64,000 bases of DNA from positions 4,447-68,446 of the forward strand of contig CAYIYK010000002.1 in NCBI GenBank assembly GCA_964367745.1, read 5' to 3'. Made by a program: the position numbers and the translations under genes. This document shows positions 1 to 64,000 of the stretch, piece by piece. This DNA is from an uncultured Candidatus Saccharibacteria bacterium. GTDB lineage: Bacteria; Patescibacteriota; Minisyncoccia; Phycocordibacterales; PALSA-1337. A model generated the notes under the pieces. It did not search any database. It was not told the origin of the DNA and was given only the letters and a program-made list of their open reading frames with translations. How positions within the stretch are numbered: position 1 is the first letter of the stretch; every line of letters begins with the position of its first letter.

Positions 1-873
1 TATATCGTCACAGCTATGGATATTGAGACATTCGGACATCATAGGCCAGGACTGGAGAGGATGCTTTTTGAAGTATTTGAAACAAAAGATGTAGAGTTTA
101 TTCAGATTTCTGATGCAGATAAATTCTATAAAGAAACTATCGATATAGAGCCTTCAAAAGCTACTTGGGCATCAAGCAAGCAAGATATAGACAATGGTAG
201 TCAGTTCCTGTCTTGGTCAGATCCAGAAAATATAATACATAAATGGCAATGGGCTCTTACAGATTTAGTTCTTAAAGAAGTCTATGCTCTTGATAAAAAT
301 CATTCTAGATACGATATGATAAGAAAGAAGATGGATATAGCACTCGCTTCAGACCATTTCTGGTGGGCATCTGCAAAACCTTGGTGGAGTATGGAGATGA
401 TCGAGGACGGAGCATTTAGACTACTTGATACACTAAGATTTATACCTGATATATCTAAAGAAAAATTGGAAAAAGGTCGTGACTATTATGAACATATAAT
501 TACAACAGGTTTCAATTGGCAAAGAACAGGAAAAATCCGACAAATGATGCAAGCTCAACAAGGAATACTTAGAATTCCTTTTAGAGACCGAACTCTGGGA
601 AAACCTGGCTCTGAAAATGTTTATTACGCTTTCCTCGACATGATGGAAAAACTTAAAAAGGGTGCTATAGAAAAAGATGAATACGAACAAGCTATTCTTT
701 GGCGCGATGCAATATTTAAATTAAAAAATAAACTAGATATTTACGATACGATGAATGCTATAGATTTGGTAAGAATAAAGATACCGCACGATGAAGTAGA
801 AAAAACTATAGTTGAATACGAAGAGAAGTATAGAAGAATGAGAGGAGGACAACCAGAACAAAGAGGTTCATAA
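1..873 (+). CDS. Hypothetical protein, possibly 5'-partial (frame is open to position 1); tentatively a GH57-family/DUF1957-like glucan-metabolism domain protein. Translationally coupled to the downstream phosphorylase.
   Basis: ORF 16..873 has no in-frame stop between positions 1 and 15. Its stop TAA (871-873) is followed by the ATG of the phosphorylase at 875. W-rich motif HFWWASAKPWW. The family call is weak. Confidence 0.35.
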   Translation, partial: YIVTAMDIETFGHHRPGLERMLFEVFETKDVEFIQISDADKFYKETIDIEPSKATWASSKQDIDNGSQFLSWSDPENIIHKWQWALTDLVLKEVYALDKNHSRYDMIRKKMDIALASDHFWWASAKPWWSMEMIEDGAFRLLDTLRFIPDISKEKLEKGRDYYEHIITTGFNWQRTGKIRQMMQAQQGILRIPFRDRTLGKPGSENVYYAFLDMMEKLKKGAIEKDEYEQAILWRDAIFKLKNKLDIYDTMNAIDLVRIKIPHDEVEKTIVEYEEKYRRMRGGQPEQRGS

Positions 874-874
874 A

Positions 875-2452
875 ATGAAAGAAAATATTAAGATATTTAA
901 AAATAGGCCAGTTGCATATTTTTGTGCTGAATATGCTCTTTTTGACCACACTCCATTGTATACAGGTGGGCTTGGTATTCTTGCTGGAGACTATATAAAT
1001 GAGATCGTAAAGCAAAACTTCCCTGCTATGGCGATAGGACTTTTTTATCATAAAGAACATTTACACGGTCTTGAATTGAGTCGAGAGAGGAAAACTCCGA
1101 GCGAACTTGGATTAGAATTATTAAAGGACAAAGATGGAAGTATTTTAAAAATACCAATTTTCCTAGGTGATCATAGTGCGAATGTACAGGTATGGAAATG
1201 GAGCAAAGGACAATTGACTCTTTTATTATTAGATACACAAGTTGAAGAAAACAGTCCTTATGATTGGACTATAACTGATACTCTGTATGTTGAAGATCGA
1301 GACTTAAGACTAAAACAAGAGATAATATTAGGAATTGGAGGAATGAAAGTTATTAAAAAACTAAACATTAATCCTTCGGTATATCATTTGAATGAAGGTC
1401 ATTCTTCTTTTATGACTTCAGAATTGATTTCAAATATTGTTGAAGAAAATAAAGTAAGCTTCGGTGAAGCAGTTAAGATCGCAAGAGAAAGAATCGTCTT
1501 TACAAATCATACATTGGTACAAGCTGGACAAGAGATGTTTGATGTAAATGCAATGAAAAGTATTTTTTCAGAAAATTTTATCAAGCTTGGTTATGAAGAA
1601 TCAGTAAAAATGTTTTCAATGACCAACCTAGCATTGAATATGTCATCAAAAGTGAATGCTGTAAGTGTTCTACACGGCAAAATGGCAAAAGATTTGTGGG
1701 GTAAATACAATAAAGAAGTAGTTACGAATGGAATTTTTATAGAGAGATGGGATAATCTTAAGTATTACAGTCACAAGGAGAGTAAAAGGAAGCTTATAGA
1801 CTATATTAAACAAAACAATAAAATAACTTTAGATGAAAATGTTTTGATTCTAGGTTGGTCAAGAAGATTTGTAGAATACAAAAGACCTTTAGCAATACTT
1901 GGAGATGTGGAGAGATTTAAGAAAATTGCAAAAGATGAAAATAGAAAAGTAGTTATCGTATATTCAAGTATTGTAAACAAGACATACGATAAAGAAAATC
2001 ATTTTATAAAGGAATTAGAGGATATTATCGATAACGATCTACAGGATAATGTTATATTCATTCCAAACTACGATATGGATATAGCTAAGATGATGGTTTC
2101 CGGTTGCGATGTATGGCTAAATACTCCAGAAGTTGGGCGAGAAGCATGTGGTACAAGTGGAATGAAAGCTTGTCTTAATGGTGTATTACCTCTAAGTACG
2201 AGCGATGGGTGGATAGATGAAGTAGATCTTACGAATATCGGTTGGAAAGTTCAAGATGGAGAAATAACCAAGAATCTATTAGATATTCTTGAACAACAGA
2301 TAGTACCGAGCTTCTATGATGATAAGAATAATTGGAATGATATGATGAAAAATTCAAGGAATCTAATTTTGAATCAATTCAGTACGGAGAGGATGTTGAA
2401 TGAATATATTAAGAAAATGTATTTACCTATTTTTTCAAAATCTTCTCATTAA
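875..2452 (+). CDS. glgP: Alpha-glucan (glycogen/maltodextrin) phosphorylase, GT35 family, short form
   Basis: N-terminal AYFCAEYAL...GGLGILAGD motif and PLP-lysine motif EACGTSGMKACLNG, both characteristic of GT35 phosphorylases. Confidence 0.75.
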   Translation: MKENIKIFKNRPVAYFCAEYALFDHTPLYTGGLGILAGDYINEIVKQNFPAMAIGLFYHKEHLHGLELSRERKTPSELGLELLKDKDGSILKIPIFLGDHSANVQVWKWSKGQLTLLLLDTQVEENSPYDWTITDTLYVEDRDLRLKQEIILGIGGMKVIKKLNINPSVYHLNEGHSSFMTSELISNIVEENKVSFGEAVKIARERIVFTNHTLVQAGQEMFDVNAMKSIFSENFIKLGYEESVKMFSMTNLALNMSSKVNAVSVLHGKMAKDLWGKYNKEVVTNGIFIERWDNLKYYSHKESKRKLIDYIKQNNKITLDENVLILGWSRRFVEYKRPLAILGDVERFKKIAKDENRKVVIVYSSIVNKTYDKENHFIKELEDIIDNDLQDNVIFIPNYDMDIAKMMVSGCDVWLNTPEVGREACGTSGMKACLNGVLPLSTSDGWIDEVDLTNIGWKVQDGEITKNLLDILEQQIVPSFYDDKNNWNDMMKNSRNLILNQFSTERMLNEYIKKMYLPIFSKSSH

Positions 2453-3398
2453 ATTGTCCGAGTAATTTCTCAGTATTTATTTCCCTTTCACCATAATCAG
2501 ATCTCAAGACTAGAATAGCAATTGGGTATACGGTACCGTTTATTTCCTGATTAAATAATGAAACCATAGCTTCTTTTGCTTGTTGAGTTCTCCCTGTCTT
2601 TCCTCCAATAAAATCTTCTCTCATCGAAAATGGATTGATATTTATTAGATGATGATATCCATGATCTGTAGTTGTAGCAATATCGATTTGATATCTCTTT
2701 GAAATATCTAGTATCCCCTTTTCTGAAGTATGGAGATATTTAGTTAGTGTCAGTAGGTCTGATGCGCTTGATACATTATCAGGACTTAGTCCTGATGAAT
2801 CCTTAAACTTTGTATTATGCATACCAATTTCTTGAGCAAATGCATTCATTTGTTCCATAAAATCTTTGTACCCAAATGAATCAGCGAATGCTACAGCAGC
2901 ATCATTACTCGATTCAAGTAGCAACACATGAAGCAATTCATCTGGTTTGAATTTCTCACCCAAAACCAAATGCCCCGCATCGCCATAAGCGTCCAGAGCA
3001 TTTTGGTTAATTTCAATATCCTTTTGTAAATCAAATAAATGATGTACAACAAGAGCAGTGTAAAGCTTACTAACTGAAGCGATTGGGAATACTTTATCTG
3101 AATTAAAGTCTATATATTTCTCTCCAGTAACAAGGTTTGCAACAAGGTAAGATTCGGCAGTTATATATGGTCTTGGAACACTTGGTTTTATTTTTGGCTT
3201 CTCTATTATATTGTTATGATCATCAATAAGTATTTTTGGATCAATCTCAATATTGTCTTCAACTTTATCTCCAAGAAACTTTGATATTTGAGGTTGTTCC
3301 AAAGCCACTCTATAAAATCTCTCATTAACATCTTTTATAGATGCAACGGCGATGATCACTATGAGGCAGAATATAAGTAAGTACTTGTTACGGTTCAT
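2427..3398 (-). CDS. D-alanyl-D-alanine carboxypeptidase (serine peptidase S11, PBP5/6-like), membrane-anchored
   Basis: N-terminal TM segment, SxxK motif (SVSKL) and SxN motif (SSND). Confidence 0.7.
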   Translation of the reverse strand: MNRNKYLLIFCLIVIIAVASIKDVNERFYRVALEQPQISKFLGDKVEDNIEIDPKILIDDHNNIIEKPKIKPSVPRPYITAESYLVANLVTGEKYIDFNSDKVFPIASVSKLYTALVVHHLFDLQKDIEINQNALDAYGDAGHLVLGEKFKPDELLHVLLLESSNDAAVAFADSFGYKDFMEQMNAFAQEIGMHNTKFKDSSGLSPDNVSSASDLLTLTKYLHTSEKGILDISKRYQIDIATTTDHGYHHLININPFSMREDFIGGKTGRTQQAKEAMVSLFNQEINGTVYPIAILVLRSDYGEREINTEKLLGQFNEKILKK

Positions 3399-3435
3399 TA
3401 CTTATATTATAGCAGATTGGATGCCACTATAGATT

Positions 3436-3888
3436 TCATCTTGTTACTGATATATCTGGGTTAATTTCACCCACAGCACTTACCTTTACTCTACCGTCAC
3501 TATCCTGAGATATTTGATATTTCGTATCATAATCAGATATACTCACAAACTTTGCACCAGTCTTTGATGGGTCAAATGGTAATGAAGAAACATAGGTCGG
3601 TACTAAACATGAAGCTATATCGGAATCACCTAAGATATTTGAAATATTTTTTGATGTACTTGCCAGAGAAACACTACATTGGAATATCCCTCTATTCTCT
3701 GCCATGTTTTGACCTACAGCATTCAATATAGCAGTGACATTTGCAACTCTTTGCGAATCCCTAGCGAGTTTGAATTGTCTTGCGGGGTTAATAGCCACAA
3801 GCACAACAGCTGCCAAAACGGCAATTATTCCGATCACAACCAAAATTTCAATCAAAGTAAAACCTCTTTTATTTTTATTATATTTTGT
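3436..3888 (-). CDS. pilA: Type IV pilin (major pilin candidate) with prepilin class III signal
   Basis: MTKYNKNKRG|FTLIEILVVIGIIAVLAAVV is the canonical G-FTLIE prepilin cleavage/methylation motif. The ORF-track start at 3936 adds 16 extra residues; the start at MTKY (3888) is more likely. Confidence 0.75.
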   Translation of the reverse strand, partial: TKYNKNKRGFTLIEILVVIGIIAVLAAVVLVAINPARQFKLARDSQRVANVTAILNAVGQNMAENRGIFQCSVSLASTSKNISNILGDSDIASCLVPTYVSSLPFDPSKTGAKFVSISDYDTKYQISQDSDGRVKVSAVGEINPDISVTR

Positions 3889-4004
3889 CATTAAATTTAA
3901 ATTAATTAATAATAGACAAATAATAATCCAATCCAATAAATTCCATTTAAAATAAAAATGAAATCTAAATGAAATTTTTATTAAAATTTCATTTATTAGA
4001 TAAT

Positions 4005-4391
4005 TTATTGAACTAATTCCAATCTATTATCATATAACTTAACTTTTGCAGTTCTATTTATATTAACACCTTTATAATCGCCTTGAGATTCAATCACAAT
4101 AACTCCATCAAAATCATATACCTTTATTATCTTACAATTTAAATATTCAATTTTAATCGGATTATTTGTCCTAAAGAAATAGTCCGATGAAAGTCTTAGC
4201 GTCGCTTGATCAATACAACTGTATGCATTGTAATAATTCATCAATCTATATTCCTTTGTTATTACTTGGTCAAAGAAGGAAGCAATCTCAATGGATTGTA
4301 AATAAGAAAAAGCTAATAACATACTAGAAACTACTATCACTAGCGTAATCGATACAAATCCCTGGTTGTAGTATTTATTTATCCTAATCAT
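4005..4391 (-). CDS. PilX-like minor pilin / pseudopilin (prepilin-like N-terminus without Glu5)
   Basis: NQG|FVSITLVIVVSSMLLAF N-terminal hydrophobic helix after a Gly; sits inside the pilus locus. Confidence 0.4.
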   Translation of the reverse strand: MIRINKYYNQGFVSITLVIVVSSMLLAFSYLQSIEIASFFDQVITKEYRLMNYYNAYSCIDQATLRLSSDYFFRTNNPIKIEYLNCKIIKVYDFDGVIVIESQGDYKGVNINRTAKVKLYDNRLELVQ

Positions 4392-4551
4392 GAAAATTCT
4401 TTATTAATATCTTATAGTCTTCATCTTTTAAAATAGGTCTCTTTTGTTGTGTGTACAAAGTTCCGACGATCGAAGAAAACACCCCAAGGATAAGTAAGGA
4501 GAGGAGACTAATATACAGAATCGTTTCAATTAGTGAAAAACCTTTATTCAT
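4384..4551 (-). CDS. Unannotated 55-aa mini-prepilin (MNKG|FSLIETILYISLLSLLILGVFSSIVG...)
   Basis: I translated the 4551->4384 minus-strand frame by hand: ATG at 4549-4551 (rc), stop TAG at 4384-4386 (rc). It carries a perfect class III signal (KG-FSLIE, Glu at +5) and overlaps the end of the upstream large pilin gene by about 8 nt. It is below the 60-aa cutoff of the ORF track. Confidence 0.5.
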   Translation of the reverse strand: MNKGFSLIETILYISLLSLLILGVFSSIVGTLYTQQKRPILKDEDYKILIKNFHD

Positions 4552-5848
4552 TCTTTTTTAGAAATAAGAATCCACTACTGTCCCCTGTTGCAAAGAAAAT
4601 ATTGTTATTATCGCAGACCATTTTGACTGGACTTGAACCTAGCCCGATATCAGATACTTTATTCATCGACTCAGTATCGAGTACTTGGAATTCTTTACCA
4701 TTATTATGAGTTAGTGTAAGAACATATTTGTCTCTTAGCAATAATCCATATACTCCTCCTGCAATATCTTTCGATTTCATGGGAGTAGATGTGGGAAAAA
4801 TAAATAGTTCATGATTTGCTTGAACATTAAAACCTCCAACTGTTCTACCTAGTGCAATAGCACTTTCAAATGATTCTAGTATTTTACCTTCTTGGGTTTG
4901 CCAACCTGATGGAGAGAATGAATTTATTAATATTGGATTATTAGGATTTGAAACGTCCAACACTCTCATTTGTTTCTCATCGGATGAAGCGATGTAAGCT
5001 TTATTATCGATAACCAAAATATCATTTATTAAAGTATTAGTCTCAAAACTTCCTACAACTACAGGATTATACGGATCTTGTACTGACACTATGGATAGTT
5101 CATAACCATTCCATTTCTCAGTACCAAGATAAATATACCCCTTTGAATAATGTATTGACGAAGCGAATGGAGGAGTTGTGCTTGATGTTGGTAAAGGTAG
5201 TTTAATCTGCGAAATCAATTTTGGATTGAACCTATCGTGTATATCAAGTACCTGTAATTGATTTATTGTGCTTGCTTGAGCCAAGTATACATAAGGTCCA
5301 ACCACTTCAAGTGAGGATACTCCAGGCCCAGTATTTATTGATGAAATAAGCTTAATACTATTAATGTCATTTACATCAAAAATAAAGAAATCACTCTTGC
5401 TTGATATACTCGAATCAGCAGATAAATAGACAATATTGTTTCTTACCTCAATGTCGGTACTAAGATTTGATATACCTATATCAATATTGTTTTGACGTAA
5501 ATTATAATCTTTAAAATCAAATTTTAATTTTGGATCACAATAGGTCTTTCCCCACGAATCTACAAAGTTTGTTTTTGAGATACTAAATAATTTATTAAAA
5601 AATATCTTAGTATAATTCCCATAATAAGTATCCTCGAGATTGGTAATATTTAAAATATCTTTAGACAAAGCTTCCATAGTATTTAGTTCCTCTATAGACC
5701 ATAACTTCATTTTAGGTATTGAAGAATTAAGAGTAAAAGTTGTTATTGTAAACAGAACAAAGAGCGAAAAAGAAATCATGATTTCTACAGTCAGGAACCC
5801 TTTATTTGATTTGATAAATTTATTTCGAAATATGATTGGTGATTTCAT
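4544..5848 (-). CDS. Large prepilin-like protein (minor pilin/tip-adhesin candidate) with repeated beta-propeller-like (LVIVD-type) segments
   Basis: N-terminus MKSPIIFRNKFIKSNKG|FLTVEIMISFSLFVLF matches the G-F-x-x-x-E prepilin motif. Repeated segments such as LVIDNKAYIASSDEKQMRVLDVSNPNNP, VYLAQASTINQLQVLDIHDRFNP and IYLGTEKWNGYELSIVSVQDPYNP look like propeller blades. Start adjusted from 5887 to the internal Met. Confidence 0.55.
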   Translation of the reverse strand: MKSPIIFRNKFIKSNKGFLTVEIMISFSLFVLFTITTFTLNSSIPKMKLWSIEELNTMEALSKDILNITNLEDTYYGNYTKIFFNKLFSISKTNFVDSWGKTYCDPKLKFDFKDYNLRQNNIDIGISNLSTDIEVRNNIVYLSADSSISSKSDFFIFDVNDINSIKLISSINTGPGVSSLEVVGPYVYLAQASTINQLQVLDIHDRFNPKLISQIKLPLPTSSTTPPFASSIHYSKGYIYLGTEKWNGYELSIVSVQDPYNPVVVGSFETNTLINDILVIDNKAYIASSDEKQMRVLDVSNPNNPILINSFSPSGWQTQEGKILESFESAIALGRTVGGFNVQANHELFIFPTSTPMKSKDIAGGVYGLLLRDKYVLTLTHNNGKEFQVLDTESMNKVSDIGLGSSPVKMVCDNNNIFFATGDSSGFLFLKKNE

Positions 5849-6896
5849 ATACAGGCAGAATGATAGATAGAGCAATAGAACCGACAATTAACCCCATTAA
5901 GACCATAAGTACAGGTTCGATAAGTGAAGAGAATCTTTTAAGAACGTTATCTATATCTTGTTCAAAAATCCGTGAGCAATGACCGAACATCTCTCCCAGA
6001 TTTCCTGATTTCTCTCCGAGAGACAACATATCGATTAGGATAGTTGGGAAAAAGTCTTTATGTTTATTTATAGAATTCGACAGTGATATACCCTTTATTG
6101 AATCGTTATATATTCCTTCATATATTATTTTATAAAACAAATTGTTAGTTGATTCTTTATAGAACAATAAAATATCAGTTAGTCCTTTGCCGGAGGATAA
6201 AAGCATTTCCCCCATCCGGCATGCTGATATCATATCGTTTGTAACAATATAGTTTGATAATATTGGAATTTTGGTAATAATTTTCTGAATCTTTAGGCGA
6301 ATAAATTCATATTTTTTAAACAAAAAATTGAATGATATAGATAATAGTACGAGTAGAATCACAACCACAACTCCCTTTGAAATCAGAAAATAATATATAG
6401 ATTGAACTATCCTAGTTATTAACGGTAGTTGTATATTTAGACTTGAGAGTAGAGGTATTATCTTAGGAAATATATAAAGGATGAGAAATAACGTCATTAG
6501 TATAGTAGCGACGACTATGAACGATGGGTAAACTAGTGAGCTGATGATTTTTTTCTTAATATCATTTTTCTTTTCTAGAAACAAATAAGCTTGGTTTAGT
6601 GATTGAGACAATCTTCCACCCTCTTCACCGTTTTTAATGAGTACGATCAGTAGATGATCAAATCTTAATCCGAGGTTCTTAATACTTCTAGCAAGTGGCA
6701 TACCCTTCTCAAGATCAGAAATTATATGAGAATAGACTTCCTTTCTTTTTATATTTTTATCTATATTTCTCATCACATAAAGAGATTCAACCAACGAAGT
6801 ATTTGATTCAAGTAATATAGACAACCTTTGAGCAAAAAATATTTGATCGGATAGATTAAAAGAATTATTTTTAATTTTATTTATTTTATTATTCAT
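5820..6896 (-). CDS. pilC: Type IV pilus assembly platform protein PilC (GspF family)
   Basis: Polytopic membrane protein with two GspF-like repeats; its ends overlap pilB and the pilin gene, indicating an operon. Confidence 0.75.
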   Translation of the reverse strand: MNNKINKIKNNSFNLSDQIFFAQRLSILLESNTSLVESLYVMRNIDKNIKRKEVYSHIISDLEKGMPLARSIKNLGLRFDHLLIVLIKNGEEGGRLSQSLNQAYLFLEKKNDIKKKIISSLVYPSFIVVATILMTLFLILYIFPKIIPLLSSLNIQLPLITRIVQSIYYFLISKGVVVVILLVLLSISFNFLFKKYEFIRLKIQKIITKIPILSNYIVTNDMISACRMGEMLLSSGKGLTDILLFYKESTNNLFYKIIYEGIYNDSIKGISLSNSINKHKDFFPTILIDMLSLGEKSGNLGEMFGHCSRIFEQDIDNVLKRFSSLIEPVLMVLMGLIVGSIALSIILPVYEITNHISK

Positions 6897-8025
6897 GTAG
6901 TATTCTCAATATTTCGTCTTGAGTAGTAATTCCCTTTTCTACCTTTTCCATCCCATCCTCGTACATAGTTCTCATTCCTTTGCTTTTTGCATATCTAGAA
7001 ATCTCATTCATCGGTGTTCTAGACATTATGTATTTCCTTAATTCATCATCTATTACAAGAGTTTCAGAGACAACAACTCTTCCCCTAAAACCCAAATCTC
7101 CGCATTCTCGGCACCCGCAACCAGCCCCTTTGCATTTTCCGCAGATCTTTCTCACTAGCCTTTGGGCAATAACTAAAGAAAGAGTTGAAGCAACTAGATA
7201 GGGGTCTATACCCATATCTATTAGCCTCAAAATCGCACCGAGAGATGAATTCGTATGTAGAGTAGATAGAAGTAGATGACCTGTTAAAGAAATATTCGTG
7301 GCTATCTGTGCAGTTTCTGTATCTCTAATTTCTCCGACCATTATGATATCTGGATCTTGTCTGACTATTGATCTAAGACCATTAGCAAAATTTATTCCAT
7401 GTCTAGTCTGAATCTGTATTTGTCTTACTTCTGGTATCGCATACTCTATCGGATCTTCTAAGGTTATTATTGAATTCTTTCCATTTGATAATAGCGAAAG
7501 CAAGGTATATAAGGTTGATGTCTTACCTGATCCAGTAGGTCCAGTTACAAGCACCATTCCCTGGTGATACGACAGACAACCGACTATTCTATCAATGTCA
7601 TGTTCTGAGAATCCCAGATCTCCAAGTTTTGGTATATCACTATCACTTCTTAATATTCTCATTACTGCATTTTCACCATGATGAGTTGGTATTATCGACA
7701 CTCTTATATCACAATCACAAATATTTTTGGCAAATCTAAACCTCCCATCTTGTGGTACAAAATGTATATCCGTTCTAAGTCCCGACAAAACCTTTATTCT
7801 AGATATGAGCTCGTCGTGAGATATATCCTGTAAACTATCTATATAAGTTAATATCCCATCGATTCTAAACTTAATTACTACACTATCCTTTGTAGGATCG
7901 ATATGTATATCAGAAGAATTCCTATAGTAAGCATAAGTAATAATAGAATCGACGAGCTCAACTATCGACCTTATATCATGCAATGTTTTTTCATTTTCAG
8001 TTATTTTATATTGTTTTTCTTGCAT
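6889..8025 (-). CDS. pilB: Type IV pilus assembly ATPase PilB/GspE family
   Basis: Walker A motif GPTGSGKTST, Asp box, Walker B, and a tetracysteine motif CGKCKGAGCGCRECGDLG. Start taken at MQEKQ (ATG at 8023-8025 rc) rather than the ORF-track 8058. Confidence 0.85.
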   Translation of the reverse strand: MQEKQYKITENEKTLHDIRSIVELVDSIITYAYYRNSSDIHIDPTKDSVVIKFRIDGILTYIDSLQDISHDELISRIKVLSGLRTDIHFVPQDGRFRFAKNICDCDIRVSIIPTHHGENAVMRILRSDSDIPKLGDLGFSEHDIDRIVGCLSYHQGMVLVTGPTGSGKTSTLYTLLSLLSNGKNSIITLEDPIEYAIPEVRQIQIQTRHGINFANGLRSIVRQDPDIIMVGEIRDTETAQIATNISLTGHLLLSTLHTNSSLGAILRLIDMGIDPYLVASTLSLVIAQRLVRKICGKCKGAGCGCRECGDLGFRGRVVVSETLVIDDELRKYIMSRTPMNEISRYAKSKGMRTMYEDGMEKVEKGITTQDEILRILHE

Positions 8026-8046
8026 GCAAAAAGAATAACAACACTC

Positions 8047-8088
8047 AATAAAATTCAAATAAAATAATAATAAAATCCGGATAAAATT
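8047..8088. promoter_or_regulatory. Phased A-tract motif (ATAAAAT x4 at about 10-11 bp spacing) immediately upstream of pilB; related copies at 26616-26657 and 34408-34450
   Basis: Copies compared by eye: ATAAAATTCAAATAAAATAATAATAAAATCCGGATAAAAT versus ATAAAATCTATTTAAAATCTAAATAAAATTGGAATAAAAT versus ATAAAATCCATATAAAAACAGAATAAAATTGAAATAAAAA. Confidence 0.35.
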
Positions 8089-8256
8089 CCCTTTTTCTGT
8101 GGAAAAGTTTAACTTTTATTCCAAAATACCCTTGTTTATAAACATAGTTGCTATTGCACTTTTTTTATTGTATATTACTCTCTGGCTGTTCTTTTCGTTT
8201 TTTAATGATTGGAAATACAGTCAAGAATGTAAATCTACGAAAAAATTAGTAGGATT

Positions 8257-8955
8257 ATGGGAAATACTAACCATAAACACATCGCCATTGCCGGACCGAC
8301 ATCAGTTGGCAAAGGTTACACTGGAAAACAAATCATTGCCTCACTTGGTGAGAAAAAAGTATGGATGATAGTGCTTGGAAAGCTCATCGTCGACAGAATG
8401 GACCGAGATGCTGGATTCCGTGGACAATACGGTGAGACTGTTCAGAAAGGAGGACTACTCCCTTACGAAGTCGTTACGCCGATGGTTGAAGAATGCTACC
8501 AAGAAGGAATCAACGCAGGGTTCGACGTCTTCTGCTGGGACGGATACGCTAGAGACAGGAGACAGGCAGAAAAACTTCTTCAGATTTGGGAAGTTCCCAA
8601 AATTGGAGGAAATAACTATAGGTTCTTCATGCTCAGAGCAAGCAGGGCGACTTGCAGAGGTCGTCTTGATGATGCGATAGCTTCGGGGAGGAGATCGAAT
8701 CGCGGAGACAATCACGTCTTCGATGACAGATACAATCTTCATTCGAAGAATGAGCCTGAAGTTATCGAAACGATCAGGCAATCTGGTGGCTATGTGAAGA
8801 TCATTGACGCCAACAAGCCACTTGGTCATATAGCAATATCTGTTCTGATTTCATGCAGGCAGATTATGACTTTCAAGGACAGTATCAGTTTCGAGAATGA
8901 ACCAACGATTGCCACAGGGACTAAGAGTCCACGTCAATCACTAGTCGCGGCCTAA
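8257..8955 (+). CDS. Divergent adenylate-kinase-family (NMP kinase) protein; GC-rich relative to its surroundings
   Basis: P-loop IAIAGPTSVGKG; GGLLPYEVV resembles the Adk G-x-LVPDE segment; GFDVFCWDGYARDRRQAE resembles GFLLDGFPRTxxQAE; a LID-like RGRLDD. The overlapping ORFs 8375..8680 and 8455..8829 are GC-induced artifacts. Confidence 0.55.
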   Translation: MGNTNHKHIAIAGPTSVGKGYTGKQIIASLGEKKVWMIVLGKLIVDRMDRDAGFRGQYGETVQKGGLLPYEVVTPMVEECYQEGINAGFDVFCWDGYARDRRQAEKLLQIWEVPKIGGNNYRFFMLRASRATCRGRLDDAIASGRRSNRGDNHVFDDRYNLHSKNEPEVIETIRQSGGYVKIIDANKPLGHIAISVLISCRQIMTFKDSISFENEPTIATGTKSPRQSLVAA

Positions 8956-8973
8956 CGGCACGCACTACAAAAC

Positions 8974-9003
8974 CGACCGCCCTATTGGACGGTCGCTTTT
9001 TTA
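8974..9003 (+). terminator. Rho-independent terminator downstream of the kinase-like gene
   Basis: Stem cgaccg(cc)...(gg)cggtcg followed by TTTTTTATT. Confidence 0.6.
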
Positions 9004-9037
9004 TTATAGATTTTTTATTTATTTTTTATATATCAAA

Positions 9038-11185
9038 CTAAACCGGCCAATCTTCTACAATCAACATTCTTTTATTCTCTACCGGCATATCTTTCCATAT
9101 TTCTTCTGTAACAAAAGGTATAAATGGGTGCAAAGTTTTTAATAGTTTTGATAGAGTATGAAGCAAGAATTGTTTTCTTGATTTCATTTCTTGCACTGTT
9201 CCCTCTTTTAGAACTTTTTTACTTTCTTCTAGTATCACATCAGCAAACTGATGCCAACTATAGTGATACAGCTTTTCGCTAGCTAGATAGAATCTAAAGT
9301 TATCCATATCTGATGTGACGTCTTTTATGATCAAATCAAATTCTTCAATCATCTTTTTATCCAAATCACTCCAATCCTTGAAATCTTTGTCATACTGTTC
9401 ACCTTCCACAGAAGTTAATACGAAACGAGTGATGTTCCAGAGCTTATTAGCAAAATGTTTATAACCCTTTATTTTGTCTTCAGACAGTGACAATGATGCT
9501 CCGGGAGTGTTTCCCACTATCATACCCATTCTGAATGCGTCTGTGCCAAATTTGGCTGTTAAATCGAGAGGATTTATAACATTACCTTTACTCTTACTCA
9601 TCTTTTTACCCTTTGCGTCTAGAACCACTCCATGCAGATATACAGTCTTAAATGGTACTTTACCAGTTATATAAAGTCCTAGCATTATCATTCTACTTAC
9701 CCAGAAGAATATAATATCTCCAGCAGTTTCCATCACATCTGTAGGATAGAAATCTTTAAAATCTTTACCGTCTGGATACCCAAGTGTTGCATAAGGCCAT
9801 TGTCCAGAAGAAAACCATGTATCGAAAGTATCATTGTCTTTTCTCAAATCCCCTCCGCACTTTTTGCATTGTTTTTCTTTATCTTCCAAATCAACAATAC
9901 CTAAATCACATTTATCACAGATCTTTGCTGGTATTGGTATTCCCCAAACTATTTGTCTTGAAATATTCCAATCGATTATATTTTCAAGCCAATGAGTAGA
10001 AATCTTTTCATATTGATCCGGAATGTATTTTATTTCTCCAGATTTTATTTTCTCTAGAGCTTTTTCTGCTAAAGGCTTCATACGAACAAACCACTGACTC
10101 TTTATTTGTGGTTCGATAGTTGTTCCACACTTATAGCAAGTCTTTATATTGTGTTTATAGTTTTCATCAACTTTTTCAACTAAACCCTTTGATCTTAATT
10201 TTTCTATTATAAGAGGTCGAGCCTTACTGATACTTAAACCTGCAAATTCTCCAGCGATCGGTAGAAGCTTTCCTCTTTCATCTATTACTTGTTCTTTATC
10301 TAGATTATGTCTTCCTGCAATATCAAAGTCTACTGCATCATGCCATGGTGTAATAGTCATAACACCAGTACCGAATTCCATATCGATTGCACTATCCTTT
10401 ATAACTGTTGCTTTTACTTTTCCATTTATCCATTCAGCTTCAAAAGTATCGCCGTGTTTGTATGCTTCATATCTTTTATCGTCTGGATGCATCACAACGT
10501 ATTTGTCTCCAAACTTGGTTTCTGGTCTAGATGTACCAATAGTAAAAGGTCCGTATTTTAGATAATAAAAAGGTTCAACTTTTTCTTCATCCTTTATTTC
10601 AAGATCGGAGAAAGAAGTCTGATGCTTTGGACACCAACTCACTATCTTTTTGCCTCTATAAAGCAAATCATCATCAGAAAGTTTCTTGAATGTCGAGTAT
10701 ACAGTTTTTATAACACTTTCATCCAAAGTAAATTTTGACCTATCCCAATCACATGAAGCTCCCATACTTTTTATTTGTGACTTGATATTTGTAGAATTTT
10801 CTAGAGTAAAAGCCATGATCTCCTCGTAGAGCTTTTTTGGTTCCATTTCAAAGCGAGACCTACCTTCTTTTTCAAGTTTCTTTTCATATACTACCTGCGT
10901 CTCAAATCCAGCATGATCAAGTCCAGGTAACCAAAGAGATTTATACCCATTCATTCTCTTATAGCGAATCATGATGTCTTGTATCGTCATAACGAGACCG
11001 TGTCCGGCATGTAATGAACCATTAGCATTGGCAGGTGGCATAATAATAGTAAAAGGTTTGCCGTTTTTGTTGGTCAAATCCTTTGGCAAATTGTCAGGAT
11101 TAAGAAAACCACTCTCAAGCCATTCACCGTAAATACGGCCTTCTACATCAGTATGATTGTATGGTTTAAGGAATTTTTCATTCAT
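9038..11185 (-). CDS. valS: Valyl-tRNA synthetase (short form)
   Basis: PPANANGSLHAGHG (HIGH region), MIRYKRMNGY, LWLPGLDHAGFETQ and the KMSKSKGN motif match ValRS signatures. Confidence 0.85.
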   Translation of the reverse strand: MNEKFLKPYNHTDVEGRIYGEWLESGFLNPDNLPKDLTNKNGKPFTIIMPPANANGSLHAGHGLVMTIQDIMIRYKRMNGYKSLWLPGLDHAGFETQVVYEKKLEKEGRSRFEMEPKKLYEEIMAFTLENSTNIKSQIKSMGASCDWDRSKFTLDESVIKTVYSTFKKLSDDDLLYRGKKIVSWCPKHQTSFSDLEIKDEEKVEPFYYLKYGPFTIGTSRPETKFGDKYVVMHPDDKRYEAYKHGDTFEAEWINGKVKATVIKDSAIDMEFGTGVMTITPWHDAVDFDIAGRHNLDKEQVIDERGKLLPIAGEFAGLSISKARPLIIEKLRSKGLVEKVDENYKHNIKTCYKCGTTIEPQIKSQWFVRMKPLAEKALEKIKSGEIKYIPDQYEKISTHWLENIIDWNISRQIVWGIPIPAKICDKCDLGIVDLEDKEKQCKKCGGDLRKDNDTFDTWFSSGQWPYATLGYPDGKDFKDFYPTDVMETAGDIIFFWVSRMIMLGLYITGKVPFKTVYLHGVVLDAKGKKMSKSKGNVINPLDLTAKFGTDAFRMGMIVGNTPGASLSLSEDKIKGYKHFANKLWNITRFVLTSVEGEQYDKDFKDWSDLDKKMIEEFDLIIKDVTSDMDNFRFYLASEKLYHYSWHQFADVILEESKKVLKEGTVQEMKSRKQFLLHTLSKLLKTLHPFIPFVTEEIWKDMPVENKRMLIVEDWPV

Positions 11186-11255
11186 ATATATGAATAATAT
11201 CAGAAATATGCATTTTTTGCCTTATTTGGGAGATTTTTTAGTATAAATAGTCTAT

Positions 11256-11284
11256 TTGACTTTTCTATTCAAATGTGATACTAT
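11256..11284 (+). promoter_or_regulatory. Sigma70-type promoter: TTGACT - 17 nt - TGaTACTAT (extended -10)
   Basis: Read directly from the sequence. The nearly identical element tctatttgactt...aaatgtgata(c/t)tatat recurs at 12455-12490. Confidence 0.45.
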
Positions 11285-11337
11285 ATTAGAAGATACTTTA
11301 AAGAATAAACAACTCAAACAAGAAAGGACTTTGACAT

Positions 11338-12357
11338 ATGACTCCCGCAAATACAAATCCCCCTGCCGGCGCGCCCCCGAATCCGTGGGTTACAGCTGCT
11401 GCCGGAGCACAACCTCCGACACCAACTCAAACTGGTAATCCTCCTGCTAACTCCGGAGGAACTGGATCAACCCCACCCACACCAACTCAAACAAGCAATC
11501 CACCGACCAATCCTGGTACGACTGGATTGACCCCTCCAAACCAACCTACGCAACAACAGACCCCAACTCGTTGGGAGAGAACAAAATCGTTTGTAGGAAG
11601 ACACCTTAATAAGTTTTTGATTACCTTGTCCGTAATCTTACTTATTGGGGTTCTAGTGGTCCTTGGTAAGAAACTCTGGAACCATTACCATCAAGAAGAT
11701 GAATCGACCACGGCAACAATGGTTGACAGACAAATTAAGGAAGAACGAGATGAGCTAAGGAGACAGGTTCGTCTTCAAATCATTGAGCAATCTCGTCTAA
11801 CAAACGAAGTCGCAGAAATACAGAAGGCTATGGATAGTTTGGTAGATAGATTTGCCAGCTACAAGAAAAATGTAGAGTCACAGACGAACACTTCGCCTAC
11901 TCAACCGACGAATCAGTCGGTGATTCAAAAAGAATTACCAAAAAATGTCGGTTCCGGCCTCGTCACTGTGAATGACAATCACGGTATTATAGAAATCACA
12001 GTCAAGAATGGTAACGGCGAAAGAAGTGTAATAACATCACAAGGCCCAGACAAGGCAGAGGATATGATTCCAAACCTTGCTGAGTCAACAGGGACTGAAA
12101 GTCCAATCACTACAGACAAGTCAGTGCCGCCAGGCGGAAATGGTATCAGGTACTACCTTCCAAAAGGATGGTCGATGAATTACAGATACTTTTGTTCTCA
12201 AGAAGACTTCGAGACCTTTGTAAACAAAGGAACTCGAGAAGTTCCTAAATGGGAGGCTACAGACGTTTCAAGCGATGGAAAGTCCGAATCCCTTTGGATT
12301 CGGAACCTATCACGAGGAAGTGTTAAGTTTACATTCACGCTAAAGCCTGCTGAATAG
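11338..12357 (+). CDS. Membrane-anchored protein with a Pro/Thr-rich tandem-repeat N-terminus and a coiled-coil; hypothetical
   Basis: Repeats PPTPTQTGNPPANSGGTGS and TPPTPTQTSNPPTNPGTTG, then the TM helix FLITLSVILLIGVLVVL, then a coiled-coil region. Confidence 0.55.
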   Translation: MTPANTNPPAGAPPNPWVTAAAGAQPPTPTQTGNPPANSGGTGSTPPTPTQTSNPPTNPGTTGLTPPNQPTQQQTPTRWERTKSFVGRHLNKFLITLSVILLIGVLVVLGKKLWNHYHQEDESTTATMVDRQIKEERDELRRQVRLQIIEQSRLTNEVAEIQKAMDSLVDRFASYKKNVESQTNTSPTQPTNQSVIQKELPKNVGSGLVTVNDNHGIIEITVKNGNGERSVITSQGPDKAEDMIPNLAESTGTESPITTDKSVPPGGNGIRYYLPKGWSMNYRYFCSQEDFETFVNKGTREVPKWEATDVSSDGKSESLWIRNLSRGSVKFTFTLKPAE

Positions 12358-12375
12358 TAGCTGTGAGTGTACACG

Positions 12376-12410
12376 AGCCCGAACGTATTCCGTTCGGGCT
12401 TTTCTATTGT
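12376..12410 (+). terminator. Rho-independent terminator
   Basis: Perfect 10-bp stem agcccgaacg / cgttcgggct with loop tattc, followed by TTTTCT. Confidence 0.8.
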
Positions 12411-12458
12411 ATGGCTAAAAGTATGAGTATTTCACACTATTTTCGATATTAAAATCTA

Positions 12459-12488
12459 TTTGACTTTATATATAAAATGTGATATTAT
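12459..12488 (+). promoter_or_regulatory. Sigma70-type promoter, a paralogous copy of the 11256 promoter
   Basis: TTGACT - about 18 nt - TGaTATTAT; about 30 bp of sequence identity with the promoter at 11251-11287. Confidence 0.45.
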
Positions 12489-12563
12489 ATGTACACATAG
12501 TTGCTTATCTTCTACGTACTGTGTACGGCCGAAGAAAAGCTTTGACAATCAAATATCAGTAAA

Positions 12564-13514
12564 ATGAATAAAACTAAATTATTTTTGGTGATTATGCTGT
12601 CCATCTCAGTATGGGCAATACTATTTGTAACCATTTTCTTTATCGGAATGGTTGCAAAAAAAGGAGGTATCGGTTTAACAGTACCTTTCATATTGTCAGG
12701 GGTAGCCTGGACATTATGGTACTTCTTCGTTGGTGGATACAAACACTTCTGGATTAATCCGGAATCAGATACTGCAGTAATACTACAAGACTACTTTCAG
12801 ACACCTCCAAAGTCACTGAAGGATTCTGAGGTAACCGGACCACTTTTTGTCCCCAAAGGCCAAGAAGCCGTGTTTACCGGTATAAATCCAAAGTTCCCTT
12901 GGCAAATACCTGTCGGCAATCCTATATCACTCAAAACAGTGTCACCATTCGAAGACACAACAGTGGCAAGTGACAAGGGTGGTGTTAGATACTTGATTGG
13001 GTTCAAGGTATTGCTTTCACCCGTAAGGAGTGAGTACTTACCAAGATTCCTACTTACTGACGACAAAAATGCTGGTGATTACTTCAAGAGTGAGATCGGA
13101 AAAGCAATCCGATCTGCGTTTGAAAATGAAGAAGATGGCGATGTGATAGTCAAGAACCACCAGGATTTTACCAAAAAGTATATCGAGCCATTATTCGGTG
13201 GTCTGAGTGAAATTTGTAATGAAGAAAACCGATATGGAAGGTTTAGTAATAGCCCTTTCATCGTAAGTGTACAACGACATCCAGATGATCAGGATGTTGC
13301 TCAGATTCCAACAATCATCAAAGAAATATCTTCGGGTGTTGATGAACTTACAAAGAAAGGTATACCATCTGGACAAGTCACACCACTAATCATGGCGGCT
13401 TTGGGCCAGAGAGTACAATTGGAAAACATAAGTGTCGACATGGGAGGAAATAAACCCAAAGACAGTTCAACGATAAATCCACTACCCTTAGCAGGTAAAA
13501 GGAGAAAGAAGTAA
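12564..13514 (+). CDS. Hypothetical membrane protein (two N-terminal TM helices plus a soluble domain)
   Basis: ORF with hydrophobic N-terminus and GC content above background. Confidence 0.55.
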   Translation: MNKTKLFLVIMLSISVWAILFVTIFFIGMVAKKGGIGLTVPFILSGVAWTLWYFFVGGYKHFWINPESDTAVILQDYFQTPPKSLKDSEVTGPLFVPKGQEAVFTGINPKFPWQIPVGNPISLKTVSPFEDTTVASDKGGVRYLIGFKVLLSPVRSEYLPRFLLTDDKNAGDYFKSEIGKAIRSAFENEEDGDVIVKNHQDFTKKYIEPLFGGLSEICNEENRYGRFSNSPFIVSVQRHPDDQDVAQIPTIIKEISSGVDELTKKGIPSGQVTPLIMAALGQRVQLENISVDMGGNKPKDSSTINPLPLAGKRRKK

Positions 13515-13515
13515 T

Positions 13516-13947
13516 ATGGAAACTGTTGCAAAAATAATTGGTTCGTTAATACTCAGCCTGCTGTTACTGTTTGGTATTTACACATACCGAACCAGTGACA
13601 AGGACGCTGAGGGTGGAGTAACCTCCTCCCCAACCCAAATCAAGTTCGGGGTGATGCAAATCATCACCGTCAACAAGATTACACCTGTAGAGGTGGAAAT
13701 CTTTGATGGTGAGAACCGGTCAGAAGTAGTTATTGGTGCAATGGATGAAAAGACGCCGTACACCTATTACTACAACCGTGGGTTGTCGAACGAGGACAAA
13801 GGTCTCGTTCCAGCCCACAAGGACTGGAATAGACTCGGATTTAAACCGAATCTTCAAAAACCAGGTATGGTGAAAGTCGAACTTTCACTACCACCAGACG
13901 CTCCGATGGAGAGCGCGCAGTTGTACTACATTATCAAGAAAAAATAA
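13516..13947 (+). CDS. Hypothetical protein with N-terminal TM anchor, coupled to the upstream gene
   Basis: The TAA of the upstream gene is followed 1 nt later by this gene's ATG. Confidence 0.5.
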   Translation: METVAKIIGSLILSLLLLFGIYTYRTSDKDAEGGVTSSPTQIKFGVMQIITVNKITPVEVEIFDGENRSEVVIGAMDEKTPYTYYYNRGLSNEDKGLVPAHKDWNRLGFKPNLQKPGMVKVELSLPPDAPMESAQLYYIIKKK

Positions 13948-13960
13948 TGCGTACACAAAA

Positions 13961-13990
13961 AGGGACCCACGAGGTCCCTTTCTTTTTTAT
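13961..13990. terminator. Bidirectional Rho-independent terminator shared by convergent operons
   Basis: Stem agggacc / ggtccct with loop cacga, flanked by an A-run and TTTCTTTTTT. Confidence 0.8.
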
Positions 13991-14001
13991 ATATTATTGA
14001 A

Positions 14002-14316
14002 TTAAAGGAATGGATCAGGAACTTCTAGGGTATTTGAAATAAGTCTAATTATTCCAAAAGCAGATAACATTATAAACATTCCAATAACTCCCCATATTAT
14101 GCTGTTCTTACCATTTGTTCTTTCTTCTGAACCCTCCTCATTCGCTATCATCTTTACGATACCGTAAGTAAATACAACAAACGCTCCAAAGAATACAACA
14201 CCGATTATAGGATTTATGATATTTTCAGAAATCTTTGCTATCAAACCACTAACTGTGGGGTTGGACATTATTTTCGATGCAGATTGTGCATTCGCTGTTT
14301 TTACCAAATCAAACAT
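14002..14316 (-). CDS. VirB2/TrbC-like small pilin-type protein (paralog 6 of 6): N-terminal leader plus two TM helices
   Basis: Hairpin topology of two hydrophobic helices separated by a charged loop (EEGSEERTNGKNS). Confidence 0.4.
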   Translation of the reverse strand: MFDLVKTANAQSASKIMSNPTVSGLIAKISENIINPIIGVVFFGAFVVFTYGIVKMIANEEGSEERTNGKNSIIWGVIGMFIMLSAFGIIRLISNTLEVPDPFL

Positions 14317-14317
14317 A

Positions 14318-14689
14318 TTAGTTTGGAACTGTTGGAGGACGAGGAAGTTTAATATTATCTACTGTAGTAGGTTGTGCTGGTTGACCAAATTTAAATGAAT
14401 TCGTAAGTAGGAATACCAATCCCCAAATAGAAAGTATTACGAAAAGTCCTATAACTCCATAAAGTATAGATTGTCCTCCCTTCTTTCGAGCTTCTTCATC
14501 ATCTGCACCTAGAACTAGATACTTCACAACACTAACTATAATCCAAAGTACTGCAAGTGATATTGCAATCTTAATAATAAGGTCACCGATATTCGTTGCC
14601 TTTTGTGCAACTGAGTCAATATCTGTAAGTGTTTGTGCGAATGCAAATACTGGTGTAGATGCAAGTACAAATGCTATAAGTTTCTTCAT
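14318..14689 (-). CDS. VirB2/TrbC-like small secreted two-TM protein (paralog 5)
   Basis: Signal peptide MKKLIAFVLASTPVFAFA|Q; TM1; loop GADDEEARKKGGQS; TM2. About 85% identical to the next paralog. Confidence 0.45.
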   Translation of the reverse strand: MKKLIAFVLASTPVFAFAQTLTDIDSVAQKATNIGDLIIKIAISLAVLWIIVSVVKYLVLGADDEEARKKGGQSILYGVIGLFVILSIWGLVFLLTNSFKFGQPAQPTTVDNIKLPRPPTVPN

Positions 14690-14772
14690 AAAAATATAAT
14701 AATAATTGATTAATAGTAACGTAGGAATTATAACAACAATATATTTTATCTACAAATAGGTATGTGGATATA

Positions 14773-15198
14773 CTATTTTCCTGGATATGGACCGTTTACA
14801 CCTGGAATAAGAGGTCCTCCATCGACACCTCTAGGTGATGGCGAGGTTCCACCATCTATTCTTACACTATCAAAACTAGGTCTTTGGGTAGTCGTAAATC
14901 TGAATGAATTTGTAAGTAGTGATACTAAACCCCAAATCGACAAGATCACAAAAAAACCAATAACTCCATAAAGTATAGATTGTCCTCCCTTCTTTCGTGC
15001 TTCTTCATCATCTGCACCGACTATAAGATACCTGACCACACTCACAACAATCCAAAGTACAGCAAAAGCAATAGCAAGCTTGATTATAAGATCACCAATA
15101 TTTGTTGCTTTTTGTGCAACACTATTTATGTCTCTTAAAGTTTGAGCAAATGATATACTCGGCAATAATGTTAATAGTAAAATAATTATTTTTTTCAT
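14773..15198 (-). CDS. VirB2/TrbC-like small secreted two-TM protein (paralog 4) with a Gly/Pro-rich C-terminal tail
   Basis: Signal peptide MKKIIILLLTLLPSISFA|Q; same GADDEEARKKGGQS loop; tail PSPRGVDGGPLIPGVNGPYPGK. Start adjusted to the internal Met. Confidence 0.45.
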   Translation of the reverse strand: MKKIIILLLTLLPSISFAQTLRDINSVAQKATNIGDLIIKLAIAFAVLWIVVSVVRYLIVGADDEEARKKGGQSILYGVIGFFVILSIWGLVSLLTNSFRFTTTQRPSFDSVRIDGGTSPSPRGVDGGPLIPGVNGPYPGK

Positions 15199-15202
15199 AT
15201 TT

Positions 15203-15580
15203 TTATTCTGGATTTGTAATAGTTCCACTTTGACCTCCTGTACCTGGTATACCTATATCTTTGAGTGCTGCAGGTTTTTGGTTTTCAAGATCGAATGTAT
15301 TCTTCAACAATGCAACCAATCCCCAGAATGAAAGAATCACAAAAAAACCAATAACACTAAAAAGTACGTATTTACCTGCTTCTACCTTATCCTTTTCTGT
15401 AAAGAAATATAGATAAACATTCCATACGAATGTAACTACAGCAAAAGCAATTATTAGTCCTAGTCCAATGTTCAAATAATCAACCACAATTGAAGCTATA
15501 TATTTTAAATCCTTCCCTACTGCAAAAGTGATGCTTGGTAGTAATGATATTAATGCAATTCCAATTTTTATTTTATTCAT
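15203..15580 (-). CDS. VirB2/TrbC-like small secreted two-TM protein (paralog 3)
   Basis: Signal peptide ...SITFA|VG; two TM helices; tail GIPGTGGQSGTITNPE. Confidence 0.4.
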   Translation of the reverse strand: MNKIKIGIALISLLPSITFAVGKDLKYIASIVVDYLNIGLGLIIAFAVVTFVWNVYLYFFTEKDKVEAGKYVLFSVIGFFVILSFWGLVALLKNTFDLENQKPAALKDIGIPGTGGQSGTITNPE

Positions 15581-15588
15581 ATTATTAA

Positions 15589-16029
15589 TTATTTTAATAG
15601 TTCTTCATTTACTAATCCTGATGATGCAAGAGTATTTCTTACAACCTCTACGATCACCTTGGAACTAATAAGTATCGCAGTGCCTATAATAGCTGCAGTA
15701 AACCATTCTTTTGCTTTATCAATCTCTCCTGGATTACCTTGAGCCATTACTAGTTTGAATCCTACCCAGATAAAAGTAAAAACAGCAACAATAGATCCTA
15801 TAAAGATAGCGAAATCAACCAAAGATAATAATAGATCTTTTAGGTTTTTTGCTTTTATTGGGTTTTCAAGCTTTATCATTTTTGCTGGTGGATTTGATGT
15901 ATTAGATCCTGTTCCAGGTGGAACTGGTGTAGTTGCTCCTGTTCCAGGAGGAACCTGTGCAAAAGCAAATGTTCCAGTAAATGATACAAGTATAGCTATC
16001 AAAGTAGAAAATATTATTTTTTTATTCAT
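15589..16029 (-). CDS. VirB2/TrbC-like small secreted two-TM protein (paralog 2) with a Pro/Gly/Thr-rich N-terminal region
   Basis: Signal peptide ...FAFA|QVPPGTGATTPVPPGTGSNTSNPP, then two TM helices. Confidence 0.4.
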   Translation of the reverse strand: MNKKIIFSTLIAILVSFTGTFAFAQVPPGTGATTPVPPGTGSNTSNPPAKMIKLENPIKAKNLKDLLLSLVDFAIFIGSIVAVFTFIWVGFKLVMAQGNPGEIDKAKEWFTAAIIGTAILISSKVIVEVVRNTLASSGLVNEELLK

Positions 16030-16034
16030 TATAT

Positions 16035-16457
16035 TTATTTACCAATAAAAATATCGAAACCGGAATTCTTTTCAACAAACCAATCGACTACAGTTATCAC
16101 TGCTATCCAAGCTACAAGCATAATTATAAACCCATAAGCCACCGATTGGAAGATGCTCCTTGCCGTCTCTATCTTACCTGGGACTCCAGTCATATACATG
16201 ATACCGGCGTAAGCAAAAGCTACTGTTGCAATAGGTATAGTTATGTAGAATAACCAACTAATAGCAGACCTTACAGTTTCCATAAGTGCATTGAAGTCAC
16301 AGACTTTTTGTCTTTCTGTTTCTCCCGGAGTAATAACTCCATCACACTTAACAAGACCACTATAATCTAGTTTCTCTTGAGCAAAACTGAAGCTTGGTAG
16401 TATTGATATTGCCAAGATTATAATAAGTGCGATTTTTTTAATATTTTTATTTATCAT
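16035..16457 (-). CDS. VirB2/TrbC-like small secreted two-TM protein (paralog 1), contains a Cys pair
   Basis: Signal peptide ...SFSFA|QEK; CDGVITPGETERQKVCD; two TM helices. Confidence 0.4.
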   Translation of the reverse strand: MINKNIKKIALIIILAISILPSFSFAQEKLDYSGLVKCDGVITPGETERQKVCDFNALMETVRSAISWLFYITIPIATVAFAYAGIMYMTGVPGKIETARSIFQSVAYGFIIMLVAWIAVITVVDWFVEKNSGFDIFIGK

Positions 16458-17752
16458 TGTGATGTTAATGAAAGATTTAATTCATCACTAGCCTTCGACA
16501 GTGCATTGTATAGACTAGATCTACCACTTGTTACACTTTCAACTAAGTCTGTAAATACTGTATTTGATTTTTGTGCATTTGTATCAAGCCAACCTTTTGA
16601 AATAAGTGCTGAATCTAGAAATATAGACATGTATGGATCTGTAGAACCACTTGCCACAGCATCTCTTCTTACAGATGGTAAATATGTAGCTTTTGACAAT
16701 AGTGATGATGCTTCTGTTGATGTGAGGATTTTTATTATTTGATAAACAGAATTTTGATCCTTTGTACTTCTTGATATTGATAGACCATACATCTTGCCAT
16801 AAGTAGCTCTATTCTCTCCATTTTTACCCTTCCATTGTGGCATTGGTGCAACATCGTAATCTATGTTTGGATTCTTTTCTCTCAATTCGCCTATTTCTGA
16901 AGCAAAACCAAAATATGTTGCTAGGTTACCTGATAAGAAACTATTTTTTGACGATGGAAGTGATCTATTCCAAGAATAATATTGACCTAGAGGATTTGAA
17001 AATTGTACATAAAAAGCTAGAGCGGGTGAAGAAGTCTTCGTACCATTGAACTGACTGTCCCCAATAGCACTCACTGTACCCTCTCCACCATTGTAAGTTA
17101 CAGGGTTACCCTTTTGCAAAAATAGTGTACTTAGAAGTTCTCTTGCATGATTTATATTTCTAAATTCTCCCATAGCTATTGCACTTCTTCTAATATTTGA
17201 ATTCTGATCTTTCTGATTTATTCTCGTTATCAAGTTTGAAAAATCATCCCAATATGCAGGATATTTTGCTATTCCAGCATTTGTAAGCATTGTTCTGTTC
17301 CAATACATAACCATTGGATCTACGATAAAAGGAATCGCTCTAGCGCCAGTGCTTGTAATATAAAGATCTGCTTGTGGAATATAAGTATTTTGGAAATCTC
17401 TTTGTGTTAAAACTGTATTTGGAATCTCTATTATCTTATCGCTAAAACCAAGTATTTCATCTTGAGAGATTAGTATTGCATCTGGACCCTTTCCTCTAGC
17501 TAGCTCTTCTATGTACTGTCTTCTAAAATCAGAGCTTGGTATCTCAATATAATTTACAGATATTTGTGACGGCCTGTTTATATTTATATTTGTTAGAAGT
17601 TCATTAAAAGTACTTTCTGGGAATGTACCCCAAATAGTAATTGATGGGAGCGATGTAATTGTACTATCACCTTTAAAAGTCGCGAATGCTACTACACCTG
17701 CTATTATAAAAACTACGAATATTGATGTAAGTATTATTTGAAATTTGCTCAT
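16454..17752 (-). CDS. Membrane-anchored extracellular solute-binding-protein-like protein (ABC SBP family 1-like), orphan
   Basis: N-terminal TM anchor followed by ITIWGTFPE...LARGKGPDAILISQDE, an SBP-like architecture. No ABC permease or ATPase is adjacent. Its start overlaps paralog 1 by an ATGA. Confidence 0.4.
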   Translation of the reverse strand: MSKFQIILTSIFVVFIIAGVVAFATFKGDSTITSLPSITIWGTFPESTFNELLTNININRPSQISVNYIEIPSSDFRRQYIEELARGKGPDAILISQDEILGFSDKIIEIPNTVLTQRDFQNTYIPQADLYITSTGARAIPFIVDPMVMYWNRTMLTNAGIAKYPAYWDDFSNLITRINQKDQNSNIRRSAIAMGEFRNINHARELLSTLFLQKGNPVTYNGGEGTVSAIGDSQFNGTKTSSPALAFYVQFSNPLGQYYSWNRSLPSSKNSFLSGNLATYFGFASEIGELREKNPNIDYDVAPMPQWKGKNGENRATYGKMYGLSISRSTKDQNSVYQIIKILTSTEASSLLSKATYLPSVRRDAVASGSTDPYMSIFLDSALISKGWLDTNAQKSNTVFTDLVESVTSGRSSLYNALSKASDELNLSLTSQ

Positions 17753-17753
17753 T

Positions 17754-18278
17754 TTAGATTTTTTTAAATATCATACCATAATGATGGTCTCCAGCGTCGA
17801 ATGTCTTCTCGATTTTGAAACCATTTTTTTCAAAAAGACCTTGGGCAAGAGATTGTGGCACTGCTTCAGCTGGCTTAAAACTACTATCCTCATTCCAATC
17901 TATGACCATCAATTTTCCTCCTGACTTTAGTAATCTTTTTATCTCTAATGCTACATTGTCTCTGTTTTTTGGATCAATTTGGAATAAAGTATTAGAAAAT
18001 ACAACACGCTCAGCTATAGCTTCGCGAACCTTTGTACCACCAAGCTTCTCTACATCGCCATTTATTACTTCTATATTATGTAGACCCGCACCCATAGCAG
18101 AGTTTTTTATTCTAGTTAAAAGATCTTGCTGTATATCTACAGCATAGACTCTTCCAGATGGACCTACCTTTTTTGCTAGCTCTATAGCATAAAAACCAGA
18201 ACCTGATCCAATATCAACAATCTTCATACCATGTTCAACACCAAGTTCTGCAATATTTTTTATTGGATCAGAAAACAT
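17754..18278 (-). CDS. Class I SAM-dependent methyltransferase
   Basis: Motif I VDIGSGSGFYAIELA; 174 aa. Confidence 0.7.
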   Translation of the reverse strand: MFSDPIKNIAELGVEHGMKIVDIGSGSGFYAIELAKKVGPSGRVYAVDIQQDLLTRIKNSAMGAGLHNIEVINGDVEKLGGTKVREAIAERVVFSNTLFQIDPKNRDNVALEIKRLLKSGGKLMVIDWNEDSSFKPAEAVPQSLAQGLFEKNGFKIEKTFDAGDHHYGMIFKKI

Positions 18279-18337
18279 AAGAATATTATATCATGAATTA
18301 TCTTTAGTTATAAACACAAGAAGTTGAAAGTGGTTTC

Positions 18338-18596
18338 CTCCAAGACTCGGAAGTTTTCTTGCTCGAAAACTTCCTATTCCGGCACCGTCGTGCCTACATA
18401 GTCTTGTCGAAAACCCTTTCAACTTCCTGTGCCAACATTTTTCTTTGCCTAGTCACCGTGCCAATAAGGAGCGTTTCTTCAATATTAAATTCAGTATCAT
18501 CAAGATAAAAGATAGAATTGTTTTTGACAAGACTGTGGATGTGCGACGGCACAGAAACAGGGAGTTTTTTACCAAAAAAACTCCCGAGTCTTGGAG
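18338..18596. other. Intergenic element bounded by an 11-bp perfect (about 15-bp imperfect) inverted repeat, with internal hairpins; candidate structured RNA or MITE-like element
   Basis: Left arm cctCCAAGACTCGGaag (18337-18353); right arm ctCCGAGTCTTGGagaag (18581-18599). Internal perfect 10-bp hairpin ggaagttttc/gaaaacttcc (18348-18373) and hairpin GGGAGTTTTTT-acca-AAAAAACTCCC (18560-18585). Confidence 0.3.
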
Positions 18597-18619
18597 AAGA
18601 CAATTCTATCTTTTCTGTT

Positions 18620-21091
18620 TTATAAGCATATCAAACTAGCCAGTGAATCCCCATCTCTTAACTTCATAACTCTAACTCCTTGAGTAGATCTTCCTAGAGT
18701 TGGAATTTCATTTAGATCAACACGTATTACCTGACTCTTCTTTGACATAGCTACCATTTCCTTTATATCTTCTGTTACAACCTTCGCTGCGATTAGCGGA
18801 CCAGTCTTCTCGGTAACATTCATAGTTAGAATACCTGAACCTCCTCTATTTTGGACCTTGTATTCATCAAGCTTTGTTTGTTTTCCATATCCATTTTCAC
18901 CCATAACGAATAGTTTTGGATTCTTTGCATCTTTTGCTACAACATCAGCACTGATCACTGCATCATCTTTTCCAAGTTTTATTATTCTAACCCCTGCAGC
19001 ATTTCTACCCATTTCTCTTACATCTTCTGCTTCAAATCGTATTGATTGACCATCTCGTGTTGCTATAACTATAGTATCTGGTTTTGAAACAAATGAAGCT
19101 GATATCAATTCATCTTTATCTTCCAAAGTAATAGCGATAAGTCCCGATCTTCGAACATCATGAAAATGTTTCGCTGAACTCTTTTTACCTGTTCCATTCT
19201 TCGTAACCATCATAAGAGCAAGATTCTCTGCTTCCTTTTTATTCTTTGGCATTGGTAGAATAGATGTTATCTTTTCTCCATCAGAAAGTGATAGGAAGTT
19301 CATAACAGACTTTCCTCGAGTGGCTCTCTTTCCCTCTGGAAGATCGTACATTTTTATTTGATATGCTTTTCCTTTATCAGTAAAGAATAGTAGATCATTG
19401 TGTGCATTCGCATATACAAGATGAGTTATGAAGTCCTCTTCTTTTGTATCCAAATCGACAACTCCAACACCACCACGTTTCTGTTGTCGATACTCATCTG
19501 GATTTGTTCTCTTTATATAGCCTCCCTTTGTAAGTACGAGTACACTTTCTTCATCTGGTATCAAATCTTCAGGATTAAAGTCTTTCAAACCATGCTTGAT
19601 AAGACGAGTTCTTCTCTCATCTCCATACTTTGCTTTTATTTCAGTCAATTCGTCTTTTATTATTCCTCTTACTTTCTTTTCACTACCTAGAATTTCTTTT
19701 AATTTCTCTATTAACTCTTGTACTTCTGCCAATTCATCAAGAACTTTCTTTCTTTCAAGGCCTGCGAGCTTTTGTAGTCTCATTTCAAGAATTGCTGTAG
19801 CTTGTTTCTCTGAGAATTTAAACTTCTTCATCAAGTTTGCATGTGCTTCTACAGCGTCTTTTGATGCACGGATAAGAGTGATGATTTCATCGATATGGTC
19901 TAGGGCCTTTTTTAGACCTAGCAAGATATGTTCTCTTTCTTCAGCTTTGTTTAGATCAAAAGTTGTTCTTCGTCTTATAACCTCTACTCTATGAGTAACG
20001 AATTCTTCTAGAATAGATTTTAGAGAAAGGGTTTGTGGAACACCATTTACTAGTGCAACGGTGTTTACATGGAATGTATCTTCTAGTTGAGTGTGTTTGT
20101 ATATATAGTTTAAAACCTTCTCTGGATATGCACCGTTCTTAAGATCGATAACGATTCGCATCTCTTTATCTGATTCATCTCGAAGGCCCTTTATACCTTC
20201 AATAGCTTTGTCTCTTACTAGATCTGCGATTTTTATGATAAGTTCTGATTTGTTAACACGATAAGGAATAGAGGAAATAATTATTTGAAATTGTCCCTTT
20301 TTATCTTCTACTATTTCTGCTTCTCCACGAACAACAATACCTCCACGTCCTGTAGAATATGCATGTTGAATATCCTTTTCTCCATACATAATACCTCCTG
20401 TTGGAAAGTCTGGACCTTTTATAAACTGCAGTAGATCGTCTGTTGTTGCATTTTTGTTTTCTATCAAGTGCATTGTTGCATCAACAACTTCATTTAAGTT
20501 GTGGGGTGCAATGTTTGTCGCCATACCTACAGCAATACCTAGTGTTCCATTCAAAAGAAGATTTGGAACTGCTGTTGGAAGAACGACTGGTTCTTTTCTA
20601 GTACCGTCATAGTTTGGTCGGAAATCTACCGTATCTTTTTCTATATCTCTTAAAAGTTCTGCAGCTGGACGTGACATCTTCGCTTCTGTATATCGCATTG
20701 CCGCTTGAGGATCTCCATCAATGTTACCGAAGTTTCCTTGTCCAAGGATAAGCTGATATCTCATCTTAAAGTCTTGAGCCATACCAACCATAGAATCATA
20801 AACCGCAACGTCACCGTGAGGGTGATAGTTACCAAGCACATCTCCCACTACTACAGCAGACTTTCGAAACTTCGCAGAGGCTGTAAGACCTTTTTCATGC
20901 ATAGCATAAAGGATTCTTCTGTGTACAGGCTTCAAACCATCACGCACATCTGGTAGTGCACGCGCTGTAATAACTGACATAGCATAGTCGAGATATGACT
21001 CTCGCATTTCAGCTGTAATATTTCTAGCGACGATTCCAAGAGCTGGATCTCGTGGTTCAGGTTCAGCAGTAATTTCAGGTTTTTTTGCCAT
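18620..21091 (-). CDS. gyrA: DNA gyrase subunit A
   Basis: [28 protein letters not shown] and the C-terminal beta-pinwheel repeats. Confidence 0.95.
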
Positions 21092-21204
21092 AGTTTTGTG
21101 GTATTTTTGATAATTTTATTTAAAAAGTATATCAAAAAACTATAACTTTGTCGCTATTTGATTGTGTTGACATAGCATATTTAGTATCATAGAGTATCGG
21201 TAGA

Positions 21205-21489
21205 ATGAGTACAAAAAACATCCTATTTGAAACGGTAAGTACTGCTCTCATCACAACATTATTCATCATCGGTATCATAAAAGGTAGTGTGATATTTTGT
21301 ATCTTAATGTGGATCACTGGCGGGGCTTTTGCTTTCGAAATCAACGTTGGCATACATTTCCTACTTTTCCGAAAACAGAAAAAGAGACATATCGGAACAT
21401 TCTGTTTATTCGTAATTTTCGGTTTAATCGGACTTTTGTACAGTACATACGTGTACTTTGACTGTTATCTCTCTGAAATCAAAAAGTAG
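21205..21489 (+). CDS. Small hypothetical membrane protein (3 TM)
   Basis: Hydrophobic ORF downstream of a TTGACA box at 21167. Confidence 0.35.
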   Translation: MSTKNILFETVSTALITTLFIIGIIKGSVIFCILMWITGGAFAFEINVGIHFLLFRKQKKRHIGTFCLFVIFGLIGLLYSTYVYFDCYLSEIKK

Positions 21490-21561
21490 ATTATGTTGGG
21501 AATTCACTCAAAATCTCGCTTGTGGCTTCTGCCCGGGCGATTTTCTTTTATAAAATTTATA

Positions 21562-21864
21562 TTATCTCTTCCCTCCTTTTACTTCGATAGGCGCACTATA
21601 TTCGATTTTATTTGAACCAGAAAACATAGACTTAAGATCATCAAAAAGTCCTGACACTGAAGCAGTAAGAGCTGATGCTGGAGCTTCGACTTTTGTCTCT
21701 GAATCTGTATCCTTTTTATCCAAAACTATCGGTGTCTTGTGTAAACCATAAGAAGCAATCCATCCAACGAATATTAGAGTTGATATAGAAAACGAAATCA
21801 AAAAAGCATATCTTTTTTTAATATGTTCAGGCTTTGATCTCATATTTTCAATATGTTCAAGCAT
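21562..21864 (-). CDS. Hypothetical single-TM protein
   Basis: ORF with one TM helix (LISFSISTLIFVGWIASYGL). Confidence 0.4.
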   Translation of the reverse strand: MLEHIENMRSKPEHIKKRYAFLISFSISTLIFVGWIASYGLHKTPIVLDKKDTDSETKVEAPASALTASVSGLFDDLKSMFSGSNKIEYSAPIEVKGGKR

Positions 21865-21898
21865 GTTTTAATTTTAACATAGAAAAACCAAACACAAA

Positions 21899-22537
21899 CT
21901 ATTCATTCACTGAATCGAGCAGGATAATGTCACCTTCTTTACCTTCTAGATCCTTTTTCTTAAGTGTGAGCTTTGATTCTGATTTTGGATTCTCTCCTGC
22001 TTCTTTCAAAAAGACTTTCAAAGCATCATTTGCTCCGACATCGCCGTAATGCATCGGTATTATTATTTTTGGTTCAAGAGAAACTGCGAGTTTGTATGCT
22101 TTTACTGGATCCAATACTCCATCACCACCTATTGGTACAAAAAGAATGTCTATTTCGTCCAAAGCTTCTACTGTTTCATTCTTTAATTCTGAATTGTTCA
22201 AAGCACCTAGGAAACAAATGTTCATATTTTCCAAAGATACTGTATATATTGTGTTCACTAGATCCTTTCCGCCATACTTTGACTCTGAAGGAAGCCCTTT
22301 TATAAAAACTTCTTTGACTTCATATTCACCAGGACCTGATATAACGAAAGGCTTTTTGTCTCCATGACTTACCTGTTCAACACCGTTGAAATCAGCATGA
22401 TATGTAGTAGAAAGAACAATATCAGCACCGAAACGACTAGATTTTAGTTTTGAATCTTTTGAAATAGGATTAAAAGCCAAAGTTGTATCTCCGAATTGAA
22501 CCTTAAAAAATTCTCCTCCGTAATATGTAATTATCAT
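21899..22537 (-). CDS. Metallo-beta-lactamase-fold hydrolase (UPF0173-like)
   Basis: Pattern conserved in small MBL-fold hydrolases: ...FGADIVLSTTYHADF...PIGG...IIPMHYGD. Confidence 0.55.
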   Translation of the reverse strand: MIITYYGGEFFKVQFGDTTLAFNPISKDSKLKSSRFGADIVLSTTYHADFNGVEQVSHGDKKPFVISGPGEYEVKEVFIKGLPSESKYGGKDLVNTIYTVSLENMNICFLGALNNSELKNETVEALDEIDILFVPIGGDGVLDPVKAYKLAVSLEPKIIIPMHYGDVGANDALKVFLKEAGENPKSESKLTLKKKDLEGKEGDIILLDSVNE

Positions 22538-22578
22538 AGTAAATGCATTATAACAGAAAGATATGTTATCGTTAATAG

Positions 22579-23253
22579 ATGCAAGAAAATATATGGGAAA
22601 AAGAGTACAAAAACCCCACTCTAGTAAGTCTCAGTGATATTCCGGCACAATGTGTGCGCGATTTTGTGCGCTTCTTAAGAAAAGAAAGAAGTGTAGAGAT
22701 TGATAATAAAAATATACTAGACCTTGGTTGTGGTAATGGAAAAAATAGTCACTATATAGCTGAACAAGGTTTAAATAATAAAATCACTGGAATCGAAATA
22801 TCCGAAACCGCTCTTTCATTTGCAAAGAATCTAGTCCCAAACGGGAATTTTATAAAACAAAGTATTGGAACTCCTCTCAACTTCCCTGATTCCTCTTTTG
22901 ATATTATTTTAGATGTTACAAGCTCAAATTCTTTAAATGAAAATGAACGCGATATTTATTTAAAAGAAATTCACAGACTTATAAAGCCTGATGGATACTT
23001 TTTTCTAAGAACACTATGTAAAGATGGAGACAAAAACGCTCAAAGTCTACTAAAAACAAATCCAGGCAAAGAATATGATACTTATATTATGCCTTCACTT
23101 GGTCTTACTGAGAGAGTTTTTTCAAAAGAGGATTTGATAAAAATGTATTCAATATTTGGCGAACCTTTATATTTAAAAAAAGAGACTCACTATACAAAGT
23201 TCAACAATCAGTCATATAAGCGGAACTTTTGGGTTGGGGTGTGGAAAAAATAG
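22579..23253 (+). CDS. Class I SAM-dependent methyltransferase
   Basis: Motif I ILDLGCGNGKNSHYIAEQG. Confidence 0.7.
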   Translation: MQENIWEKEYKNPTLVSLSDIPAQCVRDFVRFLRKERSVEIDNKNILDLGCGNGKNSHYIAEQGLNNKITGIEISETALSFAKNLVPNGNFIKQSIGTPLNFPDSSFDIILDVTSSNSLNENERDIYLKEIHRLIKPDGYFFLRTLCKDGDKNAQSLLKTNPGKEYDTYIMPSLGLTERVFSKEDLIKMYSIFGEPLYLKKETHYTKFNNQSYKRNFWVGVWKK

Positions 23254-23306
23254 ACAAATACAAATCAAATATTACAAAAGTATAGGCGTATGTTATAGTA
23301 CTTACG

Positions 23307-23561
23307 GATCGATATTCCTATGAAAACATCAAGAGACGGTTCGTGTATACCGAGTTGCACGAGAGTAAGAGTGGTATTCTCACCTCACACACTCGCCCTT
23401 CGAGAGAAGGTCCAACAAGAGCTCAGGATGCTCGAACAAGTACCTGGAGCCGTACCGCAGGTTAACATTGGTGGCTTTCCACCAAGGACTTTTGTAACAG
23501 ACAAAGTCTGATGATACTCATTTATCGAAACTTCGCATAACACATATGCGGAGTTTTTTTA
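23307..23561 (+). ncRNA. Candidate structured sRNA 1 (about 255 nt, about 50% GC), unknown family. It contains a 63-codon ORF that could instead be a small protein.
   Basis: Promoter TTACAA - 16 nt - TGtTATAGT at 23273-23300. Intrinsic terminator cttcgcata-acaca-tatgcggag + TTTTTTT at 23531-23560. GC content far above the flanking DNA. Lies between convergent genes. Confidence 0.3.
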
Positions 23562-23601
23562 ATTCAATTGCTTTTTTAGTTAAATCAGTTATTATATAGA
23601 T

Positions 23602-23687
23602 GTGTCTGCGGGTCGTCAGACCTATCTAGTCCTTTGTGAGCTGGAGACAGACACATTAAAGTATGCCACCTTGTGTGGCATTTTTTA
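23602..23687 (+). ncRNA. Candidate sRNA 2 (about 85 nt)
   Basis: Promoter TTGCTT - 16 nt - TATTAT at 23568-23595. Long-range stem GUGUCUG...CAGACAC. Terminator atgccac-cttg-tgtggcat + TTTTTT at 23663-23687. Confidence 0.3.
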
Positions 23688-23801
23688 ATAATCATTATCC
23701 ACAACTTTCTTGATTTTATGGGTAAAAAAAGTTAGTATATTCTTATGGACTGGAGGTATCTTCCAGTCGGCAAAGCCTCGAGAAATCGGGGTTTTTGCTT
23801 T

Positions 23802-24644
23802 TTAAGGCCATTCTTTTAAGCCATAATCCCCATAATCACCAAGATAGATATATTTACGAACCAAGTCAAAAAGCTTATTATCTATATCCTTAGGGTCTCT
23901 TGCGTGACGTGCAAAAGGGTAAGTACAGTAATCTACCATTTGGGTACCATTAACATTATCTTGTTTTGTAAAGAATAGGATTTGTTCATTTATATTTTTG
24001 AATCGATCTTTTGAACAATAGAAAGTTCCATTATTTCTTGCATTAGTTAATACTCCTTGTATCTTTCTACTTTCTTTATTTCCTCGTGTTTCGAAGATGA
24101 TTTTTGCTGTATCATTATTAAGAAAATGACCTATTCTTTCAAGGACCCAATCAACATTGCGTAAATATAAATCTCCAGGATTGTATTTCTGACCAGAAAT
24201 ACTTTCAAATTTTTCAGCTTTTTTCAAAAGTTTCATTTTATTAATGGATGAGGATATGATAGTTACAGAACTTTTTTCCAAAGTCTCAATCATCTTTTCT
24301 TTAAAGTAGGTATAATTATCTTCATTGAGTAGTTCTTTAAAAATACCGTCCTTCCTTCTTATTTCATTAGAATGAAAATGTATATCTCGGTTATGCCAAA
24401 ATTTTTCCTTAATTTCATCCATTGATGGGACCATTAGTTCCTGATAGACTTTTCTATCAACGATTAGAGCTGTGACTGTCATAACTGGAAAAACAGTAGG
24501 ATGATCATACTTTTTAATATCTTTATGCATGAATGGGTCTCCAGTTTCATCAATAAAAACCAAGTATCTTTCTGGTACCTTAAAAATCTCATTTTCTTTC
24601 AGATCACATTTCTGTATTTGCATCTTAGTGGCTGTATTATACAA
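23802..24644 (-). CDS. DUF3800-family protein
   Basis: N-terminal YLVFIDETGDP matches the DUF3800 signature (x-IDESG). Confidence 0.6.
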   Translation of the reverse strand: MYNTATKMQIQKCDLKENEIFKVPERYLVFIDETGDPFMHKDIKKYDHPTVFPVMTVTALIVDRKVYQELMVPSMDEIKEKFWHNRDIHFHSNEIRRKDGIFKELLNEDNYTYFKEKMIETLEKSSVTIISSSINKMKLLKKAEKFESISGQKYNPGDLYLRNVDWVLERIGHFLNNDTAKIIFETRGNKESRKIQGVLTNARNNGTFYCSKDRFKNINEQILFFTKQDNVNGTQMVDYCTYPFARHARDPKDIDNKLFDLVRKYIYLGDYGDYGLKEWP

Positions 24645-24821
24645 GAAATATTATTCCTTTAAAAAAAAATATTTCCTAGACATTTCCCCTTTTTTATACT
24701 ATAGTACCCTCCAAGGCATTTATATTATTTATTTAATATTTAAGCCATTTATTAACAACTATATACGCTAAACCCGCACATTTATATTATTAGTTTAAAA
24801 AGCGGACCGTATATTATAAAT

Positions 24822-25979
24822 ATGATCAAAAAAACAAAAGAAGTAGTTAAGGAAGTAGTGGCTGAAGAAAAGCCAAAGAAGGTTAAAAAGGAGAAGGTAA
24901 TCGTAGAACCAAAGCTTGATACAGTTATGGATAGAATAATCCATGATTCAGCTAATCCACCTATCATAGGTGACTTGGTAGAAGGACCAGTTATAAATAT
25001 AGAGAAGTCAGCAGTTTATATCGACCTAGCACCTTTCGGTACTGGTATTATATACGGTCGTGAATACATCACAGCTAGAGATATTATAAAGAAAATAAAC
25101 ATCGGCGACGTTGTAGCTGCAAAAGTAGTTGAAACAGATAATAAAGAAGGCTATATAGAACTTTCTCTAAAAGAAGCTCGACAAGCACTTATCTGGAGTG
25201 AAGCTGAAGTTGCAATAAACAATAAGACAACTCTAGAGCTTCCTATTATCGAAGCAAATAAAGGTGGACTTATCGTTCAATGGCAAGGTATTTCAGGATT
25301 CCTACCAGCTTCTCAACTAAAAACAGAACATTATCCTCGTGTAGCTGATGGCGACAAAGATAAGATTCTAGAAGAATTGAAGAAACTAGTTGGAACAAAG
25401 ATTTCAGTTTCAATCATTTCAGCAATTCCAAAGGAAGGCAAACTTATTTTTTCTGAAAAGACTCCAGAATCAAAGGATAAAGAGAAGATTGTTGGAAAAT
25501 ACAAAGTAGATGATGTTATAGAAGGCACAGTAACAGGAATCGTAGACTTTGGAGTTTTCGTAAAGCTTGAAGATGGTCTAGAAGGTTTAGTGCACATATC
25601 AGAAATCGATTGGTCACTAATAGAAGATCCTAGAGCATTGTTTAAGGTAGGACAAAAGATAAAAGTAAAAGTAATTGAGATCAAAGAAGGAAAAGTTTCT
25701 CTATCTCTAAAAGCTTTGAAAGAAAATCCATGGGTAGAAGCTTCAAAGAAGTACAAGAAGGATCAGCAAGTTCAAGGAGTTGTTATAAAGTTCAATAAGC
25801 ATGGAGCTTTGGCATCTATTGAAGAAGGAATTGCGGGTCTAGTACATATATCAGAATTCGGTTCTGAAGAAAAACTAAGAAAGACTTTGGCACTTGGAAA
25901 ATCTTATGACTTTAAAATCACTTTGTTTGATGTAAAAGAACAAAAGATGGCATTGTCATTTATTGGGGAGAAGAAATAA
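24822..25979 (+). CDS. rpsA: 30S ribosomal protein S1 (short, four S1 domains)
   Basis: Repeated S1-domain signatures: GDLVEGPVINI...GTGIIYGREY, GDVVAAKVVE, EGTVTGIVDFGVFVKL, VQGVVIKFNKHGA. Confidence 0.8.
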   Translation: MIKKTKEVVKEVVAEEKPKKVKKEKVIVEPKLDTVMDRIIHDSANPPIIGDLVEGPVINIEKSAVYIDLAPFGTGIIYGREYITARDIIKKINIGDVVAAKVVETDNKEGYIELSLKEARQALIWSEAEVAINNKTTLELPIIEANKGGLIVQWQGISGFLPASQLKTEHYPRVADGDKDKILEELKKLVGTKISVSIISAIPKEGKLIFSEKTPESKDKEKIVGKYKVDDVIEGTVTGIVDFGVFVKLEDGLEGLVHISEIDWSLIEDPRALFKVGQKIKVKVIEIKEGKVSLSLKALKENPWVEASKKYKKDQQVQGVVIKFNKHGALASIEEGIAGLVHISEFGSEEKLRKTLALGKSYDFKITLFDVKEQKMALSFIGEKK

Positions 25980-26081
25980 AGATCAATAATTAGACATTTG
26001 CATTTATTTTATTGTTGTATATACTGATACTGTATCAACACGAAAAAGGATCCGAACGGAGAAATACCTAAGGAGCCTTTT

Positions 26082-26594
26082 TCATTTACGGACATATTTT
26101 ATTTTTTCTTTAGTGTATTGATCTTCTAGATAATCGAAGAATTCTGAACCCAATACTTGGTATAACGATGAAGCATATTGTTTGTTGGGAAACAACATTT
26201 TTCCAAATTTACTCTTCTTTATTAGATAATCTACCAACTTTTTATAATCACCATCTCCAGATACGATGAGAACTTTATTAAAAACTTCTTGATCAACTAA
26301 TTTCTTCATAAGTTCGAAAATGATATCAGAATCTACATTTCCCTTCTTATTTCCTCTAAGAGTTTGTGAATGTTCTTTGAATAGTAGATTGAAACCAGCT
26401 TTCTCTAAATTTCTATATAAATCTCGTTCTTTCTCTGTCATATAGCCTATAAAATAATAAGCTTCCTTTACATGATATTTTTCAGTTAAATAAATTCTAA
26501 AACGAGTATGGTCTATAGACCATCCATTATCTCTTGTACCGAGATACAGATTTTGACCATCGATAAAAGCGATGTTTGATATTTTTTCATTCAT
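26082..26594 (-). CDS. NYN/LabA-like PIN-domain protein
   Basis: IAFIDGQNLY...DSDIIFELM...LIVSGDGDY. Confidence 0.65.
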   Translation of the reverse strand: MNEKISNIAFIDGQNLYLGTRDNGWSIDHTRFRIYLTEKYHVKEAYYFIGYMTEKERDLYRNLEKAGFNLLFKEHSQTLRGNKKGNVDSDIIFELMKKLVDQEVFNKVLIVSGDGDYKKLVDYLIKKSKFGKMLFPNKQYASSLYQVLGSEFFDYLEDQYTKEKIKYVRK

Positions 26595-26682
26595 CTACCA
26601 AACTTAGCAAACCGAGATAAAATCTATTTAAAATCTAAATAAAATTGGAATAAAATACTGTATTGCTATTATTTAGACCTGT

Positions 26683-27267
26683 TTACCCCGCATTAAACAC
26701 ACTCATAGCCTTCTCTCTCCCCTCTTTAATCAAAACTGGGATTATCTCTTCTACAGTCTTCCCCATCTTTTTTATCTCTTTCATTTCATCATCTTTAAAC
26801 TTACCCAATATAAATTTCTCTATCTTTTCATCTCCATGTGGAACTTTTGCATCACCTTTTGCGGTTTCTGGAGCAACACCAATTCTTATTCTTACAAAAG
26901 CTTCGGTCTTTACTGATTTTATTATTGATTCAATACCATTATGTCCTCCTGAACTTCGATTGTATGAAATTCGAATTTTCCCCATAGGTAAATTGAAATC
27001 ATCATAAATAACAACTAACTTTTCAGCTGCTTTTATACTTTTTACAAGACTCGCGACAGATTTCCCTGAATTATTCATAAAAGTATCTGGAGCAACTAGC
27101 TTTACTTTTTCTTTTCCTACTTTTATTTCAGAAATGTGAGCATTTATTTTTTTATCAAAAGAAAATTCTTCATCTGTTAACGATTGTAAAATAATTCTTC
27201 CGGTATTGTGACGAGTATTTTCATATTCTTCACCCGGATTACCCAAACCAACGATTATGTATGCCAT
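26683..27267 (-). CDS. pth: Peptidyl-tRNA hydrolase
   Basis: MAYIIVGLGNPGEEYENTRHNTG. Confidence 0.9.
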   Translation of the reverse strand: MAYIIVGLGNPGEEYENTRHNTGRIILQSLTDEEFSFDKKINAHISEIKVGKEKVKLVAPDTFMNNSGKSVASLVKSIKAAEKLVVIYDDFNLPMGKIRISYNRSSGGHNGIESIIKSVKTEAFVRIRIGVAPETAKGDAKVPHGDEKIEKFILGKFKDDEMKEIKKMGKTVEEIIPVLIKEGREKAMSVFNAG

Positions 27268-27330
27268 ATGACCATTATGTCACATACAAAAATCTTGTGT
27301 CAAACGAATATTGGCAGTACAATTATTCTA

Positions 27331-27912
27331 ATGAATCCTGAAATTCAAAAAAATTCTGAAATTGAAACTCCAAAAAAAGAAAATTTCTTTAAAGAAATAA
27401 TTAAATTCACTCTAATTGCTCTTGTTATCGTAATTCCAGTCAGAACATACATCGCTCAACCCTTCATAGTTAACGGTCCATCTATGGATCCGACATTTAA
27501 TACCGGACAATATTTAATAATCGATCAAATAAGTTACAGATTCAATGAACCAAAGAGAAATGATGTTATAGTTTTCAGATATCCAAACAATCCAAAAGTT
27601 TTTTATATTAAAAGAATCATCGGCCTTCCTGGAGAGACGGTTTCTATCGATACAGGAAAGGTTAGCATAATAAATTCTGAGAATCCTAAAGGAATGATTT
27701 TGCCTGATGACTATATAGCAAAGAATCATAGGACTAGTGAGACATACAGGACTACTTTGGGTGATAGTGAATACTTCGTTATGGGCGACAATCGCGCAGA
27801 GAGCTCTGACTCTAGACTTTGGGGTCCTCTTGATAAGAAATTCATAATGGGAAAACCGGTAGTAAGACTATTCCCTTTTACAAAGATTGATCTTGTACCA
27901 GGAAAAATATAA
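27331..27912 (+). CDS. lepB: Signal peptidase I (S26)
   Basis: VNGPSMDPTF...GDNRAESSDSRLWGPL. Start adjusted to MNPEIQ to avoid overlapping pth. Confidence 0.85.
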   Translation: MNPEIQKNSEIETPKKENFFKEIIKFTLIALVIVIPVRTYIAQPFIVNGPSMDPTFNTGQYLIIDQISYRFNEPKRNDVIVFRYPNNPKVFYIKRIIGLPGETVSIDTGKVSIINSENPKGMILPDDYIAKNHRTSETYRTTLGDSEYFVMGDNRAESSDSRLWGPLDKKFIMGKPVVRLFPFTKIDLVPGKI

Positions 27913-29166
27913 TTGGTACATCAAATTACAGTTATGCAAAAAAATAAAAAAAGTTCAAACGATCAGAAATTTACTAACTTTGAAAATTTAGATAAGATCG
28001 GCGAAATACCAGTTTATTATGGTTTTCTCCCACACAAAAGTCCTGAAATAAAAAAGTCTGATATTGATCTAGCAAAAAACCTTCTTGAGGGAGACTATAT
28101 CGATGACGATAATAGTTCAAATGCAAAACTTCCACTACACGTAGAAGAGAAAATTGCTCTAGTTCGCATGTATACAGAGGATGAGATGCATATGTTACCT
28201 CAACCTGTGATGTTTTATTTCAAAGAACCTTTCAAAGGGTCTATAAAAAAGGGTTCGGGTAATTACAATAGATATTGTGATCTAGAAATCATGGGTGGAT
28301 CAAAGAGTATTGCAGAAGCACTACTTATACAAACAACTCGTGCAATACTAAAAGAAGAAGGGTACGAGAATATCTGTGTTGAAATAAATAGTATCGGCGA
28401 TAAAGAATCGATAAACCGTTTTACAAGAGATCTTGGTAATTATTATAGAAAACATGTAAACGATATGCATGCAGAATGCAGACAACTTCTAAAAAAGGAT
28501 CCTTTTGATCTATTGAGTTGTCAGAATGATAAATGTAAAAAGATGAATGAAAGTGCACCAAGCTCAATGGACTTCCTATCAGAATCAAGTAGAGCACATT
28601 TCCAAGAAGTCTTGGAATATCTCGAGGCTTTGGATATACCTTACAGAATAAATAACAATTTGATTGGAAATAAAAAATACTGTACAGAAACTATTTTTTC
28701 TATAAACAATCTCGATAATGAAAAGGATAAAAAGAAACAAAAAGTTCTAGCTATAGGAGTCCGATATGACGGTCTTTCGAAGAAAATTGGTGCAAAAAAG
28801 GAGATTCACGGAGTCGGCATTTCTCTTTTAATTAAAAACAATAAAGCCGATTTGAGAAAAGAAGTTAAAAAAATAAAGAGACCTTTTGCTTCATTCGTAC
28901 AGCTAGGTTTTGAATCAAAGCTACTTAGTTTAAGTATTATAGAATCATTGAGAAAAGAGAAGATTCCCCTATTCCTTTCTCTGGCTCGAGACAGACTTGG
29001 AGCTCAAGTTTCGGCAGTAGAAAAGTACCATATTCCTTATGCTCTGATAATGGGAAAAAAGGAAGCAGTAGAAAAATCAGTAATAGTCAGAAATAACGAT
29101 ACACACGCTCAAGAAATCGTAGAAATCGAGAATTTGCCTAAATATATGAAAAAGCTTGAAAAGTAA
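27913..29166 (+). CDS. Histidyl-tRNA synthetase-like class II protein (HisRS/HisZ family) with a degenerate motif 2
   Basis: Motif 3 AIGVRYDGL and the anticodon-binding-like C-terminus IPYALIMGKKEAVEKSVIVRNN are present. The motif 2 region is FYFKEPFKGS...YNRYCDLEIMG rather than the canonical fRHERPQKGRYRQFHQ. Confidence 0.5.
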   Translation: MVHQITVMQKNKKSSNDQKFTNFENLDKIGEIPVYYGFLPHKSPEIKKSDIDLAKNLLEGDYIDDDNSSNAKLPLHVEEKIALVRMYTEDEMHMLPQPVMFYFKEPFKGSIKKGSGNYNRYCDLEIMGGSKSIAEALLIQTTRAILKEEGYENICVEINSIGDKESINRFTRDLGNYYRKHVNDMHAECRQLLKKDPFDLLSCQNDKCKKMNESAPSSMDFLSESSRAHFQEVLEYLEALDIPYRINNNLIGNKKYCTETIFSINNLDNEKDKKKQKVLAIGVRYDGLSKKIGAKKEIHGVGISLLIKNNKADLRKEVKKIKRPFASFVQLGFESKLLSLSIIESLRKEKIPLFLSLARDRLGAQVSAVEKYHIPYALIMGKKEAVEKSVIVRNNDTHAQEIVEIENLPKYMKKLEK

Positions 29167-29193
29167 GACATAATATAGTAATATACATAAATC

Positions 29194-29439
29194 ATGATAA
29201 ACGTAGAAATAACAAGAAACGGAACAGAAAATAGTATTGGACTTATTCGAAGATTCACAAAGAAGGTCCAAGGCTCTGGTATTTTGCCTAGAGTTCGATC
29301 TATTAGATACAATCAAAGAGTACTTTCAGCTTACAAAACAAAGATGAAGACTCTAAAATCTCTAAAAAGAAAGGCAGAAGTTACTGAACTTATAAAGCTT
29401 GGTAAGATGCAAGAAAAGACATCTCGTTTCTCTAAATAA
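29194..29439 (+). CDS. rpsU: 30S ribosomal protein S21
   Basis: Basic 81-aa protein, IGLIRRFTKKVQGSGILPRVRSIRYNQ, lying upstream of ybeY. Confidence 0.55.
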   Translation: MINVEITRNGTENSIGLIRRFTKKVQGSGILPRVRSIRYNQRVLSAYKTKMKTLKSLKRKAEVTELIKLGKMQEKTSRFSK

Positions 29440-29825
29440 TGTCTGACATAAACTTCAACATCACAAATACAACAAAATCAAAGTTGCCTGTTTTTGATTT
29501 TGAGAAGATGAAGAATGCAGTTTTGGGTAAGAAATATGAGCTCTCAGTTATTATTATAGGTAAAAAAGAGATCCAGAAATTAAATAAAGAATACAGGGAT
29601 ATAAATAAACCAACAGATATCCTTAGTTTCCCTTTATCTGATGACTTTGGAGAAATTTATATAAATCCGGAAATGACAAAGATTGAAGCGAAGAAATTCG
29701 AGCGAGATTACGACAATTTTTTTGCTTTTTTATTTATCCACGGATTAGTGCATTTGAAAGGATTCGATCATGGTAGTACAATGGAGAATATAGAGGCTCA
29801 ATTCCGCAAAAAATTCCACATTTAG
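29439..29825 (+). CDS. ybeY: rRNA maturation endoribonuclease YbeY
   Basis: HGLVHLKGFDH metal-binding motif. Confidence 0.85.
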   Translation: MSDINFNITNTTKSKLPVFDFEKMKNAVLGKKYELSVIIIGKKEIQKLNKEYRDINKPTDILSFPLSDDFGEIYINPEMTKIEAKKFERDYDNFFAFLFIHGLVHLKGFDHGSTMENIEAQFRKKFHI

Positions 29826-29857
29826 TTTGAGCCTATTGTTTTTATTTTTTAGGCTCA

Positions 29858-31057
29858 ATGTCACGATCAATTATAACTGGTATAGATATTGGAACACACC
29901 ACATAAAAGTGGTTATTGCTGATGCAATAGAAAAAAATGATGCAAAAAGCGGACAAAATGGTCAGCCAAAAGTACTTGCTGTCGGACTAGCAGAAGCGAG
30001 AGGGCTTAGACATGGTTATGTTTTAAATATTACTGATGTTGTTTCTAGTATTAGACAAGCGGTTTCGATTGCAGAAAAAAAGGCCAATGTAAAAGTTAAA
30101 AAAGCTTTTATTTCTATAGGAGGTATCGGACTTGGAAGTATAACTTCAACAAGTTCGATTATCATTTCTCGTGCAGATTCAGAGATAACTGCTTTAGACA
30201 TTAAAAAGGTTCAAGAGCAATGTGAAAAGGATATACCTTCAGCACTTTCATTAAATAAGAAAATAATACACAGTATTCCAGTTCAGTACAAAATAGATGG
30301 AAAACCAGTACTTGGCAAACCTGAAGGAATGCGTGGAAGTAAGTTTGAAATAAAAACACTTTATATAACATGTCTTGAACATCATTTAAATGACATGATT
30401 GAGGCTGTAGAAGAAGCTGGTATCAGCGTACAAGACGTTATGGCTTCACCTATTGCAGCTAGCCTAGTGACACTTACAAAATCTCAAAAGATTGCTGGTT
30501 GTGTTTTGGTAAATATTGGAGCAGAGACTGTTTCTATTGCTGTATTTGAAAACAATATTCCAGTATCACTTGAAGTCTTCCCTATTGGTTCAACAGATAT
30601 TACAAATGATATTGCTTTAGGACTAAAGGTTCCACTGGAAGAAGCAGAGCAAATAAAGATCGGTGCAATAACTGGCGCTTCATATCCAAGGAAAAAGCTA
30701 GAAGAAATAGTTTCTGCAAGACTTTCTGATGTATTTGAATTGATTGAAGCACATCTTAAAAAGATTGGGAGAAATGGACTCTTGCCTGCGGGTATTATTC
30801 TTACAGGTGGAGGTTCAAGTCTTTCTGGAATAGAAGATATGGCAAAACTTGCACTTAGATTGCCTTCAAGACTAGCTAGTCTAAATCTCGGTTTGGCTGA
30901 TAAACAAGGAACTAGAGAATCAAGTTGGGCAGTTAGTTATGGCTTATGTATTTTGGGTCTACACGCTGAAGAAGATTTACCTATAGATACAAGTACTCGT
31001 ATTTTTGAAAATTCAAAAAAAACACTTATAGCTTGGCTGAAACAGTTTTTGCCATAA
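29858..31057 (+). CDS. ftsA: Cell division protein FtsA
   Basis: Actin-like ATPase with N-terminal ITGIDIGTHHIKVVIA, located upstream of ftsZ. Confidence 0.85.
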   Translation: MSRSIITGIDIGTHHIKVVIADAIEKNDAKSGQNGQPKVLAVGLAEARGLRHGYVLNITDVVSSIRQAVSIAEKKANVKVKKAFISIGGIGLGSITSTSSIIISRADSEITALDIKKVQEQCEKDIPSALSLNKKIIHSIPVQYKIDGKPVLGKPEGMRGSKFEIKTLYITCLEHHLNDMIEAVEEAGISVQDVMASPIAASLVTLTKSQKIAGCVLVNIGAETVSIAVFENNIPVSLEVFPIGSTDITNDIALGLKVPLEEAEQIKIGAITGASYPRKKLEEIVSARLSDVFELIEAHLKKIGRNGLLPAGIILTGGGSSLSGIEDMAKLALRLPSRLASLNLGLADKQGTRESSWAVSYGLCILGLHAEEDLPIDTSTRIFENSKKTLIAWLKQFLP

Positions 31058-31112
31058 AAAATAGATAAAACCCAGCATTTGCCTTATTTTCACCATTTGG
31101 TAAGATTGCATT

Positions 31113-32327
31113 ATGCCGAACATCACCCCAGAAATCGAAGCTTTCGCCAGAATCAAAGTAATTGGTGTCGGAGGCTCAGGAAAAAATGCTGTAAACCACA
31201 TGATCAACTCTAAGGTCAAAGGTGTGGATTTTATTTCTATAAATACTGATGCTCAAGACCTTCACCACTCTCTAGCTAAGAAAAGAATACATATTGGTAA
31301 AAACCTTACTCGTGGCCTAGGTACAGGTATGAATCCAGAAATGGGTCGCCGTGCAGTCGAGGAAACGAAAGAAGATGTACAAGAGGCTCTGAAAGGCGCT
31401 GATATGGTCTTTGTAGCGTGCGGACTAGGCGGAGGTACCGGAAGTGGAGCAAGTCCTGTTGTAGCACGTACAGCGAAGGAATTGGGTGCTTTGACTGTAG
31501 CTGTAGTTACAAAGCCTTTCTTTTTTGAAGGACAAGCAAGGTCAAAGATTGCAGAAGCAGGACTCGAAGAACTTCGAAAAGAAGTAGACGCTATCATCGT
31601 TATTCCAAATGATAGACTACTTTCTACGATTGATAAAAACACTACAGTAAAGAATGCATTCTCAATTTGTGACGAGATACTTAGACAAGCTGTGGAAGGT
31701 ATTTCTGATTTGATTACAACTCCAGGACTTATTAACATAGACTTTGCTGACATAAGAACAGTTATGGAAAATGCTGGCTCAGCACTTATGGGTATTGGTT
31801 CTGCTATTGGTGATAACAGAGCGATAGAAGCAGCAAAAATGGCTATTAACTCTCCTCTTCTTGATGTATCGATAAATGGAGCAAAGGGTGTCCTATTCTC
31901 TATCGCTGGAGGTGAAGATCTAACAATGTTTGAAATACAAGATGCTGCAAAAGTTATAACAGAATCAGTAGATCCAAATGCGAAAGTTATTTTCGGTACT
32001 GTAAGAGATGACAAGCTAAAGAAAAATGAAGTTAAAGTAACTGTTATTGCTGCAGGTTTCCCAGAAGGAATGATAAGTAATGCAGAAGCTCAAGCAAGGA
32101 ATTCTACAGGTTCAGGTTTCGTAGCACCAGAAGTGAAACCTAGAGAGGAATCACCTTCTATGAAAACAAGAATGTTTGGTTCAAGTCCAGCACCAGTACA
32201 ACAACCACCTCAACCAAAGATTGTTGAAAAGGTTGAAGAGAAAAAGGATTTAAAAAATGAAATACAAAATGATGATGACGATTGGGGTGCAGTTCCAGCT
32301 TTCTTGAGAAGATCAAAGTTAAAATAA
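31113..32327 (+). CDS. ftsZ: Cell division GTPase FtsZ
   Basis: IKVIGVGGSGKNAVNHM and the tubulin signature GGGTGSGASPVVA. Confidence 0.95.
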   Translation: MPNITPEIEAFARIKVIGVGGSGKNAVNHMINSKVKGVDFISINTDAQDLHHSLAKKRIHIGKNLTRGLGTGMNPEMGRRAVEETKEDVQEALKGADMVFVACGLGGGTGSGASPVVARTAKELGALTVAVVTKPFFFEGQARSKIAEAGLEELRKEVDAIIVIPNDRLLSTIDKNTTVKNAFSICDEILRQAVEGISDLITTPGLINIDFADIRTVMENAGSALMGIGSAIGDNRAIEAAKMAINSPLLDVSINGAKGVLFSIAGGEDLTMFEIQDAAKVITESVDPNAKVIFGTVRDDKLKKNEVKVTVIAAGFPEGMISNAEAQARNSTGSGFVAPEVKPREESPSMKTRMFGSSPAPVQQPPQPKIVEKVEEKKDLKNEIQNDDDDWGAVPAFLRRSKLK

Positions 32328-32336
32328 AAAAAACGA

Positions 32337-32363
32337 AACCGCATATAATGCGGTTTTTGTTTG
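32337..32363. terminator. Bidirectional Rho-independent terminator
   Basis: aaccgcat-ataa-tgcggttt flanked by an A-run and TTTGTTT. Confidence 0.8.
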
Positions 32364-32391
32364 GTTTTCGTTGAAGCAATAAGATTTACTT

Positions 32392-32619
32392 TTACTTCTT
32401 TACCCCAAGATTTTTGAGCTGTTCATTCAGCTCACGGATTTTTGTAATCCGTTGTTTATTGAACTCGCTCCTTGTGATATTTGGATCCCTAGGCCTCCCG
32501 GTTTCGAGAGAGATCTTTTCCCTCTCGATTTGTTTGATGATTTCACTTTTCTCACTCGCGTAAGAAAAAGATTGGAATGTTGCGACCAACAGAATGGCTA
32601 TGAAGATTTTTTTGATCAT
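32392..32619 (-). CDS. Small secreted hypothetical protein (signal peptide)
   Basis: MIKKIFIAILLVATFQSFSYA|SEK. Confidence 0.45.
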   Translation of the reverse strand: MIKKIFIAILLVATFQSFSYASEKSEIIKQIEREKISLETGRPRDPNITRSEFNKQRITKIRELNEQLKNLGVKK

Positions 32620-32692
32620 TTGTCCTCCAATTTATTATTAACATTTTTATATCGATTAGTCAATAGGTAGATATAAATCACTAAAGTATAAT

Positions 32693-33622
32693 ATGTATAT
32701 GATTTATGACTTAACAATTGTGGGTGGAGGTCCAGCAGGAGTTTCTGCTGGAGTTTATGCAGCAAGAAAAGAATTGAAAACTCTTTTTATTACAAAAGAC
32801 TGGAATAGTCAGAGTACAGTATCAGAAGGTATAGAAAATTGGATTGGAACAATTAAAATTTCTGGCGCTGATTTTGCCAAGAGTCTTGAATCTCATCTTA
32901 AAGCTTATGCAAAAGATTCAGTTCAAATAAATGTTAGTGAATCCGTAGAAAAAGTAGAGAAAGCTTCAAATGGTTTTAAAGTCACAACAAATAAAGGGAC
33001 TTATGAATCAAAGACTGTTCTCATAACCGCAGGAAGTTTCAGAAAAAAGCTTGAAGCAAAAGGTGCGGATATTTTTGAACATAAAGGACTTACCTACTGT
33101 GCATCGTGTGATGGGCCACTTTTTGCAGGACAGGATGTTGTTGTTATCGGTGGCGGAAATGCAGCATTTGAGAGTGCATCACAACTCTTGGCATATTGTA
33201 AAAGTGTTACTCTTATAAATCGTTCTGAACAATTCAGAGCAGATCCAGTTACGGTAGAAGCTGTCTCAAAGAATCCTCACTTCAAGATAATTACAAATGC
33301 TATATCAAAAGAAGTTAAAGGAGATAAATTCGTTAATGCTTTTGTATATACTGATGCAAAGACAAATACAGATATAGAGTTAAAGGTATCAGGAATTTTC
33401 GTTGAGATCGGATCAATACCTACAACATATTTTGTTAAAGATTTGGTAAAACTTACTCAATACAATCAAGTTATAGTTGATCCAAGAAATCAAAGAACTT
33501 CAGTAGAAGGAGTATGGGCCGCTGGAGATTGTACAGATGGTCTATATCACCAAAACAATATCGCTGCTGGAGATGCAGTGAAGGCTTTGGAGGATATATA
33601 TTTATTTATTAAAGCTAAATAG
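32693..33622 (+). CDS. trxB: Thioredoxin reductase
   Basis: IVGGGPAGVSAGVYAAR, redox-active CASCDG, and a second GGG NADPH-binding motif. Confidence 0.9.
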   Translation: MYMIYDLTIVGGGPAGVSAGVYAARKELKTLFITKDWNSQSTVSEGIENWIGTIKISGADFAKSLESHLKAYAKDSVQINVSESVEKVEKASNGFKVTTNKGTYESKTVLITAGSFRKKLEAKGADIFEHKGLTYCASCDGPLFAGQDVVVIGGGNAAFESASQLLAYCKSVTLINRSEQFRADPVTVEAVSKNPHFKIITNAISKEVKGDKFVNAFVYTDAKTNTDIELKVSGIFVEIGSIPTTYFVKDLVKLTQYNQVIVDPRNQRTSVEGVWAAGDCTDGLYHQNNIAAGDAVKALEDIYLFIKAK

Positions 33623-33639
33623 CTACAGATAGCTCGAGA

Positions 33640-34179
33640 TTATTCACCTTGGCACGCAGTTCCCCACAAACCAATCTTTTTCTTCTTTGCTAGATTTTCT
33701 AGTTTCTTGAATTCTTTTCTCTCTTGATAATCGAATTTATATTTGTATTCACGGGCATAACCATATTCCAGTAGGTATTGATTGATAGGTATCCCATCTT
33801 TTACATTTACATAAGCAAGTATTCTGCCAAATTTATCAGTAGTATTTTGACTAGAATCTATACTTAATGATACATATTTCCCCAAGAGTAATTCTTTAGT
33901 TTTATCTGATGCTTGTTTACCATAACATTGTATTCCCTTTCTAGGGTCTACAGTTTCTGGGGTATCTATACCTAACATTCTTACAGTAACTATTTCTTTA
34001 TTTATTTTGATCTGAAATGTATCGCCGTCTAAGACCTTCACTACTTGATATTGTTCTTTTAGGTCTATTTGGGGAATTTTCTTTTTGTATACAGAAGTAG
34101 GAGCAGAGAAATGTACACATGCAAAACAAAAAGACATGATAAAGGTGATGAGAATAATTTTAATTTTATATTTTTTCAT
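33640..34179 (-). CDS. Secreted thermonuclease (staphylococcal nuclease-like, SNase)
   Basis: VVKVLDGDTFQI...VRMLGIDTPE...GRILAYV. Confidence 0.8.
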   Translation of the reverse strand: MKKYKIKIILITFIMSFCFACVHFSAPTSVYKKKIPQIDLKEQYQVVKVLDGDTFQIKINKEIVTVRMLGIDTPETVDPRKGIQCYGKQASDKTKELLLGKYVSLSIDSSQNTTDKFGRILAYVNVKDGIPINQYLLEYGYAREYKYKFDYQERKEFKKLENLAKKKKIGLWGTACQGE

Positions 34180-34290
34180 ATTGACAGTTTATTTTGTTTT
34201 GATAATATATCGACATAATCCTTGTGAATCATTAGGGAAACCTAAGCAGGTTCGATTCGACATTATTGTTGATGGCAAGAATTCACACAG

Positions 34291-34316
34291 CCTCCTTCGG
34301 GAGGTTTTGTGTTTAT
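34291..34316 (+). terminator. Rho-independent terminator on the plus strand (no plus-strand CDS upstream)
   Basis: cctcc-ttcg-ggagg followed by TTTTGTGTTTAT; a TTGACA-16-TGaTAATAT promoter lies at 34181-34208. Confidence 0.5.
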
Positions 34317-34440
34317 TCTTTCATAATGCTGAAAAAATGTAGGTTAACATTATTTAATTTCTTTATTTCTTCCATTTTTCCCTCCATTACCCAACCCTAA
34401 CAAATCGAAATAAAATCCATATAAAAACAGAATAAAATTG

Positions 34441-34468
34441 AAATAAAAAAACAGCGCGAACGCTGTTT
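34441..34468 (-). terminator. Terminator of the desaturase gene
   Basis: acagcg-cgaa-cgctgt followed by a T-run on the minus strand (forward A-run 34441-34450). Confidence 0.7.
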
Positions 34469-34490
34469 GTGTTGCGGAATTTACATTCCA

Positions 34491-35441
34491 TCAATTTGTT
34501 CTTAAAATCCCTATCTTTATAAGTAACAAGATTGATATCCCTGACCAATCAAAGCATCTTTCAAAGAAAGTCTTGCCTTGCCAATATAGTTCTTTGGAAT
34601 TTCTTTGAACCTTACCCTTTAACTCTCTTGCTTTTTCAAGCGTTGGAAAATCCCAATGATGATTGTTATGCCAACCCTCACCCATAGTAAGAATTGCACA
34701 AATGAGACTATTTTTACTCTCATCTCCTGTATCAAACCTCTGAGAGCCAATAAGATGCATAGCAGAATTGATAAGAAAAGTACCATGCCAAAGCAAGAAA
34801 GTTGAAAAGAAGTAAGCACAAAGTGAAAAAGTAAAGTTTGCTATAAACGATTGAAATCCACCGATTGATAGTATTGCACCAATAAGTGAAAATATTCCAC
34901 CGAAAAGTACAATACCTATCCATTGGCGTTCCTCAATCCATCTTATACTCTTACTACTTGAAAGATTTGGTATCAACCTCCAATCTACATAGCGATCTTC
35001 ACCCTTCTTTACAACCCATAACCAATGACACCATTGTGTGCCATTTTGTTTGCAACTATGATGATCCTCTGGTTTATCAGAGTATTTATGGTGATAAATA
35101 TGTTCAGCAGCCCATTGACCAACACCTCTCTGTGCGTCTGCAGAACAGATAAATGCGATAATAGGTTCTATCCAAAGAAATCTAGGATTTATCTTGAATG
35201 ACCTATGTGCGAAATACCTATGTCTCCATGCAGTTACAAACCACATACCAGCATAGTATCGTGTAAAGATTAAAGCAAATATTAACCAATTCCTTGATTG
35301 TAAAGGGGAGCTGGAAATTACTTGATTATAGACCAGAGAAATAAACCAAACTACCCCGATCAATTGGACGAAAAAGAATACGTGCGTATTCGGTGATACC
35401 CAGTCGACTCTAGAAAGAGCAAGTTTCGTTTTTGCATTCAT
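34491..35441 (-). CDS. Membrane fatty-acid (acyl-CoA/acyl-lipid delta-9-type) desaturase
   Basis: Three histidine boxes: HRYFAHRS, HHKYSDKPEDHH, HNNHH. Confidence 0.85.
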   Translation of the reverse strand: MNAKTKLALSRVDWVSPNTHVFFFVQLIGVVWFISLVYNQVISSSPLQSRNWLIFALIFTRYYAGMWFVTAWRHRYFAHRSFKINPRFLWIEPIIAFICSADAQRGVGQWAAEHIYHHKYSDKPEDHHSCKQNGTQWCHWLWVVKKGEDRYVDWRLIPNLSSSKSIRWIEERQWIGIVLFGGIFSLIGAILSIGGFQSFIANFTFSLCAYFFSTFLLWHGTFLINSAMHLIGSQRFDTGDESKNSLICAILTMGEGWHNNHHWDFPTLEKARELKGKVQRNSKELYWQGKTFFERCFDWSGISILLLIKIGILRTN

Positions 35442-35484
35442 AATTTCAAATCTGATTGAATTCTATCACATTTATTTTATAGAA

Positions 35485-35517
35485 ATAAAAAAACTCGGAC
35501 ACTAAGTCCGAGTTTTT
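35485..35517. terminator. Bidirectional terminator, mainly serving the sigma factor gene
   Basis: actcggac-actaa-gtccgagt flanked by an A-run and T-run. Confidence 0.75.
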
Positions 35518-35530
35518 GACTTGTGGAAGT

Positions 35531-36451
35531 TTAAACAACCACTTCTTTGACTTCCTCGTCATTCCTTTCTTTACAAGTAGTCTTACGAGCTACGGATTGC
35601 CTTTTTCTGATCCCCATCAGTACTCCAAGCTTTTGAAGAGCACTTGCTTCGATTTGCCGGATCCTCTCTCGGGTTAAACGGAATTTTTTACCGACTTCTT
35701 CAAGAGTCATTTCATCACAACCAATCCCAAATCGACTCTTAATAATAATCCTTTGACGTCTACTAAGCTCGTCTATGTACTTTGCGATCAACTCAATATA
35801 ATCCGACTTGACGCAAGTCTCATATGGATCGGCTACATTCTCGTCAGGAACAACATTTGAAAACGACTCGCCGTCATCAGATAGCATAAAATCTAATGAC
35901 GATGTTCCAGTTTCACTCAACAAGTCTTCGACCTTCTCAGGTTCGAGACTGAGTGCATCTGAAATTTCCTCAAGAGTGGGTTCTCTTTCAAGTTTTATAC
36001 TGAGTCTTTCAATACTCTTATTTAAATTACGGATATTTTGACCTCTATATGTTGGTATTCTTATTGTCCTAGATCTTCTTGAAAGTTCGAGCCTTATTGC
36101 TTGTTTTATCCACCAAGCAGCGTAAGTAGAGAATTTTACATGCTTATATCGAACTGGGTCGTATTTACGTGCTGCGACCATGAGACCAGAATTACCAGCA
36201 CTAATCAAGTCATTGAGCTCGAGAGTAGTTGATGTTGGATAATCTCTAGCTATTTTCACCACCAAAAGAGTATTTGAAGCCACAAATTCAATATAGGCAG
36301 ACTCATCCCCATTCTTGATTCTCACTGCAAGTTCCACCTCCTTTTCTCTTTCGATTAAAGGTGTCTTGGATGCCAGATTCAAATACCAGCGTAATGTCGA
36401 ACCGTTGTAGCCCCGATCAGAATCAGATTCATTATCTCTATTTGCTCCCAT
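35531..36451 (-). CDS. rpoD: RNA polymerase sigma-70 family factor (short RpoD/SigA-like)
   Basis: Region 2 DLISAGNSGLMVAARKYDP...FSTYAAWWIKQAI and region 4 TLEEVGKKFRLTRERIRQIEASALQKL. Confidence 0.8.
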   Translation of the reverse strand: MGANRDNESDSDRGYNGSTLRWYLNLASKTPLIEREKEVELAVRIKNGDESAYIEFVASNTLLVVKIARDYPTSTTLELNDLISAGNSGLMVAARKYDPVRYKHVKFSTYAAWWIKQAIRLELSRRSRTIRIPTYRGQNIRNLNKSIERLSIKLEREPTLEEISDALSLEPEKVEDLLSETGTSSLDFMLSDDGESFSNVVPDENVADPYETCVKSDYIELIAKYIDELSRRQRIIIKSRFGIGCDEMTLEEVGKKFRLTRERIRQIEASALQKLGVLMGIRKRQSVARKTTCKERNDEEVKEVVV

Positions 36452-36523
36452 ATATCCTCCATTTTTTATGGTTTACTATCCACAAAAATATTACAATACT
36501 TTAAAATATGAGTCAAACATATT

Positions 36524-37162
36524 CTACTTCAAATACTTCCCCACCTCTTTATATATTCTATCCGCCATAATTGCATATCCGATATCATTTGGATGTATTG
36601 CATCAGACATATAGTTGTCATTTCCCAAAAGTCCTAACAAAACATTCTTAACATAAGGAACATGCATTTCTTTTGATAGAGCTTTGAATTCTGATTCGAA
36701 ATGATCAGTCAAAAGTCCACCTCGAATACCAAGCATCACAACAAATATTCCTTCACTTTGTAATCGAAATATCATCTCTTTAAGATTTCTGAAAGTTTGC
36801 TCTTCTGGAACCTTTTTTAAATAGTCATTGCCACCAAGTAGAAGGATAACTGTGCCAGGTTCATAAGATATTGCTTCATTTATTCTAGTTAGACCATCTG
36901 CTGTAGTATTCCCGGAAACTCCGAGATTTTTAATGGGTTTATCGATTTTAATAGAAAGTAGAGATACAAAATCATAGCCTTTTTTAGCGCCGACTCCTTG
37001 CACCAAACTATCACCAAAAGCAATTATTGTAGGATTCTTAGGAGGATAATTCCTATATGATGGAGTGTTGTTAAAATAAATAAAAAGACCAAATACAACA
37101 ATCGCACCAACGATAATAGTTACGTAAGTTTTATTCATTTTTATATTATAACAATAAAACAA
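36524..37162 (-). CDS. SGNH/GDSL hydrolase (lipase/esterase)
   Basis: GDS block (IIAFGDSLVQG), GGNDY block, and the DxxHPN block (DAIHPNDIGY). Confidence 0.75.
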   Translation of the reverse strand: MFYCYNIKMNKTYVTIIVGAIVVFGLFIYFNNTPSYRNYPPKNPTIIAFGDSLVQGVGAKKGYDFVSLLSIKIDKPIKNLGVSGNTTADGLTRINEAISYEPGTVILLLGGNDYLKKVPEEQTFRNLKEMIFRLQSEGIFVVMLGIRGGLLTDHFESEFKALSKEMHVPYVKNVLLGLLGNDNYMSDAIHPNDIGYAIMADRIYKEVGKYLK

Positions 37163-37186
37163 AAAAGACCCATACGGGTCTTTTTG
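37161..37186. terminator. Bidirectional terminator
   Basis: agaccc-atac-gggtct flanked by an A-run and TTTTTGT. Confidence 0.7.
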
Positions 37187-37187
37187 T

Positions 37188-37799
37188 CTATCTAGGATAT
37201 CTTTTCATTATTTCCTTAACTTCATTTTTCATCTTTGCAAACAGTTCATCAGATATTTTATCATTTGGGTCAAACCCTTCTTCATAAGTATGGTGACTTA
37301 GGGATGCGAATATCTTATTTTTAATAAAATATATCGTGTAGTCTTTATCATATCCAATATACCAAGCCCTATCAGCAAGACCATCAATTTCTTTAGTTAT
37401 ACCCGCAGCTTTTCCTTCTGCAATAGACTTATCAGCATAAGAAACGTCATAATTTGAAAAATGAATCAAGAATGATACATCACTATCTGGATTTGGTGAT
37501 ATATACTTACAAAGATTTGATGTATGAGCTTCTTCATCAATTGTAACTGGTTCATTCAACAATCTTTTTGCAGCAGATAAAGTAAAATAATCACAAGCGT
37601 CTTTACTCATACCCGCTAAATTGTTTTTTCCTATCACCCCGCCATCCTCAGAATCCTTCAAATCATCGAGTACACCTGTCTCTAAACCACCACCGACACT
37701 TGCTTTATTACTATAAAAATAGTATCCACCAGCACCAACAGCTGACAAAGCTATTATTATAAGTAGTAACGATAAAATAGAACCTTTATTCTTTGTCAT
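37188..37799 (-). CDS. Hypothetical secreted/membrane-anchored protein
   Basis: N-terminal TM (ILSLLLIIIALSAVGAGGYYFY). Confidence 0.5.
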   Translation of the reverse strand: MTKNKGSILSLLLIIIALSAVGAGGYYFYSNKASVGGGLETGVLDDLKDSEDGGVIGKNNLAGMSKDACDYFTLSAAKRLLNEPVTIDEEAHTSNLCKYISPNPDSDVSFLIHFSNYDVSYADKSIAEGKAAGITKEIDGLADRAWYIGYDKDYTIYFIKNKIFASLSHHTYEEGFDPNDKISDELFAKMKNEVKEIMKRYPR

Positions 37800-37803
37800 A
37801 TTT

Positions 37804-38403
37804 TTATTTGAATCTTACTGGTATTGAAACTGTCTTTAAACTCTTACCATCTTTTTGTTCACTAGTTGAAAACTTAACTGTTCCTGTATCAGTCTTTATA
37901 TAACTCATCATTTCTCGATCCCCAACTGAAGCTTTGAAGTATACTGGGTATTTCATCCAATCTGTGATTGAACGGAGAATTGCTACATTACTTATACTCT
38001 TACCATTCGCATCAAATACCTCAACATTACCAACTTCCCCTTCATTTGCCGCCCAACCACTACCGTTAGAATATCCTTCTACATTCAATGGCAATTTGAT
38101 CAAATCATTTGGTTTAAAAGAAGTGATCACTATACCTCCAACATAATAGTTTGTATTACTAACTACAGGTGTATCATTTTTAACTGGTGCTGATGCTTTG
38201 GTTTCAACTTTAACACTTTCGTCTGGTTTCGATTCAGTTACTGATTTTGGTTGAACATAAGGATCATTAGAATTATCAGTATCTATTGCACTATCTGCAT
38301 CTACATTCATACTTTCTTTCTTAACTTCCCCTTTTCTAAAAACAAAAACTCCGGAAACAACTATCAAAATAACAATTACCAATGAAATTAATTTTGTATT
38401 CAT
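37804..38403 (-). CDS. Hypothetical secreted/membrane-anchored protein
   Basis: N-terminal TM, 199 aa. Confidence 0.5.
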   Translation of the reverse strand: MNTKLISLVIVILIVVSGVFVFRKGEVKKESMNVDADSAIDTDNSNDPYVQPKSVTESKPDESVKVETKASAPVKNDTPVVSNTNYYVGGIVITSFKPNDLIKLPLNVEGYSNGSGWAANEGEVGNVEVFDANGKSISNVAILRSITDWMKYPVYFKASVGDREMMSYIKTDTGTVKFSTSEQKDGKSLKTVSIPVRFK

Positions 38404-38507
38404 TGATAAATTGTATCATATTAAAAAGTCGGGATTAACGAGTATTTATATAACCATTGACTTTTCACTAAAAAGTGTTAGTTTGAGGGTAGAGAGAAAG
38501 GCACGTT

Positions 38508-39044
38508 GTGAAATATGATGATGTGGATCACTATTCGATCTGGCTTGAAACTGAAAATCCCAATTGCCCACACAGAAAAGCAATTGATGAGATCTCAAGG
38601 ACAACTGGTACACCAGCATTCACACCTCATATTACCTTAATTGGTGATATCCGAAGACAGGGTGTTGATGTAATACAGAAAAAAATAGACGAATTAGCTG
38701 GATATACCTGCGCATTCGATGTACATTTCGGTTACTTCTTTATCGGACCAAATTGGTTAAATGTAATCCTGATTTTCGCAAGACAAAACTCTACTCTCAC
38801 CAACCTGCACCTGAGAGCTGAAAGAGTTTTCGAGAAACGATCACTTCTCTATTTACCGCACATGTCACTGCTTTATGGAAAAGTATCGAGAGTGGTCAAA
38901 AAGAGAGTGATTAAAAAAGTAAAAGAAGATGGAATTCTGAAACACTCTTTTACAGTCAATCGCATTTCATTGTGGCATTGTAGGAATGGTGTCGCAAATT
39001 GGAAAAAAATTACGAGTGTTGAGCTTCGGCCAACACCCAAATGA
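38508..39044 (+). CDS. 2H phosphoesterase superfamily protein (LigT/CPDase-like); GC-rich
   Basis: Two H-x-(T/S)-x motifs about 80 residues apart: PHITLIGD and PHMSLLYG. Confidence 0.55.
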   Translation: MKYDDVDHYSIWLETENPNCPHRKAIDEISRTTGTPAFTPHITLIGDIRRQGVDVIQKKIDELAGYTCAFDVHFGYFFIGPNWLNVILIFARQNSTLTNLHLRAERVFEKRSLLYLPHMSLLYGKVSRVVKKRVIKKVKEDGILKHSFTVNRISLWHCRNGVANWKKITSVELRPTPK

Positions 39045-39047
39045 CAT

Positions 39048-39071
39048 AAGGGGCTTCGGCCTCTTTTTTTA
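39048..39071 (+). terminator. Rho-independent terminator
   Basis: aaggggc-ttcg-gcctctt followed by TTTTTTT. Confidence 0.65.
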
Positions 39072-39079
39072 ATGCATTA

Positions 39080-39661
39080 TTAATTCCTAAAAAATCTTTT
39101 TATTAGAAGAAAGTACAATGTTCCAACTGTCACCACTAGTACTATTGGGTAAAGCCATATTTCAAACCCGGTATCAGTACCAACAACAACAGTAGTAAGG
39201 TTAAGAACAACTCCAATGAAAAATAGAGTCCAAGCAAACAGACTTTCACTTTCGGGGTTAACCATAGCTTTTTTAATTGTAGAAATGTAACCGCTAATAT
39301 AAATAATAAGATTCATTAGAAAAGCAACAAATGCATTCCCAGTAATTAACCAGATGCCCAGACTGGAGATTGCTATTACTAAAGAAATTTTATCAGTTTT
39401 AGACCATCCACCAACACCAAAGCGAATAGACAGAATAAATATAATAAAACATCCTACAGCATCAGCGATTGGAACCCATATTGCTTCATTTGTACCTGTT
39501 TCCTTTACTCCTAGGAGAATAACTACTGTTGAAAGTGCCCATATGAACCAGCTTGCACGGTTTGGAGTATCAGTACCCTTAATTACTTCATAGGTATATG
39601 GAATGTACCCAGAGATTAGGAATAGACCAGATATCAAACCGAGTGTTTCAGGAAATGTCAT
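39080..39661 (-). CDS. Polytopic integral membrane protein (about 6 TM), hypothetical
   Basis: Hydropathy read by eye. Confidence 0.5.
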   Translation of the reverse strand: MTFPETLGLISGLFLISGYIPYTYEVIKGTDTPNRASWFIWALSTVVILLGVKETGTNEAIWVPIADAVGCFIIFILSIRFGVGGWSKTDKISLVIAISSLGIWLITGNAFVAFLMNLIIYISGYISTIKKAMVNPESESLFAWTLFFIGVVLNLTTVVVGTDTGFEIWLYPIVLVVTVGTLYFLLIKRFFRN

Positions 39662-39783
39662 GGGTTAATTATAACAATATATGATATTAAATAGTAGTTG
39701 GATTTTTATAGTAAAATTTTCTCTTATAAGACTTATAATCGCAAATTTATAAAACGAAATCCCCTGTTTTGGCAGGGGATTTT

Positions 39784-40302
39784 TTACTTTTTGGCCCCAT
39801 CATTAGCTAAAGCTGATTCTTTAGCTCTTCTCAATATCCTTTTCCATCTTTTTGACTCCTTAAACAAGTCTCTGTTTCTCACAGTTTTACTAACTGCTTG
39901 ATCAGGGACGTAGAAATTGTATCCGAATCGATTGAATGTTCCTTTTGCAGGAATAAGAAGAGGATTGATATTGAGCGTTCCAACAGGATATGGATCTATT
40001 ATAGTTTGATCAGGTGTAACCAACCATGAGTGTTCGCAATATTCAATAGTAAAATCATTTTTGTTTGGAGAGTTTGATTTCAAACCTAAATAAAATCCGT
40101 CAATCACTCCCAATTCATATTTATCAACATTGAATGCTATTGCATCGCATAATGAATGGCATCGAAAATGACCAGCATCCGCATATTTTGGATTTCCTCC
40201 CAAAAAAGTAGTGGTATTGTTTAAAAGCTCTGCAACTTCACACCAAGCCAATCTATCATTGTCACTGATGTGTTTATAAATTGAACAATTTATTAGATGC
40301 AT
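39784..40302 (-). CDS. Hypothetical protein (Cys/His-containing)
   Basis: ORF; no confident family. Confidence 0.45.
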   Translation of the reverse strand: MHLINCSIYKHISDNDRLAWCEVAELLNNTTTFLGGNPKYADAGHFRCHSLCDAIAFNVDKYELGVIDGFYLGLKSNSPNKNDFTIEYCEHSWLVTPDQTIIDPYPVGTLNINPLLIPAKGTFNRFGYNFYVPDQAVSKTVRNRDLFKESKRWKRILRRAKESALANDGAKK

Positions 40303-40383
40303 CGAAATCCTTTCTTTCTATTTTCAGATTACAATATTTTATAATAAAGTCAAATATAAATCATATTATTACTAATCTTTTTT

Positions 40384-40414
40384 AAAAAAATGACGCACCA
40401 TTTCTGATGCGTCA
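40384..40414 (-). terminator. Terminator of gene 40443..41135
   Basis: tgacgca-N10-tgcgtca preceded by an A-run (a T-run on the minus strand). Confidence 0.6.
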
Positions 40415-40442
40415 GTGAAAAGTAATACAGCTAATTGAATAC

Positions 40443-41135
40443 TCAATAGAAAGCTGCAGATCCACGACATATATGACCTTGTGGTGCCTTAAAGGACCAT
40501 ACAATTGGCGGGTCTTCAACGCGAGGTTTATTAGATGATGGATATCGATCGGTAAATCGTATATCTAATGCTACATATACATTCACACATCCTCCACTTT
40601 TCCACTGAGCTCGATGTGCTGCACCAAGAAAGTGTATTGGTAAAAAAATTGAAATTTTCCTCCTGAATTCGACATCCGTCTCAGCTCTCTTCTTAATAGC
40701 GAAAGCATGAAAGATTGTACATGCCTTTAAACCATTTTTCTCACCACTTTCTCGAATTCTCTTAGGGTAATCGCCCCCATCAATACATTGAAAGTGGAGA
40801 TGTTCCTGTCTGGTACACTCGATATCGATCTTTGGACTAAAATACTTTAGACTTCTGCACTTAATAGTTACCCTATCTCCATCAGTATGAATTTCTTCGT
40901 CGAAACGATATGGATTGTAGTCCACTTCAATCCCAGTGTCTTCGGGGTTTAACTTGGGTTTTGGTGTTAGCCAGGCAATATTTGAAGCAATCGTATTGGC
41001 GACTTCTTCATAATACTTATGTTCCTGTGAACCAAAGAAATGCGCTAGATCTTCTGGTTTTCCACCTTGTTCCTGAACTTTTTTTCCAATACAATCCAAG
41101 AACTGTGTAATTTGTTCGTCAGTTGGTATTTTCAA
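40443..41135 (-). CDS. Hypothetical protein, GC-rich
   Basis: ORF; no recognised family. Confidence 0.45.
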   Translation of the reverse strand: MKIPTDEQITQFLDCIGKKVQEQGGKPEDLAHFFGSQEHKYYEEVANTIASNIAWLTPKPKLNPEDTGIEVDYNPYRFDEEIHTDGDRVTIKCRSLKYFSPKIDIECTRQEHLHFQCIDGGDYPKRIRESGEKNGLKACTIFHAFAIKKRAETDVEFRRKISIFLPIHFLGAAHRAQWKSGGCVNVYVALDIRFTDRYPSSNKPRVEDPPIVWSFKAPQGHICRGSAAFY

Positions 41136-41213
41136 ATTTCCTTTCTAAAGCACCCTTATGGTGACTTTTTGTTCAAATTCAATGAAAACATAACACTTTT
41201 ATTTTATACAGTC

Positions 41214-41288
41214 AATGGTGACCCTACAGGGAGTCGAACCCTGCTTACTGCCTTGAAAAGGCAATGTCCTAGCCGATAGACGATAGGG
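41214..41288 (-). tRNA. tRNA-Glu (anticodon UUC)
   Basis: I folded it by hand: acceptor stem GGCCCTA/TAGGGTC, anticodon stem TTGCC/GGCAG with loop TTTTCAA (anticodon TTC), T-arm CAGGG-TTCGACT-CCCTG, 3' discriminator A plus an encoded CCA. A promoter TTGCTT-16-TATAGT lies upstream. Confidence 0.85.
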
Positions 41289-41382
41289 CCGGTAAAAAAT
41301 ACTATAGCATTTTTACCATAAAAAGCAAAATTTTTATTTAAAACAAGTTGAACTTGATTTAATAGTAATTTATAATGATGTA

Positions 41383-42069
41383 ATGGGTTCAAATATTCAT
41401 CTAAAAGAAGAAGCTATTGCTCTCCGTAGAGGAGGTAAGAGCTACAATGAGATTACAAAAGCGTTAGGTATCAAATCTAAAGGTACCTTGAGTCTATGGT
41501 TTAAAAATCTTGATCTCTCAAAAAAATCCAAAGATCTTTTAGAAAAAAACAACATACTTGCTCACCAAAGAGGATTATTTACTTCAAATAGCGCAAGAAA
41601 AGCTAGAATTGTAATTGAAAATAATGAATCATATTTGGAAGGAAAAAATCTGATAGATTATATATCAGAAAGAGAACTACTTCTTATAGGTGCTGCATTG
41701 TATTGGGGTGAAGGTTCTAAATCAGAGAGGATGCCAGCTACTCCTCTTGATTTTAGTAACTCTGATCCACTCATGGTAATGGTATATATGAAATTTCTTA
41801 GAAAGATTCTAAAAGTTCCTGAGGATAGAATACGTGCTGGGATTCATTTATATTCTTCCATACCCGTAGATAAAGCTAGAAAGTTTTGGGCTTCTAAAAC
41901 AGGATTACCTGAGGATCGATTCTATATAATTAATCAAGTCAGTAGAGCTAGTCAAGGTAAAAGACCTTTTAATATATTACCTTTCGGAACTGTAGCAATA
42001 AAAGTTAATAGTCGAATCCAATTTCAAAAAGTCAAAGGTATGATTGCGGGGATTGCAGAGAAATTATAG
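41383..42069 (+). CDS. Hypothetical protein with an N-terminal helix-turn-helix
   Basis: IALRRGGKSYNEITKALGI is HTH-like. The LYWGEGSK segment only weakly recalls LAGLIDADG. Confidence 0.45.
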   Translation: MGSNIHLKEEAIALRRGGKSYNEITKALGIKSKGTLSLWFKNLDLSKKSKDLLEKNNILAHQRGLFTSNSARKARIVIENNESYLEGKNLIDYISERELLLIGAALYWGEGSKSERMPATPLDFSNSDPLMVMVYMKFLRKILKVPEDRIRAGIHLYSSIPVDKARKFWASKTGLPEDRFYIINQVSRASQGKRPFNILPFGTVAIKVNSRIQFQKVKGMIAGIAEKL

Positions 42070-43278
42070 CTCTTTTATAAACCTCCTCGCCCTCAGCTTC
42101 TTATGATACGCTATCGCAAACCTATGTGCTTCACTATTTGCCAAAAGAGCGTATTTACCATATTGTTCAACCATTTTTTCATCTCCAAGGAAATGATCCG
42201 GTTTATGAGCTTCATTTTTTACAATAGAGATGACCGGAATATCTTTTACTACCTCTTTTGCTGTATTTATCTGTCCCACTCCCCCATCTATTACGATAAG
42301 ATCAGGAGATTTCCATTCTGGGTGTGTGAATCTTCTAGTTAAAATCTCTCTGAGGCCAGCTGTATCATTGTTTGCATCTTTTGAAATCCTAAACTTTTTG
42401 TATTGAGACTTTTGAGGTTCACCATTTATAACAACGGTCATTACACCTACTGTATCTTTGCCAGACATATGAGCGATATCGTATGCTTCAATTCTAAATC
42501 CTTCTATATTTTTATCTTCTTCTGTTTTTATTAAAGAAACATCTTGAATATGATTCAAAGCATAAAGAGTATTTCTAACATTCCTAGCTTTTTCAAATTC
42601 TTGTGACTTCGCATATCCATCCATTTCATTTTCTAGAGTTTTTATCAATTTACTCTTTTTTCCTTCAAAAAATAGTACTAGATTCCTGATTGTCTTTTGA
42701 TATTCTGATTTTGCATCTGGAGAACCGGTATCTGGAGAAAGACCAAGAGATCTATAGAATGATTCTTGATGTTTTAGAACTGCTTTTGCATCTCTAAAAG
42801 GAAATATCTTTCTAATAATCTTCAATGCATCTCTCAAAAGTGATCCTTGAGGATATGGGCCGAATTGATATTTTATCTTATACCCCAAATCTTTCTCATC
42901 GAGCTTATCTAGAGTTCTACCACGAGCAATTACAACTCTTGGGAATTCTTCATCTGTTATAACTACAAAGTTATAGCTTCTATTATCTTTTTCTTTTGTA
43001 TTAAAATACGGAAGGTATTTCTTTATTTCATTACTTTCAAGAATAATAGCTTCAAGTACTGAATCAGTTTGGATAAAATCGACTGTACTAGCTTTTGTAA
43101 CCATATCTACAAGTAAAGGACCTCTTGTAGCTATAAGGTCATTTGAAAAATAACTATAAACACGATCATGTAGGGAGGTTGCTCTACCTATGTACAATAT
43201 TTCTTCTTTTATATCCTTAAAAAAATACACTCCAGGAGCTTCTGGAAGTTTCAAATGTTTAAAGTCTTGAACTCGCAT
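42064..43278 (-). CDS. uvrC: Excinuclease ABC subunit C (short form lacking the C-terminal HhH region)
   Basis: GIY-YIG N-terminus PGVYFFKDIKEEILYIGRATSLHDRVYSYF and the UvrC endonuclease domain ...AYDIAHMSG...LIVIDGGVGQ. Confidence 0.7.
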   Translation of the reverse strand: MRVQDFKHLKLPEAPGVYFFKDIKEEILYIGRATSLHDRVYSYFSNDLIATRGPLLVDMVTKASTVDFIQTDSVLEAIILESNEIKKYLPYFNTKEKDNRSYNFVVITDEEFPRVVIARGRTLDKLDEKDLGYKIKYQFGPYPQGSLLRDALKIIRKIFPFRDAKAVLKHQESFYRSLGLSPDTGSPDAKSEYQKTIRNLVLFFEGKKSKLIKTLENEMDGYAKSQEFEKARNVRNTLYALNHIQDVSLIKTEEDKNIEGFRIEAYDIAHMSGKDTVGVMTVVINGEPQKSQYKKFRISKDANNDTAGLREILTRRFTHPEWKSPDLIVIDGGVGQINTAKEVVKDIPVISIVKNEAHKPDHFLGDEKMVEQYGKYALLANSEAHRFAIAYHKKLRARRFIKEL

Positions 43279-43315
43279 GTATATGAGTTTATCGTAAATA
43301 TCGAATTGGTCAATA

Positions 43316-43353
43316 ACAAAAAAGAACCGTTATATATTTTATATACGGTTCTT
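43316..43353 (-). terminator. Terminator of gene 43393..43938
   Basis: agaaccgt - 15-nt loop - acggttct with a preceding A-run. Confidence 0.6.
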
Positions 43354-43392
43354 TGAGATAGATAAGAGTTTTATATTAATTCATTATATATA

Positions 43393-43938
43393 TCACTTAG
43401 GATATAAGAAATGAATTACCTCCTTTCCATCGAAATAAATGTAATTTCCGCCTTCAAAACTTAGACGAGTATCTACATTCAAATACTCATTGAACAACTT
43501 TTCTTGAACACTTGTTACCCCCGCAATCATTTCCTCCACGACTTTGTATCTGTAATACAAGGCCCATGCAACATGGTAAGGTAAGCTAGGTACTGTACCA
43601 TCTTCTCTTGACCAAGCCAAGGAGTCATCGGTTTCCTTGAAGGTAGCAGGTATGCCATATTTTACTACTGATACTATTGATAATAATTCATCAATATCGA
43701 TGTGTGAGAGTACCACAGAATTAACGAGATACCCTCCTTCTTTGCATATTCGAATTAGTGGACCCATCGGATCATTCCGATTTACAATCTTCATATCCAA
43801 ACCCTTTGAAGGTTTAAATGGTAATTTAGATTGCGTTCGAAAATCTTTCTTGTCGAACACCATAGCGAGTAGATTACTTGGCCTTTCCCATACTGCAAGA
43901 GCTTCTTGTTCTTGGAGACTTATTTCTTTAGTTTTCAC
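43393..43938 (-). CDS. Hypothetical protein
   Basis: ORF only. Confidence 0.45.
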   Translation of the reverse strand: MKTKEISLQEQEALAVWERPSNLLAMVFDKKDFRTQSKLPFKPSKGLDMKIVNRNDPMGPLIRICKEGGYLVNSVVLSHIDIDELLSIVSVVKYGIPATFKETDDSLAWSREDGTVPSLPYHVAWALYYRYKVVEEMIAGVTSVQEKLFNEYLNVDTRLSFEGGNYIYFDGKEVIHFLYPK

Positions 43939-44039
43939 TTTTTTCCTTCTTTTTGTTGTTGTACTACTAAAATTACGTTATCATAAAATACAACAATGTC
44001 AATACCTTCGTAATCCTCCACCAGCATGGCACCAAGAAG

Positions 44040-46655
44040 CTACTTTTTTAGTATCTTTTTCAAATACTGCCCTGTATATGATTTCTCATTTCGAGCTACA
44101 TCTTCTGGAGTACCCTTTGCCACTATTTTACCACCACGACTTCCACCTTCTGGACCAATATCGATGACATAGTCTGCGGATTTTATAAGATCCAAGTTGT
44201 GTTCAATAACTACAACAGTATTCCCCTTATCAACTAATCTTTGTAATATTTCTATAAGTTTCTTAACATCTTCATAATGAAGTCCGACAGTTGGTTCATC
44301 TAGTAGATAAATAGTCTTTTGTAGATGTGCTCTATAAAGTTCTGAAGAAATCTTCACTCTTTGTGCTTCACCACCTGAAAGAGTAGTTGCACTTTGTCCC
44401 AATTTTAAATATCCCAAACCTACTTCTTGTAGTGTTTGCAATCGATCAGATACAGATGGAATATCTTCAAAGAATTTCAGACCTTCCTCCACGGTCATTT
44501 CCAAGATATCAAAAACATTTTTACCTTTATATTTAACATCGAGCGTTTCTTTCATAAATCTCTTACCGCCACAGACTTCACAAGGAACATAGACGGTTGG
44601 AAGGAAATGCATTTCAACTGCAATCTCGCCATTACCCTGACATGCTTCACATCTTCCACCTTTTACATTGAATGAGAATCTTCCAGCACCCCAACCATGA
44701 GCTCGAGCTTCAGCAGATCCAGCAAAAAGATCACGGATATGAGTCCAGGCACCAGTATATGTAACCGGATTTGATCTTGGTGTACGACCGATAGCACTTT
44801 GATCTATTAGAATTGTTCTTCCAAGATATTCTGTACCAGTAAAACTTGCACAGTTGAAAATCTGCGCAGTTCTATGTCTAAACTCAAGTCTTGCAGCAAG
44901 ATTTTTATGTAAAATCTCATACATAAAAGAAGATTTACCTGAACCAGAGACACCAGTAATAACATTTAGACAGTTCAAAGATATTTCAGCATTTATATCT
45001 TTTATATTAAAAACATTTCCGCCTTTTATAACTATTTTACCCTTTGGCTCTCTTCGAACTTCTGGTACTTCGATTTTCTTTTCTCCACGAAGATATGCAA
45101 GAGTTAGGGAACCTGAAGTATTTTTCTTTGCAGTCAAAAGATCATCTAGATATCCTGATACAACAACATTTCCGCCATGTACCCCAGCTCCAGGGCCAAT
45201 ATCTATAATATAGTCTGATGAAAACATAGTATCTTCATCATGTTCAACAACAATGATTGTATTACCCAAATCTCTTAGACTTGTTAGAGTTTTTATCAGA
45301 CGATCATTGTCTCTTTGATGTAGACCGATGGTTGGTTCATCGAGTACATAAAGTGCACCCACAAGCCCAGAACCGAGCTGTGAAGCGAGTCTGATTCTTT
45401 GTGCTTCTCCTCCAGAAAGGGTGTGCGCACGTCTATCAAGGGTCAAATATTCAATACCCACATTTATCATAAATTGTAGACGAGACTCTATTTCTTTTAA
45501 AATAATCTTAGCTATTTCTTTTTCGGTTTCTGAAAGTTCTATTTCTTTAAAGAATTTATTTGATTCTTCTATAGACATTGACGTTACAGAAATGATGTTT
45601 ATATTATTTATCTTTACATTCAATGCTTCATCACGAAGTCTAGCACCCTTACATGTTGGACAAGTTTCATTACTAAAAAATTCTCTAGTTCCAAGACCAT
45701 TACAAGCTGAACAAGCACCGTAAGGCGAGTTAAAAGAAAACAATCTTGGTTCGATTTCAGGATATGAGAATCCATCGTATGGACACATAAACTTCACTGA
45801 CATTAGTTTCTCTTCATCTGGGAATTCTATTTTTATAAGTCCTTGAGCTTCTTCAATAGCTTTTTCTAGTGATTCAGAAAGTCTTTCTCTAGCATTATCA
45901 ACTTGTTTATTTCTTTCAGAATTGCCTTTTGGAGCAGACTTAAATTCACTCAGAAACATTTCATCAACCAGAACGTCGATATCATGCTTTTTATTTTTAT
46001 CCAAAATGATTTGTTCACGCAATCGCATTACTTTTCCATCAACTTTTACACGATCATAACCCTTACCCAAAAGATCATAAAGCAACTGGTAGTATTCACC
46101 CTTTCTACCAACAACAATAGGTGCGTAGATTTTTACTTTTTGTTCATTGAGTTCAACGCCCATTACCTTTTTTCCACTCTTATTATGTGTACTTACTTGT
46201 TTTATTATTGTCTCTAGAATTTCTTCTTTAGAAATACGATGGATTTCTCTTCCGCAAGTTAGACAATGTGGTTTACCGACTCTAGCAAAAAGGATACGTA
46301 GATAGTCATATATTTCGGTAATAGTCGCTACTGTTGAACGTGGGTTATTTGACCTAGATTTTTGATCGATAGATATAGCTGGAGAAAGACCGATGATTTC
46401 ATCGACATCTGGCTTCTGCATTTGTTTTAGGAATTGTCTTGCATATGAAGAGAGAGATTCTACATATCTTCTTTGACCTTCAGCAAATATAGTATCAAAA
46501 GCAAAAGACGACTTTCCTGATCCAGAAAGACCTGTTACCGCTATCATTTTATTCCTAGGCATTTCAACACTTATATTCTTCAGATTGTGTGTTCTTGCCC
46601 CTTTTACGATGATTTTATCGCTTTCTAAGCCCTTTTCTGATGGTTTTTTAGACAT
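44040..46655 (-). CDS. uvrA: Excinuclease ABC subunit A
   Basis: Two ABC ATPase modules (GLSGSGKSS, GVSGSGKSS), zinc-finger Cys clusters, LSGGE signatures. Confidence 0.95.
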   Translation of the reverse strand: MSKKPSEKGLESDKIIVKGARTHNLKNISVEMPRNKMIAVTGLSGSGKSSFAFDTIFAEGQRRYVESLSSYARQFLKQMQKPDVDEIIGLSPAISIDQKSRSNNPRSTVATITEIYDYLRILFARVGKPHCLTCGREIHRISKEEILETIIKQVSTHNKSGKKVMGVELNEQKVKIYAPIVVGRKGEYYQLLYDLLGKGYDRVKVDGKVMRLREQIILDKNKKHDIDVLVDEMFLSEFKSAPKGNSERNKQVDNARERLSESLEKAIEEAQGLIKIEFPDEEKLMSVKFMCPYDGFSYPEIEPRLFSFNSPYGACSACNGLGTREFFSNETCPTCKGARLRDEALNVKINNINIISVTSMSIEESNKFFKEIELSETEKEIAKIILKEIESRLQFMINVGIEYLTLDRRAHTLSGGEAQRIRLASQLGSGLVGALYVLDEPTIGLHQRDNDRLIKTLTSLRDLGNTIIVVEHDEDTMFSSDYIIDIGPGAGVHGGNVVVSGYLDDLLTAKKNTSGSLTLAYLRGEKKIEVPEVRREPKGKIVIKGGNVFNIKDINAEISLNCLNVITGVSGSGKSSFMYEILHKNLAARLEFRHRTAQIFNCASFTGTEYLGRTILIDQSAIGRTPRSNPVTYTGAWTHIRDLFAGSAEARAHGWGAGRFSFNVKGGRCEACQGNGEIAVEMHFLPTVYVPCEVCGGKRFMKETLDVKYKGKNVFDILEMTVEEGLKFFEDIPSVSDRLQTLQEVGLGYLKLGQSATTLSGGEAQRVKISSELYRAHLQKTIYLLDEPTVGLHYEDVKKLIEILQRLVDKGNTVVVIEHNLDLIKSADYVIDIGPEGGSRGGKIVAKGTPEDVARNEKSYTGQYLKKILKK

Positions 46656-46692
46656 TTCCTATAACTATACCAACATGTAGATAATAGGCAAA

Positions 46693-47490
46693 TTATTTGG
46701 CACTTGCGGGAATAAGCTCGTTTACAGCATTTATTATTTCATCTAGCGAAGCAGCAGCTTTTACCATGAACTTATTTGCACCTAAGACTTTTGCTTTCTC
46801 AATATCACTCTGTCTATTTAGATTTGTAAGCATCATAACTGGAATTTTTCGAAGTTTTTCTTCCATTTTAATCTTTTGTAGAATATCCATTCCATTCATT
46901 CCAGGAAGCATGATGTCTAGAACTATTACATCTGGAATTTCAGTCTCTAGAAACTTCATTGCTTCATCTCCACTATTTGCTTTAAGCAAAGAGAATCCAC
47001 TACTTTCAATTTTTCGAGCGAGAATAGTACTAAGTAGTCTATCATCTTCTACCCATAGAATCTTTTTGACTTTTTTAGTTGCTGCACCGATCGGGCCAAC
47101 CTCAGCACTTGGAACACTTTTACCGAAGACTTTATTTACTTTTTCCAACACTTCATTTGGCTCAACATGTGACTTGATAACATAATCACGTATTGTTGGA
47201 GTCGAAGGAATATTCTTCATTTGTATAGGTTCTCCAGAATTTGAAATGATTATTACCGGAATTCTAGTTACGTCTTTATCAAGACTCTTTTGAAAAAGAA
47301 CATCATATCCATTTTTATCTGGCAAAACTGTATCTATCAAAAGTAAATCTGAAGCATTCGCTTTCAACTTTTCTATAACTTCATTACCACTCGTAACATT
47401 GTCGACAGCAAAACCTGCATCGATCAATTTTTCCATTAATATTTTTGTAAGGTTTAAATCACTTAATGCTATCAAAATTTTTTCTTTCAT
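46693..47490 (-). CDS. Stand-alone response-regulator protein with two tandem receiver (REC) domains and no output domain
   Basis: REC1 ILIALSD...LLLIDTVLPDKNGYDV...VIIIS; REC2 ILWVEDD...VIVLDIMLPGMNGMD...MMLTN..KF. Sits between uvrA and uvrB on the same strand. Confidence 0.7.
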   Translation of the reverse strand: MKEKILIALSDLNLTKILMEKLIDAGFAVDNVTSGNEVIEKLKANASDLLLIDTVLPDKNGYDVLFQKSLDKDVTRIPVIIISNSGEPIQMKNIPSTPTIRDYVIKSHVEPNEVLEKVNKVFGKSVPSAEVGPIGAATKKVKKILWVEDDRLLSTILARKIESSGFSLLKANSGDEAMKFLETEIPDVIVLDIMLPGMNGMDILQKIKMEEKLRKIPVMMLTNLNRQSDIEKAKVLGANKFMVKAAASLDEIINAVNELIPASAK

Positions 47491-47499
47491 TTGAAACTA

Positions 47500-49512
47500 T
47501 TATACCACCCTTTGTTTTAGTATAGCAATTTCATCACGTAGTATTGCAGCAGTCTCAAAGTCTAGTACTTTTACCGCTTCAGACATCTCATCTTCTTTCA
47601 TCTTTATGAGTTTCTTTGGATCTTCTGAGAGCATTTTTTCATCCAATCTAACTAGTTCATTCACAGCTTTATCATGCTCGGTTTGCAATTGATCTGTAAT
47701 ATCCTGAATCTTTTTGATAATAGTCTTTGGAGTGATTCCATTTTTTTCATTATATTCTAACTGTATCTTTCGACGACGTTCTGTCTCTTTTATTGCATAG
47801 TTTAAAGCATCGTTCATAAAATCTGCATAGAGTATTACTCGGCCATTTATATTTCTAGCTGCACGACCAATGATTTGTATTAGTGATGTTTCAGATCTAA
47901 GGAAACCAGCTTTGTCTGCATCTAGAATACCAATGAGTGAAACCTCTGGAAGATCTAGTCCTTCTCGAAGTAAGTTTACTCCAACCAAAACATCGAACTT
48001 TCCTCTTCTAAATTCAGTAAGAATTGTAATTCTATCAATAGTCTTTATATCACTATGAAGATATTCTGCTTTTATTTTTTTCTCTTTTAAATATTCGCTC
48101 AAATCCTCTGCCATTTTCTTTGTAAGGGTTGTGGCTATGACTCTATCTCCCTTTTTAATTACTTTTTCTGCTTCTTCTATAAAATCGAAAATCTGTCCTT
48201 TGTAACTTCCTTTTTCTGCAACAGGTTTTACATCAATAACAGGGTCGATAAGTCCAGTAGGTCGGATAACCTGTTCGACAATTTGTTCACTATGTTCTTT
48301 TTCGAACTTACCCGGAGTTGCTGTTGTATATATTACTTGTCCTACAGCTTTTTCAAATTCATCAAACTTCATCGGACGATTGTCTTTTGCAGATGGTAAA
48401 CGGAAACCATAATCTACAAGTGTAGTTTTTCTAGAAAGGTCGCCGGCATACATACCACCGATTTGTGGAACTGTAACGTGTGATTCGTCTATAACAGTTA
48501 AGAAATCAGGACTACCATCATGTTTATGAGGAAAATATGATAAAAGTGAATCGGGTGCTTCGCCTGGTTTCTTACCTGAGAAATGTCTTGAATAATTTTC
48601 AATTCCATTACAATATCCAACTTCTCGTATCAAAGCCAAATCGTATTTTACTCTCCTCTTCAATCTTTCTGCTTCCAGATTTTTCCCTGCTTTTTCCAAT
48701 TCTTTTAATCTCTCTTCCAATTCTTTTTTAATTGTTTCAAAAGCTTTCTTTGATTGTTCATCTGTACTTATGAAATGTTTCGCTGGAAAAATAAAAATGG
48801 AATTGTGTTCTCTCTTTATTGCCATAGTAACTGAGTCCAACTCAATAATTTGAGAAATAGTATTCATATCATATTGAATACGATAAATAGTTCTTTCATT
48901 TACCGGCATTATTTCAATCATATTTCCCAAAGCTCGGAATTGACCTGCATTTATATCTGCATTCGTTCTTTCAAAATGAACATCGATCAATCTTCGTATA
49001 AGGTCAGCTCGTGAGAATTCCATTCCGACTGATAGTTTCGTATTTTCCTTTTCATATTCTTCTGGACTACCCAAACCATAAATACAAGAAACCGAAGCGA
49101 CAATGATCACATCTTTTCTAGTCAAAAGCGCTTGAGTCGATGCATGTCGAAGTCTATCAATCTCTTCATTTATCATTGCTTCCTTTTCTATATAAGTATC
49201 AGTCACAGGCATATAAGCTTCTGGCTGATAGTAGTCATAATATGATACGAAATAGTGAACAGCATTCTCTGGGAAAAATTCTTTATACTCTTGAGCAAGC
49301 TGAGCTGCTAGAGTTTTGTTGTGTGCGATTACTAGAGTAGGTTTGTCGTTATTTGCTATGACATTTGCCATAGTAAAAGTCTTACCAGAACCAGTAACAC
49401 CGAAGAGTGTTTGCTTCTTCATACCCTTTTTAAGGCCTTGGCTAAGCGCTTCTATCGCTTTTGGTTGGTCCCCCGCTGGAGACATGTTTTTTGAGAGATT
49501 AAATAGTGACAT
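47500..49512 (-). CDS. uvrB: Excinuclease ABC subunit B
   Basis: Walker A GVTGSGKTFTMANVIA, helicase motifs, and the C-terminal UVR domain. Confidence 0.95.
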   Translation of the reverse strand: MSLFNLSKNMSPAGDQPKAIEALSQGLKKGMKKQTLFGVTGSGKTFTMANVIANNDKPTLVIAHNKTLAAQLAQEYKEFFPENAVHYFVSYYDYYQPEAYMPVTDTYIEKEAMINEEIDRLRHASTQALLTRKDVIIVASVSCIYGLGSPEEYEKENTKLSVGMEFSRADLIRRLIDVHFERTNADINAGQFRALGNMIEIMPVNERTIYRIQYDMNTISQIIELDSVTMAIKREHNSIFIFPAKHFISTDEQSKKAFETIKKELEERLKELEKAGKNLEAERLKRRVKYDLALIREVGYCNGIENYSRHFSGKKPGEAPDSLLSYFPHKHDGSPDFLTVIDESHVTVPQIGGMYAGDLSRKTTLVDYGFRLPSAKDNRPMKFDEFEKAVGQVIYTTATPGKFEKEHSEQIVEQVIRPTGLIDPVIDVKPVAEKGSYKGQIFDFIEEAEKVIKKGDRVIATTLTKKMAEDLSEYLKEKKIKAEYLHSDIKTIDRITILTEFRRGKFDVLVGVNLLREGLDLPEVSLIGILDADKAGFLRSETSLIQIIGRAARNINGRVILYADFMNDALNYAIKETERRRKIQLEYNEKNGITPKTIIKKIQDITDQLQTEHDKAVNELVRLDEKMLSEDPKKLIKMKEDEMSEAVKVLDFETAAILRDEIAILKQRVV

Positions 49513-49552
49513 TTGTTTTTACTATACATTAAAATGAGAGGTTTTATAAGGG

Positions 49553-49581
49553 TTGACTATATATGTTAAATATGGTAATAT
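49553..49581 (+). promoter_or_regulatory. Sigma70-type promoter TTGACT - 17 nt - TGgTAATAT with an about 100-nt leader
   Basis: Read from the sequence; the leader contains the palindromic segment tgtgtatgtacacat. Confidence 0.45.
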
Positions 49582-49680
49582 ATTAGAGGTTAGTTAACAC
49601 CTTGCCTGCTCACGGAAATGTCTGATGTGTATGTACACATTGTAATTCCATGGCCTGGGGAAGGTTAGATAGTTGAAAAA

Positions 49681-50127
49681 ATGAATCCCAAAATTGATCA
49701 TCTGATTAGGACTTACCCTAACCTAATTAGAGACATTGCAGATGCGATACCTGGACTTGGATTAAGCATGTATCCAAGGAGACAAGATGTTGGTCATAGG
49801 TTTGTGCACAGTGTAGGTAATATGCGCAAACTCGTAGTTTTTATGACCACAATGTCATATGACCGAAACGGCTGGTATAACGTCATTAATGATATCCAAA
49901 AAGCTGGAATCTATACCGATGTAACTCCGGTAATGAACCCCTACGATGCCGGTGCGGTTTGTGAGGACAAGAGTTACAAAATCGCTATCTGCACTCCAGA
50001 GGAGAAGGAGATTCTCCTCAAGAACGGTTGGGCGATTGGTAATATCATCGTTTCCGTACCCAACATGGACAAAGCAACAGCTCTGAAAGGACTCGTTCGA
50101 GCCTGGATCGCGACCTGGATCAAGTAA
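49681..50127 (+). CDS. Hypothetical protein, GC-rich
   Basis: ORF bracketed by a promoter and a strong terminator. Confidence 0.5.
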   Translation: MNPKIDHLIRTYPNLIRDIADAIPGLGLSMYPRRQDVGHRFVHSVGNMRKLVVFMTTMSYDRNGWYNVINDIQKAGIYTDVTPVMNPYDAGAVCEDKSYKIAICTPEEKEILLKNGWAIGNIIVSVPNMDKATALKGLVRAWIATWIK

Positions 50128-50145
50128 TCCTAACAATTTCAAACT

Positions 50146-50178
50146 CCGCTAGTCACTTGTGACTGGCGGTTTCTTTTT
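50146..50178 (+). terminator. Rho-independent terminator
   Basis: ccgctagtcac-ttg-tgactggcgg followed by TTTCTTTTT. Confidence 0.75.
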
Positions 50179-50551
50179 ATATATTATTTTTTGTCTCCAA
50201 CAAGTCTAACCTATTCTCACATCTACTTACTTTTTCTTGAATCATAAATACACCGTCTTTATATACCAACATTTCATCTATAAAACCCTGTTTCATAGCA
50301 GACATATATCTTTCTGATTCTTTTCTATAGTATTCCTTTGCTCCTTCAAAAGTAATAGTCATGATTTCATACATCATAGATCTGGTTTCACTTAATATTT
50401 CTCCCTTAAGAGAGATTAAGGCACCTCTAAGATATTCTTTTGTAACAAAATTAGACATGAGATAATCTTTTGTGACAAAATTAGACAATTCTTCTCTAAG
50501 AATTTTCCTTGTAACTATTTCATCATCACTATTTGTAACTTTTTTCTTCAC
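50177..50551 (-). CDS. Hypothetical coiled-coil protein with an internal repeat (LSNFVTKDYL / MSNFVTKEYL); apparent GTG start
   Basis: The ORF-track start codon is GTG (forward cac at 50549-50551). Confidence 0.35.
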   Translation of the reverse strand: MKKKVTNSDDEIVTRKILREELSNFVTKDYLMSNFVTKEYLRGALISLKGEILSETRSMMYEIMTITFEGAKEYYRKESERYMSAMKQGFIDEMLVYKDGVFMIQEKVSRCENRLDLLETKNNI

Positions 50552-50635
50552 AATACCATTCTATTTAAAATAAAAAATTATAGCAATACAAAAAATGATA
50601 AAAATTTTATCAAAATTTCATAACTCTGTGGATAA

Positions 50636-50665
50636 TTAAAAAAGCCGTCTCATACGAGAACGGCT
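50636..50665 (-). terminator. Terminator of gene 50687..51001
   Basis: aagccgt-N12-acggctt preceded by an A-run. Confidence 0.55.
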
Positions 50666-50686
50666 GATTGACCGACAAACCTGTAA

Positions 50687-51001
50687 TCAAGCGGATAAAC
50701 TTGTCATGTGATGAAAGTTTCCCCTTGAAGACCGTCTTTTGGAATCAATTATTTTTCTTAACTCTTCTGGATGTCTTTTAAGGAACGACGCCTTGGCATA
50801 TTTTCTATCTCTCTTTTTTTTCAGATACTCATCGAGTGTAATCCATCCCTTTTCTTCACCCATAATGTAATATCTCATTTCTACAAAATCACCTTCTTTC
50901 CAAATCCACCCAACAGAACCATTACTCGGGGTTTTTTTGAAGATCGGTCCATTTTTCGAACTAAGTACTATAATTTCAGTATTCATACAATACCAATCCA
51001 T
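50687..51001 (-). CDS. Hypothetical protein (start adjusted to MDWYC; the upstream hairpin abuts the ORF-track start)
   Basis: ORF; the tktC terminator hairpin at 51037-51060 is directly adjacent to the annotated ATG at 51031. Confidence 0.35.
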   Translation of the reverse strand: MDWYCMNTEIIVLSSKNGPIFKKTPSNGSVGWIWKEGDFVEMRYYIMGEEKGWITLDEYLKKKRDRKYAKASFLKRHPEELRKIIDSKRRSSRGNFHHMTSLSA

Positions 51002-51036
51002 TTTTTTATTTGTGCTGTTTTGTACATACAAAACAA

Positions 51037-51066
51037 GAGCTCTGGGTTGTTCCAGAGCTCGTATTT
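51037..51066 (-). terminator. Terminator of tktC
   Basis: gagctctgg-gttgtt-ccagagctc followed on the minus strand by TTGTTTTGT. Confidence 0.65.
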
Positions 51067-51186
51067 AGGATTTATCTATATAGATATATCACAAACACCA
51101 ACCCTAGAACAAAGTCTAGTTACCAGAATGTGCTTAATAAAATGTGTTTGTGAACGATTTTTCATTGTTTGATATTCTAACAGATA

Positions 51187-52200
51187 TTATTTCTTTCGCA
51201 ATACCACCCTCTTCACAGCCTCGCGTATATGACTTTCACCCATTTCATAATGTTCAATCAACTCTTCAGGTGTACCCGATTGGCCAAATTTATCTTTTAC
51301 TCCAATGAATTCTATAGGTGCTGGATAATGCTTTGCTAAACATTCAGAAACAGCTGATCCCATACCTCCTGCAATCTGATGCTCTTCAACTGTAACTATT
51401 GCACCAGTCTCATGTGCCAATCTCCACACTGCTTCTTCATCCAATGGCTTTATTGTACTTAAATTTAGAACTTTTACTCTCAAGCCCAATTTCTCTCCTT
51501 CTTTTTCAAAATTTTCCGCAACTTTCAAAGCTTTATAGACAAGTGAACCAGTAACAATTATTCCGACATCGGCCTTTTTATCTCCTTTTGGAGAAAAAAG
51601 TAATTGCGCTTTACCTATTTCAAATGGACTATCTTCTGTAGTTATAACTGGAGTTTTTTCTCTAGCGAGTCTTATATATGTTGGAAACTTTGTTTTTGCA
51701 CAAGCTAACGTCGCTTTCTTTGCTTCTATAGAATCACAAGGTGAGATAACTATCATGTTTGGTATAACACGAGTTATTGCTAAATCCTCAATTGCTTGAT
51801 GAGTTCCTCCGTCTGGGCCAACAGAAATTCCAGCGTGTGAACCAGCTATCTTAACTGGTCGATCGTTGTAACATATTGTAGTACGTATTTGCTCCCAATT
51901 TCTTCCTGGACTAAACATTGCATAAGAAGTCATAAAAGGGATTTTACCCATCGCAGCCATACCTGAAGCAACACTAGCAAGGTTTTGTTCTGCGACACCG
52001 ATCTCTACGAATCTATCTGGGAATTTTTGTTTAAATAGATTCATATATGTTGAATCAGTAAGATCAGCACAAAGACCAACCACGTTTTTATCCAATTCAG
52101 CAGATTTCAAAAGTCCTTCTCCAAATCCTTTACGTATAGGAACTTGCTCAACATCTTTATCGAAAAGTTTTGGATTTAATTTTTGAATTGGATTTATCAT
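51187..52200 (-). CDS. tktC: Transketolase, C-terminal (pyrimidine-binding) subunit
   Basis: FVEIGVAEQNLASVASGMAAMGKIPF...AGSHAGISVGPDGGTHQAIEDLAITRVIPNMIV. Confidence 0.85.
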   Translation of the reverse strand: MINPIQKLNPKLFDKDVEQVPIRKGFGEGLLKSAELDKNVVGLCADLTDSTYMNLFKQKFPDRFVEIGVAEQNLASVASGMAAMGKIPFMTSYAMFSPGRNWEQIRTTICYNDRPVKIAGSHAGISVGPDGGTHQAIEDLAITRVIPNMIVISPCDSIEAKKATLACAKTKFPTYIRLAREKTPVITTEDSPFEIGKAQLLFSPKGDKKADVGIIVTGSLVYKALKVAENFEKEGEKLGLRVKVLNLSTIKPLDEEAVWRLAHETGAIVTVEEHQIAGGMGSAVSECLAKHYPAPIEFIGVKDKFGQSGTPEELIEHYEMGESHIREAVKRVVLRKK

Positions 52201-52664
52201 AAATAATAAATTAAAATAATAGAAAAAAATAAGAAAGATGAAATTCCAAAAACAAAAAATGTCAAAGTGATCAGATTTAATAAATTGATAATTTTCTCTA
52301 AGTAACTATTTTTACTTTTTTCAACAGAGATATTATATTCTTTAACACTGACGTCGGGTTGCCTAATCATACTATTAAGATCCTCAAAAAGATATTTATT
52401 ATTTAACCTACTTAAATAATAATTTATCGCCTCAAATACGATTGTTATTGAAAGAAATAACCAAGTAATTATTAATAATCTTTTTGAACACTCGGCAACA
52501 AGGTAAGGTTTAGCTAAAAAAAGAGTCACCGATACCCCTATTACACCAGTAGACACATTTAAAATAAGTTTTGATAATTGACTATCTGAATATTTCATAA
52601 TATCAATACACCTAACCTGCTGATCTTTCATAAATTGTTTTAAATTGTAATCTTGATCTAGCAT
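52197..52664 (-). CDS. Hypothetical membrane protein (3-4 TM)
   Basis: Hydrophobic ORF overlapping the tktC start. Confidence 0.45.
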   Translation of the reverse strand: MLDQDYNLKQFMKDQQVRCIDIMKYSDSQLSKLILNVSTGVIGVSVTLFLAKPYLVAECSKRLLIITWLFLSITIVFEAINYYLSRLNNKYLFEDLNSMIRQPDVSVKEYNISVEKSKNSYLEKIINLLNLITLTFFVFGISSFLFFSIILIYYL

Positions 52665-52670
52665 ATAATT

Positions 52671-52961
52671 TTAACTAAACAAAAATACAAATATAGAAAA
52701 TGAGCATAGTAATACTCCTTCTATTCTTCTTATCACTATTTCTCTTTTTGATAATTCATAACCATAACTCTGCTTTTTATTAAAAAACAAAAAAATTCCA
52801 AGGACAGCACATACCAAAAGATACGATATTAAAAAAGGATAAGGTACTGTTTCAGCTTTAATAGAATAAATAGATCCGAATAAGAATAAAATTTTAAGAA
52901 CTATTTCAAATATCTTCATGCTGTAATTATACCCTATTTTTAAGAAACTTTTTACCTTCAA
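52671..52961 (-). CDS. Hypothetical small membrane protein
   Basis: Hydrophobic ORF. Confidence 0.4.
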   Translation of the reverse strand: MKVKSFLKIGYNYSMKIFEIVLKILFLFGSIYSIKAETVPYPFLISYLLVCAVLGIFLFFNKKQSYGYELSKREIVIRRIEGVLLCSFSIFVFLFS

Positions 52962-53763
52962 CCTTTAATCTCCTATCAACTTTTTTAATATCCTCTTCAG
53001 CCGGCAGAGCTTCCGGTCTAATTCCACTTTTACCCAATAACTCTCTTACATTTTTATTATTCTTAACATGCTCATTTATAATCGGATTCTCTCCTCGAAT
53101 ATATGCGTCCCGCTTGAGAGTAAAGTTTGTAATTTCATTTGCCATGTCTTTAGCTTTTACAGTTATTGCTGGTAAAAAATCAGCAAGGGCTCTTGAGGTA
53201 GGAACATTTAATTTCTTCTTCATATCTAAGGTCGTCTTACCTCCAAACAAAGCCTCATCTCCTTTACTTCTAATTTTAGCAAAACCTATACTATCCACAC
53301 CCCTCTCATATAATATTCCTGAAAGTTCTTTTTCGGAATTTGAGAGTTTCTCGCGAAAAACTAATCTTTCAATCTCAGACAACCTTTTCTCCACTAATTC
53401 TTGCTTGCGAGTTTGAATTGCAAAGTAAGCCATTGCAAAAGCTATTGGTTCTTTGCTTGGATCTCCATTTTGGGCAATTAGGTAACAAGCATGCCGGGTT
53501 AGTGCGTAATCATTAATAGTCATTTTTGAACCTTTGCCACCGGTGATGCCTTTGCTGACGTCAGCAAAGTGATCAGTGGTAACAAGTCCTGTCTTATCAC
53601 ATGCTATTTTAGCTTTATCTATGACCTTTTGAAAATTCCTCCACTGATCATACCCCAGTAATCCTTGCAAATCTCTCGCAAACCAAAACTCTAAACCATC
53701 TTCTGTTTTATGTACATAATCATTAAAACTCTTATGTAGACTTTTTACTATTTCTTGTTTCAT
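52927..53763 (-). CDS. dinD: DNA-damage-inducible protein D (DinD) / RhuM-family (Bro-N-like) protein
   Basis: EFWFARDLQGLLGYDQWRNFQKVIDKAKIAC aligns with E. coli DinD EFWSARELAPLLDYRDWRNFQKVLARATQAC. Also ...LTRHACYLIAQNGDPSKEPIAFAMAYFAIQTRKQEL matches ...[36 protein letters not shown]. Confidence 0.75.
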   Translation of the reverse strand: MKQEIVKSLHKSFNDYVHKTEDGLEFWFARDLQGLLGYDQWRNFQKVIDKAKIACDKTGLVTTDHFADVSKGITGGKGSKMTINDYALTRHACYLIAQNGDPSKEPIAFAMAYFAIQTRKQELVEKRLSEIERLVFREKLSNSEKELSGILYERGVDSIGFAKIRSKGDEALFGGKTTLDMKKKLNVPTSRALADFLPAITVKAKDMANEITNFTLKRDAYIRGENPIINEHVKNNKNVRELLGKSGIRPEALPAEEDIKKVDRRLKVEGKKFLKNRV

Positions 53764-53888
53764 TTATTTTTATTTGTTAGTTAATAAAATCTATCAGCTA
53801 ACATTAACAAAATAAAAATATGAGTAAAGTGGAAAACAAAAAAGGCGATTTTATCAAAATTTCACACTAAATATAGTCTAATTTAAAA

Positions 53889-54746
53889 TTATTTAATTTT
53901 AACCCCAAAAGCATTCGTCGCTATTTCTATCTCTTCCGGTGTTGTCGGTGGTTTGCCATGCCATTCATATTTTCTTTCGAATTCCCGAATTCCTTTTGAA
54001 GATATTGTATTTGCTATAATCACCGATGGTTTATCAAACACCGCTTGAGCTTGTCCCCAAGCTGCATCAATATCTCTGAAGTTATGTCCATCAACTTCTT
54101 GTACATGCCAGTTGAAAGCTCTCCATTTATCTCCTAGAGGATTTAAAGGCATTATATCTTCTGTAAAACCGTCTATCTGAATATTATTTCTATCAACTAT
54201 CACTGTTAGATTCTGTATTTTCTCTTTGCCAGCGAGCATTATCGCTTCCCAATTTTGTCCTTCATTCAGTTCCCCATCTCCAAGAAGGCAGATAAATTGT
54301 TTTCCGGATGTCTTTCCAAGATTCATTTTTTCAGCTAAAGCCATACCTACAGCTTGAGATAGTCCTGAACCAAGGGGTCCAGAAGAATTCTCAAGCATTG
54401 GCAAATATTCACGATGTGGATGTCCCTGTAAACGACTTCCGAATTTTCTTAAAGTATTTAATTCTGATACTGGGAAATATCCTGCATGAGCCATAGTTGC
54501 ATATAGTACTGGACATATATGCCCATTTGAAAGTATCAATCTATCCCTATATTCCCAATTCGGTTTCTTTGGATCATGTCTCATTGCATGAAAAAATAGA
54601 TAGGTAAAAATATCTGCCATATCTAGAGGTCCAGCAGTATGACCGGACTTAGCATGTATGAGCATTTCTATTATCGAACCTCTTATTGCATAAGCTTTTT
54701 CAAAAAGAAATTTGGCTTTTTCATCTGTTAAAGGTTGAACTGGCAT
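53889..54746 (-). CDS. tktN: Transketolase, N-terminal (TPP-binding) subunit
   Basis: GHTAGPL...GSRLQGHPH...GPLGSGLSQAVGMA...GDGELNEGQNWEA. Confidence 0.85.
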   Translation of the reverse strand: MPVQPLTDEKAKFLFEKAYAIRGSIIEMLIHAKSGHTAGPLDMADIFTYLFFHAMRHDPKKPNWEYRDRLILSNGHICPVLYATMAHAGYFPVSELNTLRKFGSRLQGHPHREYLPMLENSSGPLGSGLSQAVGMALAEKMNLGKTSGKQFICLLGDGELNEGQNWEAIMLAGKEKIQNLTVIVDRNNIQIDGFTEDIMPLNPLGDKWRAFNWHVQEVDGHNFRDIDAAWGQAQAVFDKPSVIIANTISSKGIREFERKYEWHGKPPTTPEEIEIATNAFGVKIK

Positions 54747-54765
54747 TATGCCAATATTATAGCAT

Positions 54766-55452
54766 TTAAATCCCCCTAAACTCTTCTAGTGTATCCACAA
54801 TATCTTCAAGAGAATTGTTTCCAAACAAAGCAGAGCCAACAGCTAGACTATCAGCACCTGATTCTTTTAATATATCTGCATTATCTAGACTTACTCCACC
54901 ATCTACTTGTACTTTCAAATCGGGATATAATTTTTTAATTTCTTTTACTTTATTTATAGTGCTATCTTCAAATTTCTGACCTTGAAAACCAGGTTTTCTA
55001 ATGCCCATAACTTGAACAAAATCTATTTTATCAATATATTTCTTCAAATCATCCACATTCCCTAGATTACCAATTGCTATACCAATCTCTACCAAACCTT
55101 TTAAAACATCGATGACAGGATTTAGATCTTTTGATGATTCCAAATGTAGAATTATTTTTGTTGCACCTGCAGAAAGCCATTTGCGAGCATCATCCTCACT
55201 TGGATCCTTTATCATCAAATCAAATTCATAATCTATTCTCTCCCACTCAGGCATACCTCTAACTTCTTTTAAAATTGCTTCGAAATTTTCATCAGGTTTA
55301 ATATCCGCTTTCCAATATGGCCAAGTAATAGTTGGTACATATTTACCATCACAAATATCGATCTGAACTTTATCAGAAAAGTCTTTAATCAAATCTATCT
55401 TCTCTTCAATTTCTTTAAAATTTTTCGGTAGTATTGCTGGTATTATTTCCAT
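54766..55452 (-). CDS. rpe: Ribulose-phosphate 3-epimerase
   Basis: IIPAILPKNF...QIDICDGKYVP...MGIRKPGFQGQKF...VQVDGGVS. Confidence 0.85.
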   Translation of the reverse strand: MEIIPAILPKNFKEIEEKIDLIKDFSDKVQIDICDGKYVPTITWPYWKADIKPDENFEAILKEVRGMPEWERIDYEFDLMIKDPSEDDARKWLSAGATKIILHLESSKDLNPVIDVLKGLVEIGIAIGNLGNVDDLKKYIDKIDFVQVMGIRKPGFQGQKFEDSTINKVKEIKKLYPDLKVQVDGGVSLDNADILKESGADSLAVGSALFGNNSLEDIVDTLEEFRGI

Positions 55453-55456
55453 AAAA

Positions 55457-55906
55457 TTATTCTATAGTGTCTAACATTTCATTTCTTAAAACATGTCTTT
55501 TATCATTACTAAATGGTGTCGATATCCAAAATCTTATTGCTTCTTTTGCTTCTTCAAATCCTACAAAACCTGCACCTATAGATAGTATATTTGAATCATT
55601 GTGTTCTCTAGCTAGTCTTATTATCTCCAAGTCTTGACCATAATAGACTATAGCTCTAGCTCCAGGAAGACGGTTACATATTATTGCTTCACCTTGTCCA
55701 GACTTTCCAAAAACTATTGCATGGGTATTGGTTGGATCACTAATCACTCTCATAGCGGCAGGAAGGATGAGTTCTGGATAATTATCACCTTCTTCATAGA
55801 CATGAGCTCCCAAATCTTCAACTTCAAAACCTTCTTGATTCAAAAAATCTTTTATTTTATTTTTCAATTCAAATCCAGCATGATCACTAGCCAATATTAT
55901 TTTCAT
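55457..55906 (-). CDS. rpiB: Ribose-5-phosphate isomerase B
   Basis: MKIILASDHAGFELKNKIKDFL; RpiB/LacAB family. Confidence 0.9.
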   Translation of the reverse strand: MKIILASDHAGFELKNKIKDFLNQEGFEVEDLGAHVYEEGDNYPELILPAAMRVISDPTNTHAIVFGKSGQGEAIICNRLPGARAIVYYGQDLEIIRLAREHNDSNILSIGAGFVGFEEAKEAIRFWISTPFSNDKRHVLRNEMLDTIE

Positions 55907-55936
55907 GTCATGATTCTAGCATTTTGAATAGATAAA

Positions 55937-55972
55937 AGAAAACCCCGGCCATATATGGCACGGGGTTTTTGT
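55937..55972. terminator. Bidirectional terminator
   Basis: ccccg-gccatatatggc-acgggg flanked by an A-run and TTTTTGT. Confidence 0.75.
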
Positions 55973-55983
55973 AAGGGAGTATT

Positions 55984-56376
55984 TTACTCCTCGGGAAACC
56001 TTTCCCTGAGTTTCTTCATACCGTCGGGTGTGACTTTCTGACCGAGAACCTTGTTCCTCTTGTCTGAAAGCCTGACCTCACTAATCCTGATAACACCTTT
56101 GTTTCCATCGCTGGTTGAGAAACTAACGTCCGCTCCATCTTTGGCGCAGACGATACTGATTTCCACCTCGCCGCTGTAATAGATGTTGTATTTCTGCCCA
56201 TCATCCACAACAGCGAACTCAACTCCATCGACAGGCTGGAACACGAACCCTTGCATCTGGAATTCCTTCTTCGACTTCTTGTCTTTGTTGAACCCAAGCC
56301 GTCCAGCTTGGGTTTCATTCACTGAAGTGAACAGGAACGCGATGATGAGCGCGAAAACCGAGATAATATTCTTCAT
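55984..56376 (-). CDS. Secreted hypothetical protein (signal peptide), GC-rich
   Basis: MKNIISVFALIIAFLFTSVNETQA|G. Confidence 0.5.
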   Translation of the reverse strand: MKNIISVFALIIAFLFTSVNETQAGRLGFNKDKKSKKEFQMQGFVFQPVDGVEFAVVDDGQKYNIYYSGEVEISIVCAKDGADVSFSTSDGNKGVIRISEVRLSDKRNKVLGQKVTPDGMKKLRERFPEE

Positions 56377-56569
56377 TTTCTGACCTTTTTTTGATTGTTT
56401 CTTTGATACTGGCTGGCGTGCAATATATCATACAATATATAGAAAATCAAGGGGTTTGGTTAATGCGAAGTTATTAGGGTATTATGCATTTTTGACATAA
56501 CTATATAATAGTGATATACTTACTAATAGAGAAAACACCTAAAAGATACGCTATTTCCATAAAAACGTT

Positions 56570-56815
56570 ATGTTACTGACACTTATTACTGTTCTGTTTT
56601 TCGTCGGAGTTATCGGCTCCTTTGTTCAGTTCTTTCTGAAACTGGAGTCTAGCAATATTACAGGTGCTATATGGATAGTCCTCTTGATATCGTCGTTCAT
56701 TGGTTGGTACATTCAATGGCAATCATCTCAAAGAACCCTTGTGATTCTTTCTGTGACACTTTGGATGATACAAATCATCTGCAGATATTGGAGTTCAGTA
56801 CTCCAAAAAAATTGA
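56570..56815 (+). CDS. Small hypothetical membrane protein
   Basis: Promoter TTGACA-17-TGaTATACT at 56492-56520; hairpin plus T-run at 56833-56869. Confidence 0.4.
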   Translation: MLLTLITVLFFVGVIGSFVQFFLKLESSNITGAIWIVLLISSFIGWYIQWQSSQRTLVILSVTLWMIQIICRYWSSVLQKN

Positions 56816-56944
56816 GACATCCGATCTCAACGACCGCGTACTACTTAATTGATAGGCGCGGTTTTTTGTTACAACATTTTAAAATGACTCCTCATTACAC
56901 ATCTCACCAAAATATATTTTTATCTTACTTAAATGTCATACCAA

Positions 56945-57220
56945 TTAATTTCTATTTTTTATTTTTCCATACAATCCACCTATCACTAGACCGATCACAG
57001 CCAAAGCGAGAATAGTGCCAGTATCCCCTAAGTTCACAGGGCTTGTGTGTGCCACAGAGGAAGCTGCGAGAGTTTTGCACTCTGTCCACCATGCTTTTTT
57101 AAGACCAACATATTCACTCAAACAACTTTTGTTCCAAATCAGTATAAGATCAATTATAAATCCAAATATCACAGTGACTAACCATCCGATAATTGAATAT
57201 TCATAGGTGCTTGTTTTCAT
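56945..57220 (-). CDS. Small membrane protein (cassette array, unit 1)
   Basis: ORF immediately preceded by gap 3'-end remnant R1. Confidence 0.4.
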   Translation of the reverse strand: MKTSTYEYSIIGWLVTVIFGFIIDLILIWNKSCLSEYVGLKKAWWTECKTLAASSVAHTSPVNLGDTGTILALAVIGLVIGGLYGKIKNRN

Positions 57221-57262
57221 AATAATATATTTAAATTAACCTCCCCGCCTTCACTAAATACC

Positions 57263-57493
57263 TCATTTAACATCAGACAACCAACCACTCTCCTTAAGTA
57301 CAGCTCGTGCTTCATTTATTTTAGTATCATCAACAAAAATATCGTATGGTACATTTGGACCATGACTACGACCCGAAGGGCTTAGACTGCCCATTCCAGG
57401 ACCAATCGATGCTTTAATATCAATATTTTCTAATACACCTTTGATTATGGTTGCATCTATTTCTGTTGGTGCTGTGAACAATTTAATTTTCAT
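57263..57493 (-). CDS. Small soluble protein (DUF2007-like?)
   Basis: ORF; the family call is weak. Confidence 0.35.
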   Translation of the reverse strand: MKIKLFTAPTEIDATIIKGVLENIDIKASIGPGMGSLSPSGRSHGPNVPYDIFVDDTKINEARAVLKESGWLSDVK

Positions 57494-57502
57494 TTTTATA
57501 TA

Positions 57503-57745
57503 TTAGCTAATTTTCGCACCATCATCAGATTCAGAATAACTTATCAACCTCCAGACAATTACAACCGATGGAATACTCCAGAATAAAACGTAAGTAAGTA
57601 TTGCATACCACTCAGGTAGATTAATAACTTTTGATGCATTATCGAAATCCATGAATGCTAACACCCATAATATTGCTAGCAAAACGAAACTAATTGGTAA
57701 TGTTACCTTCAGGCTTCTTAGTGCGTAAAATATTCTTTTTTTCAT
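57503..57745 (-). CDS. Small membrane protein (2 TM)
   Basis: ORF immediately preceded by remnant R2. Confidence 0.4.
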   Translation of the reverse strand: MKKRIFYALRSLKVTLPISFVLLAILWVLAFMDFDNASKVINLPEWYAILTYVLFWSIPSVVIVWRLISYSESDDGAKIS

Positions 57746-57815
57746 ATTAAATTATTAATTATTTTTAAATTAACCTTTCCGCTTTCACCACATCAATTTT
57801 ATTATATTCTATCAC

Positions 57816-57890
57816 AATTTTAAAAAATCTCCCCGCGCCCACTCTTGAAAATCTGACGATTCAGATACTCAAGAAATGGCGTGTTGGTGT
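57816..57890. repeat. Conserved about 75-bp hairpin element, copy 1 (copy 2 at 58805-58880), adjacent to the gap-remnant repeats
   Basis: Copy 1: ctcttgaaaatctgacgattcagatactcaagaaatggcgtgttggtgttcttatttcattatcaaagaacag. Copy 2: cctcttgaaaactcaaatgatttaagtactcaagaggtggcgttagtgtttaatattttgctatcaaagtacag. Nested stems CTCTTGA...TCAAGAG. Confidence 0.5.
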
Positions 57891-58033
57891 TCTTATTTCA
57901 TTATCAAAGAACAGATTAAAGATATGCAAACTCCTAACCAGTAGCAACTTTTTCGACTATTTACATAGATTATAATATGTGTTAATATAAAACAAGAAAA
58001 CTGTAGCGGCCACACTTGAAAGGAAGCCTTTAA

Positions 58034-58399
58034 ATGAAAAATGAAATTCTTGTTGGGGTAGTAGCAAATGGATCACCCTCTCTCTTAACCACAATATACA
58101 CTAGCGGCAAATTTGTTTGCGGTGTCAAAAGTGGAACTCCATGGGGTAAATCAATCTACATTAGTGCGGACAATTCGTGTCCGATTAATGATGACAAGAT
58201 CATTCGGGATGGGGCGAAAGACGTTGCCAAAACCCTGAATAAACAGCGAATCCGGATTGTAACACTTACACATGGAGAAAGAGGCCGGTTCACTAACCAC
58301 TCTCGAGTGAAGTGTTTAAAACTTCCACCGAAAGAACTTAATCTTTTCGTAACCACTCTAAAGAGATGTCTAGGTAAAGGTACCAGAGTGGTTACCTAA
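58034..58399 (+). CDS. Hypothetical protein, GC-rich, opposite strand within the cassette array
   Basis: ORF with a hairpin plus T-run downstream (58405-58455). Confidence 0.3.
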   Translation: MKNEILVGVVANGSPSLLTTIYTSGKFVCGVKSGTPWGKSIYISADNSCPINDDKIIRDGAKDVAKTLNKQRIRIVTLTHGERGRFTNHSRVKCLKLPPKELNLFVTTLKRCLGKGTRVVT

Positions 58400-58460
58400 A
58401 AACACTACTTAGATTTCCCCGCCGATCACTTCACTGTGGTCGGCGAATTTTTTATCCAAA

Positions 58461-58718
58461 TCAACCCCAATTAGTGAAAGTTAGAGCAAGAATTAAATAG
58501 ATTAGAGCCAAATCTATAATAATAACTAACGACCCTGCAATTAACCACTTATCTTCTTTCATGACTTTAAAAGCAAAGAAAATTGAAACTAGAACTGGAA
58601 TTATGGTCATTATAAGTACAAAGTATAGTGAGGTTCCAAAAAATCTAGGGGCAATGTTCACCAGAAAAATAAGGACTGGTGAGAGTATTACCGCTAATAA
58701 ACTTTTAATTAAATTCAT
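58461..58718 (-). CDS. Small membrane protein (3 TM)
   Basis: ORF immediately preceded by remnant R3. Confidence 0.4.
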   Translation of the reverse strand: MNLIKSLLAVILSPVLIFLVNIAPRFFGTSLYFVLIMTIIPVLVSIFFAFKVMKEDKWLIAGSLVIIIDLALIYLILALTFTNWG

Positions 58719-58946
58719 GTTCTTTAGATTAACCTCTCTACTTTTTAATCACCCAATTTTGTAAACATATTATAACACAATTTTAGAAAAACCTCCTCGC
58801 TCTTACCTCTTGAAAACTCAAATGATTTAAGTACTCAAGAGGTGGCGTTAGTGTTTAATATTTTGCTATCAAAGTACAGTATTATGCTATCGGAAATCCT
58901 GATGAATAGCGAGGAATATCTGATACCTTTGCAATATTTGATAACA

Positions 58947-59417
58947 TTACTTAGTATCATATACTGATCTCGTCATATAGAAGAACGAAATTATTATTAA
59001 AATAATATAAATACCTACAACCAACATCCACAAACTAGGACTATATTCCGAATATCTGTGATCATTACCACATATACCAATTAAATTAAAACCATTCAAC
59101 ATATAAGAAAGGAAACTGAATGAACCCATAGCATCTCCGCAATCTTGTCTGTTGAATAACAATCCAAGTAATTGAAAAATTACAAGGGGTATTAATCCTA
59201 GCAAATTATAAGATATATATTTTATATGCTTCACACTCCTGATTACACTTATGATTAACATTATTAGAGCGATTACAGCGAACGGTAACCATATATATAA
59301 AAGTACTACAAACCCACTCCAGCCTCCAGTTGTCAACAAAAATAACCACCCATTAACGATCAAGTACAGAACGGTTAGTAGAAAAAAATTCCAATTACCT
59401 AATTTTATTATTTTCAT
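58947..59417 (-). CDS. Membrane protein (4 TM)
   Basis: Hydrophobic ORF. Confidence 0.4.
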   Translation of the reverse strand: MKIIKLGNWNFFLLTVLYLIVNGWLFLLTTGGWSGFVVLLYIWLPFAVIALIMLIISVIRSVKHIKYISYNLLGLIPLVIFQLLGLLFNRQDCGDAMGSFSFLSYMLNGFNLIGICGNDHRYSEYSPSLWMLVVGIYIILIIISFFYMTRSVYDTK

Positions 59418-59761
59418 AAATTTTTATAAGATACCGACTTAATAAGGCCAATTAATAAAGTTACGAGACTTACTAAACCTAAAACAATCCATAACCCCCA
59501 AATCATATAACCAAACACGAAATTTCCAGGATCACCCACGAAAACAAGTGGTAAAGAGATAAGTAGAAATAAAATAGTATACGATGATATTGAGATCAAT
59601 CTATTTGATCGCAAAAAACCCGTCGCAAAAAGTAGATTAGAAACTCCAATGGTAATTACTCCTATCCCAAGTGTCGGCTGAGCGTTATCAAACCATCCCA
59701 TAAATAATACTACGGCACCTATAATCAATAAAAGCCCTACGATCCATTGAATTATTCTCAT
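59414..59761 (-). CDS. Membrane protein (4 TM)
   Basis: ORF immediately preceded by remnant R4. Confidence 0.4.
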   Translation of the reverse strand: MRIIQWIVGLLLIIGAVVLFMGWFDNAQPTLGIGVITIGVSNLLFATGFLRSNRLISISSYTILFLLISLPLVFVGDPGNFVFGYMIWGLWIVLGLVSLVTLLIGLIKSVSYKNL

Positions 59762-59850
59762 ATATTTTTATTATATTAACCTCCCCGCTTTCACCACATG
59801 CCTCACAAACGTATTCGTATACCTCATCTCGTTATTGTGCCAAGCGACGC
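59762..59850 (-). repeat. R4: an about 85-bp direct-repeat copy of the gap 3' end. It still encodes ...SVAWHNNEMRYTNTFVRHVVKAGRLI* in frame; gap itself ends ...LAWYDNEMGYTHTLVRHVIKAGRLI*.
   Basis: I compared the nucleotide and translated sequences by hand. Other copies are R5 at 60075-60150 (frameshifted), R3 at 58719-58760, R2 at 57746-57790, R1 at 57221-57262, and partial copies at 57801-57816 and 58793-58815. Confidence 0.6.
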
Positions 59851-60074
59851 TTTCTAATTATTCCGTATAACCATCCCGCTATTACTCCAAATGCTATTAA
59901 TGGTAGGTAAGCAAATTTAATCAGAACCGGATCTACCAATAAACTAGTAAAAGTTAGGGGCTCACAAATAGGACCACTACAAGGAACCTCGACGGTACTC
60001 AAATATATTGCGATCGTGAAAGAAGCTAGTACTCCACAGAAACCTCCAATAATCCAAGATTGTGTTAGTTTCAT
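59832..60074 (-). CDS. Small membrane protein (2 TM, CxxxxC)
   Basis: ORF immediately preceded by remnant R5. Confidence 0.4.
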   Translation of the reverse strand: MKLTQSWIIGGFCGVLASFTIAIYLSTVEVPCSGPICEPLTFTSLLVDPVLIKFAYLPLIAFGVIAGWLYGIIRKRRLAQ

Positions 60075-60150
60075 ATGTTTAAATTAATTTACCCACTTTC
60101 ACCACATGCCTCACCGACATATTCTTGTACCTATCTCATTCTCACACCAC
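60075..60150 (-). repeat. R5: a degenerate copy of the gap 3' end
   Basis: ggtgtgagaatgagataggtacaagaatatgtcggtgaggcatgtggtgaaagtgggtaaattaatttaa aligns with the gap 3' end ggtatgataatgagatggggtatacgcatactttggttaggcatgttattaaagcaggacgattaatataa. Confidence 0.6.
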
Positions 60151-60151
60151 C

Positions 60152-60382
60152 CTAATAAACTGCCTTATTCTCAATTTTACCTCCACAGTTAGCATCGACC
60201 CAGTTTGCATCGTAATCAGATATTTTTCGTACTTCACCATTTTTTAGGTAGTAAGCTTTTCCTCCAGCACCTGGCATCAGATCACCAGCAATTGCATCTG
60301 GACATTCTTGAAGTTTTGGTTGGTAGACTGCATATGCAGATATTCCTATCACAATTACCACAATAATGATTACATATTTCAT
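60152..60382 (-). CDS. Small exported or anchored protein (N-terminal TM, two Cys)
   Basis: ORF starting 5 nt after the gap stop codon. Confidence 0.4.
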   Translation of the reverse strand: MKYVIIIVVIVIGISAYAVYQPKLQECPDAIAGDLMPGAGGKAYYLKNGEVRKISDYDANWVDANCGGKIENKAVY

Positions 60383-60387
60383 AATAG

Positions 60388-61380
60388 TTATATTAATCGT
60401 CCTGCTTTAATAACATGCCTAACCAAAGTATGCGTATACCCCATCTCATTATCATACCAAGCCAAAACTTTCACTAGATTCCCCCCAACCACTCTCGTAA
60501 AAGCTAGATCTGCTATTGAAGCATAACTACTTCCCTTTATGTCTGAAGAAACTAGGTTTTCTTCTGTAACTGTAAATATTCCTTCCCATCTTTTATTCCC
60601 CGCAGCTTTTTTTAATATTTCATTTACTTCTTCAGCTGTTGTATTTTTCTTTGAAATAAAAGTTATATCAACAATAGAACCAACAACTACAGGAACTCGT
60701 ATAGATATGCCATCGAAAAGTCCTTTTAGATTCTCCATCACTTTTGTAACAGCGATTGCTGCACCTGTTGATGAAGGTACGATATTTTGTGCTGCTGCGC
60801 GACCTTCTCGCATATCCTTTTTACTTGGACCATCTACTATAGCCTGACTTGCTGTATATGCATGAACAGTATTTAGAAGAGCCTTTTCCACACCTAGTGC
60901 TTCATCAAGTATTGCAAGCAATGGACTTCCTGCATTTGTAGTGCAAGATGCGTTTGAAGAGATTTGGCATGTACTAAGCTTGTCTTCATTCATTCCCATA
61001 AGCACTGTCTCGCCTTTTACAACTGAACCTGGTTCGTCTTTTATAGGAGCAGTTACAACAACTCTTTTTGCACCAGCTACTATATGAGCTTGTGCTTTGT
61101 CACTAGAAGTAAAGAGGCCTGTAGATTCTACAACTACGTCTATATCCATATCTTTCCAAGGAAGTTTTGTAGGATCCTTTTCGCTAATATATTTTACCCC
61201 TTTCAAATCATAGTTGGTCTTGCCATAAGCAGTATCGTATTTTAAAAGGTATTCAATATTTTCAATTGATGTTAGATCATTAATTGCCACAACTTCCAAA
61301 TCTGAACTTTCTTTAGATAATTTATAAAATGCTCGTCCGATTCTTCCGAAACCATTTATTGCAACTTTTATTTTTTTCAT
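60388..61380 (-). CDS. gap: Glyceraldehyde-3-phosphate dehydrogenase (type I)
   Basis: KVAINGFGRIGR, the catalytic ASCTTN motif, and WYDNE near the C-terminus. Start adjusted to MKKIKV. Confidence 0.9.
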   Translation of the reverse strand: MKKIKVAINGFGRIGRAFYKLSKESSDLEVVAINDLTSIENIEYLLKYDTAYGKTNYDLKGVKYISEKDPTKLPWKDMDIDVVVESTGLFTSSDKAQAHIVAGAKRVVVTAPIKDEPGSVVKGETVLMGMNEDKLSTCQISSNASCTTNAGSPLLAILDEALGVEKALLNTVHAYTASQAIVDGPSKKDMREGRAAAQNIVPSSTGAAIAVTKVMENLKGLFDGISIRVPVVVGSIVDITFISKKNTTAEEVNEILKKAAGNKRWEGIFTVTEENLVSSDIKGSSYASIADLAFTRVVGGNLVKVLAWYDNEMGYTHTLVRHVIKAGRLI

Positions 61381-61417
61381 TCCCATATTATATGATATAT
61401 GTAGTATAATAGGAAGA

Positions 61418-63100
61418 ATGAAAGCAACAAAAGTATTTTTAAAAACAAGAAAAGTTTTATCAATAACAATACTATTAGTAGTGCTCGGTATTGGATATTG
61501 GTCATACAATAAATTCTTTTCAAAACCTCCACAACCAAGCTATGTAGTAGCAAATGCAAAAAGAGGAGATATAGTAAAATCTGTCACAGGAACTGGCCAA
61601 GTCTCTGCATCAAGTCAAATAGATATAAAATCAAAAGCGTCTGGAGATCTAGTTTTCTTAAATACAAAGGACAATGGTACAGAAATAAAAAAAGGGACTT
61701 TGATCGCTCAAGTAGATACAAGAGATATAGCTATTAGTCTTGAAAATGCAAAAATCGCTTATGCAAAACTAGTTAAGCCTGCGGACTTACCAAGTACTCT
61801 TGAAGCAGAGAGTGCATTAAATGATGCAATATCATCAAGTAAAAAATCATACGATGATGCTTGGAATACTGTTGCTGATACCTTCACTGATCTACCAACA
61901 ATAATGGCTGGCGCTGATAGCCTTATTTATAGCAAAAATGGATATTTAAATGAATCACAAGTCAGAAGTGTCTCCCTACTCGCAGTTAGTTATCAAAGAA
62001 AAGCAGGTTTAAGTTACGATAAAGCTGAAAAAAAATACGAGTCTTTGCTTGAAGAATACAAGAACTTTTCAAGGACAAGTTCTCCTGATACCATCGAATC
62101 TTTTACAAATAGTGTTTATCTTCTAACAAAAGATGTATCTGATGCAGTAAAAAATATTCAAGGTACTTTGGACTATGTTAGAAAACAAAAAAATGATGAT
62201 AGTGGATCAGCTGAAGCAACAAGTGCTAACGAATGGGCAAATACGATAAATACTGACTTGGCAAATCTACTAACAGCGAAAACTGCAATTACAAGTGCAG
62301 GTGAAAGCGTAAAGAAAAAAAATGCCGATCTTATAAAACTAAAAACAGGTCCGGACAATTTAGATATTTCTGCCCAAAAACTAAATCTGCAGCAAGCACA
62401 GAACAATTATGATGACTATTTCATAAGAGCTCCATTTGATGGTGTTCTAGCCAGACTATCAGTCAAACCAACTGATACTGTTAGTAATGGAACAGTGATT
62501 GGTACATTAGTATCTTCACATAAGATAACTACGATAACATTAAACGAAGTTGATGTTGAAAAAGTAAGAGTAGGTCAAAAAGCAGAATTAACTTTTGATG
62601 CAATACAAGATCTAAGGATTCCAGGTACAGTAATAACGGTTGATCTAGTAGGCACAGTATCTCAGGGCGTTGTTAATTACAATGTAGAACTTTCACTAGA
62701 CGAACAGGATGAAAGAATAAAATCTGGAATGAGTGTTACGGCAGATATAAAAACCGAAACAACTCAAAACGTAATAATTGTTCCAAATAGTTCAGTTAAA
62801 ACCCAAGGAAGAATGAGTTTTGTTGAAGTATTTGAAAATCCACTTCCAATGATAAAAGGAAATACACCTATAACGTCTAGTATTCCTCCCGTACAAAAGA
62901 AAGTAGAAATAGGAACATCGAATGATTCTTTTACAGAGATTATTTCTGGAATAAATGAAGGAGATCAAGTCGTAGTTAGAACTATCACAACAGCAGTCGT
63001 AGCAAAAACAACTCCAACAATATTTAGTGCAGCGGGTGTTGGAAATAGAAATATTGGTGGCAGTACAAGGCCAAGTACAACAGGAGCACCAAGAAATTAA
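61418..63100 (+). CDS. Efflux periplasmic adaptor (membrane fusion protein, MacA/HlyD family)
   Basis: N-terminal TM, long coiled coil, YFIRAPFDGVLARLSVKPTDTV lipoyl/beta-barrel motifs; located upstream of a MacB-type ATPase. Confidence 0.7.
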   Translation: MKATKVFLKTRKVLSITILLVVLGIGYWSYNKFFSKPPQPSYVVANAKRGDIVKSVTGTGQVSASSQIDIKSKASGDLVFLNTKDNGTEIKKGTLIAQVDTRDIAISLENAKIAYAKLVKPADLPSTLEAESALNDAISSSKKSYDDAWNTVADTFTDLPTIMAGADSLIYSKNGYLNESQVRSVSLLAVSYQRKAGLSYDKAEKKYESLLEEYKNFSRTSSPDTIESFTNSVYLLTKDVSDAVKNIQGTLDYVRKQKNDDSGSAEATSANEWANTINTDLANLLTAKTAITSAGESVKKKNADLIKLKTGPDNLDISAQKLNLQQAQNNYDDYFIRAPFDGVLARLSVKPTDTVSNGTVIGTLVSSHKITTITLNEVDVEKVRVGQKAELTFDAIQDLRIPGTVITVDLVGTVSQGVVNYNVELSLDEQDERIKSGMSVTADIKTETTQNVIIVPNSSVKTQGRMSFVEVFENPLPMIKGNTPITSSIPPVQKKVEIGTSNDSFTEIISGINEGDQVVVRTITTAVVAKTTPTIFSAAGVGNRNIGGSTRPSTTGAPRN

Positions 63101-63105
63101 AAAAT

Positions 63106-63810
63106 ATGATTGAAATTACAAATGTTACAAAAACTTACAATAGTGGTGAGACTAGCTTCCAAGCACTAAAAGGAGTCAGTTTTGAAATCGAAGAAGGAGA
63201 ATTCGTAGCTATTATGGGTCCATCAGGATCAGGTAAATCTACTCTCATGCATATTTTGGGCGCTCTAGATACTCCAAGTTCAGGAAAATATTTCCTAGCT
63301 GGAAAGGATGTATCAAAACTTTCAGACGATGAACTGGCAAACATAAGAAGAGAAAAAATTGGTTTCGTTTTTCAATCGTTTAATCTTTTATCTAGAGCAA
63401 CTGTACTTAGAAACGTTACCCTTCCCCTTGTATATGAAGGTATTGAAATAAAAGAAAGAGAAAGACGTGCGCGTGAAGCATTGTTTGCAGCTGGACTTGA
63501 TGAAACTCATTTCCTTCATCTTTCAAATCAACTATCTGGAGGTCAGATACAAAGAGTTGCTATCGCACGTGCTCTAGTAAACAATCCAAAACTAATACTT
63601 GCAGATGAACCTACTGGTAATCTAGATTCAAAGACTGGAGAAATAGTTCTAGGAACTTTTCAAAAATTAAATAAAGATTTGGGAAGAACTATTATACTTA
63701 TTACTCACGAAACTGATGTAGCTCAACATGCAGAAAGAATAATACATATAAAAGATGGTTTGATTCTTAGTGATAAGAAAAATACAAATAGAAAAATAAT
63801 AAAACAATGA
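63106..63810 (+). CDS. ABC transporter ATP-binding protein (MacB/LolD-type)
   Basis: GPSGSGKST Walker [16 protein letters not shown] signature, [11 protein letters not shown] Walker B. Confidence 0.9.
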
Positions 63811-64000
63811 CAATTTTGGACATAATACAAGAGACAAATAGTGCCCTATCAGCCAACAAAGTAAGGTCAGGTTTGACTATGCTAGGCATTGTTATAGGAA
63901 TAAGCTCGGTAATTGCCCTAATATCCATTGGAAACGGCGCTAAAGCTAGTATAGAGGGTAATATAGAGAAATTAGGCTCAAATCTATTAACCGTAGTTCC
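63807..64000 (+). CDS. ABC transporter permease (MacB/FtsX family), 3'-truncated by the window end
   Basis: I translated 63807 onward by hand: [51 protein letters not shown]..., the canonical MacB N-terminal TM1. Confidence 0.7.
   Translation, partial: MTILDIIQETNSALSANKVRSGLTMLGIVIGISSVIALISIGNGAKASIEGNIEKLGSNLLTVV

Follow-up and report, generated by a model that had tools for sequence, protein, structure and literature searches.

The interruption between the two transketolase genes in the pentose-phosphate operon of an uncultured Candidatus Saccharibacteria bacterium is most probably a composite of three independent layers and not a single module, as judged from gene content and order in related loci. 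The window analysed here is a stretch of 64,000 nucleotides, and the genes and other annotated features described below lie on its minus strand. The first layer is mp82, an old resident of the tktN-tktC junction held under purifying selection in one clade of Patescibacteria (Paceibacteria). The second is mp155, a young orphan gene that the lineage of the window and its relative L083 has gained between mp82 and tktC. The third is the position just downstream of tktN, a variable cargo slot that in the window holds a single gene, dinD. The adjacency of these genes in one operon had suggested a defence system made of a sensor and membrane effectors; comparison with close relatives yields three unrelated layers instead.

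The genes are ordered rpiB-rpe-tktN-(dinD, mp82, mp155)-tktC, and the open reading frames are real. The first gene of the cluster is rpiB (55457..55906), encoding ribose-5-phosphate isomerase B (Pfam LacAB_rpiB, E 5e-34) and syntenic in relatives, followed by rpe (54766..55452) for ribulose-phosphate 3-epimerase (Pfam Ribul_P_3_epim, E 5e-30). The N-terminal, TPP-binding half of a split transketolase is encoded by tktN (53889..54746; Pfam Transketolase_N, E 8e-58) and the C-terminal half by tktC (51187..52200; Pfam Transket_pyr and Transketolase_C). Despite the interruption both halves are intact and full length, as seen from their Pfam domains and from alignments with relatives that cover query positions 1-285 and 1-337. 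The tktN product is 81-83% identical to those of L003, L004, L006 and L007 and 95% identical to that of L133, with a dN/dS of 0.04 against L083, and tktC is 98% identical to its counterpart in L133. Gene calls and Pfam matches bear out the interrupted operon order given in the preliminary description. Its further statement that the two transketolase genes are normally adjacent applies mainly outside Patescibacteria. The genes are neighbours in the non-Patescibacteria loci and in several close relatives, while in about one third of Patescibacteria species representatives the two are separated by other sequence. This position shows a strong enrichment of small multi-TM genes across Patescibacteria.

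The three inserted genes are contiguous, tightly spaced and in the same orientation. A pattern scan found no terminator between tktN and tktC; the sole terminator-like site outside genes on this strand from tktN to the end of the cluster is a putative hairpin at 51037..51060, a consensus match only, located 127 nt beyond the tktC stop. Two further sites, at 54043-54062 and 54835-54855, are inside tktN and rpe, respectively. Promoter-like matches in the scan did not exceed the shuffled expectation. Because an internal terminator is absent, coupling of the insert to operon expression is plausible, and transcription would probably proceed by read-through of the operon and/or from a promoter in the 125-nt leader.

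The gene mp82 (52671..52919) encodes a conserved three-helix membrane protein of 82 aa, defined by family alignment, AF2 modelling and synteny. It had been read as 96 aa, a length that depends on a TTG start overlapping dinD; the ATG conserved in the family, at 52919, gives the shorter product. The family comprises 26 clusters with 52-88% identity and an invariant loop, NKKQSYGYELSKREIVIRKIEG, and has 44 representatives among 1.8 billion proteins. The AF2 model (pLDDT 91) consists of three helices, and the dN/dS is 0.13. The gene lies between tktN and tktC in L006, L073, L083, L085-L090 and L131-L139, where DinD is absent; the family occupied this site in each relative that was compared, and more than ten related lineages carry mp82 there without DinD. 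Its position is unchanged even among divergent members (profile E-values to 1e-10), and on a neighbour-joining tree of TktN and TktC all carriers form one clade. No match to mp82 was found in PADLOC or Pfam. A SemiSWEET or triple-helix-bundle transporter was considered and rejected, there being no Pfam MtN3 or PQ-loop match and a best Foldseek E-value against the PDB of 1.6, with SemiSWEET not among the matches. Other Patescibacteria also have small TM proteins at the tktN-tktC junction. Those of L006 and L073 proved to be genuine members of the mp82 family, and a homology search related none of the rest to mp82 or mp155.

Such linkage could also mean that mp82, and perhaps mp155, are partners of the split transketolase, serving as a membrane tether or in the handling of substrate or cofactor, with DinD an irrelevant passenger. 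The strict positional linkage of mp82 across divergent members and its strongly conserved cytoplasmic loop agree with this proposal, as does the finding that multi-TM genes account for 13 of the roughly 22 genes carried at the tktN-tktC junction in Patescibacteria, compared with 55 of 709 in the background (odds ratio 17, p 3e-9). However, four members nested within the mp82 clade have no mp82 and retain intact tkt genes, no homology links the remaining TM cargo proteins to one another, hydrophobic ORFs arise easily in AT-rich or T-rich inserts, and mp82 has neither a fold nor a family match. A role in transketolase function is thus conceivable for these proteins, if on balance unlikely. Whatever its function, this conserved family of 82-aa membrane proteins is confined to the tktN-tktC junction and offers a testable lead.

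The layered reading assigns mp155 (52197..52664) a more recent origin. This gene, whose stop overlaps the ATG of tktC, encodes a lineage-specific orphan membrane protein of 155 aa with two N-terminal TM segments, a soluble loop and a C-terminal TM region. The homolog search recovered a single relative, P0122 (84% identity), present in L083 and L084, and the dN/dS is 0.20. No Pfam family matches mp155, SLATT included. The PADLOC model PDLC00668, '2TM effector', matches it weakly (E 0.0018, 16 bits) and its ortholog similarly (E 0.0006); these scores of 16-18 bits fall on the TM segments and come from two orthologs that are not independent. An assignment as a CBASS-type 2TM effector has the PADLOC match in its favour, but Pfam does not support it and partner genes are absent; an effector-like role is conceivable for mp155.

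The cargo slot becomes visible when the window is aligned with its closest relatives. Homology between the window and L083 is lost at 53798 and returns at 52942, exactly around dinD, which delimits a swapped cassette (52943..53797; comparison with L083 and L133) made of 34 nt of cargo-specific upstream sequence and the dinD coding sequence. In L083, with the gene order tktN-Gp49-HTH-mp82-mp155-tktC, a 654-nt Gp49/HTH toxin-antitoxin pair takes the place of this cassette. L133, with 83-86% nucleotide identity, lacks window positions 52920-53885 (leader and dinD) as well as 52228-52680 (mp155), and holds mp82 alone between tktN and tktC. Further states of the slot occur in L135-L139, and those of the nearest relatives together are a Gp49 (HigB-like)/HTH pair, a 103-aa TM protein with or without an HTH gene, and nothing. 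Apart from the window, the identical short contigs L001 and L002 alone have dinD at the tktN-tktC site; among 80 genome loci, the gene was never seen between the tkt genes. Related genomes with an empty site, such as L133, identify dinD as an accessory insertion.

Both boundaries of the cassette carry conserved sequence. A 91-nt leader following the tktN stop (53798..53888) was identified by blastn and alignment with L083 and is absent from L133. It contains a 17-nt extended -10-like motif, TGATAAAAT, at 53848-53864, which recurs upstream of orf124 at 50604-50620; the leader may function as a promoter. As a candidate for a recurrent recombination site it was rejected, since no loci other than the window, L001, L002 and L083 were seen to carry it. 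The other boundary is the conserved junction 'ATAGGGTATAATTACAGC' (the GGTATAAT junction, 52920..52942), shared with L083, L135 and L136. It directly precedes the mp82 ATG and contains TATAAT. The final codons of dinD and its stop lie within this junction, and in these three loci other cargo ORFs likewise end there; a promoter role may be proposed for it as well. Apart from chance-level AT-rich matches, no repeats and no att-like sites flank the insert, the tktN-tktC interval contains no recombinase ORF, no integrase was found, and there is no tRNA gene near the insert, the only one being 11 kb away. The flanks of the cassette thus carry no hallmarks of mobility, and the swap presumably took place by homologous recombination on the shared flanks.

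These comparisons bear directly on the proposal, made in the preliminary description, that the three genes form one insert resembling an abortive-infection or effector system. Spelled out, such a horizontally acquired module would use DinD as the sensor of phage or DNA damage, with cell killing left to the two membrane proteins. The tight, co-oriented arrangement with no internal terminator, the similarity of DinD to the defence candidate PDC-S13 and the weak 2TM-effector matches of mp155 and its ortholog are what such a module might display. The insert nevertheless falls apart on comparison, since mp82 is resident at the same site in DinD-less relatives, mp155 adjoins a toxin-antitoxin pair and not DinD in L083, and L133 retains only mp82. 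Nor is the pairing seen elsewhere: homologs of mp82 or mp155 adjoin dinD in none of 40 other DinD loci, so that no co-occurrence of sensor and membrane effector across genomes is observed, and the membrane proteins are genes unrelated to their neighbour. Comparative genomics largely refutes a three-gene module, which is now hardly credible. From adjacency and probable co-transcription, a functional interaction of DinD with the membrane proteins in the window strain could still be imagined.

The cargo gene of the window, dinD (52927..53763), encodes a 278-aa homolog of DNA damage-inducible protein D. It matches the NCBIfam equivalog model NF008573, 'DNA damage-inducible protein D', with 327.7 bits (E 6e-98; curated cut-off 242 bits), the alignment spanning residues 1-276 of 278 and profile positions 1-283 of 288. 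A Bro-N domain (Pfam PF02498) is located at residues 21-105 (40.5 bits, E 4e-10; cut-off 25.6), and the PADLOC PDC-S13 model PDLC04919 matches with an E-value of 1.3e-106 (1-276 of 281). The protein had been described as a DinD/RhuM homolog. The first half of this name stands; since the Pfam model PF13310 (Virulence_RhuM) does not match at E <= 0.01, the protein is DinD and not 'DinD/RhuM'. The AF2 model, of moderate confidence (pLDDT 79), predicts a Bro-N winged-helix N-terminal domain, a long helix and a C-terminal helical bundle.

More than 8000 DinD homologs were found, and the family is very common and highly conserved in Patescibacteria, with 65-78% identity across candidate phyla. The GC content of dinD, about 0.36, equals the genome background, and composition therefore gives no mark of foreign origin; GC content was discarded as such a marker, the dip to 0.25 covering the membrane genes and not dinD. 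Prevalence, conservation and matching GC content would all suit an ancestral housekeeping DNA-repair gene of the operon that was lost from relatives and never inserted. Occupancy of the site in only the window and two identical contigs argues against this history, as do the other cargo or empty slots with clean boundaries in the nearest relatives and the unrelated contexts in which the closest DinD sequences (75-77% identity) reside. Ancestral presence of dinD is accordingly very unlikely.

At other loci, DinD homologs stand alone, lie within type I restriction-modification operons, adjoin ABC-transporter genes or belong to prophages; 254 phage or satellite records contain them. Neighbours vary across the 40 other loci and include HsdM/HsdS, KilA-N proteins and ABC ATPases. 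The association of the family with defence and phage contexts noted earlier is confirmed by the PDC-S13 match and by homologs inside hsdM-hsdS operons, in prophages and in satellites. A CDS with a dinD domain has been reported within a type I restriction-modification operon (PMC9881135), and our literature search on PDC-S13 or DinD in defence returned nothing specific beyond it. The homologs inside restriction-modification operons and prophages suggest that DinD is kept as conflict-associated cargo. The dinD gene described here is most likely single-gene cargo of this kind, occupying a variable slot within the pentose-phosphate operon of a Patescibacteria genome, and a defence role may be supposed for its product.

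DinD could alternatively be neither a RecA modulator nor a defence protein, acting as a transcription regulator or antirepressor-like DNA binder of mp82, mp155, tktC or a resident mobile element. Its Bro-N winged-helix domain, the annotation of its viral structural neighbours as regulatory, antirepressor or KilA-N proteins and the location of dinD directly upstream of the TATAAT-containing junction are in keeping with such a function. Set against these are the expression of mp82 and tktC in relatives that have no DinD and the occurrence of DinD homologs in many unrelated operons, which speaks against a role specific to this locus; a regulator is improbable. Under the preferred reading, DinD is a stand-alone, horizontally mobile Bro-N protein that would most likely act alone on DNA or recombination intermediates. 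Reading by eye recognised no LexA-type operator upstream of dinD: neither a CTGT-N8-ACAG nor a GAAC-N4-GTTC box was seen in the 125-nt leader, which has only a degenerate GTTAATGTT...ATTAAC inverted repeat. The perfect form, ATGTTTTNC-N-GNAAAACAT, precedes dinD in L112, L114, L116, L126 and L128, and a palindrome, ATGTTTTCC-N8-GGAAAACAT, is located upstream of dinD in other lineages.

A broader interpretation, which we hold to be doubtful while deserving mention, would combine several of these elements. The tktN-tktC junction would preferentially house small multi-pass membrane proteins, the strictly junction-linked mp82 included, that work together with the split transketolase, perhaps as a membrane tether or in the handling of substrate or cofactor; the slot upstream of mp82 would exchange conflict genes, DinD and HigB-like toxin-antitoxin pairs among them, under operon read-through; and DinD and the DdrC proteins of Deinococcus would make up one widespread superfamily of damage-responsive DNA binders.

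The locus can be compared with several known systems. Alternative defence or toxin-antitoxin systems are found at variable 'hot spots' flanked by conserved core genes. The slot resembles these in that close relatives with the same flanks differ in their cargo (DinD, Gp49/HTH, a TM protein with or without HTH, nothing). Unlike them, it is located within an operon, where it separates the two half-genes of a single enzyme, and its cargo is limited to one or two small genes with no integrase or repeats. In the streamlined Patescibacteria, a core metabolic operon can thus host a variable slot with near-identical flanks, which may be useful for finding accessory or conflict genes in genomes that have no classical islands.

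The single-gene candidate PDC-S13 of PADLOC is related to the window protein by the whole-protein HMM match and by homologs within type I restriction-modification operons. It is, however, a prediction from defence-island association, and no other defence genes adjoin dinD in the window; the name PDC-S13 was not mentioned in the literature searched, and we know of no defence phenotype for it. Proteins combining dinD and RhuM (PF13310) domains in type I restriction-modification operons appear in the literature, while the window protein fails the Pfam RhuM model. Phage antirepressor-type proteins of the Bro-N/KilA-N kind have the Bro-N domain in common with DinD, and Foldseek matches of the DinD model to viral KilA-N, antirepressor and 'regulatory protein' models have E-values of 2e-9 to 1e-3; the C-terminal domain and the overall family (DinD) differ, and the window provides no prophage context.

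In E. coli, dinD is a stand-alone, LexA-regulated SOS gene. Its product (NF008573 / PRK11525) is likened to the window protein by the full-length match above the equivalog cut-off and the same Bro-N N-terminal domain, whereas the window gene is strain-specific cargo inside a Patescibacteria pentose-phosphate operon. E. coli DinD inhibits post-synaptic RecA filaments (Uranga et al. 2011, as cited in PMC4849656), an activity known for that protein only.

The predicted fold of DinD also resembles that of the damage-induced DNA binder DdrC of Deinococcus radiodurans (PDB 7qvb, 7udi, 8u0g), with a shared predicted N-terminal winged helix, long connecting helix and C-terminal helical bundle; both families are named after DNA-damage induction. 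Foldseek aligned the DinD model with DdrC over about 240 columns (E 1.5e-6, probability 1.0), at TM-scores of 0.38-0.47 and 15-16% identity. The HMM search gave no match between the two, and the likeness, seen with a predicted model, is structural only. DdrC differs in being a domain-swapped dimer, and it has been described as Deinococcus-specific and without structural homologues. The structural link between DinD and DdrC could guide biochemical tests of the widespread, poorly understood DinD family.

In the window, the pentose-phosphate genes lie on the minus strand in the order rpiB (55457-55906), rpe (54766-55452), tktN (53889-54746) and tktC (51187-52200), the last two encoding the halves of a split transketolase; Pfam searches confirmed the four enzyme identities and showed both halves to be full length. 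The relatives of tktN are Patescibacteria (Paceibacteria/Taylorbacteria-like MAGs). Three genes of the same strand separate the halves: the 278-aa dinD (52927-53763), recognised by NCBIfam, Pfam and PADLOC, and two small hydrophobic ORFs, mp82 (52671-52919), delimited by family alignment, and the 155-aa mp155 (52197-52664). A 125-nt AT-rich leader lies between tktN and dinD, the next spacings are 7 nt (dinD to mp82) and 6 nt (mp82 to mp155), and the mp155 stop overlaps the tktC ATG. Pattern scanning found a putative terminator-like hairpin at 51037-51060, 127 nt past tktC, which is the sole such site on the minus strand from tktN to the cluster end, while promoter-like matches were no more numerous than expected in shuffled sequence. 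The GC minimum (about 0.25) covers mp82 and mp155 and not dinD, which is at background level (about 0.36).

The preliminary description regarded these genes as a single abortive-infection-like insert between normally adjacent tkt genes; the arrangement was partly confirmed, the interpretation not supported. The tkt genes are indeed adjacent in related loci L003 and L007, but the three genes differ in distribution and are not one insert. The position just downstream of tktN, occupied in the window by the leader and dinD and followed by mp82, mp155 and tktC, is a variable slot. In L083 (85-87% nucleotide identity to the window) tktN is followed by Gp49, HTH_XRE, mp82, mp155 and tktC. Homology between the two ends at window position 53798 and restarts at 52942; therefore, an 855-nt dinD cassette is exchanged for a 654-nt toxin-antitoxin cassette with identical flanks. 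L133 (TktN 95%, TktC 98%; 83-86% nucleotide identity) contains only mp82 between the halves, lacking window positions 52920-53885 and 52228-52680. In L135 (TktN 85%, TktC 84%) the slot holds a gene for a 103-aa transmembrane (TM) protein, which in the equally similar L136-L139 is joined by an HTH gene 56% identical to that of L083. Gp49 (HigB-like)/HTH_XRE pairs, 48-51% identical, occur between tktN and tktC in two genomes (L004, 6941-7738; L083, 1549-2189), L004 having an extra 49-aa CxxC zinc-ribbon-like ORF and no mp82.

The mp82 gene is tied to the junction itself. Its previously described length of 96 aa corresponds to an ORF starting at a TTG overlapping dinD; alignment of 28 family members places the conserved start at the ATG at 52919, giving 82 aa. 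The product is predicted to be a three-helix membrane bundle (AlphaFold, pLDDT 91), in which the cytoplasmic loop NKKQSYGYELSKREIVIRKIEG hardly varies across the alignment (family pattern NKKQSYGYEL..R..IEG). The family (82-90 aa; 44 representatives among 1.8 billion proteins) has neither a Pfam nor a fold match. At every locus examined, including those of distant members (profile E 7e-14 and 1e-10), mp82 is located between tktN and tktC (L006, L073, L083, L085-L090, L131-L139), and none of these loci has DinD, whose place in L083 is taken by Gp49 and HTH_XRE. All carriers fall into one clade of a neighbour-joining tree of TktN+TktC; four nested members (L003, L004, L005 and L007) have no mp82, which suggests later losses. 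Relative to L083, dN/dS is 0.13 for mp82, 0.20 for mp155 and 0.04 for tktN, with purifying selection acting on both membrane genes. Directly 5' of the mp82 ATG, all occupied slots share the junction A(A/G)GGTATAATTA (window 52920-52942; L083 about 2200-2222; L135/L136 about 3980-4000), which provides the last codons and stop to three unrelated cargo genes, encoding DinD, the 103-aa TM protein and the HTH protein. It includes a TATAAT 8 nt before the ATG that could, judging by its position, act as a promoter, in which case the mp82 mRNA would be leaderless or nearly so.

In contrast to this family, mp155 is confined to the window, L083 and L084, with a single homologue (P0122, 84% identity) among 5.8 billion proteins and no Pfam family. 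Both mp155 and P0122 weakly match the PADLOC CBASS-type '2TM effector' model (E 0.0018 and 0.0006; 16-18 bits), the matched part being the two TM segments at the N-terminus, and there is neither a cyclase nor any other partner gene.

The interval between tktN and tktC is occupied in about one third of the species representatives of Patescibacteria, and the rpe/tktN junction is likewise variable. At least two TM segments were found in 13 of about 22 cargo genes, as compared to 55 of 709 (8%) neighbouring genes (odds ratio about 17, p about 3e-9, from hand counts and a statistic that ignores kinship). Small multi-TM genes occur there in L009, L016, L021, L023, L039, L043, L049, L056 and L073, with no homology between the cargo proteins. 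This excess reflects either a link to the split transketolase or hydrophobic ORFs arising from AT-rich inserts at a tolerant junction.

Downstream, orf124 (50177-50551, minus strand; 124 aa), located in the lowest-GC stretch nearby (about 0.28), matches nothing in Pfam or PADLOC, and none of the retrieved relatives has a homologue. It separates tktC from uvrB, which are adjacent in L003, so this interval is another variable spot. The flanking orf148 (49681-50127, plus strand) and orf114 (50687-51031, minus strand) have weak homologues in L085 and L089 (23-31% identity) that occupy corresponding positions, and are therefore lineage-conserved hypothetical genes. The GC content around orf148 is about 0.43, and a strong terminator-like hairpin (50146-50169) comes after this gene.

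The 278-aa protein, previously called a DinD/RhuM homologue, exceeds with 327.7 bits the cut-off (242) of the NCBIfam equivalog HMM for DNA damage-inducible protein D, contains a Bro-N domain (Pfam) and matches PADLOC candidate PDC-S13 (E 1e-106); since Pfam Virulence_RhuM gave no match, it is named DinD only. More than 8000 homologues were found, many of them 65-78% identical and in diverse Patescibacteria. Neighbours vary among 40 metagenomic DinD loci, none of which has mp82 or mp155 homologues, leaving a joint abortive-infection module unsupported. The closest DinDs (L092, L095) adjoin ABC-transporter ATPase genes; five loci (L101, L102, L104-L106) have the order hsdM-dinD-hsdS, with a KilA-N protein also in L102, and a published survey lists one dinD-domain CDS located between type I restriction-modification core genes (PMC9881135). 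Homologues also occur in 254 phage or satellite records, all below 60% identity. Judging by these varied neighbours and occurrences, DinD behaves as a solitary, mobile gene, frequently situated within operons and linked to conflict systems. It lies between tkt genes in none of 80 species-representative genomes. The dinD gene of the window is an unexceptional representative of a known family and strain-specific cargo in a variable slot.

A subgroup of loci with DinDs 56-60% identical carries a near-perfect palindrome, ATGTTTTNC-N-GNAAAACAT, 25-50 nt 5' of dinD (L112, 1781-1806; L114, 1787-1812; L126, 3951-3976; L128, 2738-2763; and L116, 3825-3850, 3951-3976 and 4898-4923). It looks like a putative repressor operator, and is kept in the window (about 53767-53795) only as a degenerate GTTAATGTT...ATTAAC. 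Transcription of dinD would proceed by operon read-through and/or from a leader promoter, the candidate being the TGATAAAAT motif at 53848-53864. This extended -10-like motif is part of a 17-mer, TGAAATTTTGATAAAAT, repeated identically at 50604-50620, 53 nt 5' of orf124, both copies being on the minus strand.

DinD most likely acts by itself on DNA or recombination intermediates, and mp82 and mp155 would not be its effectors. Biochemistry is limited to the E. coli protein, an inhibitor of post-synaptic RecA filaments (Uranga et al. 2011, cited in PMC4849656). The AlphaFold model (pLDDT 79) comprises a Bro-N winged-helix domain, a helix of about 50 residues and a helical C-domain; the viral proteins nearest to it in structure are of the KilA-N, antirepressor and 'regulatory' types. 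The variable slot, the junction-linked mp82 family and a structural resemblance of DinD to DdrC are of modest interest. Deinococcus radiodurans DdrC, a damage-induced dimeric protein that binds and compacts DNA, was published as Deinococcus-specific and without structural homologues (PMC9303277), and a literature search found no paper linking it with DinD. It gave the only full-length Foldseek matches (E 1.5e-6, probability 1.0, identity 15-16%, TM-score 0.38-0.47). The resemblance is between the predicted fold of DinD and full-length DdrC; a profile search at the HMM level left the two families unconnected.

Follow-up and report, generated by a model that had tools for sequence, protein, structure and literature searches.

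The 3′ end of the glyceraldehyde-3-phosphate dehydrogenase gene (gap) of a tiny-genome bacterium (Paceibacteria/CPR) is supported as a docking site of ~75 to 77 nt for phages and one-gene cassettes. Each insertion leaves a copy of the gap end behind, which would account for the 4.5-kb stack of foreign small genes that follows gap in the 64-kb window, i.e., the whole stretch of DNA that was analyzed. The first-pass annotation proposed serial site-specific integration, with the att site lying in the gap 3′ end; this reading is supported by empty sites, by variable content between relatives, and by an integrase found in relatives. All of the sequences used are metagenomic assemblies.

The array downstream of gap in the window

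The gap product is intact, is 83 to 88% identical to the closest three Paceibacteria GAPDHs, and terminates in ...LAWYDNEMGYTHTLVRHVIKAGRLI followed by the stop codon. The last ~77 nt of the gene reappear downstream as copies on the same strand, and repeat finding and alignment recovered the copies listed in the first-pass annotation (families D1 to D4; Table 1). Two profiles were searched in the window, one made only from gap 3′ ends of 75 other genomes and one from the window gap end together with R4 and R5. R5 reached an E value of 2e-3 with the former and of 1e-19 with the latter, the seed alignment of which included R5 itself, and R2 reached 3e-3 with the latter. In R4, the in-frame C-terminal peptide noted earlier is still readable as VAWHNNEMRYTNTFVRHVVKAGRLI up to its stop codon (tblastn E value, 9e-9). 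Apart from the named copies, the window profile gave no match under an E value of 4 in the 64 kb. The 20-mer GTGAAAGCGGGGAGGTTAAT, with ≤3 mismatches allowed, is present only at R1 (1 mismatch), R2, and R4, where chance would be expected to give none. Thus, R5, R4, R2, and R1 have statistical support as gap-end direct repeats. The same is not true of R3, which is not significant alone (E value of ~2 with the window profile) and is credible only because it lies inside an ~150-nt module that aligns with the R2 module (mean column identity, 81%). Two proposed partial copies (about 57817-57843 and 58780-58810) belong to these R2/R3 modules and are not demonstrable gap remnants, and a suspected extra copy past the last cassette (about 56877-56948) was not above background.

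Table 1. Features of the window from gap to rpiB, in the direction of gap transcription
Feature	Position	Strand	Description
gap	60388-61386	-	Glyceraldehyde-3-phosphate dehydrogenase, 332 aa, intact; Pfam Gp_dh_N and Gp_dh_C on identical protein
Functional gap 3′ end	60388-60465	-	Putative active att site; TGG of W-Y-D-N-E through stop codon
Cassette 1 (c76)	60152-60382	-	76 aa, N-terminal membrane anchor, cysteines
R5	60073-60157	-	Displaced gap 3′ end; degraded, 1-nt deletion
Cassette 2 (c80b)	59832-60074	-	80 aa, two-helix membrane protein, G-W-x-Y-G-K-I-K-N-R family; stop inside R4
R4	59767-59850	-	Displaced gap 3′ end; E value of 5e-13 with 75-genome profile
c115	59414-59761	-	Membrane-protein ORF, overlaps c156; no Pfam hit
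c156	58947-59417	-	Membrane-protein ORF; no Pfam hit
Module b	58722-58848	-	Conserved hairpin (58841-58803), extended -10 promoter-like TGTGTTATAAT, short repeat R3 (58722-58755)
c85	58461-58718	-	85-aa membrane protein
c121	58034-58399	+	121-aa soluble ORF, opposite strand inside array
Module a	57761-57883	-	Module-b hairpin again, promoter-like TGTGATAGAAT, then R2
R2	57761-57793	-	Starts at ATGTGGTGAAAG; W-Y-D-N-E part absent
c80a	57503-57745	-	Membrane protein
c76b	57263-57493	-	DUF2007 (PF09413, E value of 1.5e-6); stop at start of R1
R1	57226-57265	-	Shortened gap-end remnant, like R4 with internal deletion; E value of 2e-3 (window profile)
c91	56945-57220	-	91-aa membrane protein, G-x-L-Y-G-K-I-K-N-R family; most distal cassette
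p81	56570-56815	+	Far end of spacer
p130	55984-56376	-	Signal peptide; 46% GC; far end of spacer
rpiB	55457-55906	-	Conserved right-hand neighbor of gap

As previously described, an ORF on the minus strand begins shortly (5 to 22 nt) after each repeat. The idea that mutation to GGGGAGGTTAA created a Shine-Dalgarno site for that ORF did not hold up. The R4 sequence GCG GGG AGG TTA ATA TAA is a synonymous spelling of the ...AGRLI-stop codons and not a postinsertion mutation, and the distance from GGGGAGGTTAA to the next start codon in R1 to R4 (14 to 30 nt) is far for such a site. The left edge of every remnant is the TGG of W-Y-D-N-E. In R2 and R3, the left 42 nt are missing and a hairpin and promoter module precedes the repeat instead; not all junctions fit a simple unit.

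The first cassette starts 5 nt past the gap stop codon and ends at the beginning of R5, and c115 and c156 form one two-gene unit (58947-59761) following R4. A homologue of c156 (55% identical) sits upstream of gap in another locus (L019), and a DUF2007-like ORF also serves as a cassette elsewhere (L088). A bidirectional terminator hairpin (58420-58445) follows c85. The local GC content of c121, for which no family match was found, is 42%, compared with ~33% in its surroundings, and the part of the spacer represented by c121 and p81, both on the other strand, and p130 has no recognizable repeats. Among 306 window ORFs, c80b (E value, 3.5e-5) and c91 (4e-4) are the two best matches to a small membrane-protein family found beside gap in other genomes. 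The intervening ORFs had been called mutually nonhomologous, which is right for most of them, but c80b and c91 are distant paralogues.

The gap-rpiB locus in related genomes and its integrases

The conserved order in related Paceibacteria is gap-rpiB-rpe (135 evaluable loci), with a gap-rpiB spacer of -5 to 4481 nt, the upper value being that of the window. Empty sites do exist: rpiB begins ≤40 nt after gap, often overlapping it, at 49 of these 135 loci. At three others (L071, L042, and L150), a remnant directly adjoins the rpiB start, in exactly the arrangement that the intact gap end has at empty sites. A search of 147 nonredundant loci (1.96 Mb, both strands) revealed 28 extra gap-end remnants in 18 loci, all 28 of them on the gap strand between gap and rpiB, with up to 6 repeats per array. 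Alternative cassettes were also found, since four genomes with 88 to 92% identical gap DNA have four different contents before the next conserved gene. A fixed gene order in relatives, named at the outset as evidence for ancient duplication, was not seen. Some 20 single ORFs in 15 loci exactly fill the space from repeat to repeat, and their stop codons often fall in TGA-TAA-TGA, which is spelled by the W-Y-D-N-E codons in the +1 frame. All homologues of c76, which come from four other genomes, belong to arrays downstream of gap, where they occupy position 1 or 4 and are flanked by remnants; their amino acid identity is 70 to 81% (about 80%), and the host GAPDHs are 66 to 87% identical.

In two near-isogenic comparisons, the crossover maps close to ...GAGGCATGTGG / GATCATGTG (codons V-R/D-H-V), and the unit that is exchanged consists of ~35 nt of repeat, one ORF, and ~42 nt of the next repeat. 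In one pair (L128 versus L127; flanks 92 to 96% identical), the difference is exactly one ORF plus one gap-end remnant. In the other (L172 versus the window), c80b is identical at 242 of 243 nt but its neighbors differ; the right part of R5 has 2 differences, the left 42 nt have 12, and the sequence further upstream is unrelated. We infer that the crossover in the window gap end lies around GGTTAGGCATGT (codons V-R-H-V), ~35 to 40 nt before the stop codon.

A recombinase for this site was found in relatives, in the form of a tyrosine integrase family with >200 members. A 40-kb prophage and other elements encode these Xer-like enzymes immediately before a gap-end remnant, which is followed by rpiB. 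IMG/VR contig 3300014208_001117 has the order gap, phage genes (encoding AAA_24, PD-(D/E)XK, a small terminase subunit, a 2069-aa protein, and a peptidoglycan-binding protein), tyrosine integrase (PF00589; E value, 4e-21), gap remnant, and rpiB, and its attL and attR share a block (59/60 identical) beginning at CATGGTATGATAA. In two further loci (L167 and L170), a homologous integrase gene precedes an ~80-aa ORF, after which come a gap remnant and then rpiB; in L167, a minus-strand DapF gene separates the remnant from rpiB. One phage contig (L171) has its terminus at TGGTACGACAAC, and further prophage-like contigs start directly after gap. The closest solved structures are XerA, XerC, and XerD; alignment of the integrase with XerA and XerD starts at about residue 48, and there is no sign of an arm-binding domain, which would fit action on short sites. 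Consistent with the first-pass annotation, neither a family integrase nor its pseudogene was found in the 64-kb window, so its cassettes are integrase-less, and none was found within 10 kb of any cassette array.

Proposed mechanism and alternative explanations

The observations as a whole are probably best explained by a gap-end attB, Xer-like integrases, and stacked integrase-less cassettes. The gap 3′ end of Paceibacteria would serve as attB for Xer-like tyrosine integrases borne by integrative elements, temperate phages among them. Each arriving element would bring an ~77-nt imitation of the gap end, and recombination near V-R/D-H-V would fuse the host gene to the final ~35 nt as supplied by the element, leaving GAPDH intact. 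The former gap end would be displaced downstream and would remain the upstream context of whatever came after gap. Repeated rounds may have built up at least five units in the gap-rpiB interval of the window, the newest adjoining gap. None of these units has an integrase, and several are one small ORF that occupies the inter-repeat space exactly. The repeats, the empty and occupied sites, the link between integrase and att, the boundaries of the units, and the return of one cassette in other arrays are shown directly; the enzyme that moved the window cassettes, the physical form of their movement, and their expression and function are points that we infer. Because no family integrase lies near the arrays, action in trans is assumed; the cassettes may have been moved by the gap-end integrase family or delivered and left behind. 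The gap gene is the target of the insertions and probably the promoter source for the proximal cassettes, which may be cotranscribed with it. Further points against this explanation are that a circle of ~300 bp is very small for tyrosine-recombinase synapsis and that an element-borne imitation of 77 nt exceeds the need of a simple core site.

Alternatively, the small units could be stumps of full-size prophages or islands at gap that decayed to one or two att-proximal genes. The site is demonstrably used by full-size elements, the window spacer is partly debris-like (opposite-strand genes, own promoter-like sequences and terminators, and repeat-free segments), and integration, decay, and renewed integration is the route in the literature on cis-mobilizable elements (CIMEs; PMC5704250). 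However, the ~20 independent single-ORF units are flush with both repeats and carry no noncoding debris, and random deletions are unlikely to end so neatly. Furthermore, the window array contains no detectable pieces of integrase or phage genes, and the c76 and c80b units are found elsewhere with boundaries at the repeat cores. Decay is thus an unlikely origin, although it is the most plausible of the alternatives. Much less probable is an origin with no site-specific recombinase, in which RecA-type homologous (Campbell-like) or homology-facilitated illegitimate recombination of DNA from relatives, anchored at W-Y-D-N-E-M-G-Y, duplicated the gene end by exchange at this conserved coding stretch. 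CPR bacteria are generally believed to take up DNA, the repeat starts precisely where the nucleotide sequence of gap is most conserved, and no recombinase is near any array. Against this, repeats within arrays are only ~60 to 85% identical with short identical runs, which makes them poor RecA substrates; both isogenic comparisons place the exchange near H-V and not in the W-Y-D-N-E block; a dedicated integrase family is linked to the gap-end sequence; and all 28 copies share a single orientation and locus.

The distant relationship of c80b and c91, and that of two pairs of ORFs in the L014 array, could suggest that the array arose locally, the gap 3′ end and its downstream gene having been duplicated in tandem and having then diverged. 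Yet the noncoding remnants retain up to 86% amino acid-equivalent identity to gap, whereas the supposed paralogous proteins have only 27 to 34%, most cassettes are mutually unrelated, single units are present or absent between near-isogenic genomes, and the same cassette occurs in distant genomes, making such an origin hardly conceivable. We regard as equally improbable a classical integron array that lacks its integrase (CALIN), despite the same-orientation, mostly promoterless single-ORF cassettes, the ~80-nt repeats, and the newest unit beside the promoter-proximal site. The repeats copy a coding sequence, intI is absent, and the solved structures that the associated integrases most resemble are XerA, XerC, and XerD. 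The likeness to integron cassettes had been offered only as an analogy, and folding of the repeats revealed no attC-like imperfect palindromes on either strand (z scores, -1.3 to +1.1), so integron membership fails.

Relation to known systems

The arrangement had been described as new, but the principle that elements accrete in tandem where a target gene ends (its 3′ end) is already known from CIMEs (PMC5704250), and the novelty is narrower than was implied: one-ORF cassettes at a housekeeping gene look like the new part. Two known concepts come closest, namely, the tandem accretion of CIMEs and additive islands seeded at tRNA genes. Tandem accretion and CIMEs have been described for ICESt1/ICESt3-related islands at the fda 3′ end in Streptococcus thermophilus (PMC5704250, citing Pavlovic et al. 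2004). Shared features are a glycolytic housekeeping gene whose 3′ end holds a tyrosine-integrase att site, restoration of the gene end by the element, gene-end direct repeats from successive integrations, and integrase-less att-flanked units in tandem. In contrast to CIMEs, which are kilobase-sized decayed ICEs, the gap units are often a single 40- to 155-aa ORF with no spare DNA (~250 to 550 bp with repeat), the arrays reach 6 repeats, the targeted gene is the gap of CPR bacteria, the partners at the site are phages and not conjugative elements, and cis-mobilization of the cassettes is putative.

The tycheposon islands of Prochlorococcus are additive genomic islands seeded at tRNA genes (bioRxiv 10.1101/2020.12.28.424599). 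There, too, arrivals at one att site push older ones deeper into the island, partial target-gene copies are scattered, cargo-only remnants lack an integrase, and the hosts have streamlined genomes with few other mobile elements. The gap arrays differ in that the target is the end of a protein-coding gene and not a tRNA or tmRNA gene, the units are far smaller, tycheposon hallmark genes are absent, and the integrase family is Xer-like. With integron arrays and CALINs they share the layout of single, mostly promoterless ORFs in one orientation with an ~80-nt site repeat often holding the ORF stop codon, the stacking directly behind a gene that is presumably well expressed, the newest unit being closest to it, and highly diverse, largely orphan cargo. 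They differ in lacking attC hairpins, IntI, and attI, in a repeat that must rebuild a functional protein end, and in a recombination that is presumably double stranded and Xer-like. Integrative mobile elements exploiting Xer at dif (IMEX) are likewise integrase-less, use an Xer-type recombinase in trans, and can form tandem arrays, but the site here is a gene end rather than dif, and the recombinase family is borne by phages and islands rather than being the host XerCD.

Remnants of the gap 3′ end in the window and in relatives

The gap gene of the window is intact, and R5, R4, R2, and R1, located downstream of it, are significant same-strand copies of its 3′ end; all of the copies, R1 to R5, were recovered by repeat finding and alignment. 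A nucleotide profile built solely from gap 3′ ends taken from 75 other genomes matched R4 (E = 5e-13) and R5 (E = 2e-3) in the window, and a profile from the gap end, R4, and R5 matched R2 (E = 3e-3) and R1 (E = 2e-3) in the 64 kb searched, with no further match below an E value of 4. A 20-mer derived from R4 was found, at up to three mismatches, only at R1, R2, and R4 (0 expected). R3 alone had an E value of ~2 but lies within a module of ~150 nt that aligns with the module of R2 (mean column identity, 81%). Of the copies listed in the first-pass annotation, four are thus significant by profile and R3 on its own is not, and the alignment of the modules around R2 and R3 does not support its two further “partial copies” as gap remnants. 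Nor is the proposal that GGGGAGG arose by mutation as a Shine-Dalgarno site supported; the motif consists of synonymous G-R codons of ...AGRLI*, and the next start codon is 14 to 30 nt away. By eye, a sixth remnant seemed to follow c91 (about 56877-56948), but it proved to be at background level in a whole-window register scan.

In the orientation of gap, the proximal part of the spacer between gap and its conserved neighbor rpiB contains the cargo open reading frame (ORF) c76, R5, c80b, R4, c115-c156, a hairpin-promoter module with R3, c85, and a terminator. These are followed by c121 on the opposite strand, a hairpin-promoter module with R2, c80a-c76b, R1, and c91, and at the far end by a terminator-like hairpin, p81 (opposite strand), p130, and rpiB. 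A 5.6-kb Logan contig from an independent assembly (ERR4405439) is identical to window positions 56149-61777, and therefore the array is not peculiar to one assembly. The gap start codon is separated by 31 nt (61387-61417) from a divergent HlyD-like/ABC transporter operon (61418-63810), so both promoters must overlap coding sequence. The local GC content of c121 is 42%, compared to about 33% around it; c121 converges with c85 on a bidirectional terminator (58420-58445) and had no match in Pfam or PHROGs. No recognizable repeat adjoins p130, which is located between the array and rpiB and is probably another foreign gene.

Each copy of the module beside R2 and R3 forms a long hairpin, and the copies differ compensatorily (TCTTGAGTATCTGA...TCAGATTTTCAAGAG versus CTCTTGAGTACTTAAAT...ATTTGAGTTTTCAAGAG). 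The hairpin is followed by a G-rich stretch and then by an extended −10-like sequence (TGTGATAGAAT or TGTGTTATAAT). The module had no Rfam match; it may be a small RNA, belong to an element arm, or act as an outward promoter.

A protein search with GAPDH led to metagenome-assembled genomes of Paceibacteria (Nomurabacteria/Parcubacteria type), with best matches 83 to 88% identical, and a metagenome scan contributed 80 more gap loci. The order gap-rpiB-rpe-(transketolase halves) is conserved, and the distance from gap to rpiB ranges from −5 nt to 4,481 nt, that of the window being the longest. Among 135 evaluable nonredundant loci, 49 are empty (40 nt or less between the two genes), and 18 loci have one to six extra copies of the gap end each. 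Each of the 28 extra copies is on the strand of gap and within the gap-rpiB spacer, and none was found outside that spacer in 1.96 Mb. The left edge of every remnant is the TGG of W-Y-D-N-E, and in three loci (L071, L042, and L150) a remnant abuts the rpiB start codon as the intact gap end does at empty sites. The gap 3′ end is a recurrent, orientation-specific insertion site. Both the empty sites and the alternative contents that the first-pass annotation suggested looking for are present in relatives; content differs within the pair L128/L127, in the variants L123 and L129, and between L172 and the window.

Positions of features at the gap locus and in related loci (window coordinates unless a locus is named)
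Feature	Position	Strand	Description
gap	61386 to 60388	minus	332 aa; ends ...LAWYDNEMGYTHTLVRHVIKAGRLI*
rpiB	55906-55457	minus	beyond gap by a 4.48-kb spacer
p130	55984-56376	minus	130 aa; signal peptide; 46% GC, more than anywhere else in this part of the window
c121	58034-58399	plus	121-aa soluble ORF inside the array, on the opposite strand
Hairpin-promoter module (~90 nt), copy beside R2	57796-57883	minus	just upstream of R2
Hairpin-promoter module (~90 nt), copy beside R3	58761-58848	minus	just upstream of R3
~80-aa ORF beside the integrase	L167:7182-7433; L170:7178-7417; L171:7153-7392		MANKP.QKRN.EIVRLHD.DP..YSF.NL...
Defense/toxin-looking cargo	L014:12103-12774 and 13945-14580; L017:1155-1703; L066:8548-9448; L038:2382-3044		judged by eye

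Single-ORF cassettes and the exchanged unit

Integrase-less units accumulate as arrays at the gap 3′ end, and their boundaries coincide with the repeat cores. About 20 ORFs (41 to 155 aa, in 15 loci) exactly fill the space from one repeat to the next, and their stops are often inside the remnant, via the +1-frame TGA-TAA-TGA of TGGTATGATAATGA. These W-Y-D-N-E codons are universally conserved in gap 3′ ends (e.g., window 60446-60459). Many cassette ORFs lack their own stop and end in the W-Y-D-N-E part of the next remnant; c80b and a 94-aa cassette ORF in L127 do so in CAA TAA. The same cassette is found in different arrays and at different positions. Homologues of c76 are 70 to 81% identical, and every one examined is in a gap array: at position 1 in L173, whose GAPDH is only 66% identical to that of the window; at position 1 with a remnant after it in L177/L178 (GAPDH 77% identical); and at position 4 with a remnant on either side in L175/L176 (GAPDH 87% identical). 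Since this small accessory protein is more conserved between lineages than GAPDH, the comparison argues for horizontal movement of c76. A MazG-like ORF lies behind remnant 3 in locus L014 and, in exactly the same way, behind the intact gap in five other genomes, which is what a model in which newcomers push older units downstream predicts.

Two near-isogenic comparisons agree with each other on the crossover point. In L128, gap is followed by a YceI-like gene and rpiB; L127, with flanks 92 to 96% identical, adds the 94-aa ORF and a remnant. From GTTGATCATGTG onward, that remnant is contiguous with and almost identical to the gene end and downstream DNA of L128, and its W-Y-D-N-E part is much more diverged from L128 than its right part. 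Between R5 and the start of c115, the window is matched by L172, a contig from ENA. Of the 243 positions of the c80b ORF, 242 are identical there, and R5 has 2 differences in its right ~35 nt and 12 in its left ~42 nt. The DNA upstream of R5 is unrelated, indicating a different cassette there, and the right part of R4 together with c115 is about 85% identical. These comparisons place the crossover near the codons V-R/D-H-V. By both, the unit that was exchanged runs from the right ~35 nt of one repeat through an ORF to the left ~42 nt of the repeat after it. With unit boundaries at that point, the right part of each remnant was once a functional gap end, and the present C-terminal ~11 codons of GAPDH arrived with c76; this explains why R4 and R5 share substitutions described as derived. 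In L172, c115 is truncated to about 29 codons (L172:526-1062 versus window 59414-59700); beyond it lie a promoter-like sequence and an ORF (at least 150 aa) that both differ from those of the window. No repeat coincides with this breakpoint, and thus ordinary deletion or replacement reshapes the arrays too.

Both c76 and c80b, like about 20 cassettes elsewhere, are single promoterless ORFs in one orientation; the window array also includes units of two genes, genes on the opposite strand, and the two promoter-like modules. The cargo is not wholly unrelated, as the first-pass annotation had it, because c80b (E = 3.5e-5) and c91 (E = 4e-4) are the two best window matches to the profile of one family of small two-helix membrane proteins. 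This family has the tail G-W-x-Y-G-K-I-K-N-R and adjoins gap or a remnant in L014 (twice), L034, L044, and L096. Searches of the nine cargo ORFs against Pfam and PHROGs identified c76b as DUF2007 and, below threshold, c91 as DUF2569, and no phage family was matched in PHROGs. A six-remnant array, L088, has single-ORF cassettes that include ASCH-like and DUF2007-like ORFs. One of its remnants continues in frame into the ORF that follows (MIAWYNNEVWYMSTLVQHVIKASRLKLKYMKKINIL...; L088:13650-14437), so gene callers would report a chimeric protein that starts with a GAPDH tail. Cargo in other gap-rpiB spacers, judged by eye, has a defense or toxin-type look (AbiEii-like nucleotidyltransferases, a Fic/DOC protein, Abi-like proteins, and a DUF3800-like protein), which suggests that the site may collect defense genes too. 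A gene for DapF (diaminopimelate epimerase), of the housekeeping type, is lodged on the opposite strand in the same variable spacer in several lineages (L009, L021, L027, L031, L105, L117, and L167).

Integrase-bearing elements at the gap site

Integrase-bearing phages and islands occupy the gap site in relatives, with near-perfect duplication of att. Scanning IMG/VR for the W-Y-D-N-E-M-G-Y coding pattern returned five stretches, two of which are on one 40.5-kb viral contig. There, a full gap is followed by phage genes encoding an AAA_24 ATPase, a PD-(D/E)XK nuclease, an IstB-like ATPase, and a small terminase subunit; the contig also encodes a 2,069-aa protein and a protein with a peptidoglycan-binding domain. 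After these genes comes one for a tyrosine integrase of 390 aa (PF00589; E = 4e-21), and beyond it are a gap remnant, a small gene of the 23S-IVP family, and rpiB. The block common to attL and attR, which starts from CATGGTATGATAA, is identical at 59 of 60 positions, and the two diverge over the last ~20 nt before the stop. Other prophage-like contigs begin right after gap (L082, L083, and L085, as well as L005, L023, L113, and L141, with early genes in common).

More than 200 homologues of the integrase were found, from Patescibacteria or Paceibacterota where the source was labeled. The only solved structures matched by the integrase are those of XerA, a XerC-like protein, and XerD, to which it aligns from about residue 48; thus, it looks like a two-domain Xer-type enzyme without the arm-binding domain. 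Its context is alike in all three cases examined. L167 and L170 each have, in this order, the integrase, an ~80-aa ORF, a gap remnant, and rpiB; in L167 a DapF gene on the minus strand separates the last two. In the phage contig L171, the integrase and the ~80-aa ORF are followed by the contig end at TGGTACGACAAC. The ~80-aa ORF is conserved and in every case separates the integrase from the gap-like att site; it had no PHROG match and is a candidate excisionase or directionality factor.

The first-pass annotation had noted that no recombinase is in the window and had suggested a genome-wide search for a tyrosine or serine recombinase or Xer that could act in trans. The elements in which a tyrosine integrase adjoins the site come from relatives of this genome. 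The family, intact or decayed, is absent from the window and from the 10 kb around any array: in all six frames of the window, the best match to the family profile has an E value of 0.41 and is outside the array, and phmmer with the integrase against ORFs of at least 150 aa in all loci returned only the query itself. Weak tblastn matches (E values of 0.4 to 2) had raised the possibility of a pseudogene of the integrase or of the ~80-aa ORF near c121, but the six-frame family profile found nothing there.

Mechanism, rival explanations, and known systems

Serial site-specific integration at the gap 3′ end, as first proposed, is supported by recurrent insertions in one orientation, integrase-bearing occupants, empty sites, and variable content. 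The window cassettes (~300-bp units) may have been inserted in trans by an integrase of the gap-associated family; alternatively, they may have been delivered and left behind by a phage with tandem att sites. The newest units would adjoin gap. The 5-nt spacers and the lack of a terminator suggest that c76 and c80b are cotranscribed and translationally coupled with gap, and the two promoter-like modules may drive the distal units. The cargo, which consists mostly of small membrane proteins, would be accessory.

The array is not an integron or CALIN, which would require attC folding and an IntI-type integrase beside attI and Pc. The attC-like folding suggested for the repeats was not found on either strand of the gap end, R4, R5, and two L088 repeats (z scores from −1.3 to +1.1 versus shuffles); no tyrosine recombinase is detectable in the window, and the upstream neighbor of gap is the divergent HlyD-like/ABC transporter pair rather than an IntI-type integrase gene. 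Tycheposon-type integration at a tRNA or tmRNA was rejected, as the repeats are gap coding sequence; an Rfam search of the window yielded one tRNA, far from the array (41216-41290), and a search of the array at a permissive threshold matched nothing. Duplication in place is contradicted because the remnants show far more conservation than the supposed paralogous proteins do and because close relatives differ in whether they carry individual units. Homology-driven insertion may account for individual events but agrees poorly with repeats that are 60 to 85% identical, with an exchange point at H-V, and with the existence of a dedicated integrase.

A broader reading, to which we give somewhat less than an even chance with all of its parts taken jointly, is that Paceibacteria, and perhaps other CPR bacteria, possess integron-like gene capture that evolved independently of integrons. 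Minimal cassettes, each consisting of one ORF and a ~77-nt imitation of the gap 3′ end, would circulate between genomes, and a phage- or island-borne Xer-like integrase would place them at gap in trans. Newer cassettes would stack ahead of older ones and be expressed from the promoter of a glycolytic housekeeping gene, and the last ~11 GAPDH codons would be rewritten at each event. If one-ORF units do move alone, the system would amount to a second cassette-capture platform beside integrons, with an evolutionary origin of its own.

Gene gain in the tiny genomes of CPR/Patescibacteria is very little known, and the gap locus provides a concrete, recurrent route. Phages, islands, and one-gene cassettes all enter at the end of gap, and what the site contains varies among genomes with about 90% identical gap DNA. 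The locus supplies a defined attB/attP pair and a large, previously uncharacterized Xer-like integrase family, which might serve as a genetic tool for organisms that have almost none. It also offers a natural catalogue of small, mostly membrane-protein cargo exchanged by episymbiont-type bacteria, plausibly relevant to surface, host-contact, or phage-exclusion functions.

The first-pass annotation had considered the arrangement undescribed. It is an established principle that elements accrete in tandem at the 3′ end of a target gene and that CIMEs without an integrase stay behind in the array (PMC5704250), and in tycheposon islands newcomers push older elements inward and partial target copies remain (bioRxiv 10.1101/2020.12.28.424599). 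In the open-access literature searched on CPR prophage att sites, CPR integrons, and gap as attB, this arrangement was not described, which is weak evidence; within that literature, the use of gap as target, an Xer-like integrase family dedicated to this site across the CPR, and units reduced to one ORF flush with att repeats in an integron-like layout that has neither attC nor IntI appear to be new. IMEX use the chromosomal dif site and the host XerCD, whereas here the repeat is a gene end and the Xer-type integrase family is borne by phages and islands. The gap array resembles CIME-type arrays in that direct repeats from the 3′ end of an intact target gene flank the units, no tyrosine integrase gene is detectable in the units, and integrase-bearing elements use the same site in relatives.
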